From positions 4,063,361 to 4,127,360 of the forward strand of contig CM074805.1 in NCBI GenBank assembly GCA_037447605.1: DNA of 64,000 nucleotides, in the 5' to 3' direction. Source of the stretch: Zygnema circumcarinatum SAG 698-1b (lineage: Eukaryota > Plantae > Zygnematophyceae). The notes beneath the pieces are model-generated. The model made no database searches. It had not been told where the DNA came from and saw nothing but the letters and a program-made list of their open reading frames with translations. The position numbers and the translations under genes are program-made. Positions 1-64,000 of this stretch are shown here, in pieces (the stretch's first letter is position 1; every line of letters starts with the position of its first letter).

Positions 1-20
1 GCTTCGCACGTTCCTTACAG

Positions 21-3000
21 GTTGAAGCAATGGAGGGAAAAGAGAAGTACTAAGCAAGGAATGATGTAGTATACTCTGTAGCCTATGTTGCAGATTGTTC
101 TAATGAGTATCTTGTGGATATATCACAAAACTAGTTTATCAAGAATTAGTAAGCTAGCTATCTTTGACTCGTGACGCCTGACCTGGCTCATGCTCTGAGA
201 GGACGTGACACTTTCTTATTTGATTAGCTTCTGAATGTTGATCATCAGTTGGACTTGTTCGTCGCCCTTAGCTCACTTTAGGCATGCGTCCACTACCATG
301 AGCAGGCACATGCTTCATATGACTTTTGTGGCATTCTGTTCTTTCTCTACATCCTTCTGAATCGTCCTGTTGCTTGCGTCTGCAGCTGGTGTACAATGAA
401 GCCTTGGAACTGTTGACGAGCTTCCATCACGCGCGATCAGCTGTCACTGCTGGAACCCCTGAAGACGATGCTTTAAGGCAAGCTGGTCTGCAATGCCGTG
501 CTGAGGTAAGACCATTTCGTGTACTCTCGGCACTTTTAAAAACACGGAACACCATAGGATTCCGTCGTATAAGTAACTGAGAGCCACATGTTCTTGTGCA
601 CTTATAGGACATATATTTGTTTAAGGGCAGTAAAATTCGTAAAAGTCTGGCGACAATATTCATATTCATACTAATTTTTTTTTAGGAAATAGGATACAAA
701 CGTGAGGCTGCAAACTATTAAAAGACTCAGACACAAAAGTAGAGTACACTTGTTTCTGTTAAGTGCACAATCCTATAGATTAGTGTTTGTGGTTTTTACG
801 GTTTTTTAAATCTGAACATATGTAGGTGAAGGGAGTTCCCAGTTTTCTTCGCTTTATGTACTTTACCAGTTAAACATCTTATCCAGGAAATGGAAAATGT
901 GCTGCTTTTCCATCTCTATTGTATCAATGTATAAGCTGGGAACTAATTGCAGTAACTCTGCTCCTTTGCAGGATTATGAGGCCTTGGAACACAGTTTGGC
1001 CCTGGCTCAGGCAGTGGAGCGTTTGCAGATACAGTTTCCTCTCAATGCAACAGACAGGGCGCATGAAGAAGGACATGCAAAACTTACAGGCAAAAACCAG
1101 GCGGACAGGAACGGGAATCAAGCAGAGAAGGAAAACGAGCCCTTTGCAGGAACCCATACGCATCTGCTGGGTGTCAAACGAGAAGATATTCAAAAGGGAG
1201 ACAGGTTTGAGGTAGTTTACTCTAATACTATAACCGGTTCCTTCATGGTCTGAATGAGCACTCGCTTTCGTGAGAGAAGGTCATCAGTATTTCAAGTGCT
1301 TCAGCTGAATGATGCTTGACGTTTGACCTTTGAGTGAGCTAGATTTGGACTCCACAAGCTCTAGAAAGCATATGCCCACTTGTTTACAAACAGTATTGCT
1401 TGCGGAACTGGAGGATAAAACGATTTGTCGCGGCGTTCAGGTGAAGAAAGATTATATACCGTCAAAGACAGGGCTTGCGTTGGTCTGATTGAGCTCAGCT
1501 TGTGTTGTTGGGCGATTATATGCGTAGTCTGGAAGCCGACGCGCAGTTTTGAATAAGACACTTGGGATTTTTTTTTTTTTTTTGAGTTTCTCTGAGTGGA
1601 AACATACTTTATTTTAATGCTGTTCCATTTACGTGAAAATTTAGTGCACTATGCAGTCAGGCCTTATGGAAGAGGTGGATGCACGACTGCATGCAAAGCA
1701 TCAGCGGTTGACTGCCATCTTGGAACCGCCCGCAGGTACGGTGACCGTGATTTGAAACTTGAATATGCCATTCCTTCGATTGTCTCACTATATCAGGAAG
1801 TCGCTACTTTTTGGACAGCTTTATCTGATACAGTGACGGTTATTTGGAGGTGTTTCAGATGTCGGAGAGAAAAGTGTTCCTGCTTCATCTCTAGCAGAGA
1901 GGTGAGAGGACTCGTCAATCACATTAATGTCTTGTTGAGCCTTGGGTTGTCAGTGGTTTGCTGCTGGTAGGATTAAGTATTTCTGGATGTGTTACGGACA
2001 TTGTGGAGGATGATTTCGAACATCACGGGAAGATTAAGGGAATTGATTTACAACTGAAACCGAACTGAGCTGATTTTAGTGCGGGTACTTGGTCGATGAG
2101 TGGCATAGTCTCCTTATATTCCTGTCTTGGATATTTCAAGCCGGCTATGGCCATACTCCGTCATTCTAAGTTTGAACCTTGATCGAGTGGCCTAGTCAGT
2201 TCTTTAAAGTATATAGCTCATGTGGAGAAGGCTCACAGGGTTCGGTATTTCGTCTGACTGTCGTCTAGAAAACAGAGCGCTGGCAACTGCACGAAGACTG
2301 GATACCAAGAAGGCTCAGCTTCGGCAGGAGGAAGAATCAGTAGCTCTACTCTACGAAAAGTATGAGCAGGTGAGTCAGCTTCCAATGCCTCGCCCTTTTT
2401 TGAAGGTCTGGGCAGTCCTAAAGTCTGGTTGTGAGATCCTGAAAGTATCATGTTTTTGGTACTGCTGAGGTTCCGCAACTTTTCCAAATGGTGCCTTGAT
2501 TAGGTCCTTATTCAGAACGTAGTTCTGTTATGAAATCCATCTGACATAAAGTCATGGACCACATTACCTTTCCGTTGAATGATGGGTCCCTTCTCTCCAG
2601 GAACAAGCGCAAAACTTGATGCTGTTGGTTGAAGTTGTGGAGCAGTACAAGCTTCAGCAATGGCGGCAGTATGTGAGTTGATTGCACATGTGCTTGTGTT
2701 AAGTTCATGCTATGCAGTTAACAGTGCACCAAGGCAGTGGGACATAACATAGGGCATCAAGGTTGTCCACTCTACAGCAGCATCCGATATTCTTCAAAAA
2801 CGAACAGTGGGATCATTTTCTTATTTTTGAACTTAGTGTATTTTACGTGCAAAACTCAATAATAATGAAAGTGCGTCCACCTCTGCGCAGTAGCTTTTCA
2901 GTGCCATTTAGAATGAGTGTATGGCTGGTGGACTATAAACAGAGCAATAAACTTACTGTATTTAACATTTGATCCTGCTTGACAGATTGCTCGTAAATGA

Positions 3001-4512
3001 TGTGCAGGAATATCTGAGGATGCAGCTTTTTTTCAAGAAGGCCGAAGTTCTCCAACAAGAGCTTAGGTTTGGCTCTCTCTCTTTGCTATTTTTCTACACC
3101 ATCAGCTTGTGAGTGGAATGCTGAAGTTTACACGAAGACTTTGAACTCAGTGGTTCCTCAGGCAGAGTGCACGAGCATCTCCAGCAGCTGCTGTTGAGGG
3201 TTTGTACGAGAAACTATTGCCTGACCGCATGGCGTAGTATACACCATCTTGAATTTATGTTGTGGCGTATCGTACCTTCTGTGCGGGTCAGTAGTCTTCT
3301 CTTTAAGTCTTAAGAAGGTTCGGTCGGTGTTCTGGGGACAGAGACATTCAGCAGAGCATACTGGAGGAGACGTATACCTCACAGACTGTGCCAGCGTTGC
3401 AAATCATCAGGTGCTTTTTCCTGACAGGAAACTCGCCGGATCAAGGTTTGATATGGTTTGATACGTTTTTTTCCTTCACCAACGTTGATTCCGATGCGTT
3501 ATTCACCACTTGCTTGATATATAGTTCAATGCATGTGTCATCTGGACTGACTCCCTAGTGGGCGACCGTTCTGCTTTTTTAAGTCCGAAGACTATTTATT
3601 TATTGACTACGTCTATTAGTTGAGTTTCATGCTGTTCTCTGAGAGGATGGCGACTGTGTGTTGTGTGGTGTGAACTGCAGGAAACATTTGGAGTCACAAA
3701 TTGGGGACCTCTCAGGCACGTTGGAGAAGGGGGTGAGTGACAGCTGCAAATATGTCCAAGGAAAAGTAGTCAACCCTGTAGTTCATCGAGCTACTTAAAG
3801 AAGAGAGACTTGGATTTCCTGTGTCCAGAAGTGGGGCTTCCTATTGGTTTAAGTCATTTTCATTGAAGGAGATAGACCGAAGGGAGAGAGGGAGGGCAGG
3901 AGGAAGTCCGACAAAAGGGAAGCAGCGGGACCGCTGTGAGTTTGGGGTAAGACCTGACATACTCTTGTCTGCAGCAACAACGTTGATTCCCCTCCTGCAA
4001 ACTCTCATGCAGAAGCAACGGCTACAAGAGTACGAGGAACTGGGCTTCAACTTTGCTGACCTGGCCCGCCGGTACAAGGACTCATCCAATGTAAGCGCTC
4101 GGGTGTTCATGAACCGAGTGTGATGCCTTTGCCCTGATACCTTCAGTGCCTTAAGTCATATGACACTTGAAAAGGTCTTGCACTTCTAGAAAACTGCACG
4201 GACCTGAGTGATGTCAGTTTCTTGCGGTTTATGTTGAACGAGCAATAGGTTCAACTTCCTGCCAAGCGTGTTTGAAACTTGATTCTCTCCGAGGTCGTTG
4301 GATGACAATGTAGATCTCTTAGTGGATCCCCTTGTCTGGATGTCATTAAGGTTTAGGTGAAAGTTTTTAGGGCTTTCAGGCTTTTTTGGGGTGGCGTACA
4401 CATTAACACTCTTGAGGGCTGTTTGAATGTGGTGCAGCTTTTGGAGGTCCAAAAATCGACATATGAGCAGCTCCTGGAGGAGTTTGAACCGCAGTCGGTG
4501 TCAGTCGAGTAG
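21..4512 (+). CDS. HAUS4: Augmin/HAUS complex subunit 4-like, multi-exon, 5' end probably outside the window
   Basis: GT-AG exons at ~385-506, ~973-1211, ~2240-2369, ~2601-2670, ~2986-3065, ~3681-3733, ~3972-4090 and 4438-4512. Spliced peptide ...ILEETYTSQTVPALQIIRKHLESQIG...QRLQEYEELGFNFADLARRYKDSSNLLEVQK...* resembles the HAUS4 C-terminus (LETYT...IR...L and RL.EY.....F..LAR.Y motifs). The 5' exon structure is uncertain. Confidence 0.7.
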
Positions 4513-5131
4513 CGGGACATTGAAACGAAGGCGTTGGGGATAGGCGGCAATAAACTCTGCATCGTTATATGTATCCAAGGAAATGCAGAAGTCTACTCGG
4601 AGTGTATATGAGCAATGCGGCCCTGGGTTTAAGCAATTGTCAGGGCCCTCTCCATCTTGACTTCGTCTACAGCTGATACGGAACCACTATTGGTAGTGGC
4701 TTGACAGGTGCGTATGGCTGTCATATTCAACGGAAACGTGCTCGACTGAATACAATCAAAATTCCGGATGCAGCACTGTCCCAGATGCGGTTGAGGCAAA
4801 CCGGGGCAGGGCAGAGAAGCCATCAAAGAAACTTGAGAGCACCTGTCAGTTCTCAAACAATGTGGACACCAGTGGGGATTTGAACATTATAAATATCTGA
4901 ACATTAAGGGGAACAACATTAAGACACATTCCCTGCCACCCTCTCTCTCCAACTGCCTGTCGACACACATCCATTGGTTTCTTAAATGATGGCGAGTGAC
5001 AGGCAGTCGCCGAATGAATCACAGATAGATTGCAAATGGATGCAAACAAATGACATATCAATGCTGTGCCGGATTCGAGCACATCCATCGGCAGGCGCAG
5101 AAAGAAGAGAGAGGGGAGGAGAGAGGGCGGC

Positions 5132-8100
5132 CTATGATTTGATGACATAGGTGATATCGGCGCGATCCTTGATCCACTTCAAGACCTTCCTCTCCTTCAG
5201 CACAATCATGGCCTGCCCATCGCCCCAAGCCAACGGGTCAGCAGGAACACGCCTCAACAATCGACTTAACAACTTACTACTGAAATAACTCTCACAATTT
5301 TCCTCCACTCCCCCCTCTCCCCCATCTCCTCCGCTCCCCTCTTCCCCTTCTCCGCCTCTCCTCCCTCTCTCTCTCTCTAACTTGCAGTCTCTCTCTCTCA
5401 AGTTCTCGCTCTCCCACTCACCTCCCACCTCCAACACACACCAAGTTTTGTATCCAATCGGACACCCTTCTGCTTCACTTCTGCTTTACCCACGTCGTGC
5501 TCCGCCCCAAACTCACCTGTTCCCGAAGCTTCTCCTTGTCAAACACCCTCCCACTACCATTCTCCTCTTTCGAGTCCCCAGAAGTCGCCGCCTGGTCATC
5601 GAACACATACGTCTCGTCAAACATGGAGAGGTGAGATGCCAGCTCGGCCTCCAGCTCTTCCTCTGCAACCTGCACAACCGCCAACCCCCCTCGGCCCCCC
5701 GGTCGTCTTCACAGCTTAGAAAGGAAATGGGCACCTTAAGGACGTGCCAGAGCAATCTGTTCTTGTATAGCAGAATGGGCCGCAGCTATGTAATCATAGA
5801 AGACAAGCCCCAAAAGGTCCATTCTTCCTCATAACCTTATAAATGAAGAACTTCTCATGTTCTGCGACCATTCTGTCAAGGAAACTGCACGTTTAAGCAA
5901 ACCTGCGTCTCTGGTTCAAGGTTGTAAATAGCATCCATTGCGCAGGACTGCTTCATGAGCTGCTCAAGGTACGACCGTTTATCGGAGATGTAGGCATCCA
6001 TGGCCTTCTGTGTCGTTAGCAGTTTCAGTTGCTCTGTACTGAGCCTCAATTTCGCCTGCAAACAGATCCATTCCATTTCCATTTCTTAGCGGTTCAGTTG
6101 CGGGCTCCCTACAGTTCTGACTATGGCTTCACCTGCCGACGAACAGTCAGCATCAGTCCAAGAATATAATGCCAAAATGAAGAACCATAACCGGAATGTC
6201 AATGAACGTTGCAAGGACATTAACTGTGCCAGGAAGCTTTGAAAATTTAGCTGCCTACGCATTGTCCGGAAAAGCCTTCTTTACTTCCATAATACAGATT
6301 TGGCCGCTTTACATCTGCCCATCTGCCACGTGTATCATTAAGAGAATCTCACCTGTAAAGTGGTGAGGTAAAGCGCAAACTGGTTTTGGCCTTGCTGACG
6401 TATCAGAGATTCCGGAACCTCTACTTCGGACACCTGCGAGCCCAAGAGCAGATGTGGCTCGTCAACGCTCGAACAATCGTTTAAGGTTCCAAGATCAATC
6501 TGTTTTTCTAGTTCTTCGAATATAGGCAAAGCAGTTGATGTTTCTTAAAAAACAGCGGTGCCGTACCTCTCCCAGCAGACGCAGGATCTCCGTTGTGGCA
6601 GCCTGCTCCTTCGCATCATCCAATCGCTGTTGCTGCTTCCTTAGAAGAGCTTCTCGTGCCTGCACTCGGCAAAAGCCCATCTTAAGTCTTTACATGCAGT
6701 GAGAACTTATCCTTCATCAGCGCGTCACATGATGATAAATGGAACTGTGATGCCAGAACTCTACGCAATCCTTTGCGAAAGGAACGTGCTCCCCATTGCA
6801 ATACTCCACCCCCCCCACTCCTACTTGAGAATCAGGCACTTAAGTCTCTGTGCTTCAGTTTACTAGACTTTGCTTGCAGAGTATATACTGCAGAGCGGTA
6901 AGTTCGTCTCTCCCTTCAGTCCTGCCACTCTTTCCCTACTTCCGCTCCGTGCTCATGAAATGGGCAAAACCACCAAGGCGAAGTGTCATACATCTGCAAT
7001 CGTCGATGTTCCGGGGACCAATTTGTCTGCAATCGAGTCCTCTAATTCTGGAATTGAACGGGTAAATAGCTCCTTGCAGGTGACCTGCTCATTGACCATC
7101 CATCCCTCTCCACCCTTGATGAATGTGATGCATTGAACGCCAAGAAGACGATAAAGGCTGAACAAGAACAGGCCAAACAGAAGCAGGTTGTACTTAAAAT
7201 GGAATGCATTTGCCTTATGTTGAATCCATCCAGCACACCATACCGTGAAGCGGCCGGTGATGCCCTGAAGGGCCTCAAGGCCCCAATCATCCGGAAACAC
7301 TATGTCATAAACTCGCGTTTCTTCCCGTTGCATTCCCCACATACCCTCCACCAGCCCCGGCAGAAAGCTGCTCATGATGTTGTCGGTGTCAATCTGGCAG
7401 CCTGCAAAAAGCCCCTCCCAATACCTGAGCTTATAGCTGAGCCAATATAAACACAACTATCTAGGTTCTTCCTGGAACAATTAGCTTGCCCATTATCAAC
7501 AAGGTTGGAGGAAATTTACGTGCTCCCTTACCCTTCTCAACGCATGATATAATAAGATCGCCAGCTGTCCCATCCTCCTTTACTCGTGTGGCTGAGACAT
7601 CCATGATGGCCACGTCGCCTTTCTGCATCGATAAAACCCCAAAAAGTGTTCGTAAAAAAAAAGGCTGCAAGTGAGGTCTACCTATTGAAGGAAGTGAAAG
7701 ATGGCAATAAAACGCAATGAGGCTACCCAACCTCTTCAATGTACCACTACACGCGTTTCTCTGCCCAAGGCTCCTACTACCAAAGCAGCTTTGAAATAGT
7801 GTACAGCTCACCGGAAAGACAGGATACAAAAAGCAGCAAGTACCAATATCCTAATGCAAGATCCGCGGTAAGATAAGTTTGCTGCCTGCCCGTGCCTACG
7901 CATGCGGTGCCATTTACCTGCACTCCTCCTGTGTTGAGGGATACTCTAAGAGAGCCTTGGTCTTTCAGGAGATTCTGCAACTCCCTTTCTGCCTCCTCCT
8001 GGGGGTCCCCTACATCCATCTTTAACTCAAATTGAAGCTTTGCATAAGCCTTTTCACTTTTCCATCGCACTTCAGGCTCCACATCAATCCGCATTTCAAA

Positions 8101-10200
8101 CCTGCATAGAAATGGCAGGTAGGATGGCACCATTCACTGACTGGATCATGAAGCGAATCCTTCATTCTAATGAATCTGCGAGAGTGCGTTTTTTTGCGCT
8201 CATGCTCCTGGAAGGTGCCATCTTCGCAGTGTTTTTCCCAGGCCTGCATTACTTACGAAAAGGGCCCGGCCTTGGAGAAAGAGGCGATCATTTCATCGCC
8301 AGTTTGGAGGAACACCTCTGAACCTTGAAGCAGCCGCTCATGGTACTGCATTCGGAAGCGCCACACCTTACCGTTATTCAGATCACTTGACTCGCTGAAA
8401 CGTAAGCCAAAGACACGGTTAACACTCAGCTAACTCTTTGCATAAAGGAGAACACGTTTTGAAACTTGGGAGTTCTTCGAATGCGACACAGTACCCTTAA
8501 CTGTTGCCTTGACATAAGCACGAAGAAGTGGCAAAGGCGACGACTGCCAAATTGAGCCAAGCATCTGAGCAACGACCACCATTGCAAGGAAATGCATTCA
8601 TGCTTTCTGATTCCAGCAATTTCAAAAGGAGGCGAATACCAATGGTAGTAAACTTACCGGTTGAAACACTTCAATTGGACACTCCTTAAGGAGTATGTCC
8701 AAAGCGATTCTCTTAACTTCTCTCTCTCCGGTCAGCTTAATAATCACAGCCTCCGACACCGGCTTATCAGTTTTCTTGGCGGTCGCAAATTCCTGTATGG
8801 AAAAACATCCATTCATGTCAAATTCAGTGCATTGAGCTGCATGGAAAGTGTAATGCATGCACTGTTCCAAGCCCTTTACGAAGTCTGTCGCTATGGCCAT
8901 TCTCCCTTTTCGAATTGAGTTATCTCTCTTTGACGAAAAGGAAAATGCAATTATCCTTACAGGTGTGATTTCTCCTCATTTTCATCCAAAACACAATTGC
9001 AGCCGGAATCTGAAATCCATGAAGCTAGCCTAAGTTGGAGTGCAACCTCTGAAGAGTTCCGCAGGGCATCCAGTGCTCTCTCCCATAGCTGCTGGCATGT
9101 CGCAGGAGGTACTGTCACTTTAAGCCGCAGCTACGTCATGACATCATGCACACAAGGAATGTATCAGGAGATATTCAACCCTATTTTCTTCTTTTCGTCT
9201 TTATTGACGTCGAAACGCTTTCAGAACTTTCGCAAGAAAGAAAAAATCTTTTGGGTTTAAGGTTTGAATGTGCACAGAGAATATGGCCACTAGGTTTCCT
9301 TTTGTTTATTCTACACTCATCCAGTTTCGATCCACAAACTGAATTCTGCTTTAGAAATTGCGTGGTCATCATGATGCTAGCCTTGCAGACATAATTAGAG
9401 AGATCTTCCCACTTCTATGTATACATATTCGAACAACCTAGTCATGGGGCGTGGTCGCTTCAAGCAACAGCACATAAATCGCTTCCATCGCTTGTAACTC
9501 CACAGAACCTCATGGTCAGACTCGTAAAGCATTTCATGTTCATCCAAGCGGTATTCCTAAATCCTTTCAAATTCACCAAACGGCCTTCCTTGCAAGGGAT
9601 GTAGCATTCCTCCAATACTTCCAGCCAGCTACAACGTTAACTCACAGCTCGAACCTATACAAAGGTAAACAGCCTTCAGTACTAATTGCAGAAATCCCCC
9701 AACGATAGGCGGCGGATACTGCAAGTGCATGATAGGTCGAGCTCTATGTCCTCACAACAGAGAAATAACATGACCCACAGCACGGAATATGCGGCATTCA
9801 CCTGAGAATGAGGCTCTGGGAACTCATCTACCGAAAGGCCGAGGCCTTTGTATTCCTCTGCAGGAGCTCCTTTCAACGGAATTGTCTTTGCAGGAGCAGT
9901 TGTGCCACCGAATCCCCTCTTTGCAGCACAAATGTGTAATCTGCGTTCACTTCTCGATGATATTGCCTTTAATTCTAACCGGTTAGACAATCGGAGCTGG
10001 AACCGCCTAGGCCATGCAGCAGACCTGTCGCTGATTCCAATTTCCTTTTGCAGCAACAGAGACGATGGTTGAGATGCATGGGACTTAGGATTTGTGACGC
10101 TTCCTGTCTGCTGCTTGCCTGACAAGAATCCTGCTGCGGCTCTACTCCGCTGCAGATCAAGGGAGGAGAGGAAGGGGCGGGTCTGCATGGTGCATCCCAT
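5132..10200 (-). CDS. TIG: Chloroplast trigger factor (TIG1-like), multi-exon, with transit-peptide-like N-terminus
   Basis: The exons splice in frame: ...PEPHSQ|LRLKVTVPPATCQQLWERAL...|...EREVKRIALDILLK...|FEMRIDVEPEVRWKSEKAY...|KGDVAIMDVSATRVKEDGTAG...|...FLPGLVEG...VFPDDWGLEALQGITGRFT|VTCKELFTRSIPELEDSIADKLVPG...|VSEVEVPESLIRQQG...|...ERKVLKWIKDRADITYVIKS*. This is colinear with the plant plastid trigger factor N, PPIase and C domains. ATG at 10200, TAG at 5132-5134. Confidence 0.92.
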
Positions 10201-10809
10201 GGCTTCTACAAGGCCTACCAAAAGCAGAAGGAGCGAGGGAAAAAGAAAAAGGGATCAGCGAAGAAAAGCAGCGGGAAACAAACAATCAGTCAGGGGCGAC
10301 GGACGACCCAGAAAAAATGAATGTTTCGAGAAACCGAGGAAGACGAGAGCAAATAAAAGATTTGCTGCTGAGATAAGAGCCTGCAGATAGCAGAAAAGAG
10401 CCCCAGATTGCAGGCAATGGGCCGTGCAAGAGGAACCCTACAAGCGCCCACTGGCTTAGACAGGAGTCAGGGCGCTTTTAGGGTTCCAAAAAGCGGCCCG
10501 CGAAGGGGCCCAGCCGTACCGTACGGCGCCATTCAGATAAAGTAGGCTTGCGAGCCGGCCGGATATCAGACCGTCCACACGGACATGACGGCCTCCATTT
10601 GTCGTTGCAGCTTCGAACTTCCGGCCAATGAAGACCTGCCACGTGGAGCCTTGTTTACACGTGGTGGACTACCATTGGAAGGGGGCGTCTAGGCTCTAGG
10701 CCTCTCGCCCATGGCCATGCCATGCCATGTCTTTGCCATGCCATGCCCATGGCCATGCCATGCAATGCCGATGCGCGAAAGCGTCCATGAGGAGAGTGGG
10801 GAGCTTGGG
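10201..10809. promoter_or_regulatory. Putative bidirectional promoter between TIG (-) and GET1 (+)
   Basis: About 610 bp separate the divergent start codons. It contains TGGGCC/GGCCCA site II-like motifs (10418-10423, 10507-10512), two CACGTG boxes (10640, 10658) and a CCATG-repeat tract (~10710-10765). Confidence 0.55.
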
Positions 10810-12954
10810 ATGGGGGGAGAAAGAGAGCAGCAGGGAGGAGAGGCTATGGCGGTGGCCGGCTGGCCTGTCGCCGCTGCCTCTTTTGCGGCTATGGCAGCAG
10901 CGGAGCTCTGCGCCGTATTGCTTGCGCGTTTTCTGCCTGTACGTGTCTCCTTTCTCGCTTGGACCCTCTCTTTAAAGACCGAGTTTTAGAGGTTTTAGTT
11001 TTACGGGGTCTTCCGGGTGTCGATGGCGTTAGCGGTTATCTGTGTTTTTAAAAGATTTCCGGGATTTTAGGGCTGGTGCTTTGCACTTTTGGTATTGAGG
11101 AATAATGAATGAAGCGCAGTAATGGAGGGCGGGGAAATCCATGTTATTCAGGTGACATTGATGAGCTACAACGAGAAGCAGCTGGCCAGGGAGCTCCTTG
11201 TATTGCGGCGCCAAGCAGACAAACTCAACACGTAAGCGTCAGGGGCATGCATGTGAGCTCTCACACTGTGTTGGAAAACGCCGCTTCAGCAGTTCACATG
11301 GCTGGAGTAAGTCGCTCGCACAAGAGGATGCATGTTGATTAGTCAGTGTCCTTCTTAGTGTGAATGAGAATGATTTTACGATGCTGGCGATCTTCAAACC
11401 TCACCCTTTCACACTGATGGCTTGGCAGTTTTCACAAAGCAGGCAAGGTGGTACTATGGATTCAGCACCTGCATTCCTAATAACCTTTGTCATCCAAAAT
11501 TTTGGTCCATTTTGACTGATGAGAGTTTGTGCATCGAGAATTGTCAGCTCAGACTGAGCTTTCTCTAGGCATCTCTGGAACGTTTCTTATGCAGTGCGTT
11601 GTACTCCTATACTTATTGCTTGTATCACGCTCGGATTTTCTGGACTAGCATAAAACCTGGCATTTGGACGGACCTTGCAGGCCTGATACATTTTCCCGCG
11701 CAGCAAAACTAAGACGATCCGCAACAGCCAAGGAAAAGGAGCTTCAAGAATGTTAGTGCTTATTCGCTTGCTCCTCAAGATCCTCAAAGAAACTCGCGAG
11801 TTGGGAGTTCTAGATATGATGCTCATTTGTTTGGACTAGATTAAGACTCTAAACTGTCAGAGCCTGTAGGCAAGGTTCTGTCATCAGAGAAATTTGTCTT
11901 GGGAGCACGAATCTCTTATTCAATCCACCTCATTTATTCGCACATCGTAGCTTGTCTATTGAAAACAGTGAGAAGCAAACGAGGAGCCCAGCTATGGCCC
12001 GCCATTCGAACAGTGATGCCTTTCATGCTGCGAGTGAGTGTTCAGCTTATAGCTTCCCAATCCCAATCGCTTGCAAGTTTTTTGCTTCTTGGAACGGACA
12101 AACAAACGAATCGATAACAGACAATCTCTGACAAACGCAGGCCGACTTTTTCTTTGTCTTTTTGTGACAGATGATAGTGTACTGGACTCTTGCGTTGTTG
12201 CTTTGGCGAACACCTGTCGTATCTCTGCCCCCTTACCTTCTTTCTCCACTTGGTAGTGCACATTCTCTCGCTCAGTCTTCAGAACTTAAGAGCGTCGAAA
12301 CGTCCAACTGCGAAGCCAGAGAGACTTGAAATTTGAAAGACTTGTTCAAGAATTGTGGTCTTAGCTTTCTTGGTCTGCTTCATGTTAAAATCCTACAGTG
12401 AGGTAATCCTACCACGCTGATCAGGATTGCTAGTGCCCGCATCACACTGCATGATAGAGTGAGGTCATGATTAAACTGTGAAGATTATGACTAGTTTTAC
12501 GTTGTTCGGAAGTGTAATGAAGGGGTGGTTCAACAATACCGAGATGTCCACTTCCAGGTGTACAACCAGTCCAAACCCAAAAAGTATTCTAATGCTGGAT
12601 ATCCGCTAACAATGCGATCACCTGATTGCATTGCAGAACGAGCGCTTAGCTTTCCAAAAGGACCCACGTGGCTCGGTGGGGGTGCGGTGAGTATTCTCTG
12701 ACGGATCCTTACAGCCACGCATGGAGGAAGAGGAAAGTGAATTCAAGGAAAAGGGTCGTCATTGCTAATGGCACTACGGTTCCGGCTCTGTACTGCAGTC
12801 AACCTGTGGTCATTATCCATGACTCGTTGATTAAGGTTTGGCATGGTCCAGTCGTAATGCAGTCTCGGAGTGGCTGGGTGTACAGGTGGCAGTACTTCCT
12901 TGGCTGGCTGCATGCAGCACTGTCAGTGCATATGTGGTGGCCAAACTCACATAA
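10810..12954 (+). CDS. GET1: GET1/WRB tail-anchored protein insertase, 7 exons
   Basis: Exons 10810-10938, 11152-11231, 11681-11751, 11969-12033, 12171-12252, 12637-12686 and 12886-12954 all have compatible phases. Peptide includes ...ELLVLRRQADKLNTPDTFSRAAKLRRSATAKEKEL...IVYWTLALLLWRTPVV...ERALSFPKG...VAVLPWLAACSTVSAYV*, matching plant GET1 (PATFAQAAKLRRSA..KEKEL, FWRTP, IIPWL). The start could instead be ATG 10846. Confidence 0.88.
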
Positions 12955-13129
12955 AGGAGGGGATGCTTGCTGTTTTGGCACTGACCTCCCCTCCTAGCAT
13001 TGTGGAGGGCAGGATAAGCCGATTGGTTCCCTTCCAAAGCTGGGAGTCCTCACATTATCGCAGGTCGTGTGGAGGTTGGAGGTGCGAAGGTGTTATCTGT
13101 TATAAGAATGGAGGCTGGCAGAAGGAGGT

Positions 13130-14361
13130 AGATTACATGCATCGACATGCAGGCTGCAAATTTGCACCTTCACACGCCGGACATGTCCAATCACACTCAA
13201 ATTGCACATAGTCACCAAATTTTCCTGGCGTCGATGGTTGAGTAAGTGAGACATTACAAATGTTGTAGATAGGAAAAATGTTAATATGTAGCATGTATAT
13301 ATGACAAAAATTCAAGTTCAAGGAGTCGCAGCTGGAGAAATTTAGGTGTTCAGGGTCCGGACTCGAGTCAGAGGTGTTTCCCGTATTTGTAGTCATCGTC
13401 TCATGCATCGACCAAGTCAAACTCAGCTTCTGGCTCTGTTTGTCACCCTAAAGGCCTCACAGCTCCTATACTGCCGAAGCCCACGAGCATGGCTCAACAA
13501 ACCAAAGGGGCAAAAACTTCTTTAAAGGGCTCCTGAGCGTCCACTTCCCCAGCAGCGCAAGACTTTGTTTCTTATCAGATTTCCTGCAATTCCACAACAC
13601 AGCCAATGCACGCCTCCGAAGGGACCACTTGGGGGATAACTTGAAATGCTCTTTGACGCAAGGCGTCCGTTTCATGTTGTCCACCAATACTTTTCCAGCT
13701 AGCTATCAATTGGTGCTGGAGGGTGTCCCTCAACCAGGTTTCTAGCGTCAATCAGTATAATGACGTGCGTAATTCGCGAAGACCTAGCTAAAGGGACAGG
13801 AGGTTTTACAAAACAGTGACTGTTCTCCTATGAGACGCAATCTTGTCCATTATTACAGAACAAGGATGAAAGATAAAGAGGGCTTACCCCTACAGTAATG
13901 TGCAATTGTCCATTCACCAAACCAACGCGTTCTACATCACACCATTTCGTATAGCCTGCCCTTTATTAACCGCATCACCATTCTTTATTATGCCACATCC
14001 TTTGCGTTTACTAACCTTGTTTTAGAACTAATTCACGAAGCTTGGACGTGGATGGCGGTCGACCCCTCGAGCCAAAGTGACGACCCGGTGACTGTTGCCC
14101 GGTTAAAGCAACGAGGGCGGAACAAATCAGGGCTTGCCACGTGCATGCAATAACGTGGGGCGCTGTGATTTCGAAGGATGTGGCATTGATCTCACAATGG
14201 CGAGGCCATTTGGACAAAATCATCTTGGAAACCACGAATAGTGCAATATCGTATCGTACCGGAAGATACATATCGATATGAAATATATATTGTACGCGTG
14301 CTTTCCGTATCGAGGCTCATATTCCATATCGTATAGTATAGTATCGTATGTACCGCTTCTG
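13130..14361 (-). mobile_element. Possible degenerate hAT-like DNA transposon remnant
   Basis: GTATC/GATAC/ATATC motifs cluster at 14246-14361 and end in CAGAAGCGGTAC (minus strand), which resembles a hAT terminus. An interrupted minus-strand peptide YWWTT/..ALRQRAFQVIPQVVPSEAC (~13600-13690) is weakly like the hAT dimerisation motif. I found no matching second TIR or TSD. Confidence 0.25.
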
Positions 14362-14652
14362 TAGCAGACAGGGCGGGACTAATTTCACATTTAGACTAGA
14401 CCAATAACAGCCTGCCATGTCATACCATGATGACATGGCGCTCCGTTGGCTGTTACTCGGTTCCTTCAAGGCTTTCAGCCTGCAAGGCCTTTCTCAATGC
14501 GCCTTAGCGTCAGCCCGTCCTGAAGGCGCCCTTGGAGGCAGCGCCAGCAGTGGCAGAGGGAGGGCTGTCTGGAGATTGGGTAGTGCAGAATTAGGGTTGG
14601 GCCAGGTCTTCATATTAGAGCTGGCGCCTGTGCCTGGCAGAGCCTGAAGGCC

Positions 14653-17600
14653 ATGGAGGGATCGCCGCCGGCGGTAGTGGAGGATTCTGAGAAGCGAGCG
14701 CGGAAGCGCAAGAGCCTCTGGGATGCCGAGAAGCCTCCTAAGGAGCAGAAAGCGGGTTGGTCTGCTATCCCGTAGGAGAAATTCGTGCTCGGCTACGTGC
14801 ACTTCTTACACTTCAGCTGAACTGCATCTGCTCTTACAACTGTTGGCCAGCTCTATGGTTGTTTACAGCCATTGCCTCCAGCATCTCTATATTAATCGTA
14901 TGTTGGTGAAGGCAAGCTGGAATATTCCTCGAATTGATGCCAATCGTCCAGCGGAGAAGCTAGATAGAGTTGTCTGATAATATTTACCCTTCTTGAGGTG
15001 ATTTGCGTTGTGTTGAACGTGAAGGTGACGATCAAGCTGCTTCTACATCTTCTCAGCCTTCTCCTGGTGGAATTCTACCAACTCCCACTCTCACACCGTC
15101 TGCCCAAGCTATTGCTCAAGCTGCAGCACAGGCACATTTACAGCAGCTACTGCAGCAGCAGCAGCTACTTCAGGTATGCACTATTCTGAAATAAATTTGC
15201 AAGATGGGATGTTTATACCGTGGCTCTTTGTTTTAATTGATGTATAATTACGTTTTTAAAGGAAAGAAGTAGAGATAGAATGTTGTAGGATGAAGGGAGA
15301 GAGGGACCCATCTCTCCTTTTAATCTTTCTTTTGACGAAGGTCGGCACTGAGTTTTGTAGCCCAGCTGAGAATCCTCCTCCTAGTCGTCCTGATTTTCTT
15401 CATTAATCTGCCTATTTTTTTTATTTTTTTTGCCCCTCCATTTTCTGACTTTTGAAGGAGACTGTGGGGACTGGGATCAGCAAGTGCGAGCATTAACACA
15501 GCACAAAGTGGCAGAAGTTGCAGCACAGCAGCAGGCTGTGCCAGCGGTATCCCCAATTGGTCAGTTTTCTTATTCAGTTGCTGGGCATGGAGTGGAGTAG
15601 CAACAGAGGATCATCACACAAACTAGTCACTTTCTTTCACATAAGACTTTCCTTCCGAGGATTTCTTTCTGGCTGTTTTTTGGTTGTGAGCTCTTACTTC
15701 GGTTAATTGACGGGTCGTTCAGCTTTGATATAACTAGTAAGGTTCAGTTCTTATGCCAGCGTTGCTGATTGATCCTGAACCACACCTCTCCGTTTCGTTT
15801 CTCTTACCCATTTTTACCTTGGTTCCAGCTAAGTCAGTCACTTTGACTACCTGGGCAATCGAAAAGTTGATTCCCGATTGAACTCGAGGTGCTCTTTGCA
15901 GCAAATCGCATCTATGTTGGAAACCTGTTCTACGAACTGACTGAGGCGGAGATGATCATGGCCTTCTCTGCATTTGGTACGATTACGTTGTGCTATGTGC
16001 CAGCTGAGCATGTCACTGTAATATCTACTTGTTTCAGTTAACCTAGAACAATAGCGAAATAAAGGCAGAGGGTTTGAGGTAGAATGTTTACAATCTCTCC
16101 TGAAAGTTGAGTTGCAGCAGGCAGCTGTTGTTGAGTCCTAAAGCAGTGCTTCTTCTTCAATATCTGCTACTTCTGCTCTACTCCGAAATACATGTGTATG
16201 TCATGCTCATGCTCTATTCGTGTGGGGTTGGTGGCTGTCAGGGCCAATTACAAAATTAGATATGCCGAAGGTATGTTTTTCAAACAGGAATTGGGTAACT
16301 TGGGTAACTATCACATAGTAGAAACCCGAATAAATCTATGATTTCCATTTCCTTGATGCAGCTTCACCGAGTGGATGGAAGGATGAAGAAGCTAAGATCA
16401 CCAATAACAGATTGTTGTTGCCAATGTTTCCAAGGCTGTGAATCGTAGTTGTCTGAGGATATCGCCGAGATTTTCTTGGTGATCTTTGAGCTATTCCTCA
16501 CTCGTTTACATGTCTCAACAATGCAGGATCCAAGCACCGGCAAACACAAAGGTTTTTGCTTCATAGAATTTCAGAATCCAGAATCAGCCCAAACTGCTAT
16601 GGCCACCATGAACGATTTTGTGCTGGGTGGAAGGTATTACCCTGCTCCCTCTTACCTGTACGATATGTGTTCCTCCATTCCTCCGTTTTACTGGGAGAGC
16701 ACAGTTTCCTTGCCTAAGGCTCCAAATAACCATTCCCATCATTTGCACTCTGAAGTTTTCAATAATCATTCTGCAGATTTTAGAGTTGTAGAGGCCTTGT
16801 TCTGCCGCTCTTGTTGTCTGGTCAATCCCTTTTGAAGTGAGCAACACACACTTTGCTCGACTGGGTTTGAGTTGGCCATGAAGTGAAGATGGTCTTGGAT
16901 TCAGGATAGTAAACTTCACGATGAAATCCCCTCTGATGCCCACATCTTTTGGCCCTTTTTTCTCCTTCTGTATTTCTACTTTGTTTTTTGCCTTTTCTGT
17001 GCATTTTTTTTTTCTTTTTTTCTTTGTCCTCCTCTCTTGTTTCTCCTGTGTCCTTCCTCCTCCACCGGACTTGAAGCAGTTTGCAGTTCGTCATCCATCC
17101 CTTATCTAGCGCGACAACTGCCATGCACTTCCCTTCCCCTTCCGGTAATTGTGCCCGGAAAGTCAATCTTTGTTTGGTCCTCATTATGGAGAGACCATTC
17201 ATCCGAGCTGGAAGATTAAGAAAGGCGATCGAAGAACTATGGTGTGACTGTGTTCTTTATAGCCGAAAGGGTCGACTGTTTCTAGGCAGGAGGGTGAAGG
17301 AGAGAAAATGACTGTCTCACACAGGAACAACAGAAATGGCTTATATGGAACGAGCACCCTCTCTCTACCAAGAAACCTCTATTCCGCATTCTGGATTCAT
17401 TGACTGGTCGTTTTGTAACCACCACTGTGGTTGTATGTATGTTTGAAAGAGATGAAAGGCTTAACATCGTGGCATTGCAGCCTTTTATTTATTTTTCCTC
17501 AGCCTTTCCTCGATTTGGTGACTTCAGAAACTAGTGAAATAGAGACTTGCCTGAAGCAAAATTGTCTGGAATCAACCATGGATTGGCAGGCCAATCAGAG

Positions 17601-20600
17601 TTGGGCGTCCCAACAATGTTTCTAATGCTGTTGCTCCTACTACGGCGGCTTCTCTCTGTAAGAACTCTCGCAACCACCTCCATGCACTCAATAGAAGAAT
17701 ATCAATAGAAGCCTCATTGAAATGAAATGCTTTGCTGTTTACTAGTGATCCTTCCATGAGACATCCATCTCTGTGTGCTTGTTCAAGAACAACTTTCCGA
17801 GTATCTTTCAGATACTGACTTTGCATGTCCTGCTTTTTGCCACCCGTGAATGTTTCAGCACTGCTTCAACAAGGGGCGGGCTCCGTTCTTGGAAGAACAC
17901 CTGCAGCCGTTCCATCCGCAAATCTCTTACAGGCAAAACTGCAAGCACAAGTGAGCACTCCCTCTCGATCGCATGAACCACTTGTTGCTGTGTAATCCCA
18001 TATTTTCATTCTGCAATTTTATCCTAGACAATTGAGTTCCTATATTCTGCCAATAAATTGCTGATTCCTCATGTGTCGAATCTGGGCCGGCCCAACGTCT
18101 GATCAGAAACCGGTTATCCTTATTGTGTTAGACTACATTCTTGCTTCCTTTTGCGAAATTCTTTTTTTGAAACTCGATGAATTATACAGAAATACTTTGC
18201 TCCTTTTGAAATCTTCATATCTAGAAGCTATTTTCGCTTGGGCTGAAATGTCTTGTGAAACGATCAGGCGGTGGCTGCAGCAATTTCCCTTCAAAAGCAA
18301 GGACTGACCCCGGCTGTACCTGAAATTCCCATTTTCACTCCACAACCGGTGCCAAATACCCGGTAAAGCACAACCTAAAAAATGTGGGCAATGTTTCGAT
18401 CCTTTCACCATGGAATTTGCATTATGAATGGCAGAACCTTTTTTCAAGGAAATGGGCTTCTATCATTGTGGATGAAATTTTAAACTGTTTGTGAGCGGGG
18501 ATCATGTGGATAAAGAAATGTGTCGAATCTGGGTGTATGTTTGTGACTAGTTCGTATAGTTTTAGAATTAGAGCAGACTCTTGACTGCAGCTTCTGCCCC
18601 CTTAGGAAATATTTTGCAAACACTTTGAAGCTGCTGGTGTATGTATATTTGAACACAGAGTTGATGGCGGGGGGCATTGTTATATATGGGAACAGAATAT
18701 ACGTTGGCTCCATATTCTACGATATTCGTGAAGAGGACATTAGGGCTATTTTCGGGGCCTTTGGTCCTATTAAGGTTTGCTTTTTCCGTCAGTTATTGGG
18801 CTTTCAGTGGTGCAACTTAAGTATGAAAGAGCGATGATTGGCGAATTTCCACTCACGTCACAACCTCTTGGTTGGGCTTATGTCGTAAGGGCCAAAGTTG
18901 TCGCTGCTGTCTCATTTGTAGCATGCATTGATTGCTTTGTGTTTGAAACTTCTTGCGTTGCGCTTTCTTTCTTTGAAGTGAAATCTGGAAATTTGGCGGA
19001 CCCTCTTCTCCGGCGAATTTTCAGGGCAAGTTATGTTTGCCAGAAAATGACTTACAGCGCAGTGTTGGAATCGGGGGGTTGCAGTCCTGTCAGCTACTTC
19101 CAAATCCGGAGACCGGGAAACACAAGGGCTATGGGTTTATTGAGTACGTCTTAAGCTCACCGTTTTTATGCTTGCCTCCCATGCAGTTTCTTGTAGTCGC
19201 TGTTCGAATTGGAATTCTTTCGTTAGTCTCAGGATGGCAATCTTTGTAATTCACTAGGTAGGCATTCCTCTTTCGTTTTCTAGGTGTATGCATGCTTAGT
19301 TGGAGGCTATATTGCTCTGCTTAAATCTGTGGGTTATCTACCAGGTATGAAAACGAGGCATCGGCGCGAGGAGCAATTTTAAGCATGAACGGTTTTGAAC
19401 TGGGAAGTCGACAGCTAAAGGTAGACTTTCTTCATTACTTCTAATGAGGCCTACAGCGAATGTTATACCTCCCTGTTGGATGTTCCGAATCAGCTAACTT
19501 TCAGGGGGAATTTGCGTTTGGGATCAATCCAAACAACTGTCTGCTTTGCTTGCCAGCGTGTTCAAATGAATTGCAATTTTTTTCGAGTCGTGGTCTTCTG
19601 TTTCTTGTGTCCCAAAAACATTGTTAACCCCCCCCATGGACGTTGTCAGGTTGGGTGGGCGGCATCTGCTTCACAAGGGACGAGTCCCCAAAGTCTTGGT
19701 GTATCGTTCCCATTGGTGGGGTTGGCTGCTGCGGCTATGGCAGCCGGATTTGAGCAGCAGGTGAGGGGCTGAAGTGTAAATTTTCTTCATGCAGTGTAAG
19801 ATATCTTCGCTTTACTTTACCTGCAGACCGATGGAGGGTGACATTGCCTGCTATGCCTATGTAAAATGGGGTGATGGAATATGGCTGTCAAGAACATAAA
19901 GTGGCAGCATCGGCTTGGTTCTTACCTTGGACGTATAACAGGTGGGAGTTTGGGGACTTGGGGGGAGTGAACAGTCAGGAGAAAGCAATGAGACGTCCAT
20001 CACAATGGAGGTAAGTCAAAGTTAAGAGACCGAAGTTAGGCTTGATAGGATGTTAGCATCTGCCGGTTCTGTTTCCTGCTTGTCTCTCACTTTGCAATAT
20101 ATGTGGAAGGAAGCCCTACAGTTGGAGAAAGTTTCCGTGCCTCAAACCTGGAGTGGTCCTCTGTTTAGCACATGGTTTTCCTTGTCGTCGGTGTTGAACT
20201 AAAACGCAAATCAAGAATTCCCTTATTCCTGTCAAATAAAACTTAGTATAGATGCCTGAATGATGAGCACTTCCAACTGGGGGACTGTGCTTACCATGAA
20301 GTCAGATGGGTTGGTAACCTACCGATATTATTCCTAGGAGTTAGACGTCTTTTTGCTCGACGTACTGAGCAAGAATGTGCTCATGAATGCTAGTGCAGGA
20401 AAACCTTGCCATCGGCATTGACCAGCGCTATGCAATTATGCAAAAGTTAGCCTCTCGAGATGGACTTAATGGCTTCCTTCCTGCTTCTCCTTTGCCAAAT
20501 ATTGGAGCAACAATTTCAGCAGCTTCGGCTGCTCCTTTAGCTTCTACAGCTGCTTTGGCAGACTCGTCACCAGCAGCTTCCAACGCAGCAGCAGTTGCAA

Positions 20601-22413
20601 CGCAGGTCGGCAAACAACTCTGAACTAGTCTTGGAGAAGAGAATTTGATACCCAATTCTTTGATGCAAGGCCTGTTTGCACTGCAGCATTCTGACCATTC
20701 CCAGCATGGTTGTCATGGTTGTCATCTTGTACACTTCACAGACTCCGAGTCGCTGCATTGTGCTTCTAAACATGGTTGGACCCGATGAGGTGGACGAGGA
20801 CCTTCAAGCGGAGGTATGTAGGGGGTTTATTCACAGATTTTCCAAAAGTGAGATTGCTTGATGTTGATCTGGATGGAAAAGCATTCGGCCACTTTGGGAG
20901 ATTGATAATGTTTTGTATGCATAGAGCTGTCCTTGCTCGGGCAATAAAGTTGATAACAGTTGATAATTCTTGAACAGACGTTTTCCGCCACTTCAGAGAA
21001 GTTCAGAGAAAGTCGAGTTCACAGAGTCGTAGTGGGGATAGTAAGGCATAGCAAAGGAGGACTGAATGCCATTCGGTTTTCGTAGCCACGGCAAGTACAT
21101 TGATGCTGAGTGCTCATTTCTTTATACAGGTGACAGACGAATGCGGGAAGCATGGAGTAGTTGAAAAACTTGTGATTTACAAGGTTGGTTCACTCGGAAT
21201 TCGCTGGCAGAACTATGTTTGATTCACTCCCAAACAAGAATGCGTACAGCAGTTTTGGCATGTTACTAGACAGTCCCATTTCCTTCAAACCTGAGTCTAG
21301 ATTGGTTCGCTTTAAGATGTCTGCTACTGTACTTCCTTTGCTGTAAGCAGTGGCTTATGTTAGGTTGATTTGCTCTGATTTTTTCAAGCTGCTCAAGTTA
21401 ATAGAGGGTCTTTCCTTTGTCCTGGTTCATTTCTTTGTCCTGTAACCATCCAAGCTTTTGCATATGCAGCCTCTTTTGTTCGTGTTGGAACGGACTCGGC
21501 CGACTCATCCCTTTTCCCTTTATTCAGCCAATCCCTTGCAAGCGTGGTTAATTTTTCTAATGAGATATCAGGCTGGCTAAAGGTCGAATTGTTGGCTTCT
21601 TACTCTCGTTTCGTTGCATTGTTTCTGCAGGAACAGCAGTCGCAGGAGGCTTTGGATGCTGTGGTTCGCATTTTTGTTCTATTTTCCTCGATACCAGGTT
21701 AGCTCCGTCTTTCCTCAGTTAAATAATTAAGTTCGAATGCCGTTCAATTGTTTAATAGCTTGGATTCGGGAGATGCCGGTGAAGCATATGAACCCACTCG
21801 TGAACAAGCCCATAATTTTCTTGTTTTCTATTTTTTCAAGATAGAGAAATTTCTTACATAGCATCGAGGGCTTTGGAGTGACTTCAAATTATCTTCCACC
21901 GATAGGAGGAAGTTCTTTTTGACTGGAATGGCAGGCCTTTGCATGGGTGCCGCGTCCATTGGCACAGTTCTAAAGTTTGACTTGAGTTTGTGGACCCTTG
22001 TGTTTGGCAGAGGCTCAGATTGCATTCAAAGCATTGAACGGCCGGTGGTTCGGGGGGCGCCAAGTGTTGGCCAGGTGCTTTCTTGTAGCTCTCATTGCTT
22101 CTCTCCTGCTGTTATGCGATAGGAGTAGTCCCCGTCTAGTAGATGGAGTTTCCGCTATACCGTGGGGCAGTAGAAGCATGTCTTTTACAGAGATTCTATG
22201 TAATGCTCTTTCGGAGAAATCCTGCTCGTTTGCTGTTCGCAATGTGAGTGCTTCTAAGAGGAGATCCAAATCTTCTCTCCCCATCTCTCCCTCCGCTCCT
22301 TCCTCTATCTCCCTTGCTCTCCTTAACATCAGTGGTCGTGGGCTTGGCTCAACCTTTTTCGTGACAGATACTTTGACGAAGAGAGGCTGAAGCATGAAGA
22401 CTACTCTCTCTGA
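14653..22413 (+). CDS. PUF60: PUF60/Half-pint-like poly(U)-binding splicing factor (RRM-RRM-UHM), multi-exon
   Basis: RRM1: NRIYVGNLFYELTEAEM...DPSTGKHKGFCFIEF...MNDFVLGGRPIRVGRP. RRM2: RIYVGSIFYDIREEDI...PETGKHKGYGFIEYE...MNGFELGSRQLKVG. The linker contains RYAIMQKL. UHM: RCIVLLNMVGPDEVDEDLQAEVTDECGKHG...VVRIFV.F...ALNGRWFGGRQVLARYFDEERL*. ATG at 14653, TGA at 22411-22413. Confidence 0.88.
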
Positions 22414-23239
22414 AGGGCTGGAAAGTACGGTTCGCATGTAGAGCCCGTTCGTGGTCTTTTGCTGTACTTGTAGAGCGACTCTACAACCCATTCTATGTAT
22501 AGCCTGGACCGGATTCTGTTAGGTCATAATTTCTTACTTGCAGCCTTCCCAGCTCTGGTTTTCACAGTTCCTACTGCTGCTATTGCCGGCTTTGGATGCA
22601 CAAATGTGGAGGTAGGGTTCAAGGCTCTCCAGGAGGTCTGCACGGTTGTCCGGGTTTCAGAGATGTGGCGTGACACGCTTGTTAGCGTGTCTCGAAACCG
22701 CGGCCTATTCAGCAGCGGGTGGTGGAGGGAGAATTGACGATGGGGGAGAATTCAGAGGGAGGGAGTGGGAGAGAGAAATTTCTGCGCCCTAAGTGATGGG
22801 AATGTGCATGGAAAACCGGCTTGCAGTTGAAGGGAGTTAGGTTGTGAGGAATGAAGTGCCTGTCCGTTGTATTGGCCTTCCCTATAGAAATGGTGTACAT
22901 GTTTTCAAATACGAGGAAGGACTGTGACTATGAATGGAAATATTGGTGTAATATGAGCTCTTTCTGTGATTACAATCCCTTCCTCGTCCGCTTTTGCCTA
23001 AAACGTGTAAATCGGAGAAGCATCGGCTCATTGGTGTCCATTCTAAATCGATCAGTTTTTATGTGAAAACATCGATAAATTAATCCACAGCAAGACAGCA
23101 GAAAGAAAATTCAATTAAGACAGCGATGACAGATCGTATGGCCGCGTGTAAGCCTTTTTTGGCCCAGCACGTCCCTGAACTCTAAATTCCAACACTAAAG
23201 CGCCCTCTATGCGAGCCATGCGCGCTTCCTAAGAGAGCC

Positions 23240-25709
23240 TCACACGAGATAGGGGATGAATTTCTTGGTCACCCTACCGCTGTACTCTCTGTAGAGGTCG
23301 CCAAAATTTTCCACGAGAAGCTCCTCCTCGAGAGCCACCCTCCGGAAGTAGTACAGCGCGCAAGCCGCCAGCAGAAAGGAAAGGCTGAAAAAGCTGTTGT
23401 TCCATTCCCACCCCCACGCACGGTTCATCAAAAAGTAGACCCACATTTCTTCTTGCTGCGTCTTGTCCATAACCTCCCACGAGCAGTGAGAGCTGAAGAA
23501 CTTACTTAAAAAACTCATGAGTTTTGTTTTTTGATTTGATGTGAATGTATTGAATGTGAGTAGTACGAGAGAGGAGTACGAGAAAAGGACTGACCTTTGC
23601 AGGGCAACGCAGTAACCAGCAAAGAGGAGCATGTAGCTCGTGTATATGGGATGGCGGATCCACCGGTACGGCCCAAATGTGACCACGGTCTTGGGAACAA
23701 CGAGGCGGTCAAAGTACTTTCCAAGGAAGAAGGCCGCCTGCCAGTGAAGGACAAACGCAGTTCCCAGGAGGAGCCATGCCACCGGCCCAGACCATGGCTT
23801 CGGAGGCTGAATAAGAAGGGCTTCCCAAGCAGCAAGCCAATGGCCGCCTACCACCGAGATGACGAAACCAATCTGCAGGCCCGCCCAAAAAGGGTCTGAA
23901 TGAGCTGCTCTTGAGCTGAATGAATGAGTTGCTTCTTATGCTTGTGCTTGAAAGGTCACAAGAGAGCTGTAAAAGGAAGACTGGCAATGTGGAGACTGGC
24001 AACATTGTTCGTCATTCTTGGAATAATAGAACGGCATGAACTTCGTAGGAAGCATTTCACAAGTTTGTGGAGAAGCTCCATTGCTTCCAGTGGCTAATCT
24101 GTGTGGCAATCTCGCTTTCTACGCTCATCCCCATAAATGAGTTCTAAGGTCAACAACAAACTACAGAGTCGATTTCAAGGTTTTTTCGTTCCTCACAAGA
24201 CCAACAGCATGTTCAGAACACTCGATTTGATAGTGAAACCTAGGATTAGTACTTGACCCTTGTATGAGACTGCGACTGTCCCTGGTGTGAGAGGCTTCTA
24301 GCAATTGGCTCTCATTTAGACCATCTATTTGAAACTAGGAAAAAATGACTCCAAGAGTAAGGAGCTGCACCTGAGCGAGCCGGCTGGTCTTGGTGGCCCA
24401 TTGCTTGTCCTCTTCACGAGGGCTCAAGTCCCCGTAGACCCGCAGCCGAACAATAGCGCTAATGCAGAAAAAGAAGTAGTAGAAGAAGAAGAGGGTGAGT
24501 GGCCATCCGTCCACAAAGCCCTGCACACGAACTGCTCACTTTTGAGACATCTTCATCGCAACTGGGACTATGTATTAAACTCAACGAAAAACAAAGCATG
24601 GTCAATTGGCTAGCTGGCAACAAGCTCTACGCCTTGCATGGAGCCGGAGTTCAACAAAAATCACCAGAGAATGTACCTGCAAGAATCACTTGTTACATCC
24701 ATTTCACCAAAGTAATGCAACGCAATATTTGGCAATTCATCTGGTTTGCTCATGTCACTTTGGCCAATCACATAGGATGAAGAGACGACTCTTTCACAGG
24801 GTTGTCAAACGCAAAAAAATGTGACAGTAAGTGAGCATGGAAATGTGATCTCACTTGGAACTGCCCGCAAGGCACGAGGATCAGCCATGTGAGTGTTCCT
24901 CCAAGCAGCACCAGCTGCTCCCATTCCCTCGCCTTCTTTTCCTTTTGCTTCATAGCTATTTTCAGGGTCCAAGCTCCCAATGCAATTGCTGTAGGCCATG
25001 GCCATATAATGAAGAACCATGAGGCAAACATTAGAGCCCTGGGAGTGAGAATGGTGCGCTGTAGTATAAAACATGTGAGAGCCACAGCCCCTGCTACTGC
25101 AAAAGCTGTGATCCCCCATTTCGCTGCGACTAAAGGAGTGATGTTGGATATAATCTCTCGTAATCTCTCCATGGGGGTGCCAGCCATTGCAGCTTCTGAA
25201 CGTTTTTCTTGTCCTTCAACTCCCTCGTCCTTCGTTGCACCTTGCAATTCTGCCTCCATGGTTACATTCGTACCAAGCCTTCCATTCACGGCCTTTGGTT
25301 CTTCCTGTTCCGAAACTAAACTGTCTGCTTTTTCACTTTGGCTTTGATAACTTTCACCACCAGACATAGCTGCTTTTGAAAATTGACGAAAACGGGTGGC
25401 ACTTGAATAGGATGGGTGTTTAAAAGTCGAGTCAGATGGTCCATGAGAGCTCTGTTTTCTGTCGAGTTTCAGAAACGATTGGACATTTGTTCCTGAAAAC
25501 TGTTCCAGGTGAAAGGGCTCAGAGCACCTCTTGCTCCTCATGCATATTCCTCCTAATAAGGGGACCTTTCTGTTCATTGTTTGCCCCTTTACACCGATAA
25601 TATTCGGGAATCTCTGCTCTTGCATAGCCATCTCAGATTTCCCGGCTCTTCCTACACAGCTCAGTGATCCCCTGCTGGGGAAAACGGCATTCATGGCCGC
25701 CAGTTGCAT
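23240..25709 (-). CDS. Isoprenylcysteine carboxyl methyltransferase (ICMT/PEMT-family) membrane protein with transit-peptide-like N-terminus, 4 exons
   Basis: Exons 25709-24855, 24520-24371, 23872-23595 and 23393-23240 are in phase. Motifs WPW, GFVDGWP...YYFFF, GHWLAAWE, FGPYRWIRHPIY and EEELLVENFG.LY.EY...V..KFIPY match the plant ICMT-like family. Confidence 0.88.
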
Positions 25710-26330
25710 CGATTCCTCAAAGCTTACCTAGAAAACAATATCGGGTTATCTGCAATTTCTAAAACATCGACATACCGGAAGCGCCTGAAGGGACGAAACG
25801 TGGCCAAGCGTACATCTGACTGCATAACGTTGTCTCAAAAAGGGCGGTCCATTCAGAAGCCTCAGCGGACACCCCCTGTTCCTTGCTGCAGGGCCGCATA
25901 GGAGAGAGGAGTAGCACTGCACTGCGACTGCAGTTCAACTGATTTCCACTCGGCTTTCAAACGCAAATGCCGCTGAAAGGGAAAGGGATCTGGAGGAGCG
26001 GCTGAACACATCCATCCGGGCGTCACCGCTGACGAGGGTTAAGGGCCGGCCAACAGAGGCATGATTGCGCGATTATTGACATTGCGCAAAGAAAATTTCT
26101 TTCTATGCATATGTTAAGAGGGTGACATACTAGAGGTGCAACTGTGGACTCAGTACAGCTCAGATCCACCTGTTGTCGTCAAAGTCTCGGCCTGTTCCTG
26201 CCAAATATTGAAGCCGATAGTGATAGCGGAGGGTGGGAGAAGAAGCGGAGCTACTAGCAGATTTTTTTTTCGAGTAATAGTAATTTAGCTTGTAGGAGGT
26301 TTAACTCTGAGTGCGATCAAGAAAGTGGTC
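25710..26330. promoter_or_regulatory. Putative bidirectional promoter between the ICMT-like gene (-) and galactokinase (+)
   Basis: About 620 bp separate the divergent ATGs, so both genes' promoters and 5' UTRs must lie in this interval. Confidence 0.5.
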
Positions 26331-29300
26331 ATGGCTGCCATTATGCAGTCGGAGGAGGTGGAGCCGCAGGTCGACCCTGTGCCTCTGTACAACAATTTTA
26401 CAGCTGTCTATGGGGAAGGAGAGGAAGCTGAAATTGCTACAAAGCGCTATGAGTGGCTGGCAGCTGCTTTCAGCAAGCGCTATGGCACAGAACCACAGGC
26501 ATTTGCTAGGGCTCCAGGTGTGAACTACTGCTGTCACATTGAGCAGCCTTGGGCAGATGAGTTTCTGTTTTGGCTCGTTTAAGGTTCTATCCCTTTTTTC
26601 ATTATGGAAACGCAAGAGCATTTTCAGGTGCTCAATGAAAACGTGCAGATCATTCCTGGCTTCCCTGTGCGATGTTTCGGTTGTACCGTGTGTTTCACTT
26701 CTGATCAGTGGGGAGGACGATACACTGTTTGGCAGTTTGATGTGACTGAGGACGCTCTGTCAGCTAGCGAATTTTGAGGCAAATAACAAGAAGGAATTAA
26801 TCTTTTCTTTGATGAAGGGGCAACTGCCAAACTTGTTGGCTCTGGCAATATCTGCAATGGAATGGAGTCATTTGGACTCTGAAATTCGCCTGGCAGACTG
26901 TTTCTCCATTTTTTTCAGAGAGGATATATTTGCAAGTTGGTTAGGGAAATGATCGAAGATTCTAGGAGTTTGATTTTTTGTCTCTAAACAGTGGTCTGCA
27001 GCTCAACATTGCTCACAAAGCATTTCTTCATGTCGGATTGACTAACTGTATTTTCTGAAATACGAATTCTGAATTCGCCGTATTTTCTGAATTAACAATC
27101 TTCGCATTGCCATACTGTCTGTCGGTTCTCCGTGATCCAGGCCGCGTTAACTTAATTGGAGAACACATTGACTATGAAGGCTATGCAGTTCTTCCGATGG
27201 CAATTCGCAATGACACTATTGTGGCAATAAGACGAGTAGACGGCGAGACAAATCCTGTTCTTAAGATTGCAAACATATGGCCTGAGAAGTATCCTGCAGT
27301 GGAGTACGCTGCAGATCCAAGTCAGGTATGATTTCCTCCATGTCAGTCATCTTAACCTAGGATGTAAGAGCCGTAAACTGTATTGCTAACTTATCTTGCA
27401 GCAGGTCGCACAACAGCGTAATAGAAGTACAGATAATGCTGGATACCTTTATGTCGTCCAAAGCACGTATCTTCTATCAGGCAACTCTTGCCAACGGACA
27501 AACTTTTCGGAACTTGCAATTCAACACTGTCGATATGGTACAGCTAGAAGCTGACTTTGAAGTATCCACAAGCAAAACGAGCACATGATCATGCGAAACG
27601 TACCGTGGATTGCCTAGAAGCTTGTGATAAACTATGCTAGAGATGGAGTGACCACATCGTCCATTGTTTGTAGAACAAAGCAAGCAGAATAGCTCAATAT
27701 GATGGCAACCCTTTGCTATTCCACACATATGTCCTACTTTTTCGACCATGAAGTACTATGCTTGTCAGCTCTCAAACCAAGAAATGGCTCCGCATGGCTG
27801 CAGGAGGTTGACCTGAAGAATCACAAGTGGGCTCACTACTTCCTTTGCGGGTGAGGCTGATCCGGGGATTGGGCTGCCTAACGAGAGTACTATCTGTAGT
27901 ACCATCTTTCCATTTGGAGCAGTGTTTTGGGTTCTCAAAGAGACCTTTGCGTGTGGCTGCTGGTTGCAAACATTTATTCCAACTTAGCTACGCTCAGAAC
28001 TGCATGGTCGGCTAAGCTCAAGCAGCTCTTATGCTTTGGCTACTGGGAACTGTAACCACTAGTGAACCCTCCCAAGTTCGAGGAGAGGGAGGGAACGAGC
28101 TTGATGAGCGTGAAATATTTGAGTAGGATAACCCTAATCTTTACATTTTACTTTTCCTGGCTCGTTATGCTCACCCGCATTACATGATTCATTTTGTAGA
28201 GTTCAAGGGCCTAAAGTGAAGTGTTGTTTGTGCAAGTCCTAATCCTGCTCAGTTTTGAGATTGCTTTAATGCCGTCTATGGTTGCAGTTACAAGGGCGTA
28301 TATGACCATTTGCGCGAGCTCGGCTTCCACGTTACTGCGATTCCTTCATTGGAAGTGCTTGTGGATGGATGTGTTCCAACAGGTAGGCGAGATAAGTGCG
28401 TTGAAGGAAACCTGCCTCACCAATAACCAACTGTATGGGCAAGTGTCCGTTCTGTCTGTCTTTCCCTTTGTATGTTTTGTATCGCTGTATCGCTTTGTAA
28501 CGTTGAAGTTCGCAACTTGATGCATTGAGGGCTGCCAAAATGTTGAAGGTGTTGGGTTTTGGGATGGTCATCAGGTGCCGGTCTGTCGTCTTCTGCAGCC
28601 CTTGTGTGTTCCTCTGCCATTGCTGTAATGCAGATACTGGGCTTCAGCTTTTCAAAGGTATCCTTTGTCCCTCGCTTGAAGAGAAAATTGTTCAATTTTT
28701 AATTGCCTTTCCTAATCGATCGGCTTCTTTGTGTTTTTACACCCTTAAAGCACAGGAGTTTGCTAATTATTCTCGTTTGTTGTGGCAAGTTTTCGTTGCA
28801 AACATGTATCCATGGTTATTTTGAGAAGGTCTCACACTTCTCAGCCCTCGGAGACTAGCGCACAATGTTGTAATACTTGGATGAGTTTTGGGAATTCCTG
28901 CAGAGTGATGTGGCAGCATTCACATGCAAGTGTGAACGGTACATCGGAACGCAGTCGGGGGGAATGGACCAGGTGAAGTTTTTGCCCTTCTCGTTCTTTA
29001 TAGCGGGTGTTGCTTTACGGTGATCTCACTTAATCGTGGAGGGGCGCTCTTCAACATATTTCCTACTTAAAGTGCATCACTTTTTTCTTTTTTTTCTGAT
29101 GTATTGTAAGTATTGTATTGTCCTAGTGCTTTTTGTGCTTAATGTATAGACTTGACTGTGCTCTTACTGACTCTTAATAAGGGAATTGTGCCTTGGCTTT
29201 TGGAAGATCAGGCCATCTCAGTGATGGCTCTTCCAGGGGTAGCTATGCTTATTGAGTTTGATCCGGTCCAAGCAACTGAAGTGAAGCTGCCGGAAGGTGG

Positions 29301-31331
29301 AACTTTCGTTATTGCCAACTCGTTGACTATTTCAAATAAGGCGGAAACAGCAGCGACGAATTACAACAACCGAGTGGTCGAATGCAGGCTCGCTGCGGTA
29401 AGTCACAGGAGTTGACTTCGGATGACTGATTATGGTGCCACAGGACTGAAAGGAATCTATTGATTGAGGAATGGGATAGGGAGACGTGAATACGGACAAA
29501 AAAATGGTTGAAAGTCAAAAACAACGCGATTTAACTTTGACTCTATGTATTGAGTGTAACCGTGAGCTTGGGAAGTAGCTTCTGATAGGAGTCTAAGGGG
29601 AGGCTGAAAAAGTACCAAAAAAAAAGGAAGGTAAGGGGAAAGCATCCACTCTTGTTTCTAATTTCCTCAACCGGATGGTGGAACAGATGGTCCTGTCAGT
29701 GAAATTGGGGGATCTTCCACCCCACAGAGCCCTTAAGGAGATCACAACTCTCAGTGATGTGGATGGCGTTTGGAAGGGTGCTGAATTGGCGGAGGGAGGC
29801 AGGGCCAAGGGTGTTGCACTCGCTGTGGAGGTATTCAGTTCAGACATGGAAACCCACTTCAAAGGTTGCAATAGCTTCTCTCTGTAGAAACTGTGAAGAG
29901 GAAAGGATTGGTAACTGAATGATTGAATTTCTGAAGTCCTACTGCTCTGCTCATGACAGAAGTACCTGCATGATGAGCCGTACAGCACTGAGGAAATTGA
30001 AGGAATTCTGGACACAAGTCTGTTAAAGATTTTCTCCGACTCTCCAACATCTTTGGCTGTGTTGGAGCGAGCCAAGGAGTTTAAACTTGCGCAGGTTTGT
30101 GGCCGTCAACATTCTTCATTCTGATCTGAATGTGATTTGATTCAGTGCACGTGTTGTCCAGTCAGGTTTCACATTAGGTCTGGTTATGTACTTTCTTTGT
30201 GGAAACGAGTCTGCCCGTGCTCTTCTGATATCAAGAATATTTGAGGGCTTATTTTTGTTTTTGTCAAGAGGGTCCTTGCAGAGGGCGAAGCATGTCTACA
30301 CAGAAGCGCTCAGAGTACTCGCTTTCCGAGAAACTGCAGCATCTGCACAGTCTGGGTAAGCTACCGATAGAAAGACCAAACCACCCTTCGTCCCGAGCTC
30401 CCTTACAATTCATTTGGTACATAAAAGGAACGAACAGAAATAGAAGTAAAGTGGATGTGGATTAGCCACTCAAGCGAATCACAATCTGCTGCGGCAGCCA
30501 TGTCTGACTACCTGTCCAAGGGTATGTGGTGTGACTTTATTGCTGGCAGAGAGGCGACACAGGAGGAGGTTCTGGAGAAGCTGGGCAGCCTTATGAATGA
30601 GAGTCACGAGAGCTGCAGCAAGCTCTATGAGTGCAGGTGGGTGACTTTGACCTTTGCACCCGTCATAAGGGGCATATTCCGCGACTGTAAATCGTGAAAT
30701 TTCAGCCCCATAAGTTGTAATGCAATGAAGCAAAGGCAGCTGAATGTTTACAGCATAACCGAGTGGTGCCATATCTCCGAGAACAACATCGTCTTGGGAA
30801 GAGATGAGTGGGAGACAATCAAGGATTCTTACAGCAGCTTTTCCAGCAGGTCCTGATTTCTCTACTATGGGATTTTTGCAGCTGTCCGGAGCTTGAGGAG
30901 CTCGTTCAGGTTGCCCGTGAAAGCGGAGCCTTGGGAGCGCGTCTCACCGGAGCAGGATGGGGAGGATGCATGGTGTCCCTTGTAAGGGATGACATGGTGG
31001 AGGGCTTCATCCAAGCCCTGAAAGTAAGTTATGCGTTTACTTTGGGCAGAACAACGTTTTTGAATAGTTTTCTGCATCTTTGTTTTCCACTTAAGGACGC
31101 CTCATTATGTGTTCACGGCTCGTCTTTCTTCCTGCCATATCTTTTGTTACCGACTCCATTCTCTCTCTCTTTTTCTCTCTCCTATCAACCCTAATGTTCT
31201 AGAGTTTCCTGTGGCTGCAGGAGGGCTACTTCAAGAAGCGGATTGAAATGGGGCTCGTGAAGGAAGGGGATCTGGATGCCGTGGTTTTTGCCTCCAAACC
31301 GGCAGCCGGAGCTGCCACTTATGTGTTGTAA
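26331..31331 (+). CDS. GALK: Galactokinase (GHMP kinase family), multi-exon
   Basis: Motifs seen: ARAPG|[95 protein letters not shown]...[27 protein letters not shown] at 26331, TAA at 31329-31331. Confidence 0.95.
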
Positions 31332-32701
31332 AACACACTGGGACTCTTTGTACAAAACGAAAAGAATGAAAGTTTTTTGTGTTCGGTTAGATACTGGCAC
31401 GGAAGGAAAACAGAGACATCCCCCATTTGCATTATTCCAGTTGATCAATCCCTCTGCAGATTCCAGTGGCGATTCCAGATCCCTCTTGTCTATTACAGTT
31501 TTGTTAGCTACCAGGCGAAACCTTTTGATTATGCCATCAGGGAGATATTTGGCAGCGGTCTGATTGTTAACCTGCCCTTTGGAGCGTTTTGATGAAGACA
31601 GCAGGTAGTCGTCCAGGCACCTTCAGTCTTATGGCGATGGTGTTTTCCTTGTGTTAGAGCAGTTTTTAAGTGTGGATTCAACAAGATGAAAATGTACGAT
31701 GTTTCGGAATTGTGATTTCAGTGTGGTCATGTAGAGGGATATGAATCACTACAGCTTCAAAAGGCCAAATGACATTCAAAATATCGACAAGTTCAAAGGT
31801 GCACATAACCTATCCTAAAATAAAAAAGAATCAATCACTTTCATGTGCTATTCTGGAGTATCCATCATGCTACATCTGGCCACAACTAGAGCATTGTATG
31901 ATTCCCCTCTCAAAACCAGCGTGGCGTAGAGACGAGACAAGAAGATGCCAGCAATTGCTTGGAAGCAGCCAGTTTCTGACCAATTTCAACATATCAACAC
32001 GGAAACTTCACACATAAACGCTGTAGCACAAGGAGCCCTGACAATGTCATGAAAGCTGCCCACATTTCCTTGGTCTGGCCACACTGACGGGGGAATGCAG
32101 CGCCCAATGCGGACCAAGGCATGATCGGTCACAAAAGATAACTCGACTTTGCTGAATCCTGCACTGCCAAAGCTGCCTAGAAGGGTTTTCATCGTCGCCA
32201 ATAACTCCGGATCTCCATGATCATGGCTGTTCCAACCGGACGAGCAGGCGAAAGGGAGAAGTTCGACCTCACAAGCGTTCTGAATATCTCCGGCATTTTG
32301 ACAGCTGCACGATAGACTCGTCGAATAGCTTTTGAAGAGTTTAAGTGGCCTAAAAACTGCTCACTTTTTGCTGGGCAAAGGCCTCCTACCAGGGCAGGTG
32401 ACGGTGAGTAGAACTTCCATCATTCATAATACCTCAGCCTTACTCTCAGAGAATGGTTCAAGACAATAGAAGCAAGCTCGGATGTTCCGTTCATGGATCG
32501 AGTTCTGCGATGAAAAGCTGAAACTGGTTGGTTGGAGCATCGTCTTGCACGTTATCAAGAGTGACGTTTGACCCGTCTTCATGGCACCATCACCAGGAGT
32601 GATAGGCTTCTGCTTTGCTGACAAATGGCGCATGTAGCCCAAATGTTACCAAGGAGTGGCCCTTCGTCCTTCACGTATGAGTGTTCAAGACAGTGCGCCC
32701 G

Positions 32702-33577
32702 TCACTCATCCAAAACATTGACTAGCTCATATTCCACGAGCGAAAGATTGTTGTCCCCTTTCACTGCAAAGTCAGCGGGTGTCGTTGGCTCAATGCGTCC
32801 CCATTTATCGACGGCCAGACGCATTGATCCCCTGAACATATCAATCTTTGAATTGCGGAGAATGACCGTTGCACCCTCTGACATCACATCAACTGCAGAT
32901 TAAAAAAAAAATACCACAGACATCCAGTTAGTGCACGTTCAATTTTCCCTATCCTTTAGTAACTTTCTATTTCGAGGGCAATCGACCGCTAAAAATAACT
33001 ACTATAGTGCATTGCAGACTGAAAGCAAGCAGCGGACGCTTTAAGTAGAACGCCTCGAAAGACACGCCCAAAATCACACTACTGTGGTAGAGAGAAAGCA
33101 AGAGATAAGAGACCTTGGCCACGGAAACCACCAAAAATCATCGATTTCCCGTCACTCTCGAAAGACATGACACCAGCGAGGAGCAGGAAAGTCTTCGAGC
33201 CAAGCCACAAGACTAGGCGCACTCCCCATCTCCATCCGTTTTCCATTCACCCACTCCTCTCACTTGTATATATCTCACTCAGTAAGGAAAAGAAATGAAC
33301 ACCACTTCGATACCATGGCAGACATGACGATAAACATCCAGTAGATGCATTTGCAAATACCTTGCTCGTTCCGAGCAGTGAAAACAATGACTCCCGTTTC
33401 ATCTCCCACGATGCACTCCGCAATACGCGTCTGGCGAGCCTGGCTGTGGTCTGCTCTAGGACGCTGCATTACCAACTTCGAGCTCACAACCTTCACTGTC
33501 AGGTTGTGCCCGGAGGTTCCCGGACGGAGCTCCTCCACTTTGATGAACACAGGCTTCCTCAGAGGTGGCCCCGCCAT
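32702..33577 (-). CDS. Small nucleic-acid-binding OB-fold protein (plant family), 2 exons, 135 aa
   Basis: Exons 33577-33361 and 32892-32702. Peptide LRKPVFIKVEELRPGTSGHNLTVKVV...AECIVGDETG.IVFTARNEQVD...VILRNSKIDMFRGSMRLAVDKWGRIE...DNNLSLVEYELV is the typical plant single OB-fold protein. Confidence 0.92.
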
Positions 33578-33658
33578 GGCTGACAGCTCGCCTCGAGCTC
33601 CCCTCCCGGAGGAAGACGCGAGAGAGCGAGAGAGAGAGAGAGAGAGAGGTGGGTGGGC

Positions 33659-33667
33659 AAACCCTAA
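33659..33667 (+). promoter_or_regulatory. Telo-box motif (AAACCCTAA) near the OB-fold gene 5' end
   Basis: Exact AAACCCTAA about 80 bp upstream of the ATG. Telo-boxes are common in plant housekeeping promoters; function here is not shown. Confidence 0.35.
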
Positions 33668-34518
33668 AGGCCCTCTCTCTCACTTCCAACCCCCTCCCCT
33701 GCGCAGCTTCACCGTCGTCGGGCGAAGAAGGCCCCAATATTGGGCGAAAGGGACAGAAATGAAATTTGGTTCCGGAACGGAGCCAATGAGGTTCGATTAT
33801 GAGCTGGGAAGCAAAAAGCGCGTAAGATTGCTGATGATCGGACGGCTCCAACTTCCCCGATCTGCCATGGGATGATCTCAGCCGTCCGTATCATCGGCAC
33901 GTGTGGAGTATGCGAATTGGCATTTCGTGGTTTCGGCGCTGCAACTGTGGATCGGCATTGGCCCCGCAATGGGACGGAGGGCATGAAACGGTACCGCTTA
34001 GAGCCTTGTTGCGATGAAAGTTGTTGAACAATGTCTTAGGCAGCTTGCTGCTCTCATGAACCATTGTCCAAAGTATGCAGTTTCTCTTGGTACCATTCAT
34101 GACATGATTCTTTCGCACTTTAGATGCATATTGTGATGTTTAGAACACGTCTTGCAAAAAAAAGCATGGCCTACGCTGCTTGTCAACGACAATACCAACA
34201 ACTTCAATCGTTACAATGTCACACAAATTTAAGAGTAATTTCAAGGAAAATCAAAAGCATTAGGAAAAAACTTTGTAAAGCTATCTTGCATTAGCTATAC
34301 AAAGAGAGTTAACCTCCAAACGGTCCCCCATCCTTTGTTGAACGTCCCCCCTTGTCTTCACGTTATGGCTACTAAAGGCCATATGGTAACCTACTTCACA
34401 TGCATGGATGCATTCACAGCCTTTCCGTACAAGGCTAGCCAAATACAAAATTGCAAAAGTATGTACATATTTGCTGAAAGTCTGCTATTGTTGCGGAAAA
34501 ACTCCATGGTTGCATGGT

Positions 34519-36605
34519 TCAAGGCATCACATTGAGGCTTATTCCGACCTTGGGCTCCTTCTGCTCGCCCTTGCTCATCACGTCCCACTCCGCTTGTATG
34601 CCAATCGTTGAATTGGGTTGAAACTCATGCTGCACACAAACAGACCCCCTGTCAAACCCTAATAAGCCCTGATACAAAGGCACTACCGTCTCTACCACTC
34701 AGCAGCTCCCATCTCCCCCTGCTCCATCCCCACAGACCCTATATACTGCCACCACTCCTTCGATGTTCAAACAAAACTCTGACAAAAACAAATTCATCTT
34801 TTCCCTTTGTTTTGCGTCTCCTCCTGCCATTACTAAACCAACCCCCCACTCCAAAAAAAAAGAACAACAAGCCCCTCCTCCTCTCTCTCTCTCCATTGCC
34901 GTACCTGCAGCAGCCCTGCCACCCTCCCTTGGTTGTCAAACTTGGCCTTCATGGTGGTCTTGCTGTCCGGCTGGAAGGAGATGCCGTAGGTGATGACGTC
35001 AGGGGAGCTATCCAGAAACCGCGAGTACTGCGTGGCCACTTGGAGCCTTGGGTCCACGCTCTGACTCACGACCACCTCCACCGCCCTCTTCGCCCGCACG
35101 TTGTAAATCGCCGCCGCGTTCACCGACCCCTGCGAGATGCCAATGCCTGCCACGTGGCAAGGCATACACAACACACGTGGCAGCAGTCAGCACGCCATTT
35201 TCCAGGTAGCATTCGAGCACTCCCCCTCCCCCCTCTTTAAAAGAAACAGGAAAAGCAATAAAGTCAGAGGACGAGGGGGGAGAGAGACGGGGAGAAAGAG
35301 AAAGAGAGAGGGAGAGAGTGAGAGAGAGAGACGAGATGCTTTTAAATTCTCATTTCGCTTTCGGAAGAGGATTAAAGAGTAAAATCAAGGAAATGAAGAC
35401 CGCCGGTAACAACCTGCGTTTAATTTCGACACTTGCCCAGTTTCGCTGTCGTATCCCATTTCTGCGCCGAGAGAGAAGTCGCCCTTGAAGCCTCCGAGAG
35501 TGGCGCTGAGCTCTATAGGGGGCTTCGAATGAAGGCCTGTCGACCCAAAAAAGGTAAAATGCTGATGGCGGTATGCGACTGTGGCGAGGCCCTGCTTGAG
35601 CAGAGGGTAGCTTCCTTGAAGGGTAGCCGTCACATTAGGGGAAGGTTTGCTCCACGTCAGCTTTCCCTGCAAAAGGGAGAGACTAAACGCATAAGTGAAC
35701 CAATTAATTAACGAAAAAAAAACAAACAGTCAATGTACAGAAAATTTGTACATTTGATGACGGGTCAGTGGGTCAGATAAAGATTCATGAGTACTGCGAT
35801 GGCTTGAAAGACAGCGGGAAGGAAAATTGATCGTTATATTAAAAAAAAACTATGTGAAAAAGTTAATTACGTTGCAGAACGAGGACCAGAAAACAAGGAC
35901 CAGCTTATTAACATTTGGAAAATAAAACAGTAAAAAAAAACATGTAAGTTACCACTTCCATAGAGCCATATTCCACGCGCTTACCGTTCTAGAAGATTCA
36001 CCCTTCCTTCCCAAGAAATAATTTTATCAGACACCTCGTCCCTTTAACCATTTCCAAAGCAAAAAAATCCCATTCCGAAAACATAGTAAAAAAAATAATC
36101 CTCCAGCCTCCCCACCTCCTCCCTTAACCCTAAAATGAAAGCCCCCCTCCCAAAAACCCCTAAAATCCAATCCTAAAATCCACAACCCGAAGGGTACCTG
36201 CACCACGCCCGTAGTCCCGGTAGAAAGCTCCGCAGCGACCCCTGGCGCTGGCGCGACCGTAGTCGTGACAAGGCCCAAAATTAGGTCATCCATTTTGCTG
36301 AAGACAGTGGACAAAAGAACGCCGACTGGCGTGACAGCTGTCACGCTCGCAGCATGGCCCGTCTGGAAGCCCTTGAAGAGGAGATTGCGTGCCGGAAGCC
36401 CTAATTCCGAGAACAGGACGGGAGGGGCGCCCTTGGGTATTTGATGAAGCCATGGCTCCCTCTTCTCAGAGCTCTTCTCTCGGTCGCTGTGCTTCGCCCA
36501 CCCGCGGGGTGGCGAGTCGAAAGAGACGGTCTTCCTCCGCCTGTCGGGGGGAGGCCCCGGAGGGGAGTCGGAGGGAGGAGAGGAGGAGGGGGCTGGACGG
36601 TCCAT
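34519..36605 (-). CDS. VDAC: Divergent mitochondrial porin (VDAC) homologue, 4 exons
   Basis: Exons 36605-36198, 35666-35414, 35146-34905 and 34629-34519 are in phase (337 aa). KGAPPVLFSELGLPARNLLFKGF aligns with VDAC KGPGLY..IGK.ARDLL..DY. Also SLGAEMGYDSETG, TTMKAKFDNQGRVAGLLQHEFQP and KVGISLNV match the porin beta-barrel. The start codon is uncertain (see findings). Confidence 0.85.
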
Positions 36606-36857
36606 GAGGAAGCTCCTGAGGGCACTGCCAGAGGCGTGGAGGGATGGAGGGAGAGGGATGGAGGGAGAGGTAGAGAGAGAGGGAGAGGGAGGAGAGGGAA
36701 GGGAAGTGCGAGGGACAGGAGAGAGTGCGCTGGCAAGCAAGGCCCCGTCGGCGCATGCGGGACACGTGGCGCGCATATGGGGACGCCGCTTGTTGAATCG
36801 CCACGTATATGTTTGACATTTTAAAATATATTGCATTTACGATCAATGGAACAGAAG

Positions 36858-36938
36858 GTCAACATGTCCGAGTGGTTAAGGAGACAGACTTGAAATCTGT
36901 TGGCATTTGCCGCGCAGGTTCGAACCCTGCTGTTGACG
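36858..36938 (+). tRNA. tRNA-Ser (anticodon TGA), intronless, 81 nt
   Basis: Acceptor stem GTCAACA/TGTTGAC, A-box TGTCCGAGTGG, anticodon arm ACAGA-CTTGAAA-TCTGT, variable arm GGCA-TT-TGCC, B-box GGTTCGAACCC, T4 terminator at 36950-36953. Confidence 0.95.
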
Positions 36939-37611
36939 CTTCCAAGCTCTTTTCTCTCAACGCCGTGAACTTTTTTTTTTCTATGAAGAAGAGTGCGTAC
37001 ATACAACACGCCACCCGCGTCCAGGACAAAGGCACTGGAGAGTCCATAATCGACATTGCACTGCCACTGGGAACGTGGGAATGCTTGCGACTTCAATGCC
37101 CATGCATAGTTCTAATGAGGAATAGGGAAAAGTTATTTCGGAAACAGTACATGCCTCTTGCGATATGTACTTACAACAGCGCGATAAAGAGTACTACTTT
37201 CGAAACAACTCCCCAAGCAAAACCCTTCCGTTCTTTTCAAGACAAGCCCTGTCATCTTGGTGATAGTCGCCGATGTCATTTTCAAGGAGCATGACTTCCA
37301 TGAAAACGTTGAGACGTGAGTTCTTAGTTCTTTTGCTTCAATACGTTTATCAAAGCTTCTAACTGACCATCGACCTGCCAACCATTCTTTAGGGCCATCA
37401 ATATTTTCCGATCCGGTGATCCAACCTGCACAAACCTGAAGTCGCACTTTTAAAGGAGCGTTCGCAGCAGGTTCCGTGGCCCTTCAAATGCCCTCCCTCC
37501 GCATTTCAGGCTCCAACAGGCCGTCGAGACGGTACGTATGGGTGTACGGTACTGCCTTGGGGTTAAACACATTCAGATATTACTGAGATGTTTCTAAATG
37601 TTTTTAAAAAG

Positions 37612-37692
37612 CGTCAACAGCAGGGTTCGAACCTGCGCGGCAAATGCCAACAGATTTCAAGTCTGTCTCCTTAACCACTCGGACATGTTGAC
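37612..37692 (-). tRNA. tRNA-Ser (anticodon TGA), identical to the 36858 copy, opposite strand
   Basis: Exact reverse complement of 36858-36938, followed immediately by a T5 run on the minus strand. Confidence 0.95.
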
Positions 37693-37849
37693 CTAAGCAT
37701 AATATTTTGTGGTAAAAAATTAATTAAAAATTGTCAGTCGCCACCTCAGCTATACATTCAACCTGGCAGTCCCCAGGTCAACGTCCTGTCGGCGTGAAAT
37801 CCCGCCAGCGCCCCCGCCCGATCAGTTCGATGTACGGTCATACTTACGA

Positions 37850-38470
37850 GCCACGTGGATGAATCACGTGTCGCCACGACCTTCCACGTGGACGCAATTC
37901 GGACAAAAAATGACCCGCGCTCGATCTGTACATTTCGTCAGCTGTACCCTGGTCCCTGGGCGTGTGCATTTGTCGTTTTCACATAGGACAGCCGGCAACG
38001 AGACGGCAGGGCGAGGGCTGCCGGCCGGCCCGAACGTCCGTCCGTCCGTACGCGCCCTTGTACGGCAGGACCTGTGGGAGCCCGGGGGGCCCCCAGGCTC
38101 GTCCGGACCAGGTCGCGTGGTTCTTGAAGGGAAGGAGGGGCGGCGGAAGTTTGTCCACGCTGAGGACCGGCATCATCGGATTCGTCCACGTGGCGCAACT
38201 GTACCTCCGTACAGCTAGCTGTTCCATCAGCACGGCTTGTTTCTCGAGGGACCACGGCCATCTTGCGTCCGCTCAGGAGCTGCCACGTGGCGTCCAGCCC
38301 CCACCCCGTCCTCCCGCCACGTCGGAAAATCCCCTCGTATCTGCGTCGCTGGATCCCTCAACAGCCGCATCGGTACCGTCCGATGAGACACGCCTGCTGT
38401 GTGAGCCGTCGATCCAGGTCAACTTTGTCCACGTGGCCGTCTGAGTCAGCACGTCGCTCTACGTGGCGGG
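37850..38470. promoter_or_regulatory. CpG-rich CACGTG (G-box/ABRE-like) cluster upstream of LACS
   Basis: Six CACGTG sites at 37852, 37865, 37885, 38187, 38284 and 38430. These could be promoter elements or TE subterminal repeats. Confidence 0.4.
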
Positions 38471-38765
38471 CTCCGCGGAGTTTATCCGCTCGCCGCGTGA
38501 CGCGACACGGACCTTTTTGACGCCGGGAGGGCTAAAATGCGGGACTGCACACCGGACCGAAAATGTGCCCAAAACTGCTAACCTGGTTTTCATGGAGAAA
38601 CCGACTTTTGGAAACGGGTACAATTGGGGTATAGTGCGCCCCTTGTCCGGGCCTGCTTGGTTTCTGTGCTCGCCCCTCTCGGCTCGCTCTCTCACTCTCT
38701 CTCCCTCTCTCCCGTTCTCCTGCTCTCGCTCGCCTGAGCAGTAGGAGGTTTTTTTTGGAGAAAAC

Positions 38766-41700
38766 ATGGATTCCGCATGTCCGAGAGGAGGGGGAGCCAC
38801 GGAGACGAGTCAGCAGCGACGTGTGGCGATATTGCGGCGCCACCTGTCGTCTCTTCCTGCAGGTGTTGCCAAGATTCCTTGCCAGACATTTCACAGTTGA
38901 AGAATTCTCCGTGGCGTTGTCATGGAACGGGAAAGGTTCCCTTCTTGGACGGATTGCACAATAGCCGTTCAGCCTTTGACGTAATTCTGCGCAGTCTTGG
39001 CTGCTGTGCAGCTCAGCGACGCTCGGGCTTCAAGCTGTTTGCATATACATCATTGCATTTATCATATTCTTTGCATCCGGGCTTACATGTGTTCTAGAAT
39101 TTGGACGTCCTAATCTTTGCCTTTCAAGTCCATTGACTCAAGTAAGCTTCTCACTGTCCATTTAAAAGGCTTCCTTTAATAACGCTGAGAGTATTTCACG
39201 AAGGAATCTGCTGATCCGAGGAAAGAATCGAATTGATTCTTTCTTTAGCGTCTGTCAATTTTAAGATTATCATTCACAAATATTTGCAGCTTGCAAAGGG
39301 CACATATGGCGCATTGCTGCCTTGAGCTGCGCTTCGTCAGGCAGCTCCATGTAGCTGTTCAGGATTTTCTGAATCCTGCTATTTTGGAGCATTTTCACGC
39401 TTGTCGTTATTGAAATTACGTGCGTGTTTTGTGGCCATTTGCTTTTCTCCACCTAGCGAGGCAGACAGACTTACTTTAATTCCTTTCATAAAGCGACGAT
39501 TCAGCAGCAGTGTGATTGAAGGCAGTGGCAGGAATGCCGTCTCTTTCTCGGAAATTGTTATTAATGTGAAGTACAGGATGTACTTTTATTGCCAGAAAGT
39601 AGAAGTACGAAGGCGCCTATGCAGTCTTGCATGCCTTATCCTAATGGAAAACAATCATACGGCACATTTTTATAACATTTTTGCATTTGATTTTTAGTTT
39701 GGCTCGTTTTCTTCATACTGCACTCCTCGTGATTCATCATCAGTAGTTGCGCTATTGACCATAAAAATAGAACATAAAGCGCGCCGTATTACAGCTTGAG
39801 CTATGAAACCCTGAGCTGTAAATAAGGTACAAGCTTCTCGGTATTGATTTATTGATTTACCTCAGAGTTTTATAATTTGAATAGAACAAAGCAATGGTTC
39901 GCGAGCTTGGATGTTTTTGATTCGTAGAAAGGCCCATTGAAGTTTTGCATTCGTGTAGCATTTGCATATCCATAAACTCGCATGTTTCAGCTGACAGCCC
40001 TTCCTTCACGCATTTTAAAGCCGGCAGCAGCTCTTATGACCTAGAGCTATTGCTGTACCTTCCAGTGAAAGGCTAATGTTTAAAATTTGAAATCTCGCTC
40101 TTATCTCTACCTCTTGGATGAAGTGAGGACCACGAGGTTTAGACTGCGGCATGCAAACTTTACAGATTTACGATGCTGTCAAATCTTAAGCGGGCACGAA
40201 CTTTTGCCTTTTAGAGCTTTCAGTCCTTCACATGCATGCTCTAACAATCATGGTTTCGCAATGCAGGCGATGGAGTCATTGGCGAGATGCTTTCACGTGA
40301 ATGTACAGCCGGCGAGTTCTACAAGGGTAAGTGCTAATCATTAAAGAGAATTTTGGTGTAGGAGGTTCAATTGAGGGCAGTAGTTACGAGTTCGATGATC
40401 GGGATCCCTAGCGATTGATCTACCATGGGGAAAGTCGAAAATGTTTTTACCAACTTCATAGATAACGGATGTCCAGCAATCTCAGGGAGCAGTTAGAAGG
40501 GAAACCACAGCAAACCTTAGCAGAGGAGGTAGTGTTCGTTTTGCTGAGCTGACTAGGTTTTCAAATGATGTACCATCCACACCAAAGCTCAGTTTAACTA
40601 GACACCGCAATAAACTGGAAGGTAAGTCACAAAGAGCTCATTATATTTTGAAGTAAAACGCTTTAATCAATGTCGTAGTTGATGTGACGTCCCAATGTTT
40701 CTTCTCTTCATTAAGAATTGCCATATTCTAGGCCACGAGCATGTTGATGTAACAAGGTGGGGTCACTTACGTTGCTGCAGACGAAGGTTTCAGTGTGGTG
40801 CTGCCCGAGAAGTTGTCAGAAAACAAGTGGAACGTGTACAGGTGAATGAGTCTTTAGCATAAAGGCTGTTCAAAGGAGAGTCTTTTGTTTTCTGAAATGG
40901 ATTTTACAACTTGTTCGCGTACTTTATTTAGGAGCTGTTCTGCTGGATCATAAATGACGGAGACAAGTGTAACTAGGCAGTAGACAAGTGCGAGTTGGGA
41001 GAGTCTCGTACAGTGAAATGGTAGTTGGGAGGGTCACCATTTTTGTACCCAAGCTTAGGGATACAACTGTAGTGCGCATGTGCTGTGGAAAGGACAAGCA
41101 AACTGTTGTATCCAGCCTTCCTGGCCCTGTCGTGCTTGGCTCCATGCATTGACAGATCTGCAAGATCACCATACAAGCTGATCGACAGTTATCCTCAGAC
41201 ACACATAAGGACGGTCCATGACAATTTCGAGTAAGTAGTTCGCTCCTTTTGCTGCTCTTCGTATGCAGTTTAGTACTACATTGAAGCTTCCGCTATCGGC
41301 AAGATATATTATGAGGCAATTTTTGCTGTCCCTTTTGCTGCATTGGTGTTATTTCGGAGTGGTCATCCTCCAGCACTCAGGCATGTTTTTTAATCTTGTA
41401 GGTATGCCATTGAGACTTACACGAATGAACCATGCTTTGGAAGTCGTATTCGTCCCAATGGCACTGTTGGCAGGTAAGCAGTTTTGGGTGTTTCTTAAAT
41501 GATTCACGCAATTTTTGTCAGTGCACTGTTTGAAGTAAGGTGGTGTTAAGTTGCTTCATGGATTTCTATCTAGCGTTTGGTTCATCATTTGTGCACGCAA
41601 GAGCTTGGGTACGCTTACAGATAGTTTAAACCATTGCCAAACACTAGACAGCCTCAAGCATTCCCACTCGAATCAAGAAAATACAAACACAAGTACAGTA

Positions 41701-44700
41701 CGCGAGATTGAAATAAACTTAGTCACTGTCTTATCTGAGATACAATGCCGTTTATTATGTTTTTTTTTCCTTTCCTTTGTAGGAAGAAGCGGAAGAACTG
41801 GAGCATGCATTTGCAGTGGTTTCGACGTATGCCATGTATGGTAGTCATTTGAAACTAGTCTCAGATTTTTCTCACCCTGGGTTTTCCAGTTATCAGTGGA
41901 TGACCTACAACGAGGCCGGAGAATCTCGCACAGCTCTTGGGTCTGCCCTTGTTCATATGGGCCTTGAGAAGGTATGCTTCCCCCATTCCATACAGCAACT
42001 TATTCAATAAAAGTGCTGGAGGCTGTCTTCTTCTCACGTGCTCTTACATCTTCTCCCGTGCTCCTACATGTCCTCACATGCTTCCATATGCCCTCATATG
42101 CTCTTTCACGATTCACCATGTTCTCTGCTGATCTTGCATGCTGTCACATATTCTGACGCACTCTCAGCTGTTTTCACGTGCTCTCTCATACGTGATGTTG
42201 TGGGAATGGGCTTTCGAGACAGGGCGCAAGGGTGGGGCTGTACTTCATCAATCGCACTGAATGGATGATTACAGATCTTGCATGCATGGCATATGGCTTT
42301 GTGTCAGTGCCGCTCTATGACACCCTTGGTGAGTATACATTGACTAAGGAGGCTTGCTGAAACATAACTGTTAAATAATAGCTGTTAAACGGGTTTTCTG
42401 CATCCACAGAAGTCGGTGTGGTTCATTCCGGGAGCTAATGATGTTCTTTTCTGACCAAGGAGGAAGAGATGTGTGTGAAGTGTTTCTCTGAAGCCCCGTC
42501 ACTTGGATTTGTCCATATGATGCAGGTCCGGATGCAGTGCAATACATCATCAATCATGCGGAAATTTCAGTCATATTCTGCACTCGCGATAAGCTGCACA
42601 CAGTAGGTATTTATATCCTGGCCGGTTTTTTCCAGGGAGCAGCAGGCTGATACAGCAGAATGTTTGCGAGAGATAAGAAGACAAGACAGATAAGTTGGAG
42701 CCCACCATCCTCAGCCACGTTTGGCCTGTGAACTGGGAGGTTTAAAGATGTGAGTTTTGTCCCCTTTCCTCCTTCTTTTTGCAGGTGATGGACAGTTTGG
42801 TGGAATGCCCTTCAGTGCACACGGTGGTGGTGAGTGCTGAATCCTACTTCAAAATGAAATCTACATAAAAAAACTGTAAACACTGAAGACTAGTTACGAG
42901 ATGATGATTGTGAAACATTGGCTGAGCCTTCTGATTGCCCTGTGGTTGGAATTTGACCCTGGCAGGTGATTGGCGGAAATGAGCAGCTATTGCCAATTGT
43001 CAGCTCTAAAGCAAATGTCACGTACATCTCCTACACCAAGCTTGAGGCTCAGGTATTCCTTGTCCCTACCTTGGAATAGTACAGCACAGGAGGATGCAGA
43101 TGCTCGACTTTAGTTTATCTATTCCTTACTTTCCTTTGTATACTTCCATATGGAAATCTTTGCACAATGCAGGTCCCTGCAAGTTGATCAAACAAAAGGA
43201 CACTTTCTGTCAGCTAAACGGCGATGATGGAGCGGCTTACTATTGGCTGTGCAAAGGAAGGCAATGGCTTAGCCCAATACTGCATGTCTGACTTAATAAA
43301 CTGCTCTTATGCTCTTATCTGGGGTTCAGGGCCGTGGAAACCCTTGTCCATTCTCGCCTTCAGAACCGAACGAGCTTGTGAGCATATGCTATACGAGCGG
43401 GACTACCGGTGTGCCCAAGGTCAGTGCAAGCTGAGAATTGGAGCAAGAAGACGGCTGTGAGGAAGGTCACTAAGCAAACCAGTTAAGCAGTTTTAAGGGC
43501 TTTGTGGGCTCTTTAGTTTTTCTTTGATTGAATTGACTTGCTGGTCGTTGGGCTGTAGGGAGCGATGCTGACTCATCGGAGTATTGTTGCCAGCTCAGCA
43601 GGAGCTTGCCATGGAGCCATCATCTGTCCCGGAGATGTGTGAGTGCTATGTCAGATTCACTCACAAGCAGGGCCGTAAATGCGGGTTTTTAGTAGGATAA
43701 AGGACCGGTCGCTTTCTGAGATGTAACAGTCTCATGTACCATTCATGCTCGTATATGGTCCTGCTTACCGCGGTTGAATTGTTTCTGTAAGAAGACGAGC
43801 CTCCTAGGGGAAGTGTTGGAACTCTCACACTGGAGAGTGGTCTAAGAGAGGGAGGTTTTGCCACTTCCGCTTGGCTGAGAAAGGTGATTGGATGGAAAGC
43901 TGATCTCCATGGAATTCTGAACTTGCAGGCACCTCTCGTATTTGCCGTTAGCGCACATATATGAAAAGCTGAACGTGATTTCCCTCATCCATTTTGGGGC
44001 AGCCATTGGGTTCTACCAGGGAGTAAGTGCTTTGCATTTGAGGAAAGGGCTTCAAAGCTGTATAGTGTCTGTTCCGGAAACAAAAGGTGTTTGCCAGTTG
44101 AACAACAATGATAAAGATGCTGTCGACATTGGAGAGACGGGATTTCTAGGAAGTTTGAATGCTGCTGTTCAAGGTCAAGCACTTGTGGGAAGCAGGGCTG
44201 AGTTTTGCATGGTATTGCTTGGACAGGATGTGCTGAAAATAATGGATGACCTCGATGAGCTCAAGCCCACAATATTTGCGAGTGTGCCCCGCCTATATAA
44301 CCGCATCTATGATCGAATTATGGCCACTATAAAGACATCCGGCGGTCTCCGCGAGTATCTTTTTAATGTTGCATTCAATGCGAAAAGGCAGGCACTGGAA
44401 AAGGGTATGAAGCCTCCCCTCTTTGCCGCTCTAAATTCTTTTGCTGCATTTATTCACTCATTAGTCATTCATTCATCCTTGTTCAAAATCCTGGAAGCAG
44501 GAAAGCATTTCCAACAGTCATATGTATGTATCTATACCTTTGGGACTCATAAGGAGTGGTAGTGTTATGCAGGGAAGACTCCCTCCCCTGTTTGGGACCG
44601 TTTGGTGTTCAACAAGATCAAAGCGCGATTGGGGGGTCGAGTCAGGGTGATGATTACGGGAGCTTCTCCGATCTCGCAAGAGGTTTTCGACTTTTTGAAA

Positions 44701-47661
44701 ATGTGTGTATGACTGCTTCTTGTGGTGGCCTGCTTTTGATTATTTGGATGTTGTGTTACTGGCCCTGCCAGTCTCACGTGAGGTTCTCTTCCAAAGGTGA
44801 TTTCAATCATTGTTGAAAGCTTAGCCAGAGTTTGACTCACAATGTGGAAAATGAATCTATCTGTCTGTTCCTTTCTGTCTCCTTTTTTGCAGTTGTTTTG
44901 GAGCAAGGGTGGTGGAAGGATATGGCATGACGGAGACAACTTGTACCATCACATCCATGGATGAAACCGACAACACTTCCGGGCATGTGGGTTCACCAAG
45001 TCCAGCTTGTGGTAAGCTTCTAGACAGAAATATCTTCTGAAAGTGGTGGGTGCATGAATTTCAAGACAGCTATACTATCGAAGAGTATTTTCTAGGACTT
45101 TCATAGGCTTAGCAGCATTTGCTTTCAGTAGTACTGGACGCATAGGCAAAAACTAAGTCCTAAACGGAGCGGAGGCTCAAAGGTCTTGTAGAGTTTGGTG
45201 CTAAAGCTGGACGATTCTATTTTGTCATTTGCGATTGTCAGAGGTGAAGCTGGCGGATGTACTGGAGATGGAGTATATGTCGACAGATCGACCAAACCCT
45301 CGCGGAGAGATTTGTGTTCGAGGGCCAATCCTCTTCAAAGGTTACTATAAGGATGAGGCTCAAACGTAAGGAATAATCACCAGCCTTCTTCAGCAACAAA
45401 GAGACCAGAAGGCTTCGGGAAGGGGGAGGGAGTGGGGAGGGGACGGGACGGAGGGCAGGGGGGTAGAAATTTTATGCTCTGAAGGGAGAATGCTATACCA
45501 ACTGCGAATTGTGCTTGGCTCTCTGACTGATGTGAATGTGATAACTTATCCATCTTAAAAGTGGACCTGCATCTTGTAATGGATCAATATGTGACCTCTT
45601 TCTGGTCGTTGCATCCTTGCTTTGCTGAGATGCAGTCGGGACATTATCGACTCGGAAGGTTGGCTCCATACTGGAGACATTGGGATGTGGCTTCCTGGAG
45701 GGCGTCTGAAGATAATTGATAGGTAAGCAGGAGAGGTGCTCTAGTGAAGCTTTGATCCTTGTTACTTTGGCTTTCTGCAAGAGCATGTAAATATCCCGTT
45801 TGGTAGTCCTACCTATAGTCTAATAGTTGCAGATGCCTATCATGTATGTCATCCCAACGTTGAGCCCCTTCAAACCCTTCATCGGGAGGTAAATTCCACC
45901 TGTTAAGCAAGGCCGTCTATTCTGCTTCGACTTTTGACATTTGGAGCTTGATAAAGAGGAAGGATTGGCTTACTGTTACCTTTTTCTATGTTTTCTATGC
46001 CGATTGGGCAAGACAGAAAAAAGAACATCTTCAAGCTGGCACAGGGAGAGTACATCGCCCCGGAGAAAATAGAGAATGTCTACCAGAAGAGCCCCTTCAT
46101 TGCTCAGAGCTTCGTGCACGGTGAGAACAGCATTAGGAGGGACTACCCGGAAAGCCAAGAAGCAAAGCAAGTATTATATTGAATTAGTCTACTCGATCAG
46201 CATTAAAGTTTGATGTAAAGTACTGTGGAATCAGCACCAGTGGCTACAGCATGCGTAACCATGTTTTGCTTGTTGATTTTAACAATATGTGCAAGAACGT
46301 GCATGCATGTGAGATCTGCTGTCAGAGAGCAGCCTGAAGACAACAGGAGGTTGACATAATGATGAATTCAACTCATACCTTTCTTGTAGCGACAGTTCTA
46401 ATGCTTTGTTCACCCCCTGTGTTTCTGCATGCAGGAGACAGCCTTAACTCGAATCTGGTGGCTGTTGTGGTCCTTGATCCGGAGGCAACTATAGCATGGG
46501 CAAGAAGCCGAGGCATCCCGGTAATGCATGTGCAAAGCTATCGTTTGCAAGGATTTCCCTCTCTGTCGAGCATTAGGCTAGTTAGAGGCACGAGCAAGTT
46601 TTCATAATGGACGTTAAAGACGAAACTAACGACCAAAGTATGGTCATAAGTGGAGTTTCTAGTCGTCTATCACTTTGTGTTGAGGTAGGTGTTCAAATGT
46701 GGATCAAGTATATAGGCCTCATGTTTTGGAATGGCTTTCTTCCATGGTAGGTCGTGCAAACTCCTGTTCTGCCTTCTAGGGCACTTGTCTTATAGGGAGT
46801 TTACGTTTTAATAACAGATAGTAGAAGTGGAAAAACTCCCTCGTCGAATGTTCTAGTTCATTCATTTGATGGATTGATTTTCATTTTTTGACACGTCATT
46901 GTGGGTTTGTTTTGGGGATCTGTTTGATGAATACCCTCAGCATGCAGAAGACTTGCAGCAGCTTTCCGTTGACCCGGTGACGAAGGCGGCGGTGCTGGCG
47001 GATATGGACAAAGTGGCGGAAGAAGCAAAGGTACTTCATTCATTCCTAATTGCGTTCTGAACTTAAGTCTCGTGGCAAGCAATCGATGTAATTTTTCTTT
47101 CCTTTTTGTTGAAGACATTGCTTAAGCTTTGGTGTGCTACAAGGAAGGACTGAGAAGCTGTCTGTATGGTGAAACTCATAGACCAACACTGCAGCGTGAA
47201 CCAGCCATAGTGCTTCTAACTGTGTTTGCAATAACTAACACTCTGCATCTTTCCGCAGCTCCGGGGATTTGAGTATGTGAAGAACGTGCACTTGGTGGCA
47301 GAGCCCTTCACACTCGAAAACGGTCTTTTGACGCCCACATTTAAGGTGCGTAGGGCAAAACGAGAAAATTGAAGGAATTCAGATTTTTCTTGTGAAGATT
47401 TTATGACTCAAGAATGATGCATCTTGGAGGTAGTTCTTTAGCCAGTGATGTTAAGAAGAAAAGTACCAGTGGAGGAGTTGGAGGAGCGAAGTGTTCTAAG
47501 GACTAGGAGGTGATTGACAACGAAGAGTCTTCTCCCGCGGGTATGGCATGCAGATCAAGAGGCCGCAAGCCAAAGCGTTTTTTGAGAAGGAGATACTGCG
47601 AATGTATGACGAACTGAAGCAGCAGGAATCTTCCGCGAGACCGGGAGTGGCCAAGTTGTGA
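38766..47661 (+). CDS. LACS: Peroxisomal long-chain acyl-CoA synthetase (LACS6/7 type), many exons
   Basis: Exon 1 (38766-38862) carries the PTS2 RVAILRRHL. Downstream motifs: [126 protein letters not shown]. The C-terminus is AKL* (PTS1). Confidence 0.95.
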
Positions 47662-48618
47662 GAGAAAGAGAAAGAGAAAAGGGAGGAAAGGGAGGGAGAG
47701 AGAGGGCAAGGACGAAGAGTTAGCGTGTACTGTACAGGTGATGCACGAGGAGCTCTCCCTCTCCATCTCCCTCTGTGTGAGTGGGGCCGGTTGCTCTTTG
47801 TTTGGCCGAACGGTTGAACTATTTTCTGAGGGATGAGACAAATGGTGGGAACGCAAACCCTTATTGTGAAAAAAAGAAGGAAACGAAGAAGAAAAAGAAA
47901 AAAAAAGAAAGACGTCCTCTCTGTTCGGGCTCACCCGCATGGCTCTCTGAAGGCTCTCCCTATGATTGCCGGTTCTGAAGGCGAGTGTGATGTCCATGTC
48001 CGTGTCATGTAAACGGCTGCACTTACTGTGTGGGGTTCTAGGTTGCTTTTCCACAGTATGGCATGTCAATTTGAGAGAGTACTACCTAGCTCGAACTCCT
48101 TGGCTATCGAGTTGGAAAGAGACACCAAAATCCGAAGGGAAAAGAAGAACTTCATGATTTACATTAGTTGCGCCCAATATCTCTTGTTGCCCTTTTCCTC
48201 GTCCAACCCTCCTCAGTTTTCACCTCGGTACAAGCAACATACGATGATGTTCCTAGAGTCAGCGATAGTGGCAGCAACAAAAAGTGATGAGGGAAAAAGT
48301 CATCCGTTGAGTACAGCTGTAAACGTTACAAGTGCTAGAATTTGGGCCTAAGAAGTCTGCCAGCCCATCCTGGTCCTAACTTACCACACTACCAAAGATA
48401 ACGATCGGTTTTCCCCAAAAAACTGAGCCTCAAAAACTCTGATGTCAACAGCTACAAAAGCTAAAGCTACAAAAGTTGTGACGCTAGAAACCCTTAATCG
48501 AGTACAAACCCGCATATGTACATCCCTGCAACAAGAGATTTGACCAGTGACTTGACCATTCGATTTCACAAGGCAGTGAGCTGCTACTCTTGCGGAGCTT
48601 GCAAGCCCATTTGTTGCC

Positions 48619-49701
48619 TCAGTCCTGCAAGGACGCCGACTTCTTCATCCGTTCCCTCTCCCTGCCGTCCTGTTGAGCTCTGCCTGCTCTGGTGCGTCTA
48701 GGAAACCCTGGTGAGGGCTCGAATTTGAAAAATCCTACAAGGAGCTGCAATAGAAACAGGTGGTGCAAAAAAGTTCCTTAGACAAGCCTTGATTAATGAA
48801 CTGGCTCGGTCCTTTTCAAATCGTAAACGACTAAGTGCAAGTTGAGAAGCAACAGTTGGCGTCAGCAATGAAATGAACTTCATTGGTTCCTGTCCCCGAC
48901 GAAACGACTCAAGTATTTTTCAATCTTGTTCACATGCATGCATGATCTGGCACAGGCTTATCTAAACTGAGTCATATCGAGACAAACCTCAAAAATCACA
49001 AATAAGGGAGTCATCAGGAGTGCCTGAGCAACATTATCCAGCAGAGCAGGAGCACGGCCCTGCAAGTTCCAAGTTCAAGAATGAAAGTCAGAATAAAAGA
49101 AGTCACTAGTCGCCAGCAATAAACGCACTTGCTCTGTGCTTTTGCAAACAACCTGTAAACGGCGAACAACAGTGGCAATTCCTCACTGCACATGATTTGC
49201 TCATCCTTGTTTCATCAGAATGGAGAAGTCCTTCGTCTCTCGAGTACCAATAAGCAATACTTAAACTGAACGAGGTTGAAATTCAACTGTTTTCCATACC
49301 TCGAAAACGTTACGGCCGAGAAATTGACCCATCCAACTTGTTGCATGGAGGACTAAAGCCACCTGCATGAGAACACAATAGCCAGCAAACTTCTTGTTAG
49401 TTTATTCACTCTGCACTCCTTTTGCCGGCATCCTCATGAGCTTAACTGCCAGTTTTCGATGCCGAGTTTTGAAGTCAAGCTTCTTAGTAGGCAATGTGCA
49501 TGAAACGATCCCAAGCAGTATCTTCCCTTTCTTGCCAAATGAAATTCTCGTAAATTCAGGTTCCCCCATGCAATTCTGAAGCATTCCTAATAAATTGGGT
49601 GTGAAACAGTTAGTCCGCTTATGGCCGCTACTAAGATACCAAAACTGGAAAGAGTAAAATCTCGTTTTCTCTCCCTACACCCCCTTCCCTCTCTCTCTCT
49701 G

Positions 49702-49732
<31 letters not shown>

Positions 49733-50112
49733 GCTTTCGTATGAAATCGCAGGCCTTAAAATCTCACCTTCCACGCCAGATCTCTGCCAAGATGATCGAC
49801 AAATGCATTGGCAGCTACCCAGCCAGTCAGAGCAAAAATGCTGCCAAGCCATCCCACTCTGGTGTCCAAAGTGATGAAATAAAAGGCGTAAAAGGCGGCC
49901 AAGAAGAAGGAAAAGTTGAACACCACGAATTCGTGCCCGGGAAAAGGCCCAAACGGAAGCGGCGTGGGCAAGAACGCAGGCGTGTACGTGCAAAACACGA
50001 GCGCACTGAACAGTATGGGCCATACAAAGATCATATGAATCGCCACGTTCATCTTACTATTGTAATACCCAGAGTAAAAGGCCAACTGCTCGTCCAAATC
50101 CAACAAGCTCAT
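48619..50112 (-). CDS. DUF962/Mpo1-like (2-hydroxy fatty acid dioxygenase family) membrane protein, 4 exons; may extend to ATG 50337, 50505 or 50637
   Basis: MSLLDLDEQLAFYSGYYNSKMNVAIHMIFVWPILF...|...WMGQFLGRNVFE|GRAPALLDNVAQALLMTPLFVIFE|LL...FEPSPGF... matches the family (LLDL...FY..YH.N..N..IH..FVWP; GQF.GHG.FEKRAPALLDN). Exons 50112-49768, 49362-49300, ~49060-48990 and ~48747-48619. Confidence 0.88.
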
Positions 50113-51599
50113 GTCCTCTTCGTTGCTCGCAGCAGCTGCCGCCAAACGCTTGTTTCCAGACTGCTCTGAATCCAAGGGCCCAGCCCTGTATGGAGGAAGT
50201 CTGGGCAGCAATCTGAACTTAGGTTTTGGGAAATTGCTCGCGCTTCCAAACCTGCGGAGCGGCTTGTCCTTGCCTGAGGAAGAAGACGACGCAAACGACG
50301 AGCCTGAAATGACGCGCTCCAGATTATTCTGTTTCATCAAGCATAAAATGTGTCTCGAACTCAAACTTTGGCTACCGCAGCTGCACTGCAACTTTCTCCC
50401 TCCCGTCTGGGCCGCAGCGTGAGCTCGTCCAAGCAGCGCTACAAGCTCCTCTGTGGCGAGAAATGCGGGCTTTGCAGACGTATACGCTCTCCAGGGATGC
50501 GCCATGGCGAGCGAGCTCAGGCCGCCATGGCCGGCCAAGGAGACGGTGGGGAGCCAGGCGCTGCCCGGAGCCGCCACGTGGCGCTGCCGTCCTCCCGCGT
50601 GGCCGTCTGCTCGCCCGCGGCCGGCGATGGGACTCATCCGCTGCCGGATTTCGCAGATTTCTTGAACTGAACGGTAACTTTGGCTGTGAATTAGAAAAGT
50701 CACATGTGTATTCGTACAGTTATTCGTGCGTAACTTCGTTATATGTAGAGCGTGTGAGCGTTAGTCAGAAGTTAATCACTGTACGGTCATAAGGAGACGT
50801 TCGCGTGGCCGGGCGGTCCAGGAGGTTTCACAGGTCGGAACAATGGTTGGACCGGCAACCATGGGATGTCCAGCGGTTCGCAACCCTTTGCCAATGGTCG
50901 CAACCATTGGCAACGGTTAACAGTCAGACCGACGGTTGGTCCCATGGTTGGTCCGCTCAGCGCGCCCCGTCTCGATCCGTTTGACCCGGCCAGGGTCCCG
51001 CCGGCAGGCAGCCGGTCAGCCAGTCAGCCGCCAACGGTTGGCCGCCCTTCGGCGCCGTTGCGACGAGAGGGCCCCGTGCACTCTCCCTGGCTTTCTACTC
51101 TCTCTCTCTTCTCTCTCTCTTCTTATCTTCTCTCTCTCTTCTCCGTCTCTCTCCATTGTGACTTTAGGAAGGGGCCGGTTGCGGGGCGGGTCGCATCCTT
51201 GACACGAGCCGCGGCGCCTGAACTGAGGGAGGGGAGGAGGGGGGGGGGGAGGGAGGGAGGGAGGGAGGGAGGGAGGGAGGGAGGGAGGGAGGCAGGGATG
51301 CAGAGAGGGAGGGAGGGGGAGATTTTGCAACCCTGAGGCCTCCTAACACGGGAGGTCAGCCTTGCATGCATGCTGCCGAGAAACTACCTCTGCGGGTTGA
51401 ATCTGGGGCCGCATTCTGCTGAACCTGGACCTTTAACCTGCTGGATTTTTCATCACTTGCCAAGCTAAATTTAATCAGGTTGATGGCTTCCGAGATTGAA
51501 ATTCCTAGAGTGTACTACTAGGGATAGCCGTAAAAGTATTTTTCGATTTTATAATTTGTTCTAAAAATAGGGCCACTTTCATAACACTTTTATACCAAT

Positions 51600-53200
51600 T
51601 TACAGCACTTCGGGATGATGTCACGTGCGTCATGCGACGTCACACCACGACACGCAGCAGAACGCCACGTGGCGTCATGCCACGTCACATTGTGTCATGT
51701 CACACGTCACGTCTCGAGGAGTTTTAAAACAAAACATATAAACATTTTGCTTTTGTCCATGTACATTTGATGGCCTCGCCATCGTGAGTTCAATGAATAT
51801 TTCCCCCGTTAAACATAAAAAGAAATATAAGAAGATCGCTCATCCAGGCATCCCTATGCACTCCAGTTCCATGTCCCTTCAGACGGCGGCCGCCGCCCGC
51901 CCGCCACCGGTCCAGTACAGCGGCTCCAGTTTCCCCCCCCCCCTGGCTGGCTGGCTAGCTGGCTGGTTGGTTCCCGCGAACGATTTGTGGTCAGTCGGTT
52001 AGTCACACGCCCGCGGACGCCACGCGGCCCTCCCCTCCAGGTCCCGCGGCCTGCGCTCCGGTCCCTCGCAAGTGGCCACCCAATCACGGCCTTCCACGTG
52101 TCGCACACGTGGCTCATGCAATCCCCGCAGGCGGGCGCGCAGCTTGTCGTTTGCGGCCTGCGCGATGAGTCAGGTCATGCGAGTGCTTGGCGGACAGACA
52201 CGTGTACGGCCGAACGTACGAACTGAGCGCGAGTTCACCACGTGGACGCAAGGCGACTGGCGGGCTCCACACTCCGGCCGCGTGGACCGCCCGCCCGCCC
52301 TTGAACCGATAGGGCTCACGGCCGGCTGGATGGTGCGCATGGCAGAGTTCCACGTGGCTCTGAGCGGGGCCTCCCTCCCTCCCTAGACCACCCGCGCATG
52401 CATGCATGCGCTCGTCCATGGCCGTGTCGCCGCCTGCCTTGGACCTGGTCTGGCTCGTGCCCACCGCTAACTTGTTCGTTGGGAAGGCGCCGGGTTGGTC
52501 GAAATGGGGAGAAAGGTGACAGCGAAGGGGCCTCGCCCGCCATCCAAGTATTGAACCAGGCGCCAAACCAACGCGATTAGTGGTTTTCCTTGCTAGGGAG
52601 CACCAGTCCGCCCCGTCCACGTCAAACCGTCCGATCTATCCATCCATGACGGGCGACAAATTTCCTACCCATCCAAAACTGTGACACAGACCCGCCTGCT
52701 AGGACGGCCCGGCCCCAACCCACGCACAGATCTGAGAACCTCCGACCGTCCGATCGAGCCCGCCCGCCCGCCCAGAGGACTGACTGACTGGGCCCGCGGC
52801 CGAAGAGCGGTTGCGCGCAAGCGACAAAAGATTCGTGGACAGTACAGTCGGTCAGCGTCTTTCGTACAGCCAGCAGAATCCGAACCGATTTGACCCTCGC
52901 GCCCGTTACGTCCGCCACTGCTGGCACGCCACGTGGCGCCGCTGTCCATATCCGCGCGTTACTCCAAAAGCTAGTCTCCCGAAAACGGCCAAAACGGATC
53001 GACCAGTGCGCATCAAACACGTGGCGTGCGACCGCTGGCTTGTCGCTACCCGCAACTGACCGTACGACGTCGCTGTCACCGCGCCACTGTCCGTACATCC
53101 CGCCCGGCGCGGCTGAACCGGGCGCCGTTGAATGCGCCAGGCTGGCGGCGTTACGGGGGGCCACGTGGCATGGGCAAGCGGAGCGGGAACAAGTCCGCGG
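51600..53200. promoter_or_regulatory. CpG/CACGTG-rich intergenic region between the divergent Mpo1-like and LysM genes
   Basis: Ten CACGTG sites at 51622, 51666, 52095, 52106, 52199, 52239, 52351, 52930, 53018 and 53162. I found no convincing protein product. Confidence 0.35.
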
Positions 53201-53269
53201 CCGCGGGTCGGATCGGGACGGGACGGGGGGGGTACTTGTCTACAGCCGCGCCCGCCTCTCCCATTTCCC

Positions 53270-53440
53270 CGCTCCCTCCTTTCCTCCCTCCCCTTCCTCC
53301 CTTCCTCCCTCTCTCCCTCTCTCCCTCCCTCCCTCCCTCCCTCCCTCCCTCCCTCCCTCCCTCCTCCCTCCCTCCCTCCCTCCTCCTCCCTCCCTCCTCC
53401 CTCCCTCCCTCCTCCTCCCTCCCTCCTCCTCCCTCCCTCC
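53270..53440. repeat. (CCTC)n/(CCT)n pyrimidine microsatellite upstream of the LysM ATG
   Basis: Directly visible. A complementary (GGGA)n tract lies at ~51248-51320. Confidence 0.9.
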
Positions 53441-53446
53441 ACCACA

Positions 53447-54896
53447 ATGCAGGCGAAAGCTGGGTTTCTAGGTGCCACGAGAGATCGCCGGCTGCGCTTG
53501 CAGACGGTGGCGGCTGTGTTATTGTTGCTCCTCCTGCGCCCAGGTAAGCGTGGTGCACTTTTATGAGAGAGATTGAGGGAGAGCACGCATATGTCTGTCT
53601 CTTTCCAGATAGATCGAGAAAGAGAGAGAGAAAGCGCGCAGCTGAAAGAGAGATAGAGCATGCAGCTGCCTGTCTCGTGTTCAGAATTGCCACTCCTCTC
53701 CTCTCCTCTCCTCTCCTCTCCTCTCCTCTCCTCTCCTCTCCTCTCCTCTCCTCTCCTCTCCTCTCCTCTCCTCTCCTCTCCTCTCCTCTCCTCTCCTCTC
53801 CTCTCCTCTCCTCTCCTCTCCTCTCCTCTCCTCTCCTCTCCTCTCCTCTCCTCTCTCTCCTCTCCTCTCTCTCCTCTCTCCTCTCCTCTCCTCTCCTCTC
53901 CTCTCCTCTCCCTCCTCTCCTCTCCTCTCCTCTCCTCTCTCTCCTCTCCTCTCTCTCCCTCTCTCTCCCTCTCCCTCTCCCTCTCCCTCTCCCTCCCTCT
54001 CCCTCCCTCTCCTCCTCTCCTCTCCTCTCCTCTCCTCTCCTCTCCTCTCCTCCTCTCCTCTCCTCTCCTCTCCCTCTCCCTCTCCCTCTCCCTCTCTCCC
54101 TCTCCCTCTCCCTCTCCTCCTCTCCCTCTCCCTCTCCCTCTCCCTCTCCTCCTCTCCTCTCCCTCTCCTCTCCTCCTCTCCCTCTGTCCCTCTCCTCTCC
54201 TCTCCTCACAGGCAAGCCTGGGGGCTGTGCTGCTGCAGGATCCAGCAGCGCCACGGGGCTGCTTAAGCGGTGCACAAAGACGGTGGTGGCGCGGAAGGAC
54301 GACACGTGTGTGGGCATGATGCAGAAGTACCGCATCTCCGCCTCGCTCTTCACCCTCCTCAACACGGGCCTCAACTGCAGCCCCCTGCAGGTGCGCAGGC
54401 CCCGCCGGCCTTGGCCCTCAATCTCTCCCGCTCTCCCCCCGGACCGGCCCTCCCTCTCTCTCCCTCTCTCTCTCGCCCTCTTCCCCCCTGCCGGCCTTGG
54501 CCCCCCTCCTCGCCCGCTCCCCCCCCCTGACCGTGTCTCTCCCTCTCTCTCCCTCTCTCTCCCTCTCTCTCCCTCTCACTCCCACTCTCTCCCTTTCCTC
54601 CAGGCCGGCCGGACCGTGTGCGTGGACGGGATCGTGCAGCCCACGCCGCGGAAGCTCCTTCTGACGGAGCCCCCGAGCGCGCAGGCCGGGCCCCTCGTGC
54701 AGAGAGAGGGAGAGGGAGAGGGAGAGGGAGCAGGAGGTGAGCATTGCTCACGGAGGAACACGCATTACGCATAGATAGCTTCATGCATGTGTGGGCTTGG
54801 AGCTCGCCTGCCACCTGCCTGGGTTTTCTTTGTTATCATTTGTTTTTAAGAAGTTCCAAATGGGTGTGGGGATGGCTGCCTGCAGGCTCACACTGA
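53447..54896 (+). CDS. Small secreted single-LysM-domain protein
   Basis: Exons 53447-53543, 54212-54390 and 54604-54736, plus 54886-54896 (or read-through to TAG 54774); all are in phase. It has a hydrophobic N-terminal stretch VAAVLLLLLL and the domain CTKTVVARKDDTCVGMMQKYRISASLFTLLNTGLNCSPLQAGRTVCV, which fits the 4-Cys LysM pattern C...(G/D)DTC......I.......N..(I/L).C..LQ.G..VCV. Confidence 0.78.
53693..54205. repeat. ~510 bp (CTCTC)n / (CCCTCT)n homopyrimidine microsatellite in LysM intron 1
   Basis: A perfect pentamer run to ~53850, then a degenerate penta/hexamer mix. Confidence 0.97.
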
Positions 54897-57002
54897 AGGC
54901 TCAGCAGTGGGAGGCTCAGCAGTGAGGCCCAGAACTTGTAAAGTGAAAAGCGTGTGAACATATTCAGCAGTGTTGTGCAGAGAACCAATAGGACGTGGAG
55001 CCAACCACTTACCAGCCAATCAAAGCGCTGCGAGTTGCAGCCCAAATAACGGCCACGCGCCGCCCTTGTTTTATAAGTAGCAGCGGCCCATGGGGCGGGC
55101 GCGCCTTGTTTTTTGGCTTTAGGGTTTTTTTTAGGGCCATGCTAGAGCATGGCATGGCATGGGCATGAGCTTCCGCTGCGCATGGACCATCCATGTGCCA
55201 AGGCGGAGGTTTGAACCCCTGACCGGGTCATGACCTAGGACCATTTTTTATGACCCTCCCCCCACCTCCCCCCCGTGACCAGGGTCCACGAATCACCAAT
55301 TGGTGGTTTAGGGTTTGCTGCATGTTACTGATAGAAAATAATCTTAGTTCCTAGGTTTAGTTTTTCCTAGTTCAATTTCGATTTTTTCGATGTCACTTTG
55401 TTAGTTCCGTTATATAGGATCTTATTCAAGCTGTGTATCCGTCTGCAGATTATGTCGAATGTTTGTTTTTTGGTTTCCTTCTCGACTTCTTAATTCTCTC
55501 ATTTGTGCTCTGTTCTCTACGTCTATTCGTACGCTGAGGGCCCTCATCGCAGTGAGTTTTGCAACNNNNNNNNNNCCCTCTCCTCCTCTCCCTCTCCCTC
55601 TCCCTCTCCTCCTCTCCCTCTGTCCCTCTCCTCTCCCTCTCCTCACAGGCAAGCCTGGGGGCTGTGCTGCTGCAGGATCCAGCAGCGCCACGGGGCTGCT
55701 TAAGCGGTGCACAAAGACGGTGGTGGCGCGGAAGGACGACACGTGTGTGGGCATGATGCAGAAGTACCGCATCTCCGCCTCGCTCTTCACCCTCCTCAAC
55801 ACGGGCCTCAACTGCAGCCCCCTGCAGGTGCGCAGGCCCCGCCGGCCTTGGCCCTCAATCTCTCCCGCTCTCCCCCCGGACCGGCCCTCCCTCTCTCTCC
55901 CTCTCTCTCTCGCCCTCTTCCCCCCTGCCGGCCTTGGCCCCCCTCCTCGCCCGCTCCCCCCCCCTGACCGTGTCTCTCCCTCTCTCTCCCTCTCTCTCCC
56001 TCTCTCTCCCTCTCACTCCCACTCTCTCCCTTTCCTCCAGGCCGGCCGGACCGTGTGCGTGGACGGGATCGTGCAGCCCACGCCGCGGAAGCTCCTTCTG
56101 ACGGAGCCCCCGAGCGCGCAGGCCGGGCCCCTCGTGCAGAGAGAGGGAGAGGGAGAGGGAGAGGGAGCAGGAGGTGAGCATTGCTCACGGAGGAACACGC
56201 ATTACGCATAGATAGCTTCATGCATGTGTGGGCTTGGAGCTCGCCTGCCACCTGCCTGGGTTTTCTTTGTTATCATTTGTTTTTAAGAAGTTCCAAATGG
56301 GTGTGGGGATGGCTGCCTGCAGGCTCACACTGAAGGCTCAGCAGTGGGAGGCTCAGCAGTGAGGCCCAGAACTTGTAAAGTGAAAAGCGTGTGAACATAT
56401 TCAGCAGTGTTGTGCAGAGAACCAATAGGACGTGGAGCCAACCACTTACCAGCCAATCAAAGCGCTGCGAGTTGCAGCCCAAATAACGGCCACGCGCCGC
56501 CCTTGTTTTATAAGTAGCAGCGGCCCATGGGGCGGGCGCGCCTTGTTTTTTGGCTTTAGGGTTTTTTTTAGGGCCATGCTAGAGCATGGCATGGCATGGG
56601 CATGAGCTTCCGCTGCGCATGGACCATCCATGTGCCAAGGCGGAGGTTTGAACCCCTGACCGGGTCATGACCTAGGACCATTTTTTATGACCCTCCCCCC
56701 ACCTCCCCCCCGTGACCAGGGTCCACGAATCACCAATTGGTGGTTTAGGGTTTGCTGCATGTTACTGATAGAAAATAATCTTAGTTCCTAGGTTTAGTTT
56801 TTCCTAGTTCAATTTCGATTTTTTCGATGTCACTTTGTTAGTTCCGTTATATAGGATCTTATTCAAGCTGTGTATCCGTCTGCAGATTATGTCGAATGTT
56901 TGTTTTTTGGTTTCCTTCTCGACTTCTTAATTCTCTCATTTGTGCTCTGTTCTCTACGTCTATTCGTACGCTGAGGGCCCTCATCGCAGTGAGTTTTGCA
57001 AC
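54139..57002 (+). repeat. Direct duplication with 1,437 bp period (54139-55565 and 55576-57002) across an assembly gap
   Basis: The unique sequence appears identical between copies (for example, ORFs 54371 and 55808 are identical). The copies are separated by 10 N. Confidence 0.93.
55566..55575. other. Assembly gap (10 N)
   Basis: Ns are visible in the sequence. Confidence 1.
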
Positions 57003-57701
57003 CGAATGCGATGGGTGAAAGAATCTGCGTTGCGGTGTTTAATGACATTTCTGCGCTATCGTTCGCTGGACATTTTCACGGTGATTTTGCCATCCAGCCA
57101 ATATTGAGTGAGACGATAGACTTCGTGCAGGAGCCTTTCAACGTTCGATTCGTCGAGGGCTTTTGCAAGTTTCAAAAGAGATCACTTTCCACTCGCGTCC
57201 TTGCCATTAGAAAGCCTCTCTTTCTTACAATAGTCAATAGCGGGGCGCACACATGCATGCATGGCAGCCATGACGGCGTTCTCAGGGGCAGGAGCCGGCC
57301 TGCTTGGCTGACCAAAGTCACAATCTCTCTCTGGCCAGGGAGGGACCTTGTCCACAGATCGTCGTGATCCATGGCCAAGTTGACCAGTGGTCTTGTTGAC
57401 CATTGGCCAAGTTGGCCACTGGTCACATTCTCTCTGGTCATGGGACGGACCTGACTACCAATGTCGTAGCCGTGACTCAGCTAGGGGCAGTCATGACCAT
57501 GGCTAGTCACGGTTCTTGGGCCGGCGCCTTCGCGACTTCCATTCGGACGAGTACGGGCGCCGACAACCGCCCGCTCTGGTCGCTCGCGCGTGCTCTCCCT
57601 CTCTCTCTCTCGCGCGCTCTCTCTCTCTCGCTTTCTCTCTCGCTCTCTCTCACTCTTTTTCCTTCTTTGGCGAGGCTCTCGTGCGCAAGAGAGCAGCAGC
57701 C

Positions 57702-59027
57702 ATGTCTTACGACGAGATAGAGATCGAGGACATGCAGTGGTCGGCGGAGCTGGAGGCCTTCACCTACCCTTGCCCCTGCGGAGACCTTTTCCAAATTAGT
57801 CTGGTCAGAAAAACCGTGCTGGCTCCCACTTTGCTTCTCTTTGCAATGTCTTTGTTATGGAGGCTGGTTTGTAGCGTGAGTTTATAAACAGAATCCTGAT
57901 TATGAATCCACACAAGAAAGGAAGAACAGCATACGTATGCAGGATTTCGGCAACCAATCTTCGCTGCAAGCTACGATTTGTTGAATAATTTGTGAAGCAG
58001 AATTAAACCTACTAAAAATACTCATTAACTGAATGGGATTGTCTACGGCCAGAAGCAAACGGCACAGTCAATACAATTGTACAATTCCCGCCTTTCAGTT
58101 ACAGGCTTGAAAATTCCTAACAACGCCACTCAAGAGCTCGGAAAATACCCCAGTTCCAAAGCGTAGGATGAGAACTGAGAGTTTTAGTACTACGTGACAA
58201 TCCGGCAACGACCCCAAACCCTAAATGCTCGCTGCGGCCTGAACAAGTGGTTTACGACCTAGATTGATCAACGGAAAACAAATTATACACGACCTTGATA
58301 TAAGAGCATGAGCTCTACTTGCAGTCGTCCGTAATAATTAAAGAACCCAGAAGTATTGGAACGGAAACACCACAGGACAAGATTGTCTTTCCAGAGCGAC
58401 TGCTGCTATCGCTACTTGAATTGGAGCGGGCTGAAGCAAGACCGTTCGCTTTCTAGTGGAAGTTTAAGACGAGGGCTGAATTGAGCGTTGTAGGAGTATC
58501 AGACGTCCATGTAGATGAGGTGATTCGTGATAGGATCATGCTTGATTAGAAGCATAGCGGTTCTAGGCTTCAGAAGATTTTGTGCTCTTTAGGGTAGTAG
58601 TCTCACAAGTTGGAGCTTTTTACATCTCCTTGCTAGACTACTATATGTATATGCCTTATGACGGGCAATAATTGATGTAGGGCATGCGGATGGACGGACT
58701 GATTCACAGGAAGAGTTGCGACAAGGAGAAGAGATTGCTCGGTGTCCAAGCTGTTCTCTCTACATCACTGTCATCTATAATTCGGTACGCGTCATTGCTG
58801 CTCGATGTTTTCTCTTTCTTCTAGTAAAGGAACGGTTGCTTCAGCTTTTTGTCGGCAAATGAAAATCAACGTTGCCTTGCTTAATGACGTCTATGCAAAC
58901 AAGTTGGACCATTGAGGTTTGCATGGTTCGCATTGTGATTTCCGTGTGGTGAATTCAGGAGGACTATGAGGAGCACCGGGAGGGGCAAGGGCAACACTTG
59001 GCTCCACAACCAATAGCCGTTTCTTAG
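57702..59027 (+). CDS. DPH3: Diphthamide biosynthesis protein 3 (CSL zinc finger), 3 exons
   Basis: Exons 57702-57803, 58710-58784 and 58959-59027 give [13 protein letters not shown].....[15 protein letters not shown]|[25 protein letters not shown]|EDY...PIAVS*. Confidence 0.95.
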
Positions 59028-59452
59028 GAGTTTTGAATGTGAAAATGGACAAGGTGCAAATGGACACACAGCGGATTTTGTGTCACATGGAACGTCAGAT
59101 CCATTGGTTCATTAGGGGGCGCATGCAGTGACCTCAGATCTTGCAGATCCACGTCATGCTGAGTGCTCCACCTTTCAGCTAATCTACAGGGACCAGTTCG
59201 GATGGACCGGGGAACTCCATGGAATCACGAAAACTTGGAAATTGTTTGAGCCAACGGAATTAAGATGCTTTCACAGATGGCGCTTACATGTGGAATAAAC
59301 ACATGCAGCATAAGGATGGAGCCCTGGTGGATCCCAGCTCGCGTTCATTCATTCAGACCTGCCATGTTAGGATTAGGGTTTGTGCCTGCAGGCCCGTCAA
59401 TTTTGCTAGGAGTTCGGAATAAGTGGTGACTTTCAGCATTCATACCGTGAGC

Positions 59453-62400
59453 CTATTGCTCGCTATGAGAAATAGGAAATGTAGCCAGTTGTGAGCTAGC
59501 AGAATAAGCAGGCTGTGATTTGCGGAGAGTTAGCGCTTTGCTGTTGCGCAAATCTTCTGCTTCCTTCAGTTTGTAGTTGGGACTCGACAATTTTGTTCTC
59601 GTCTGGTTTAGGAGATGCCTACACAGTGTATCCTTGACAAACTTCTTCATGTATCACGAAAGAAAGTGCAGGCGAAGAGGATCTCTCAATTGATTGACTT
59701 CATGTTGGGGCAATGGCGGTGCTGCTCTTGTAGATGTCCTATCATTGTTGCTATTTTAATTCTTCTAGTGCAAAAGTAAGAACAACTCGCATGTGAAACC
59801 TTACCTTACAGTTACGTTGACAGCGATTGTCATAACGTAATGTATCTGCTCATTAATTAAATGATTTGGAGTGAGTGAATGCTGGAAATACCAGGCATCG
59901 CCTGTGGAGCTCAACGCTTTGATGCAGACTTTGGGCACAAAACCTTTCCCGTATCCTGCACTCTTTGAACAAGCCTACGTCCACGTAGCCGTGAGAGTGG
60001 CGGTTATGTGCTAAGGTTGTTTACAGTTTGCTTGCCTGCTTGGGAGATTCCCGCGGGATATCAAGCATTCGTAGAGTTATATTGATTGTGTCATAAATGG
60101 ACTACATGGATGTGTTTGTGACATGACATTTGCCGTAAGATGAAAATTGAGTTAATGTTTAAGTATCCCACTCGTGGATTTTGCACTTGAATTTCTGAAT
60201 TTAAATTAACATTGATTTGCCATGTTTGTTTTTTAGATCCTTTCAGAATAAAGGCACGAAGGCAACCAGAGAAGTACTGCTTCCTGCAGGCTACTTGGGA
60301 CGCCAAATAATATATTCGAGTAGTTTATCCAGACATAAATACAGTGTCTGTGATGCTTGGGCTCACGCTTTCAGCTGTGTTGTGCCCAAAGGCTCAGCAG
60401 ATAGGTCCACAACGAAGCGTTGAGGTGACCTTCGTTTTCAAAGCTTAATCACTTCTCTCTCAGCGGCGCCCTTTGTTGTCATTTAGCGATTTTCTCCACA
60501 TGCGTCCGGTAGCCGTAAGCTGCTCTCACACTACAACTTCGGCCAAAGCCTCAGCTACAAGAAAAGCTCGCTGAATCGTGGGAAGAGTTGGATCCCTACA
60601 GAAGTGAGAACCACATGGTCATCAACATTGAAAAGTCGTGGGTGATGTTGACGGCATGAACTACATACTCAACGTTCATGTGCAATTGGGCTTTTGAAAC
60701 AAAAGGTGTCAGGCACTAGCGATGTCGCCGAGTTGCATAATGTTCAGAGAAAACGTGCCTAGCCTATTCCTCATGCTATTAGACACGTGCTTTGCCATCT
60801 CGATGTGTCCTACATAGGATGCAGCTCTACATGAAGGTTTACTGTGTCGAGGACAAGATTCACAATTGCTGGCAAGATGTAAGGAGAAAGCCACTTACGG
60901 ACAGGTGGACTTTATTTCGCCTATGGCAGCCACAGCCAATGCACGCAGAGGAAACTCCTCATCTGGCGACTCGGAAGATTGGCTGTAAGGTTCCCCATCT
61001 CGCCGAGTAGCAATATGAGCCTGTATGACGCGAAAAAAGCAGCAGTCATGCTCTCGGTAGGCGAATTACCTGTCAAAATCCAGCACGTTTTAACTCCAAA
61101 GGTGGCGATAAAGACACAGTCAAGACTCCGATCAGACACTGCAGTCCTTGACAGTGTGAATGAATCCAAATCTGTCATTCTACGAAAAAGCAGCCTACTA
61201 TAGCCAATTTCATTGATTCCAGCAAGCAGCAACTGACCCATGAACCAATCGCACGCGCGGCGACATACTGCAGTGCTTCATAGAGATGTCAAAAAAGGAA
61301 AAATCTGATTCCACGGCCGCTGATTCTACGTAGCCTTTCCTTCGCTGGCCATTCCATTCAATTCTCCAAATATTCTTCCCCCACTTTTTTCCTTCACTTA
61401 TTCATTACTCACCACGTTTCTTAAGAAACATTGAGGGTCGGCAATCTATTGACCTTGTGATGGGTGCAGTTCTGTACCTCAAGAGCATGCCCAAGAATGG
61501 TGGCTAGCAAATAATGGTCCAGCTTGCTCCTCCTTTTCGAGGCAGTTTTGTCATTACAATGACAAATCCATTGAAGAAGGTCGCTGATGTCCAAAGGCTT
61601 TGGCTTAACGGATGTGTTGGCTCTCTCAACCGGAGTCTGCAGCGTACACTATCGGTAACCAGTGAGGTATGAACAGGGAAAGGATGCCACACTTTTGCCA
61701 CAGTGGAAAAGTTCTCGAGTTAAGATTTGTTATTCATTCTAGAGAAGGCCATGTCTGGCCTATTCATATGCATAAGATGCATCTGTTTTCCTTTCGAAGG
61801 AAATGGAAAAGCTGCCCGACAACAACCTTATTCTGATGCTGTATTCAGCACCCCTATTGCACAATCACGGGCTTCAGCCTCATAATTGTCAAATAAATGG
61901 AGCCTCTAGAACTAACCAGGATTTTGCGGGAGTAAAGGAAGCAATCAGCTAACAGCGTATGGCAAAGAGCAAATTCCTTCGATAGGAGAGGACCTATGTA
62001 GTTTTCACCTTGCTTGCATATCTCCGGAAGATCCCAAAAAGGAAAGCCATCTTCTGCTTGGACTGGGCTATTGTCTACAAGGTCCAGGAAGAAGGAATTA
62101 GTACACAGCTGGCGAAGACATAAATCCACTGATCAAGCTCGTGGTAAGAAGCTCGTCGTAGACTTCAACGTGTTTCGATCGGGCCAAGGGCCAAAGCTAT
62201 GAAGATGAAGTACAAAACAAAAAAGGTAGTAGTTTGCACTAGATTGGCTCATGCCTGCTCAAGATCTCTCAAATTCAACACTTTCTCCTTGAAAGAAGAA
62301 AAGGGAGCAAACCATGAATCATGTTCGCTGCTGAATTATGGTTATGCATGCAGGTTGAAGATACAGCAGTGTTCGATTTGTGCCTTTGTGTGCTTACAGT

Positions 62401-63955
62401 GTTCCACTTGGCTATTCATCACTAGAAGCTATTCATCACCAGTTTAATGTTCAAGGGAGCTACACAACACTCAATGGAATCATTTCAACCCTCCTCGTGC
62501 ACACGCCTTTTGCCACATCACTTTGTGATGAGGTTCAGAATCACTTACTGCAATGAAGGAGGTCTTCTCATTGCTGTCAAGGTTATGATCCCAATAATCA
62601 AGGAGAAAATTCAAAAGCGCTTCTCTGCATCAAGTAAGATTTTTCAGTGCACAATAAGCCCTATGTAAACTACAACTCGAGGCCTCTCTAACCTCAAATA
62701 CCATTCACCAAGTCCTCTCACCTCCCCTGCTTTGCCAAAGGGAAAGTGACAATTCCTTTGAAGTATTAAAAAGTGAATGGTTCCTTCTAACATAACAAGC
62801 AGATGAGGCCCAGGAAACAGGATAAATACGGTTAGCCATAACGTCATTGTCGTCAGTTGGACTTCATTTCACCATACATGACGAACGCGCACTTCAAAGA
62901 ACAAGATCGGCAGCATGGAAGCAAACAGTGAATGCTTCCGTCAACCACAATTCCTTTTGAGGTTCACCTCCTATTTTCTTTGAACTGGTAGGCTTTGCAT
63001 TCCTCCAATTCCTCATACAGCTCCAGTGTCTGCAAATTTCACCCGTATGCAGAAAATTAGTGCGAGGCTCGCGACTCATGGTATACTACAAGGTTACGCA
63101 AGTGTACGGAAATGTCATATATTGGAGACACTGCTATTGGAGAGCCAATAAAGCAAAAGAGGACACTTTGGCAAGCATCAACCAAGCACCTCCAACTTAA
63201 GAACGGCACTCGATCCTACCATGGAAATGAAGCTTTGGGCAACTTGGCAATACAGTGTAGGAGAAATGAAATAGTCGACGGAGCTGCTTTGCTGAGCATG
63301 GGCTTCTGAATCCTCCACAGCCTTTGGCTGTGTCGGTGACTTCCAGACTCCCAGCCGCTTGCTGGCCTCATCCGGTCTTTGTCTTGACCTAGAACGGGAA
63401 CGCGTGGGAATTTCGTAATTTAACAAAGTAGCTGGTGGTCTCTCTGAACGAAGCCTTTTTGTACGAGTTCCTCGATTGTTATCTGTAACTGCAGGGCCAC
63501 TCACACCATCTGCTGTGCGTTCGAGTGTGTCTTCAGAATCGCGAACACTTTCAAGGTCTTGCTTTGAAGGTCTCTTTCCGGCTACGCTTGTCCTTGTAAA
63601 CTCAGAATCGGAGTCGTTTTGTGTGCTTCCCTTGATTATTCGCATGAGGTTCGTAATTAGGTGATCACAAAGAATCTTTGGAAGAGCCTGTCAGTGGTGA
63701 AAAAAACGTTTCAGCTAGCCGTTGCGAACAGAATCATAGTCAGACGTGGTTATTTGACTGACTTTGTGCAAGTCTTGACAGGAGCGTTCCATGGCACTGA
63801 AATGTGCAATATCCTGCTTGAAATTATATGGAATCACAACAAGTAACTGCTCACTTCAAACCGCGTTCAAGAATATCTTGACAGCATGTAGAGACGCAAA
63901 CATCACCATTTTGAAAGGAACCGGCACCTTGCTTGGATTATTGACGCTGCGAACA
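59453..63955 (-). CDS. Unidentified multi-exon protein-coding gene, 5' end beyond the window
   Basis: Plausible AG/GT-bounded minus-strand exons encode VNNPSKVPVPFKM; ...RPDEASKRLGVWKSP...; TLELYEELEECKAYQFKENRR|EALLNFLLDYWDHNL...; NSPVQAEDGFPFWDLPEICKQ; RLHLFDNYEAEARDCAIG; TPVERANTSVKPKPLDISDLLQWI; AIVNLVLDTVNLHVELHPM|DPTLPTIQRAFLVAEALAEV. Several junctions are phase-compatible. The 3' end (60233 or 59453) is uncertain, and I do not recognise the family. Confidence 0.6.
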
Positions 63956-64000
63956 ACTATTGATCAGGCTAAGTTTCTGTGGGCTGACCTCAAGCATTCT

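What the first reader, a model, noticed from the sequence alone, without database searches (positions are those of the whole stretch)
48619..50112. Intact Mpo1/DUF962 homologue that has lost two of its three conserved His residues
Seen in sequence: the family motif FY..YH reads FYSGYY (Tyr codon 50062-50064), and GQF.GHG.FE reads GQFLGRNVFE (Arg codon 49312-49314). Only the IH histidine (50035-50037) remains. All four exons are open with canonical splice sites, so it does not look like a decayed pseudogene. Established knowledge: yeast Mpo1 is an Fe2+-dependent 2-hydroxy fatty acid dioxygenase, and conserved His residues are implicated in its catalysis. Inference: this copy is a pseudoenzyme or neofunctionalised paralogue (lipid sensor, scaffold or regulator) rather than an alpha-oxidation enzyme.
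Basis: partly seen in the sequence, partly recalled or inferred. Interest (0 to 1): 0.7.

Follow-up and report, generated by a model that had tools for sequence, protein, structure and literature searches.

The report
Expressed Mpo1-like gene lacking iron-binding histidines
A streptophyte alga transcribes and correctly splices a membrane protein of the Mpo1 fatty-acid dioxygenase family in which two of the family's three invariant histidines are replaced by Tyr and Arg; the same two sites were lost independently in other lineages, so this is probably a recurring non-enzymatic offshoot of the enzyme, not a dead gene or an error.

Summary
The minus-strand gene has four exons, and RNA contigs from four runs of four studies confirm them base for base. 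It encodes an Mpo1/DUF962 protein reading FYSGYY (Tyr codon 50062-50064) and GQFLGRNVFE (Arg codon 49312-49314). Only the IH histidine (50035-50037) is kept.

In 73-268 family members the only invariant columns are these three His plus one Asn.

- **Not a decaying gene:** it is expressed and evolves no faster than its closest relative P0003, which keeps all three His.
- **The pattern recurs:** a metagenomic algal relative (L004) has His1->Asp and His3->Arg. A separate old clade (L007-L010) has Arg at both sites, encoded by both Arg codon families, so Arg is selected there. His2 is always kept.
- **Gene model correction:** A conserved N-terminal extension (KFRLLPRLPPY) lies in frame upstream.
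- **"Paralogue" is not shown:** the gene sits in the algal branch of the streptophyte Mpo1 tree, and I could not search for a second copy.

Best reading (0.6): a selected protein that has lost Fe2+-dependent dioxygenase activity. This is a new variant of a known kind.

The parts
48200..50595 (-). Transcribed span seen in RNA contigs (minimum extent; the 3' end runs to or beyond 48200, the 5' end reaches at least 50595)
   Evidence: table 8: contigs cover 48200-48746 and 49765-50595
50113..50505 (-). In-frame N-terminal extension (131 codons from ATG 50505; alternative in-frame ATG at 50337); no Pfam match; the matching part of the P0003 model is disordered
   Evidence: AF2 model of P0003 has pLDDT 50-60 over its extension
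50188..50220 (-). Short motif KFRLLPRLPPY in the extension, shared with P0003 (RFRLLPKFPPF), L004 (NLFPKAFPL) and L005 (SLVPKVFPL)
50517..50528 (-). Three-codon upstream ORF (ATG GCG GCC TGA) in the 5' leader, in a strong Kozak-like context
49768..50112 (-). Mpo1-domain part of coding exon 1 (115 codons); holds His1 (now Tyr) and His2
50062..50064 (-). Tyr codon TAC at the invariant His1 position (family motif FY..YH); one transition from CAC
50035..50037 (-). Retained His2 codon CAT (motif N..IH)
49363..49767 (-). Intron 1 (405 nt, GT..AG) with a (GA)n/(GACA)n microsatellite at about 49678-49740
49300..49362 (-). Coding exon 2 (21 codons), VALVLHATSWMGQFLGRNVFE
49312..49314 (-). Arg codon CGT at the invariant His3 position (motif QF.GH..FE); one transition from CAT
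49060..49299 (-). Intron 2 (240 nt)
48988..49059 (-). Coding exon 3 (24 codons), GRAPALLDN...LMTPLFVIFE; family motif kept
48745..48987 (-). Intron 3 (243 nt)
48619..48744 (-). Coding exon 4 (41 codons plus TGA at 48619-48621); ends ...SLQD like P0003 and P0001

Best explanation
This is a real, transcribed, correctly spliced member of the Mpo1/DUF962 family in a streptophyte alga. Its canonical three-histidine metal site has been dismantled (His1->Tyr, His3->Arg, His2 kept), while the rest of the fold and its conserved motifs are kept. It therefore most likely no longer works as an Fe2+-dependent 2-hydroxy fatty acid dioxygenase and is maintained for another, non-redox role in the membrane. 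The mechanism I consider most likely is inferred, not shown: the former substrate pocket still binds a lipid carboxylate or head group, and the Arg guanidinium takes the place of the metal cation as the positive partner. The protein would then bind, sense or hand over 2-hydroxy or other acyl lipids, or regulate a partner, instead of oxidising them. What is shown: the sequence, the splicing, the expression, the invariance of the lost residues, the absence of rate acceleration, and the independent recurrence of the same two-site loss with Arg at His3. What is inferred: the loss of activity and the nature of the retained function.
For: The sequence and splicing are confirmed in four runs with no variant. 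His1, Asn22, His2 and His3 are the only invariant columns in 73 diverse members, and they are 100% conserved in 168 full-length members. Of 31 sites that are at least 90% conserved in the family, the window protein departs at only 5, and two of those departures are shared with its relatives. It keeps N22, W125, Q128, F129, G131, E136, R138, P140, P154 and E160. Its terminal branch (0.26) equals that of the His-intact relative P0003 (0.23-0.25). Polarised changes number 10 for the window and 14 for P0003, and the window's are mostly conservative. Pairwise dN is 0.22 with saturated dS, giving omega about 0.08-0.2. In my branch model, omega on the window branch is 0.11, no different from the background 0.07. 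Omega = 1 is rejected for the two His-poor algal branches taken together (LRT 8.3). The pattern recurs: L004 has Asp and Arg (CGC) at the two sites. Clade R (L007, L008, L009, L010) has Arg at His1 in all four genes. It has Arg at His3 in all three genes where exon 2 is on the contig. These genes have open reading frames in every exon on the contigs, the same exon layout (L007 carries all four exons) and 42-53% mutual identity. The Arg codons there are AGA/CGC at His1 and CGT/AGA/CGA at His3, so Arg is kept across synonymous turnover. His2 is kept in every case.
Against: No biochemical data exist for this protein. The claim that the three His are needed for Mpo1 activity rests on my recollection of Mori et al. 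2020 (J Lipid Res 61:1104), which is not in the held library. Neutrality on the window's own branch is not rejected on its own (LRT 2.5, p about 0.11). The time of the His loss is unknown, so a recent inactivation could look the same. H->Y and H->R are the two transition changes from CAY, so mutation bias alone could give these residues in a young loss. P0003, which keeps the three His, has itself lost the 99%- and 98%-conserved E136 and R138. That means the whole subclade may be under altered constraint, and the His loss may be a symptom and not the cause. No solved structure or fold relative exists to check the site geometry.
Confidence: 0.6

Rival explanations
1. The enzyme was inactivated recently. 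The gene is still transcribed and spliced but is no longer under selection and is on its way to becoming a pseudogene. Its alpha-oxidation role would have been lost, or taken over by another route such as a 2-hydroxyacyl-CoA lyase or a second Mpo1 copy.
For: Both replacements are single transitions from His codons. Neutrality on the window branch alone is not rejected (LRT 2.5). No closer relative than 66-75% identity is available to date the loss. The whole subclade shows erosion of motif residues (P0003 E136Q and R138Q; L005 with many changes).
Against: There are no stops, frameshifts or splice-site defects. Spliced mRNA is abundant in four runs. The branch is no longer than that of the His-intact sister, and its other changes are mostly conservative. 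The same two-site loss persists in intact genes elsewhere, with Arg under selection in clade R. Hitting two of the three invariant His while sparing nearly all other conserved sites is not what random decay predicts.
Confidence: 0.2
2. It is still a catalyst, with a rebuilt site. Tyr17, His26 and another residue would bind a metal, perhaps Fe3+. Candidates for the third ligand are E136, or H107 and H121, which are shared by the five aligned algal relatives. Alternatively the chemistry has become metal-independent.
For: The pocket residues around the site are kept (Q128, F129, G131, E136, R138). Tyr and Asp (in L004) can be metal ligands. H107 and H121 are present in the window protein, P0003, P0001, L004 and L005.
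Against: Arg is not a metal ligand, and it is the replacement at His3 in all three independent losses. Clade R has Arg at both sites. H121 lies 11 residues, about three helical turns, from His3 in the modelled helix of P0003, which is too far to stand in for it. No member of the family with such a site has been characterised, to my knowledge.
Confidence: 0.12
3. The two codons are an artefact, or a mutation private to one laboratory strain.
For: All holders carry one organism label and may be one cultured strain. The four runs show no polymorphism at all over 2.5 kb.
Against: Runs from four studies agree with the assembly at every base, at depths of 48-370. Six DNA runs hold 98-99% of the sampled words. 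Two private hits on exactly the two invariant His are very unlikely by chance.
Confidence: 0.04

Closest known systems
Saccharomyces cerevisiae Mpo1 (YGL010W), Fe2+-dependent 2-hydroxy fatty acid dioxygenase; Pfam PF06127 Mpo1-like/DUF962
   Same: Same Pfam family. Same motif skeleton FY..Y(H), N..IH, W..QF.G(H)..FE.R.PA, MAP.F. Small multi-helix membrane protein (model of the relative P0003). The enzyme's role is described in PMC10398889 and PMC9624242.
   Different: His1 is Tyr and His3 is Arg. There is a probable N-terminal extension of 75-130 residues that the yeast and most plant proteins lack. Activity is untested.
Arabidopsis MHP1 and MHL (Ushio et al. 2023, Plant Sci 336:111840; cited in PMC13584405, not read here) and the canonical land-plant Mpo1 proteins
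   Same: Same streptophyte clade (98* support). Same length of the core (about 200 aa), and the same intron after ...AWK, judged from the many truncated gene models.
   Different: All 117 land-plant hits that went into the background set keep the three His and mostly end in a di-lysine-like KKxx tail. The window protein ends ...KKSASLQD and has lost two His.
P0003 (Logan RNA contigs SRR8128904/5/8; loci L001-L003), the nearest relative
   Same: 75% identity over exon 1 and 66-69% over the core. Same N-terminal motif, same ...SLQD end, same branch length.
   Different: It keeps His1, His2 and His3 but has E136Q and R138Q. It comes from another organism: AT-rich 5' UTR and GC3 of 0.43 against 0.58.
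Clade R: unnamed Mpo1-like genes on Logan, JGI, NCBI and ENA metagenome contigs (L007/P0133, L008/P0166, L009/P0209, L010/P0213)
   Same: Loss of His1 and His3 with His2 kept. Arg at His3. Open reading frames in every exon on the contigs, with the same exon layout (L007 carries all four exons).
   Different: A separate, older clade (98/98 support, stem 0.44) outside the algal group. His1 is Arg, not Tyr. The loss is an independent event.

Membership tests
Mpo1-like / DUF962 sequence family (PF06127) | Profile match above Pfam's gathering score | tested here: met
   Exon 1 alone scores 25.5 bits against a cut-off of 24, E 1.4e-5. The joined protein was not scanned.
Mpo1-like / DUF962 sequence family (PF06127) | Near-invariant non-His motif residues (N22, W125, Q128, G131, E136, R138, P140, P154, E160) | tested here: met
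   All are present in the window protein.
Mpo1-like / DUF962 sequence family (PF06127) | Placement inside the family tree | tested here: met
   It lies inside the streptophyte clade, in an algal group with P0004, P0001, P0003, L004 and L005, with support 98-100.
Fe2+-dependent 2-hydroxy fatty acid dioxygenases (yeast Mpo1 type) | Three invariant histidines (FY..YH, N..IH, QF.GH) | tested here: not met
   Only His2 is present; His1 is Tyr and His3 is Arg. These columns are invariant in 73 and in 168 members.
Fe2+-dependent 2-hydroxy fatty acid dioxygenases (yeast Mpo1 type) | Fe2+ binding and alpha-oxidation of 2-OH fatty acids | not testable with these tools
   This needs complementation of yeast mpo1-delta, or an in vitro assay with metal analysis.
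Fe2+-dependent 2-hydroxy fatty acid dioxygenases (yeast Mpo1 type) | Spatial clustering of the three His in the fold | tested here: inconclusive
   The AF2 model of P0003 is confident (pLDDT 84.6). It places His1 and His2 at the start of helix 77-98 and His3 at the end of helix 141-193. Coordinates are not returned, and there is no solved relative.
Clade R (Arg/Arg Mpo1-like genes) | Common descent with L007-L010 | tested here: not met
   The window gene lies in a different, well-supported clade. The likeness is convergent.
Processed or decaying pseudogene | Stops, frameshifts, broken splice sites, no transcript, accelerated branch | tested here: not met
   Open frame, GT..AG introns used in RNA, exon depth 48-370, and a branch equal to the His-intact sister.

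The most novel reading that the evidence does not exclude
Streptophytes have repeatedly turned the iron dioxygenase Mpo1 into a metal-free membrane protein. This happened at least three times: in this alga, in the L004 lineage and in clade R. In each case Arg replaces a metal-binding His, and the old substrate pocket would then bind a lipid carboxylate without oxidising it. Such a protein could be a sensor, a carrier, or a regulator of sphingolipid 2-hydroxy fatty acid turnover. The window gene would be a young, experimentally tractable instance.
Probability: 0.3. Interest if true: 0.7.

Novelty: new variant of a known kind. Interest (0 to 1): 0.55.

Why it matters
Mpo1 is the only characterised member of a family spread across bacteria, fungi, protists and plants, and its catalytic site is defined only by three conserved histidines. 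Intact, expressed relatives that have given up two of them along the same path in several lineages show that the fold has a second, non-oxidative use. They also give a natural test of which residues bind iron. For sphingolipid biology in the algal relatives of land plants, the finding raises two questions: whether 2-hydroxy fatty acid alpha-oxidation is present at all in this alga, and what regulates it. The old Arg/Arg clade, abundant in environmental data, is unannotated and would be mislabelled as '2-hydroxy-palmitic acid dioxygenase' by homology transfer.

Tried and rejected
- **Key papers not held.** Mori 2020 (PMC7328046) and Seki 2019 (PMC6379581) are not in the library, so the role of the three His is cited from memory.
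- **Word-index protein searches** did not return the window's own protein or any relative closer than P0003. All three searches are used.
- **JGI metagenome scan** with an exon-1 alignment found no relative.
- **Second copy.** None lies in the 64-kb window. The rest of the genome cannot be searched with these tools. Searching the scan's notes by sequence and by words gave nothing on Mpo1.
- **Ancient-paralogue idea** (window + L004 as one His-poor lineage, P0003 + L005 as the other). It is disfavoured but not formally rejected (delta lnL 13.6, p-AU 0.077).
- **Pairwise dN/dS.** dS is saturated. In my own branch-model code omega = 1 is not rejected for the window branch alone.
- **Structure.** No solved relative by sequence or by Foldseek. 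The model gives no coordinates, so the site geometry could not be measured.
- **P0265**, an apparent all-His-to-Tyr member, was rejected as an artefact of C-to-T converted reads.
- **Joined spliced protein.** It was never typed or sent to any search, family-scan or folding tool. Those steps were done exon by exon by reference, or on the relative P0003. Exons were joined only inside scripts, from /data/window.fa, for local alignments, trees and codon counts.

Full report
**What is there.**
- Reading the minus strand of 48300-50500 and translating by reference gives four coding pieces: 49768-50112, 49300-49362, 48988-49059 and 48619-48744 (TGA at 48619-48621). The introns are GT..AG.
- Exon 1 reads ...LAFYSGYYNSKMNVAIHM... 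and exon 2 reads VALVLHATSWMGQFLGRNVFE.
- Exon 1 alone passes the Pfam gathering score for PF06127 Mpo1-like.

**Is it real and expressed?**
- One run search found 20 holders under a single organism label.
- I laid four runs from four studies on 48200-50700. All four behave as RNA assemblies. They carry the three predicted splice joints exactly (skips of 405, 240 and 243 nt). Word depth is about 48-370 on exons and about 5-30 on introns. No base difference or indel was reported.
- X8 is labelled 'DNA?' only as a guess. Its depth pattern and 36 Mb of contigs are those of a transcriptome.
- The two odd codons are therefore not assembly errors, and the transcript is processed normally.

**Gene model.**
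- The contigs run upstream to 50540-50595. The frame is open upstream of 50112, with in-frame ATGs at 50337 and at 50505 (context GCCATGG). A three-codon uORF lies at 50528, and there is one short out-of-frame ATG.
- The nearest relative P0003 has no Met at the domain start. It begins 61 residues earlier, and its extension carries RFRLLPKFPPF against the window's KFRLLPRLPPY (50188-50220).
- The two metagenomic relatives also lack a Met at the domain start and have a similar motif.
- Translation therefore most likely starts upstream, giving a protein of 276 or 332 residues instead of 201.
- The extension has no Pfam match. The matching part of the P0003 model is disordered.

**How unusual are the two replacements?**
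- Among 267 members fetched, His1 is H in 257 and His2 in 264. The non-His rows I inspected at His3 are gene models that read on into the intron.
- In 168 full-length members the three His are 100% conserved.
- In a 73-sequence diverse alignment the only invariant columns are His1, Asn22, His2 and His3.
- That these His matter for yeast Mpo1 activity is from my memory of Mori et al. 2020, which I could not read. That Mpo1 is an Fe2+-dependent 2-OH fatty acid dioxygenase is stated in PMC10398889 and PMC9624242.

**Relatives and tree.**
- The closest proteins are P0003 (RNA contigs of another organism; 75% identity in exon 1; all three His), P0001 (EukProt transcriptome; 57%; canonical), and two metagenome contigs, L004 and L005.
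- Exon 2 and exon 3 of L004 and L005 have the same lengths as in the window.
- Careful trees place the gene in the streptophyte clade, in an algal group: P0004 + (P0001 + (window, P0003, (L004, L005))), with 98-100 support.
- Earlier notes of this scan call the genome a streptophyte alga. My tree agrees with that, but I did not identify the species.

**Signs of constraint.**
- The window's end branch (0.26) equals that of P0003 (0.23-0.25).
- Changes that can be polarised number 10 for the window and 14 for P0003. The window's are mostly conservative, apart from H17Y, G133N, A153T and a few others.
- Of 31 family-conserved sites the window departs at 5, two of them shared with its relatives.
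- Against the P0003 coding sequence, dN is 0.22 with saturated dS.
- My own branch model gives omega 0.08 overall and 0.11 on the window branch. Omega = 1 is not rejected for that branch alone (LRT 2.5). It is rejected for the window and L004 branches together (LRT 8.3).
- There is therefore no sign of decay, but no proof of selection after the loss either.

**Recurrence.**
- L004 has His1->Asp and His3->Arg (CGC), while its sister L005 and P0003 keep both His. A tree forcing window + L004 together is 13.6 log units worse (p-AU 0.077). Parallel loss is therefore favoured.
- I followed the few other members with a non-His at His1 and found a separate clade, L007, L008, L009 and L010 (98/98 support, long stem).
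- In that clade His1 is Arg in all four genes. His3 is Arg in all three genes where exon 2 is on the contig. His2 is kept. The reading frames are open in every exon on the contigs, and L007 carries all four exons in the same layout.
- Its Arg codons are AGA/CGC at His1 and CGT/AGA/CGA at His3. Arg is thus preserved across codon families at 42-53% protein identity.
- One of its 90% clusters has 18 members from NCBI, JGI, ENA and Logan.
- The same two-site loss, always with Arg at His3 and His2 kept, has therefore arisen at least three times, and at least once it has been held for a long time.

**Interpretation.**
- The canonical metal site cannot form, so loss of the Fe2+ dioxygenase activity is the most likely consequence.
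- Persistence, expression and the parallel cases argue for a retained, different function.
- I propose that the kept pocket (Q128, F129, G131, E136, R138, MAP.F) still binds a lipid carboxylate, with Arg replacing the metal cation. This is inference.
- Rivals are a young inactivation drifting toward a pseudogene, a rebuilt catalytic site, or a strain-private mutation.
- 'Paralogue' is not shown. No second copy lies in the window, and the genome could not be searched.

**Limits.**
- There is no solved structure or fold match.
- The joined spliced protein was not sent to any search or fold tool. The model is of P0003.
- I found nothing on His-less Mpo1-like proteins in the held literature.

Noticed in passing
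window 50113-50505 (motif at 50188-50220): In-frame N-terminal extension with a short motif, (K/R)FRLLP(R/K)xPP(Y/F), shared by the window, P0003, L004 and L005 but absent from P0001 and the land-plant proteins. Its function is unknown. It marks the fast-evolving algal subclade in which motif residues erode.
   Followed up: partly
window 50517-50528: Three-codon uORF (MAA-stop) in a strong Kozak-like context, 11 nt upstream of the in-frame ATG at 50505.
   Followed up: no
window about 50397: One contig of run X8 leaves the window sequence at 50397 and continues for 255 nt that occur nowhere in the 64-kb window. It may be an alternative distant 5' exon or a chimeric contig.
   Followed up: partly
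L007:1204-2700, L008:519-875, L009:332-1140, L010:3001-4058: An unannotated old clade of Mpo1-like genes with Arg at both His1 and His3, open reading frames and the same exon layout. It is frequent on metagenome contigs, possibly from mosses or other streptophytes, judged only by its nearest canonical relatives.
   Followed up: partly
P0003 (L001:336-1115): The His-intact nearest relative has replaced the 99%-conserved Glu of ..FE and the 98%-conserved Arg of G-R-APALL with Gln (FQGQAPALL), so it too may not be a standard enzyme.
   Followed up: partly
L005:2462-2973: The metagenomic relative keeps the three His but has rewritten neighbouring motifs (CHYFFHRVYE; GNAPVVLHQ). It is the longest branch of the algal group.
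   Followed up: no
P0265: A database protein with His->Tyr, Ala->Val and Pro->Phe throughout the N-terminal motif. The pattern fits C-to-T converted (bisulfite-type) reads, not a real variant.
   Followed up: no
window 49678-49740: A (GA)n/(GACA)n microsatellite inside intron 1. The read tool skipped it as a repeat.
   Followed up: no
window 48001-56000: This 8-kb block has 56% G+C and a strong negative GC skew, against 45-50% G+C in the rest of the window.
   Followed up: no
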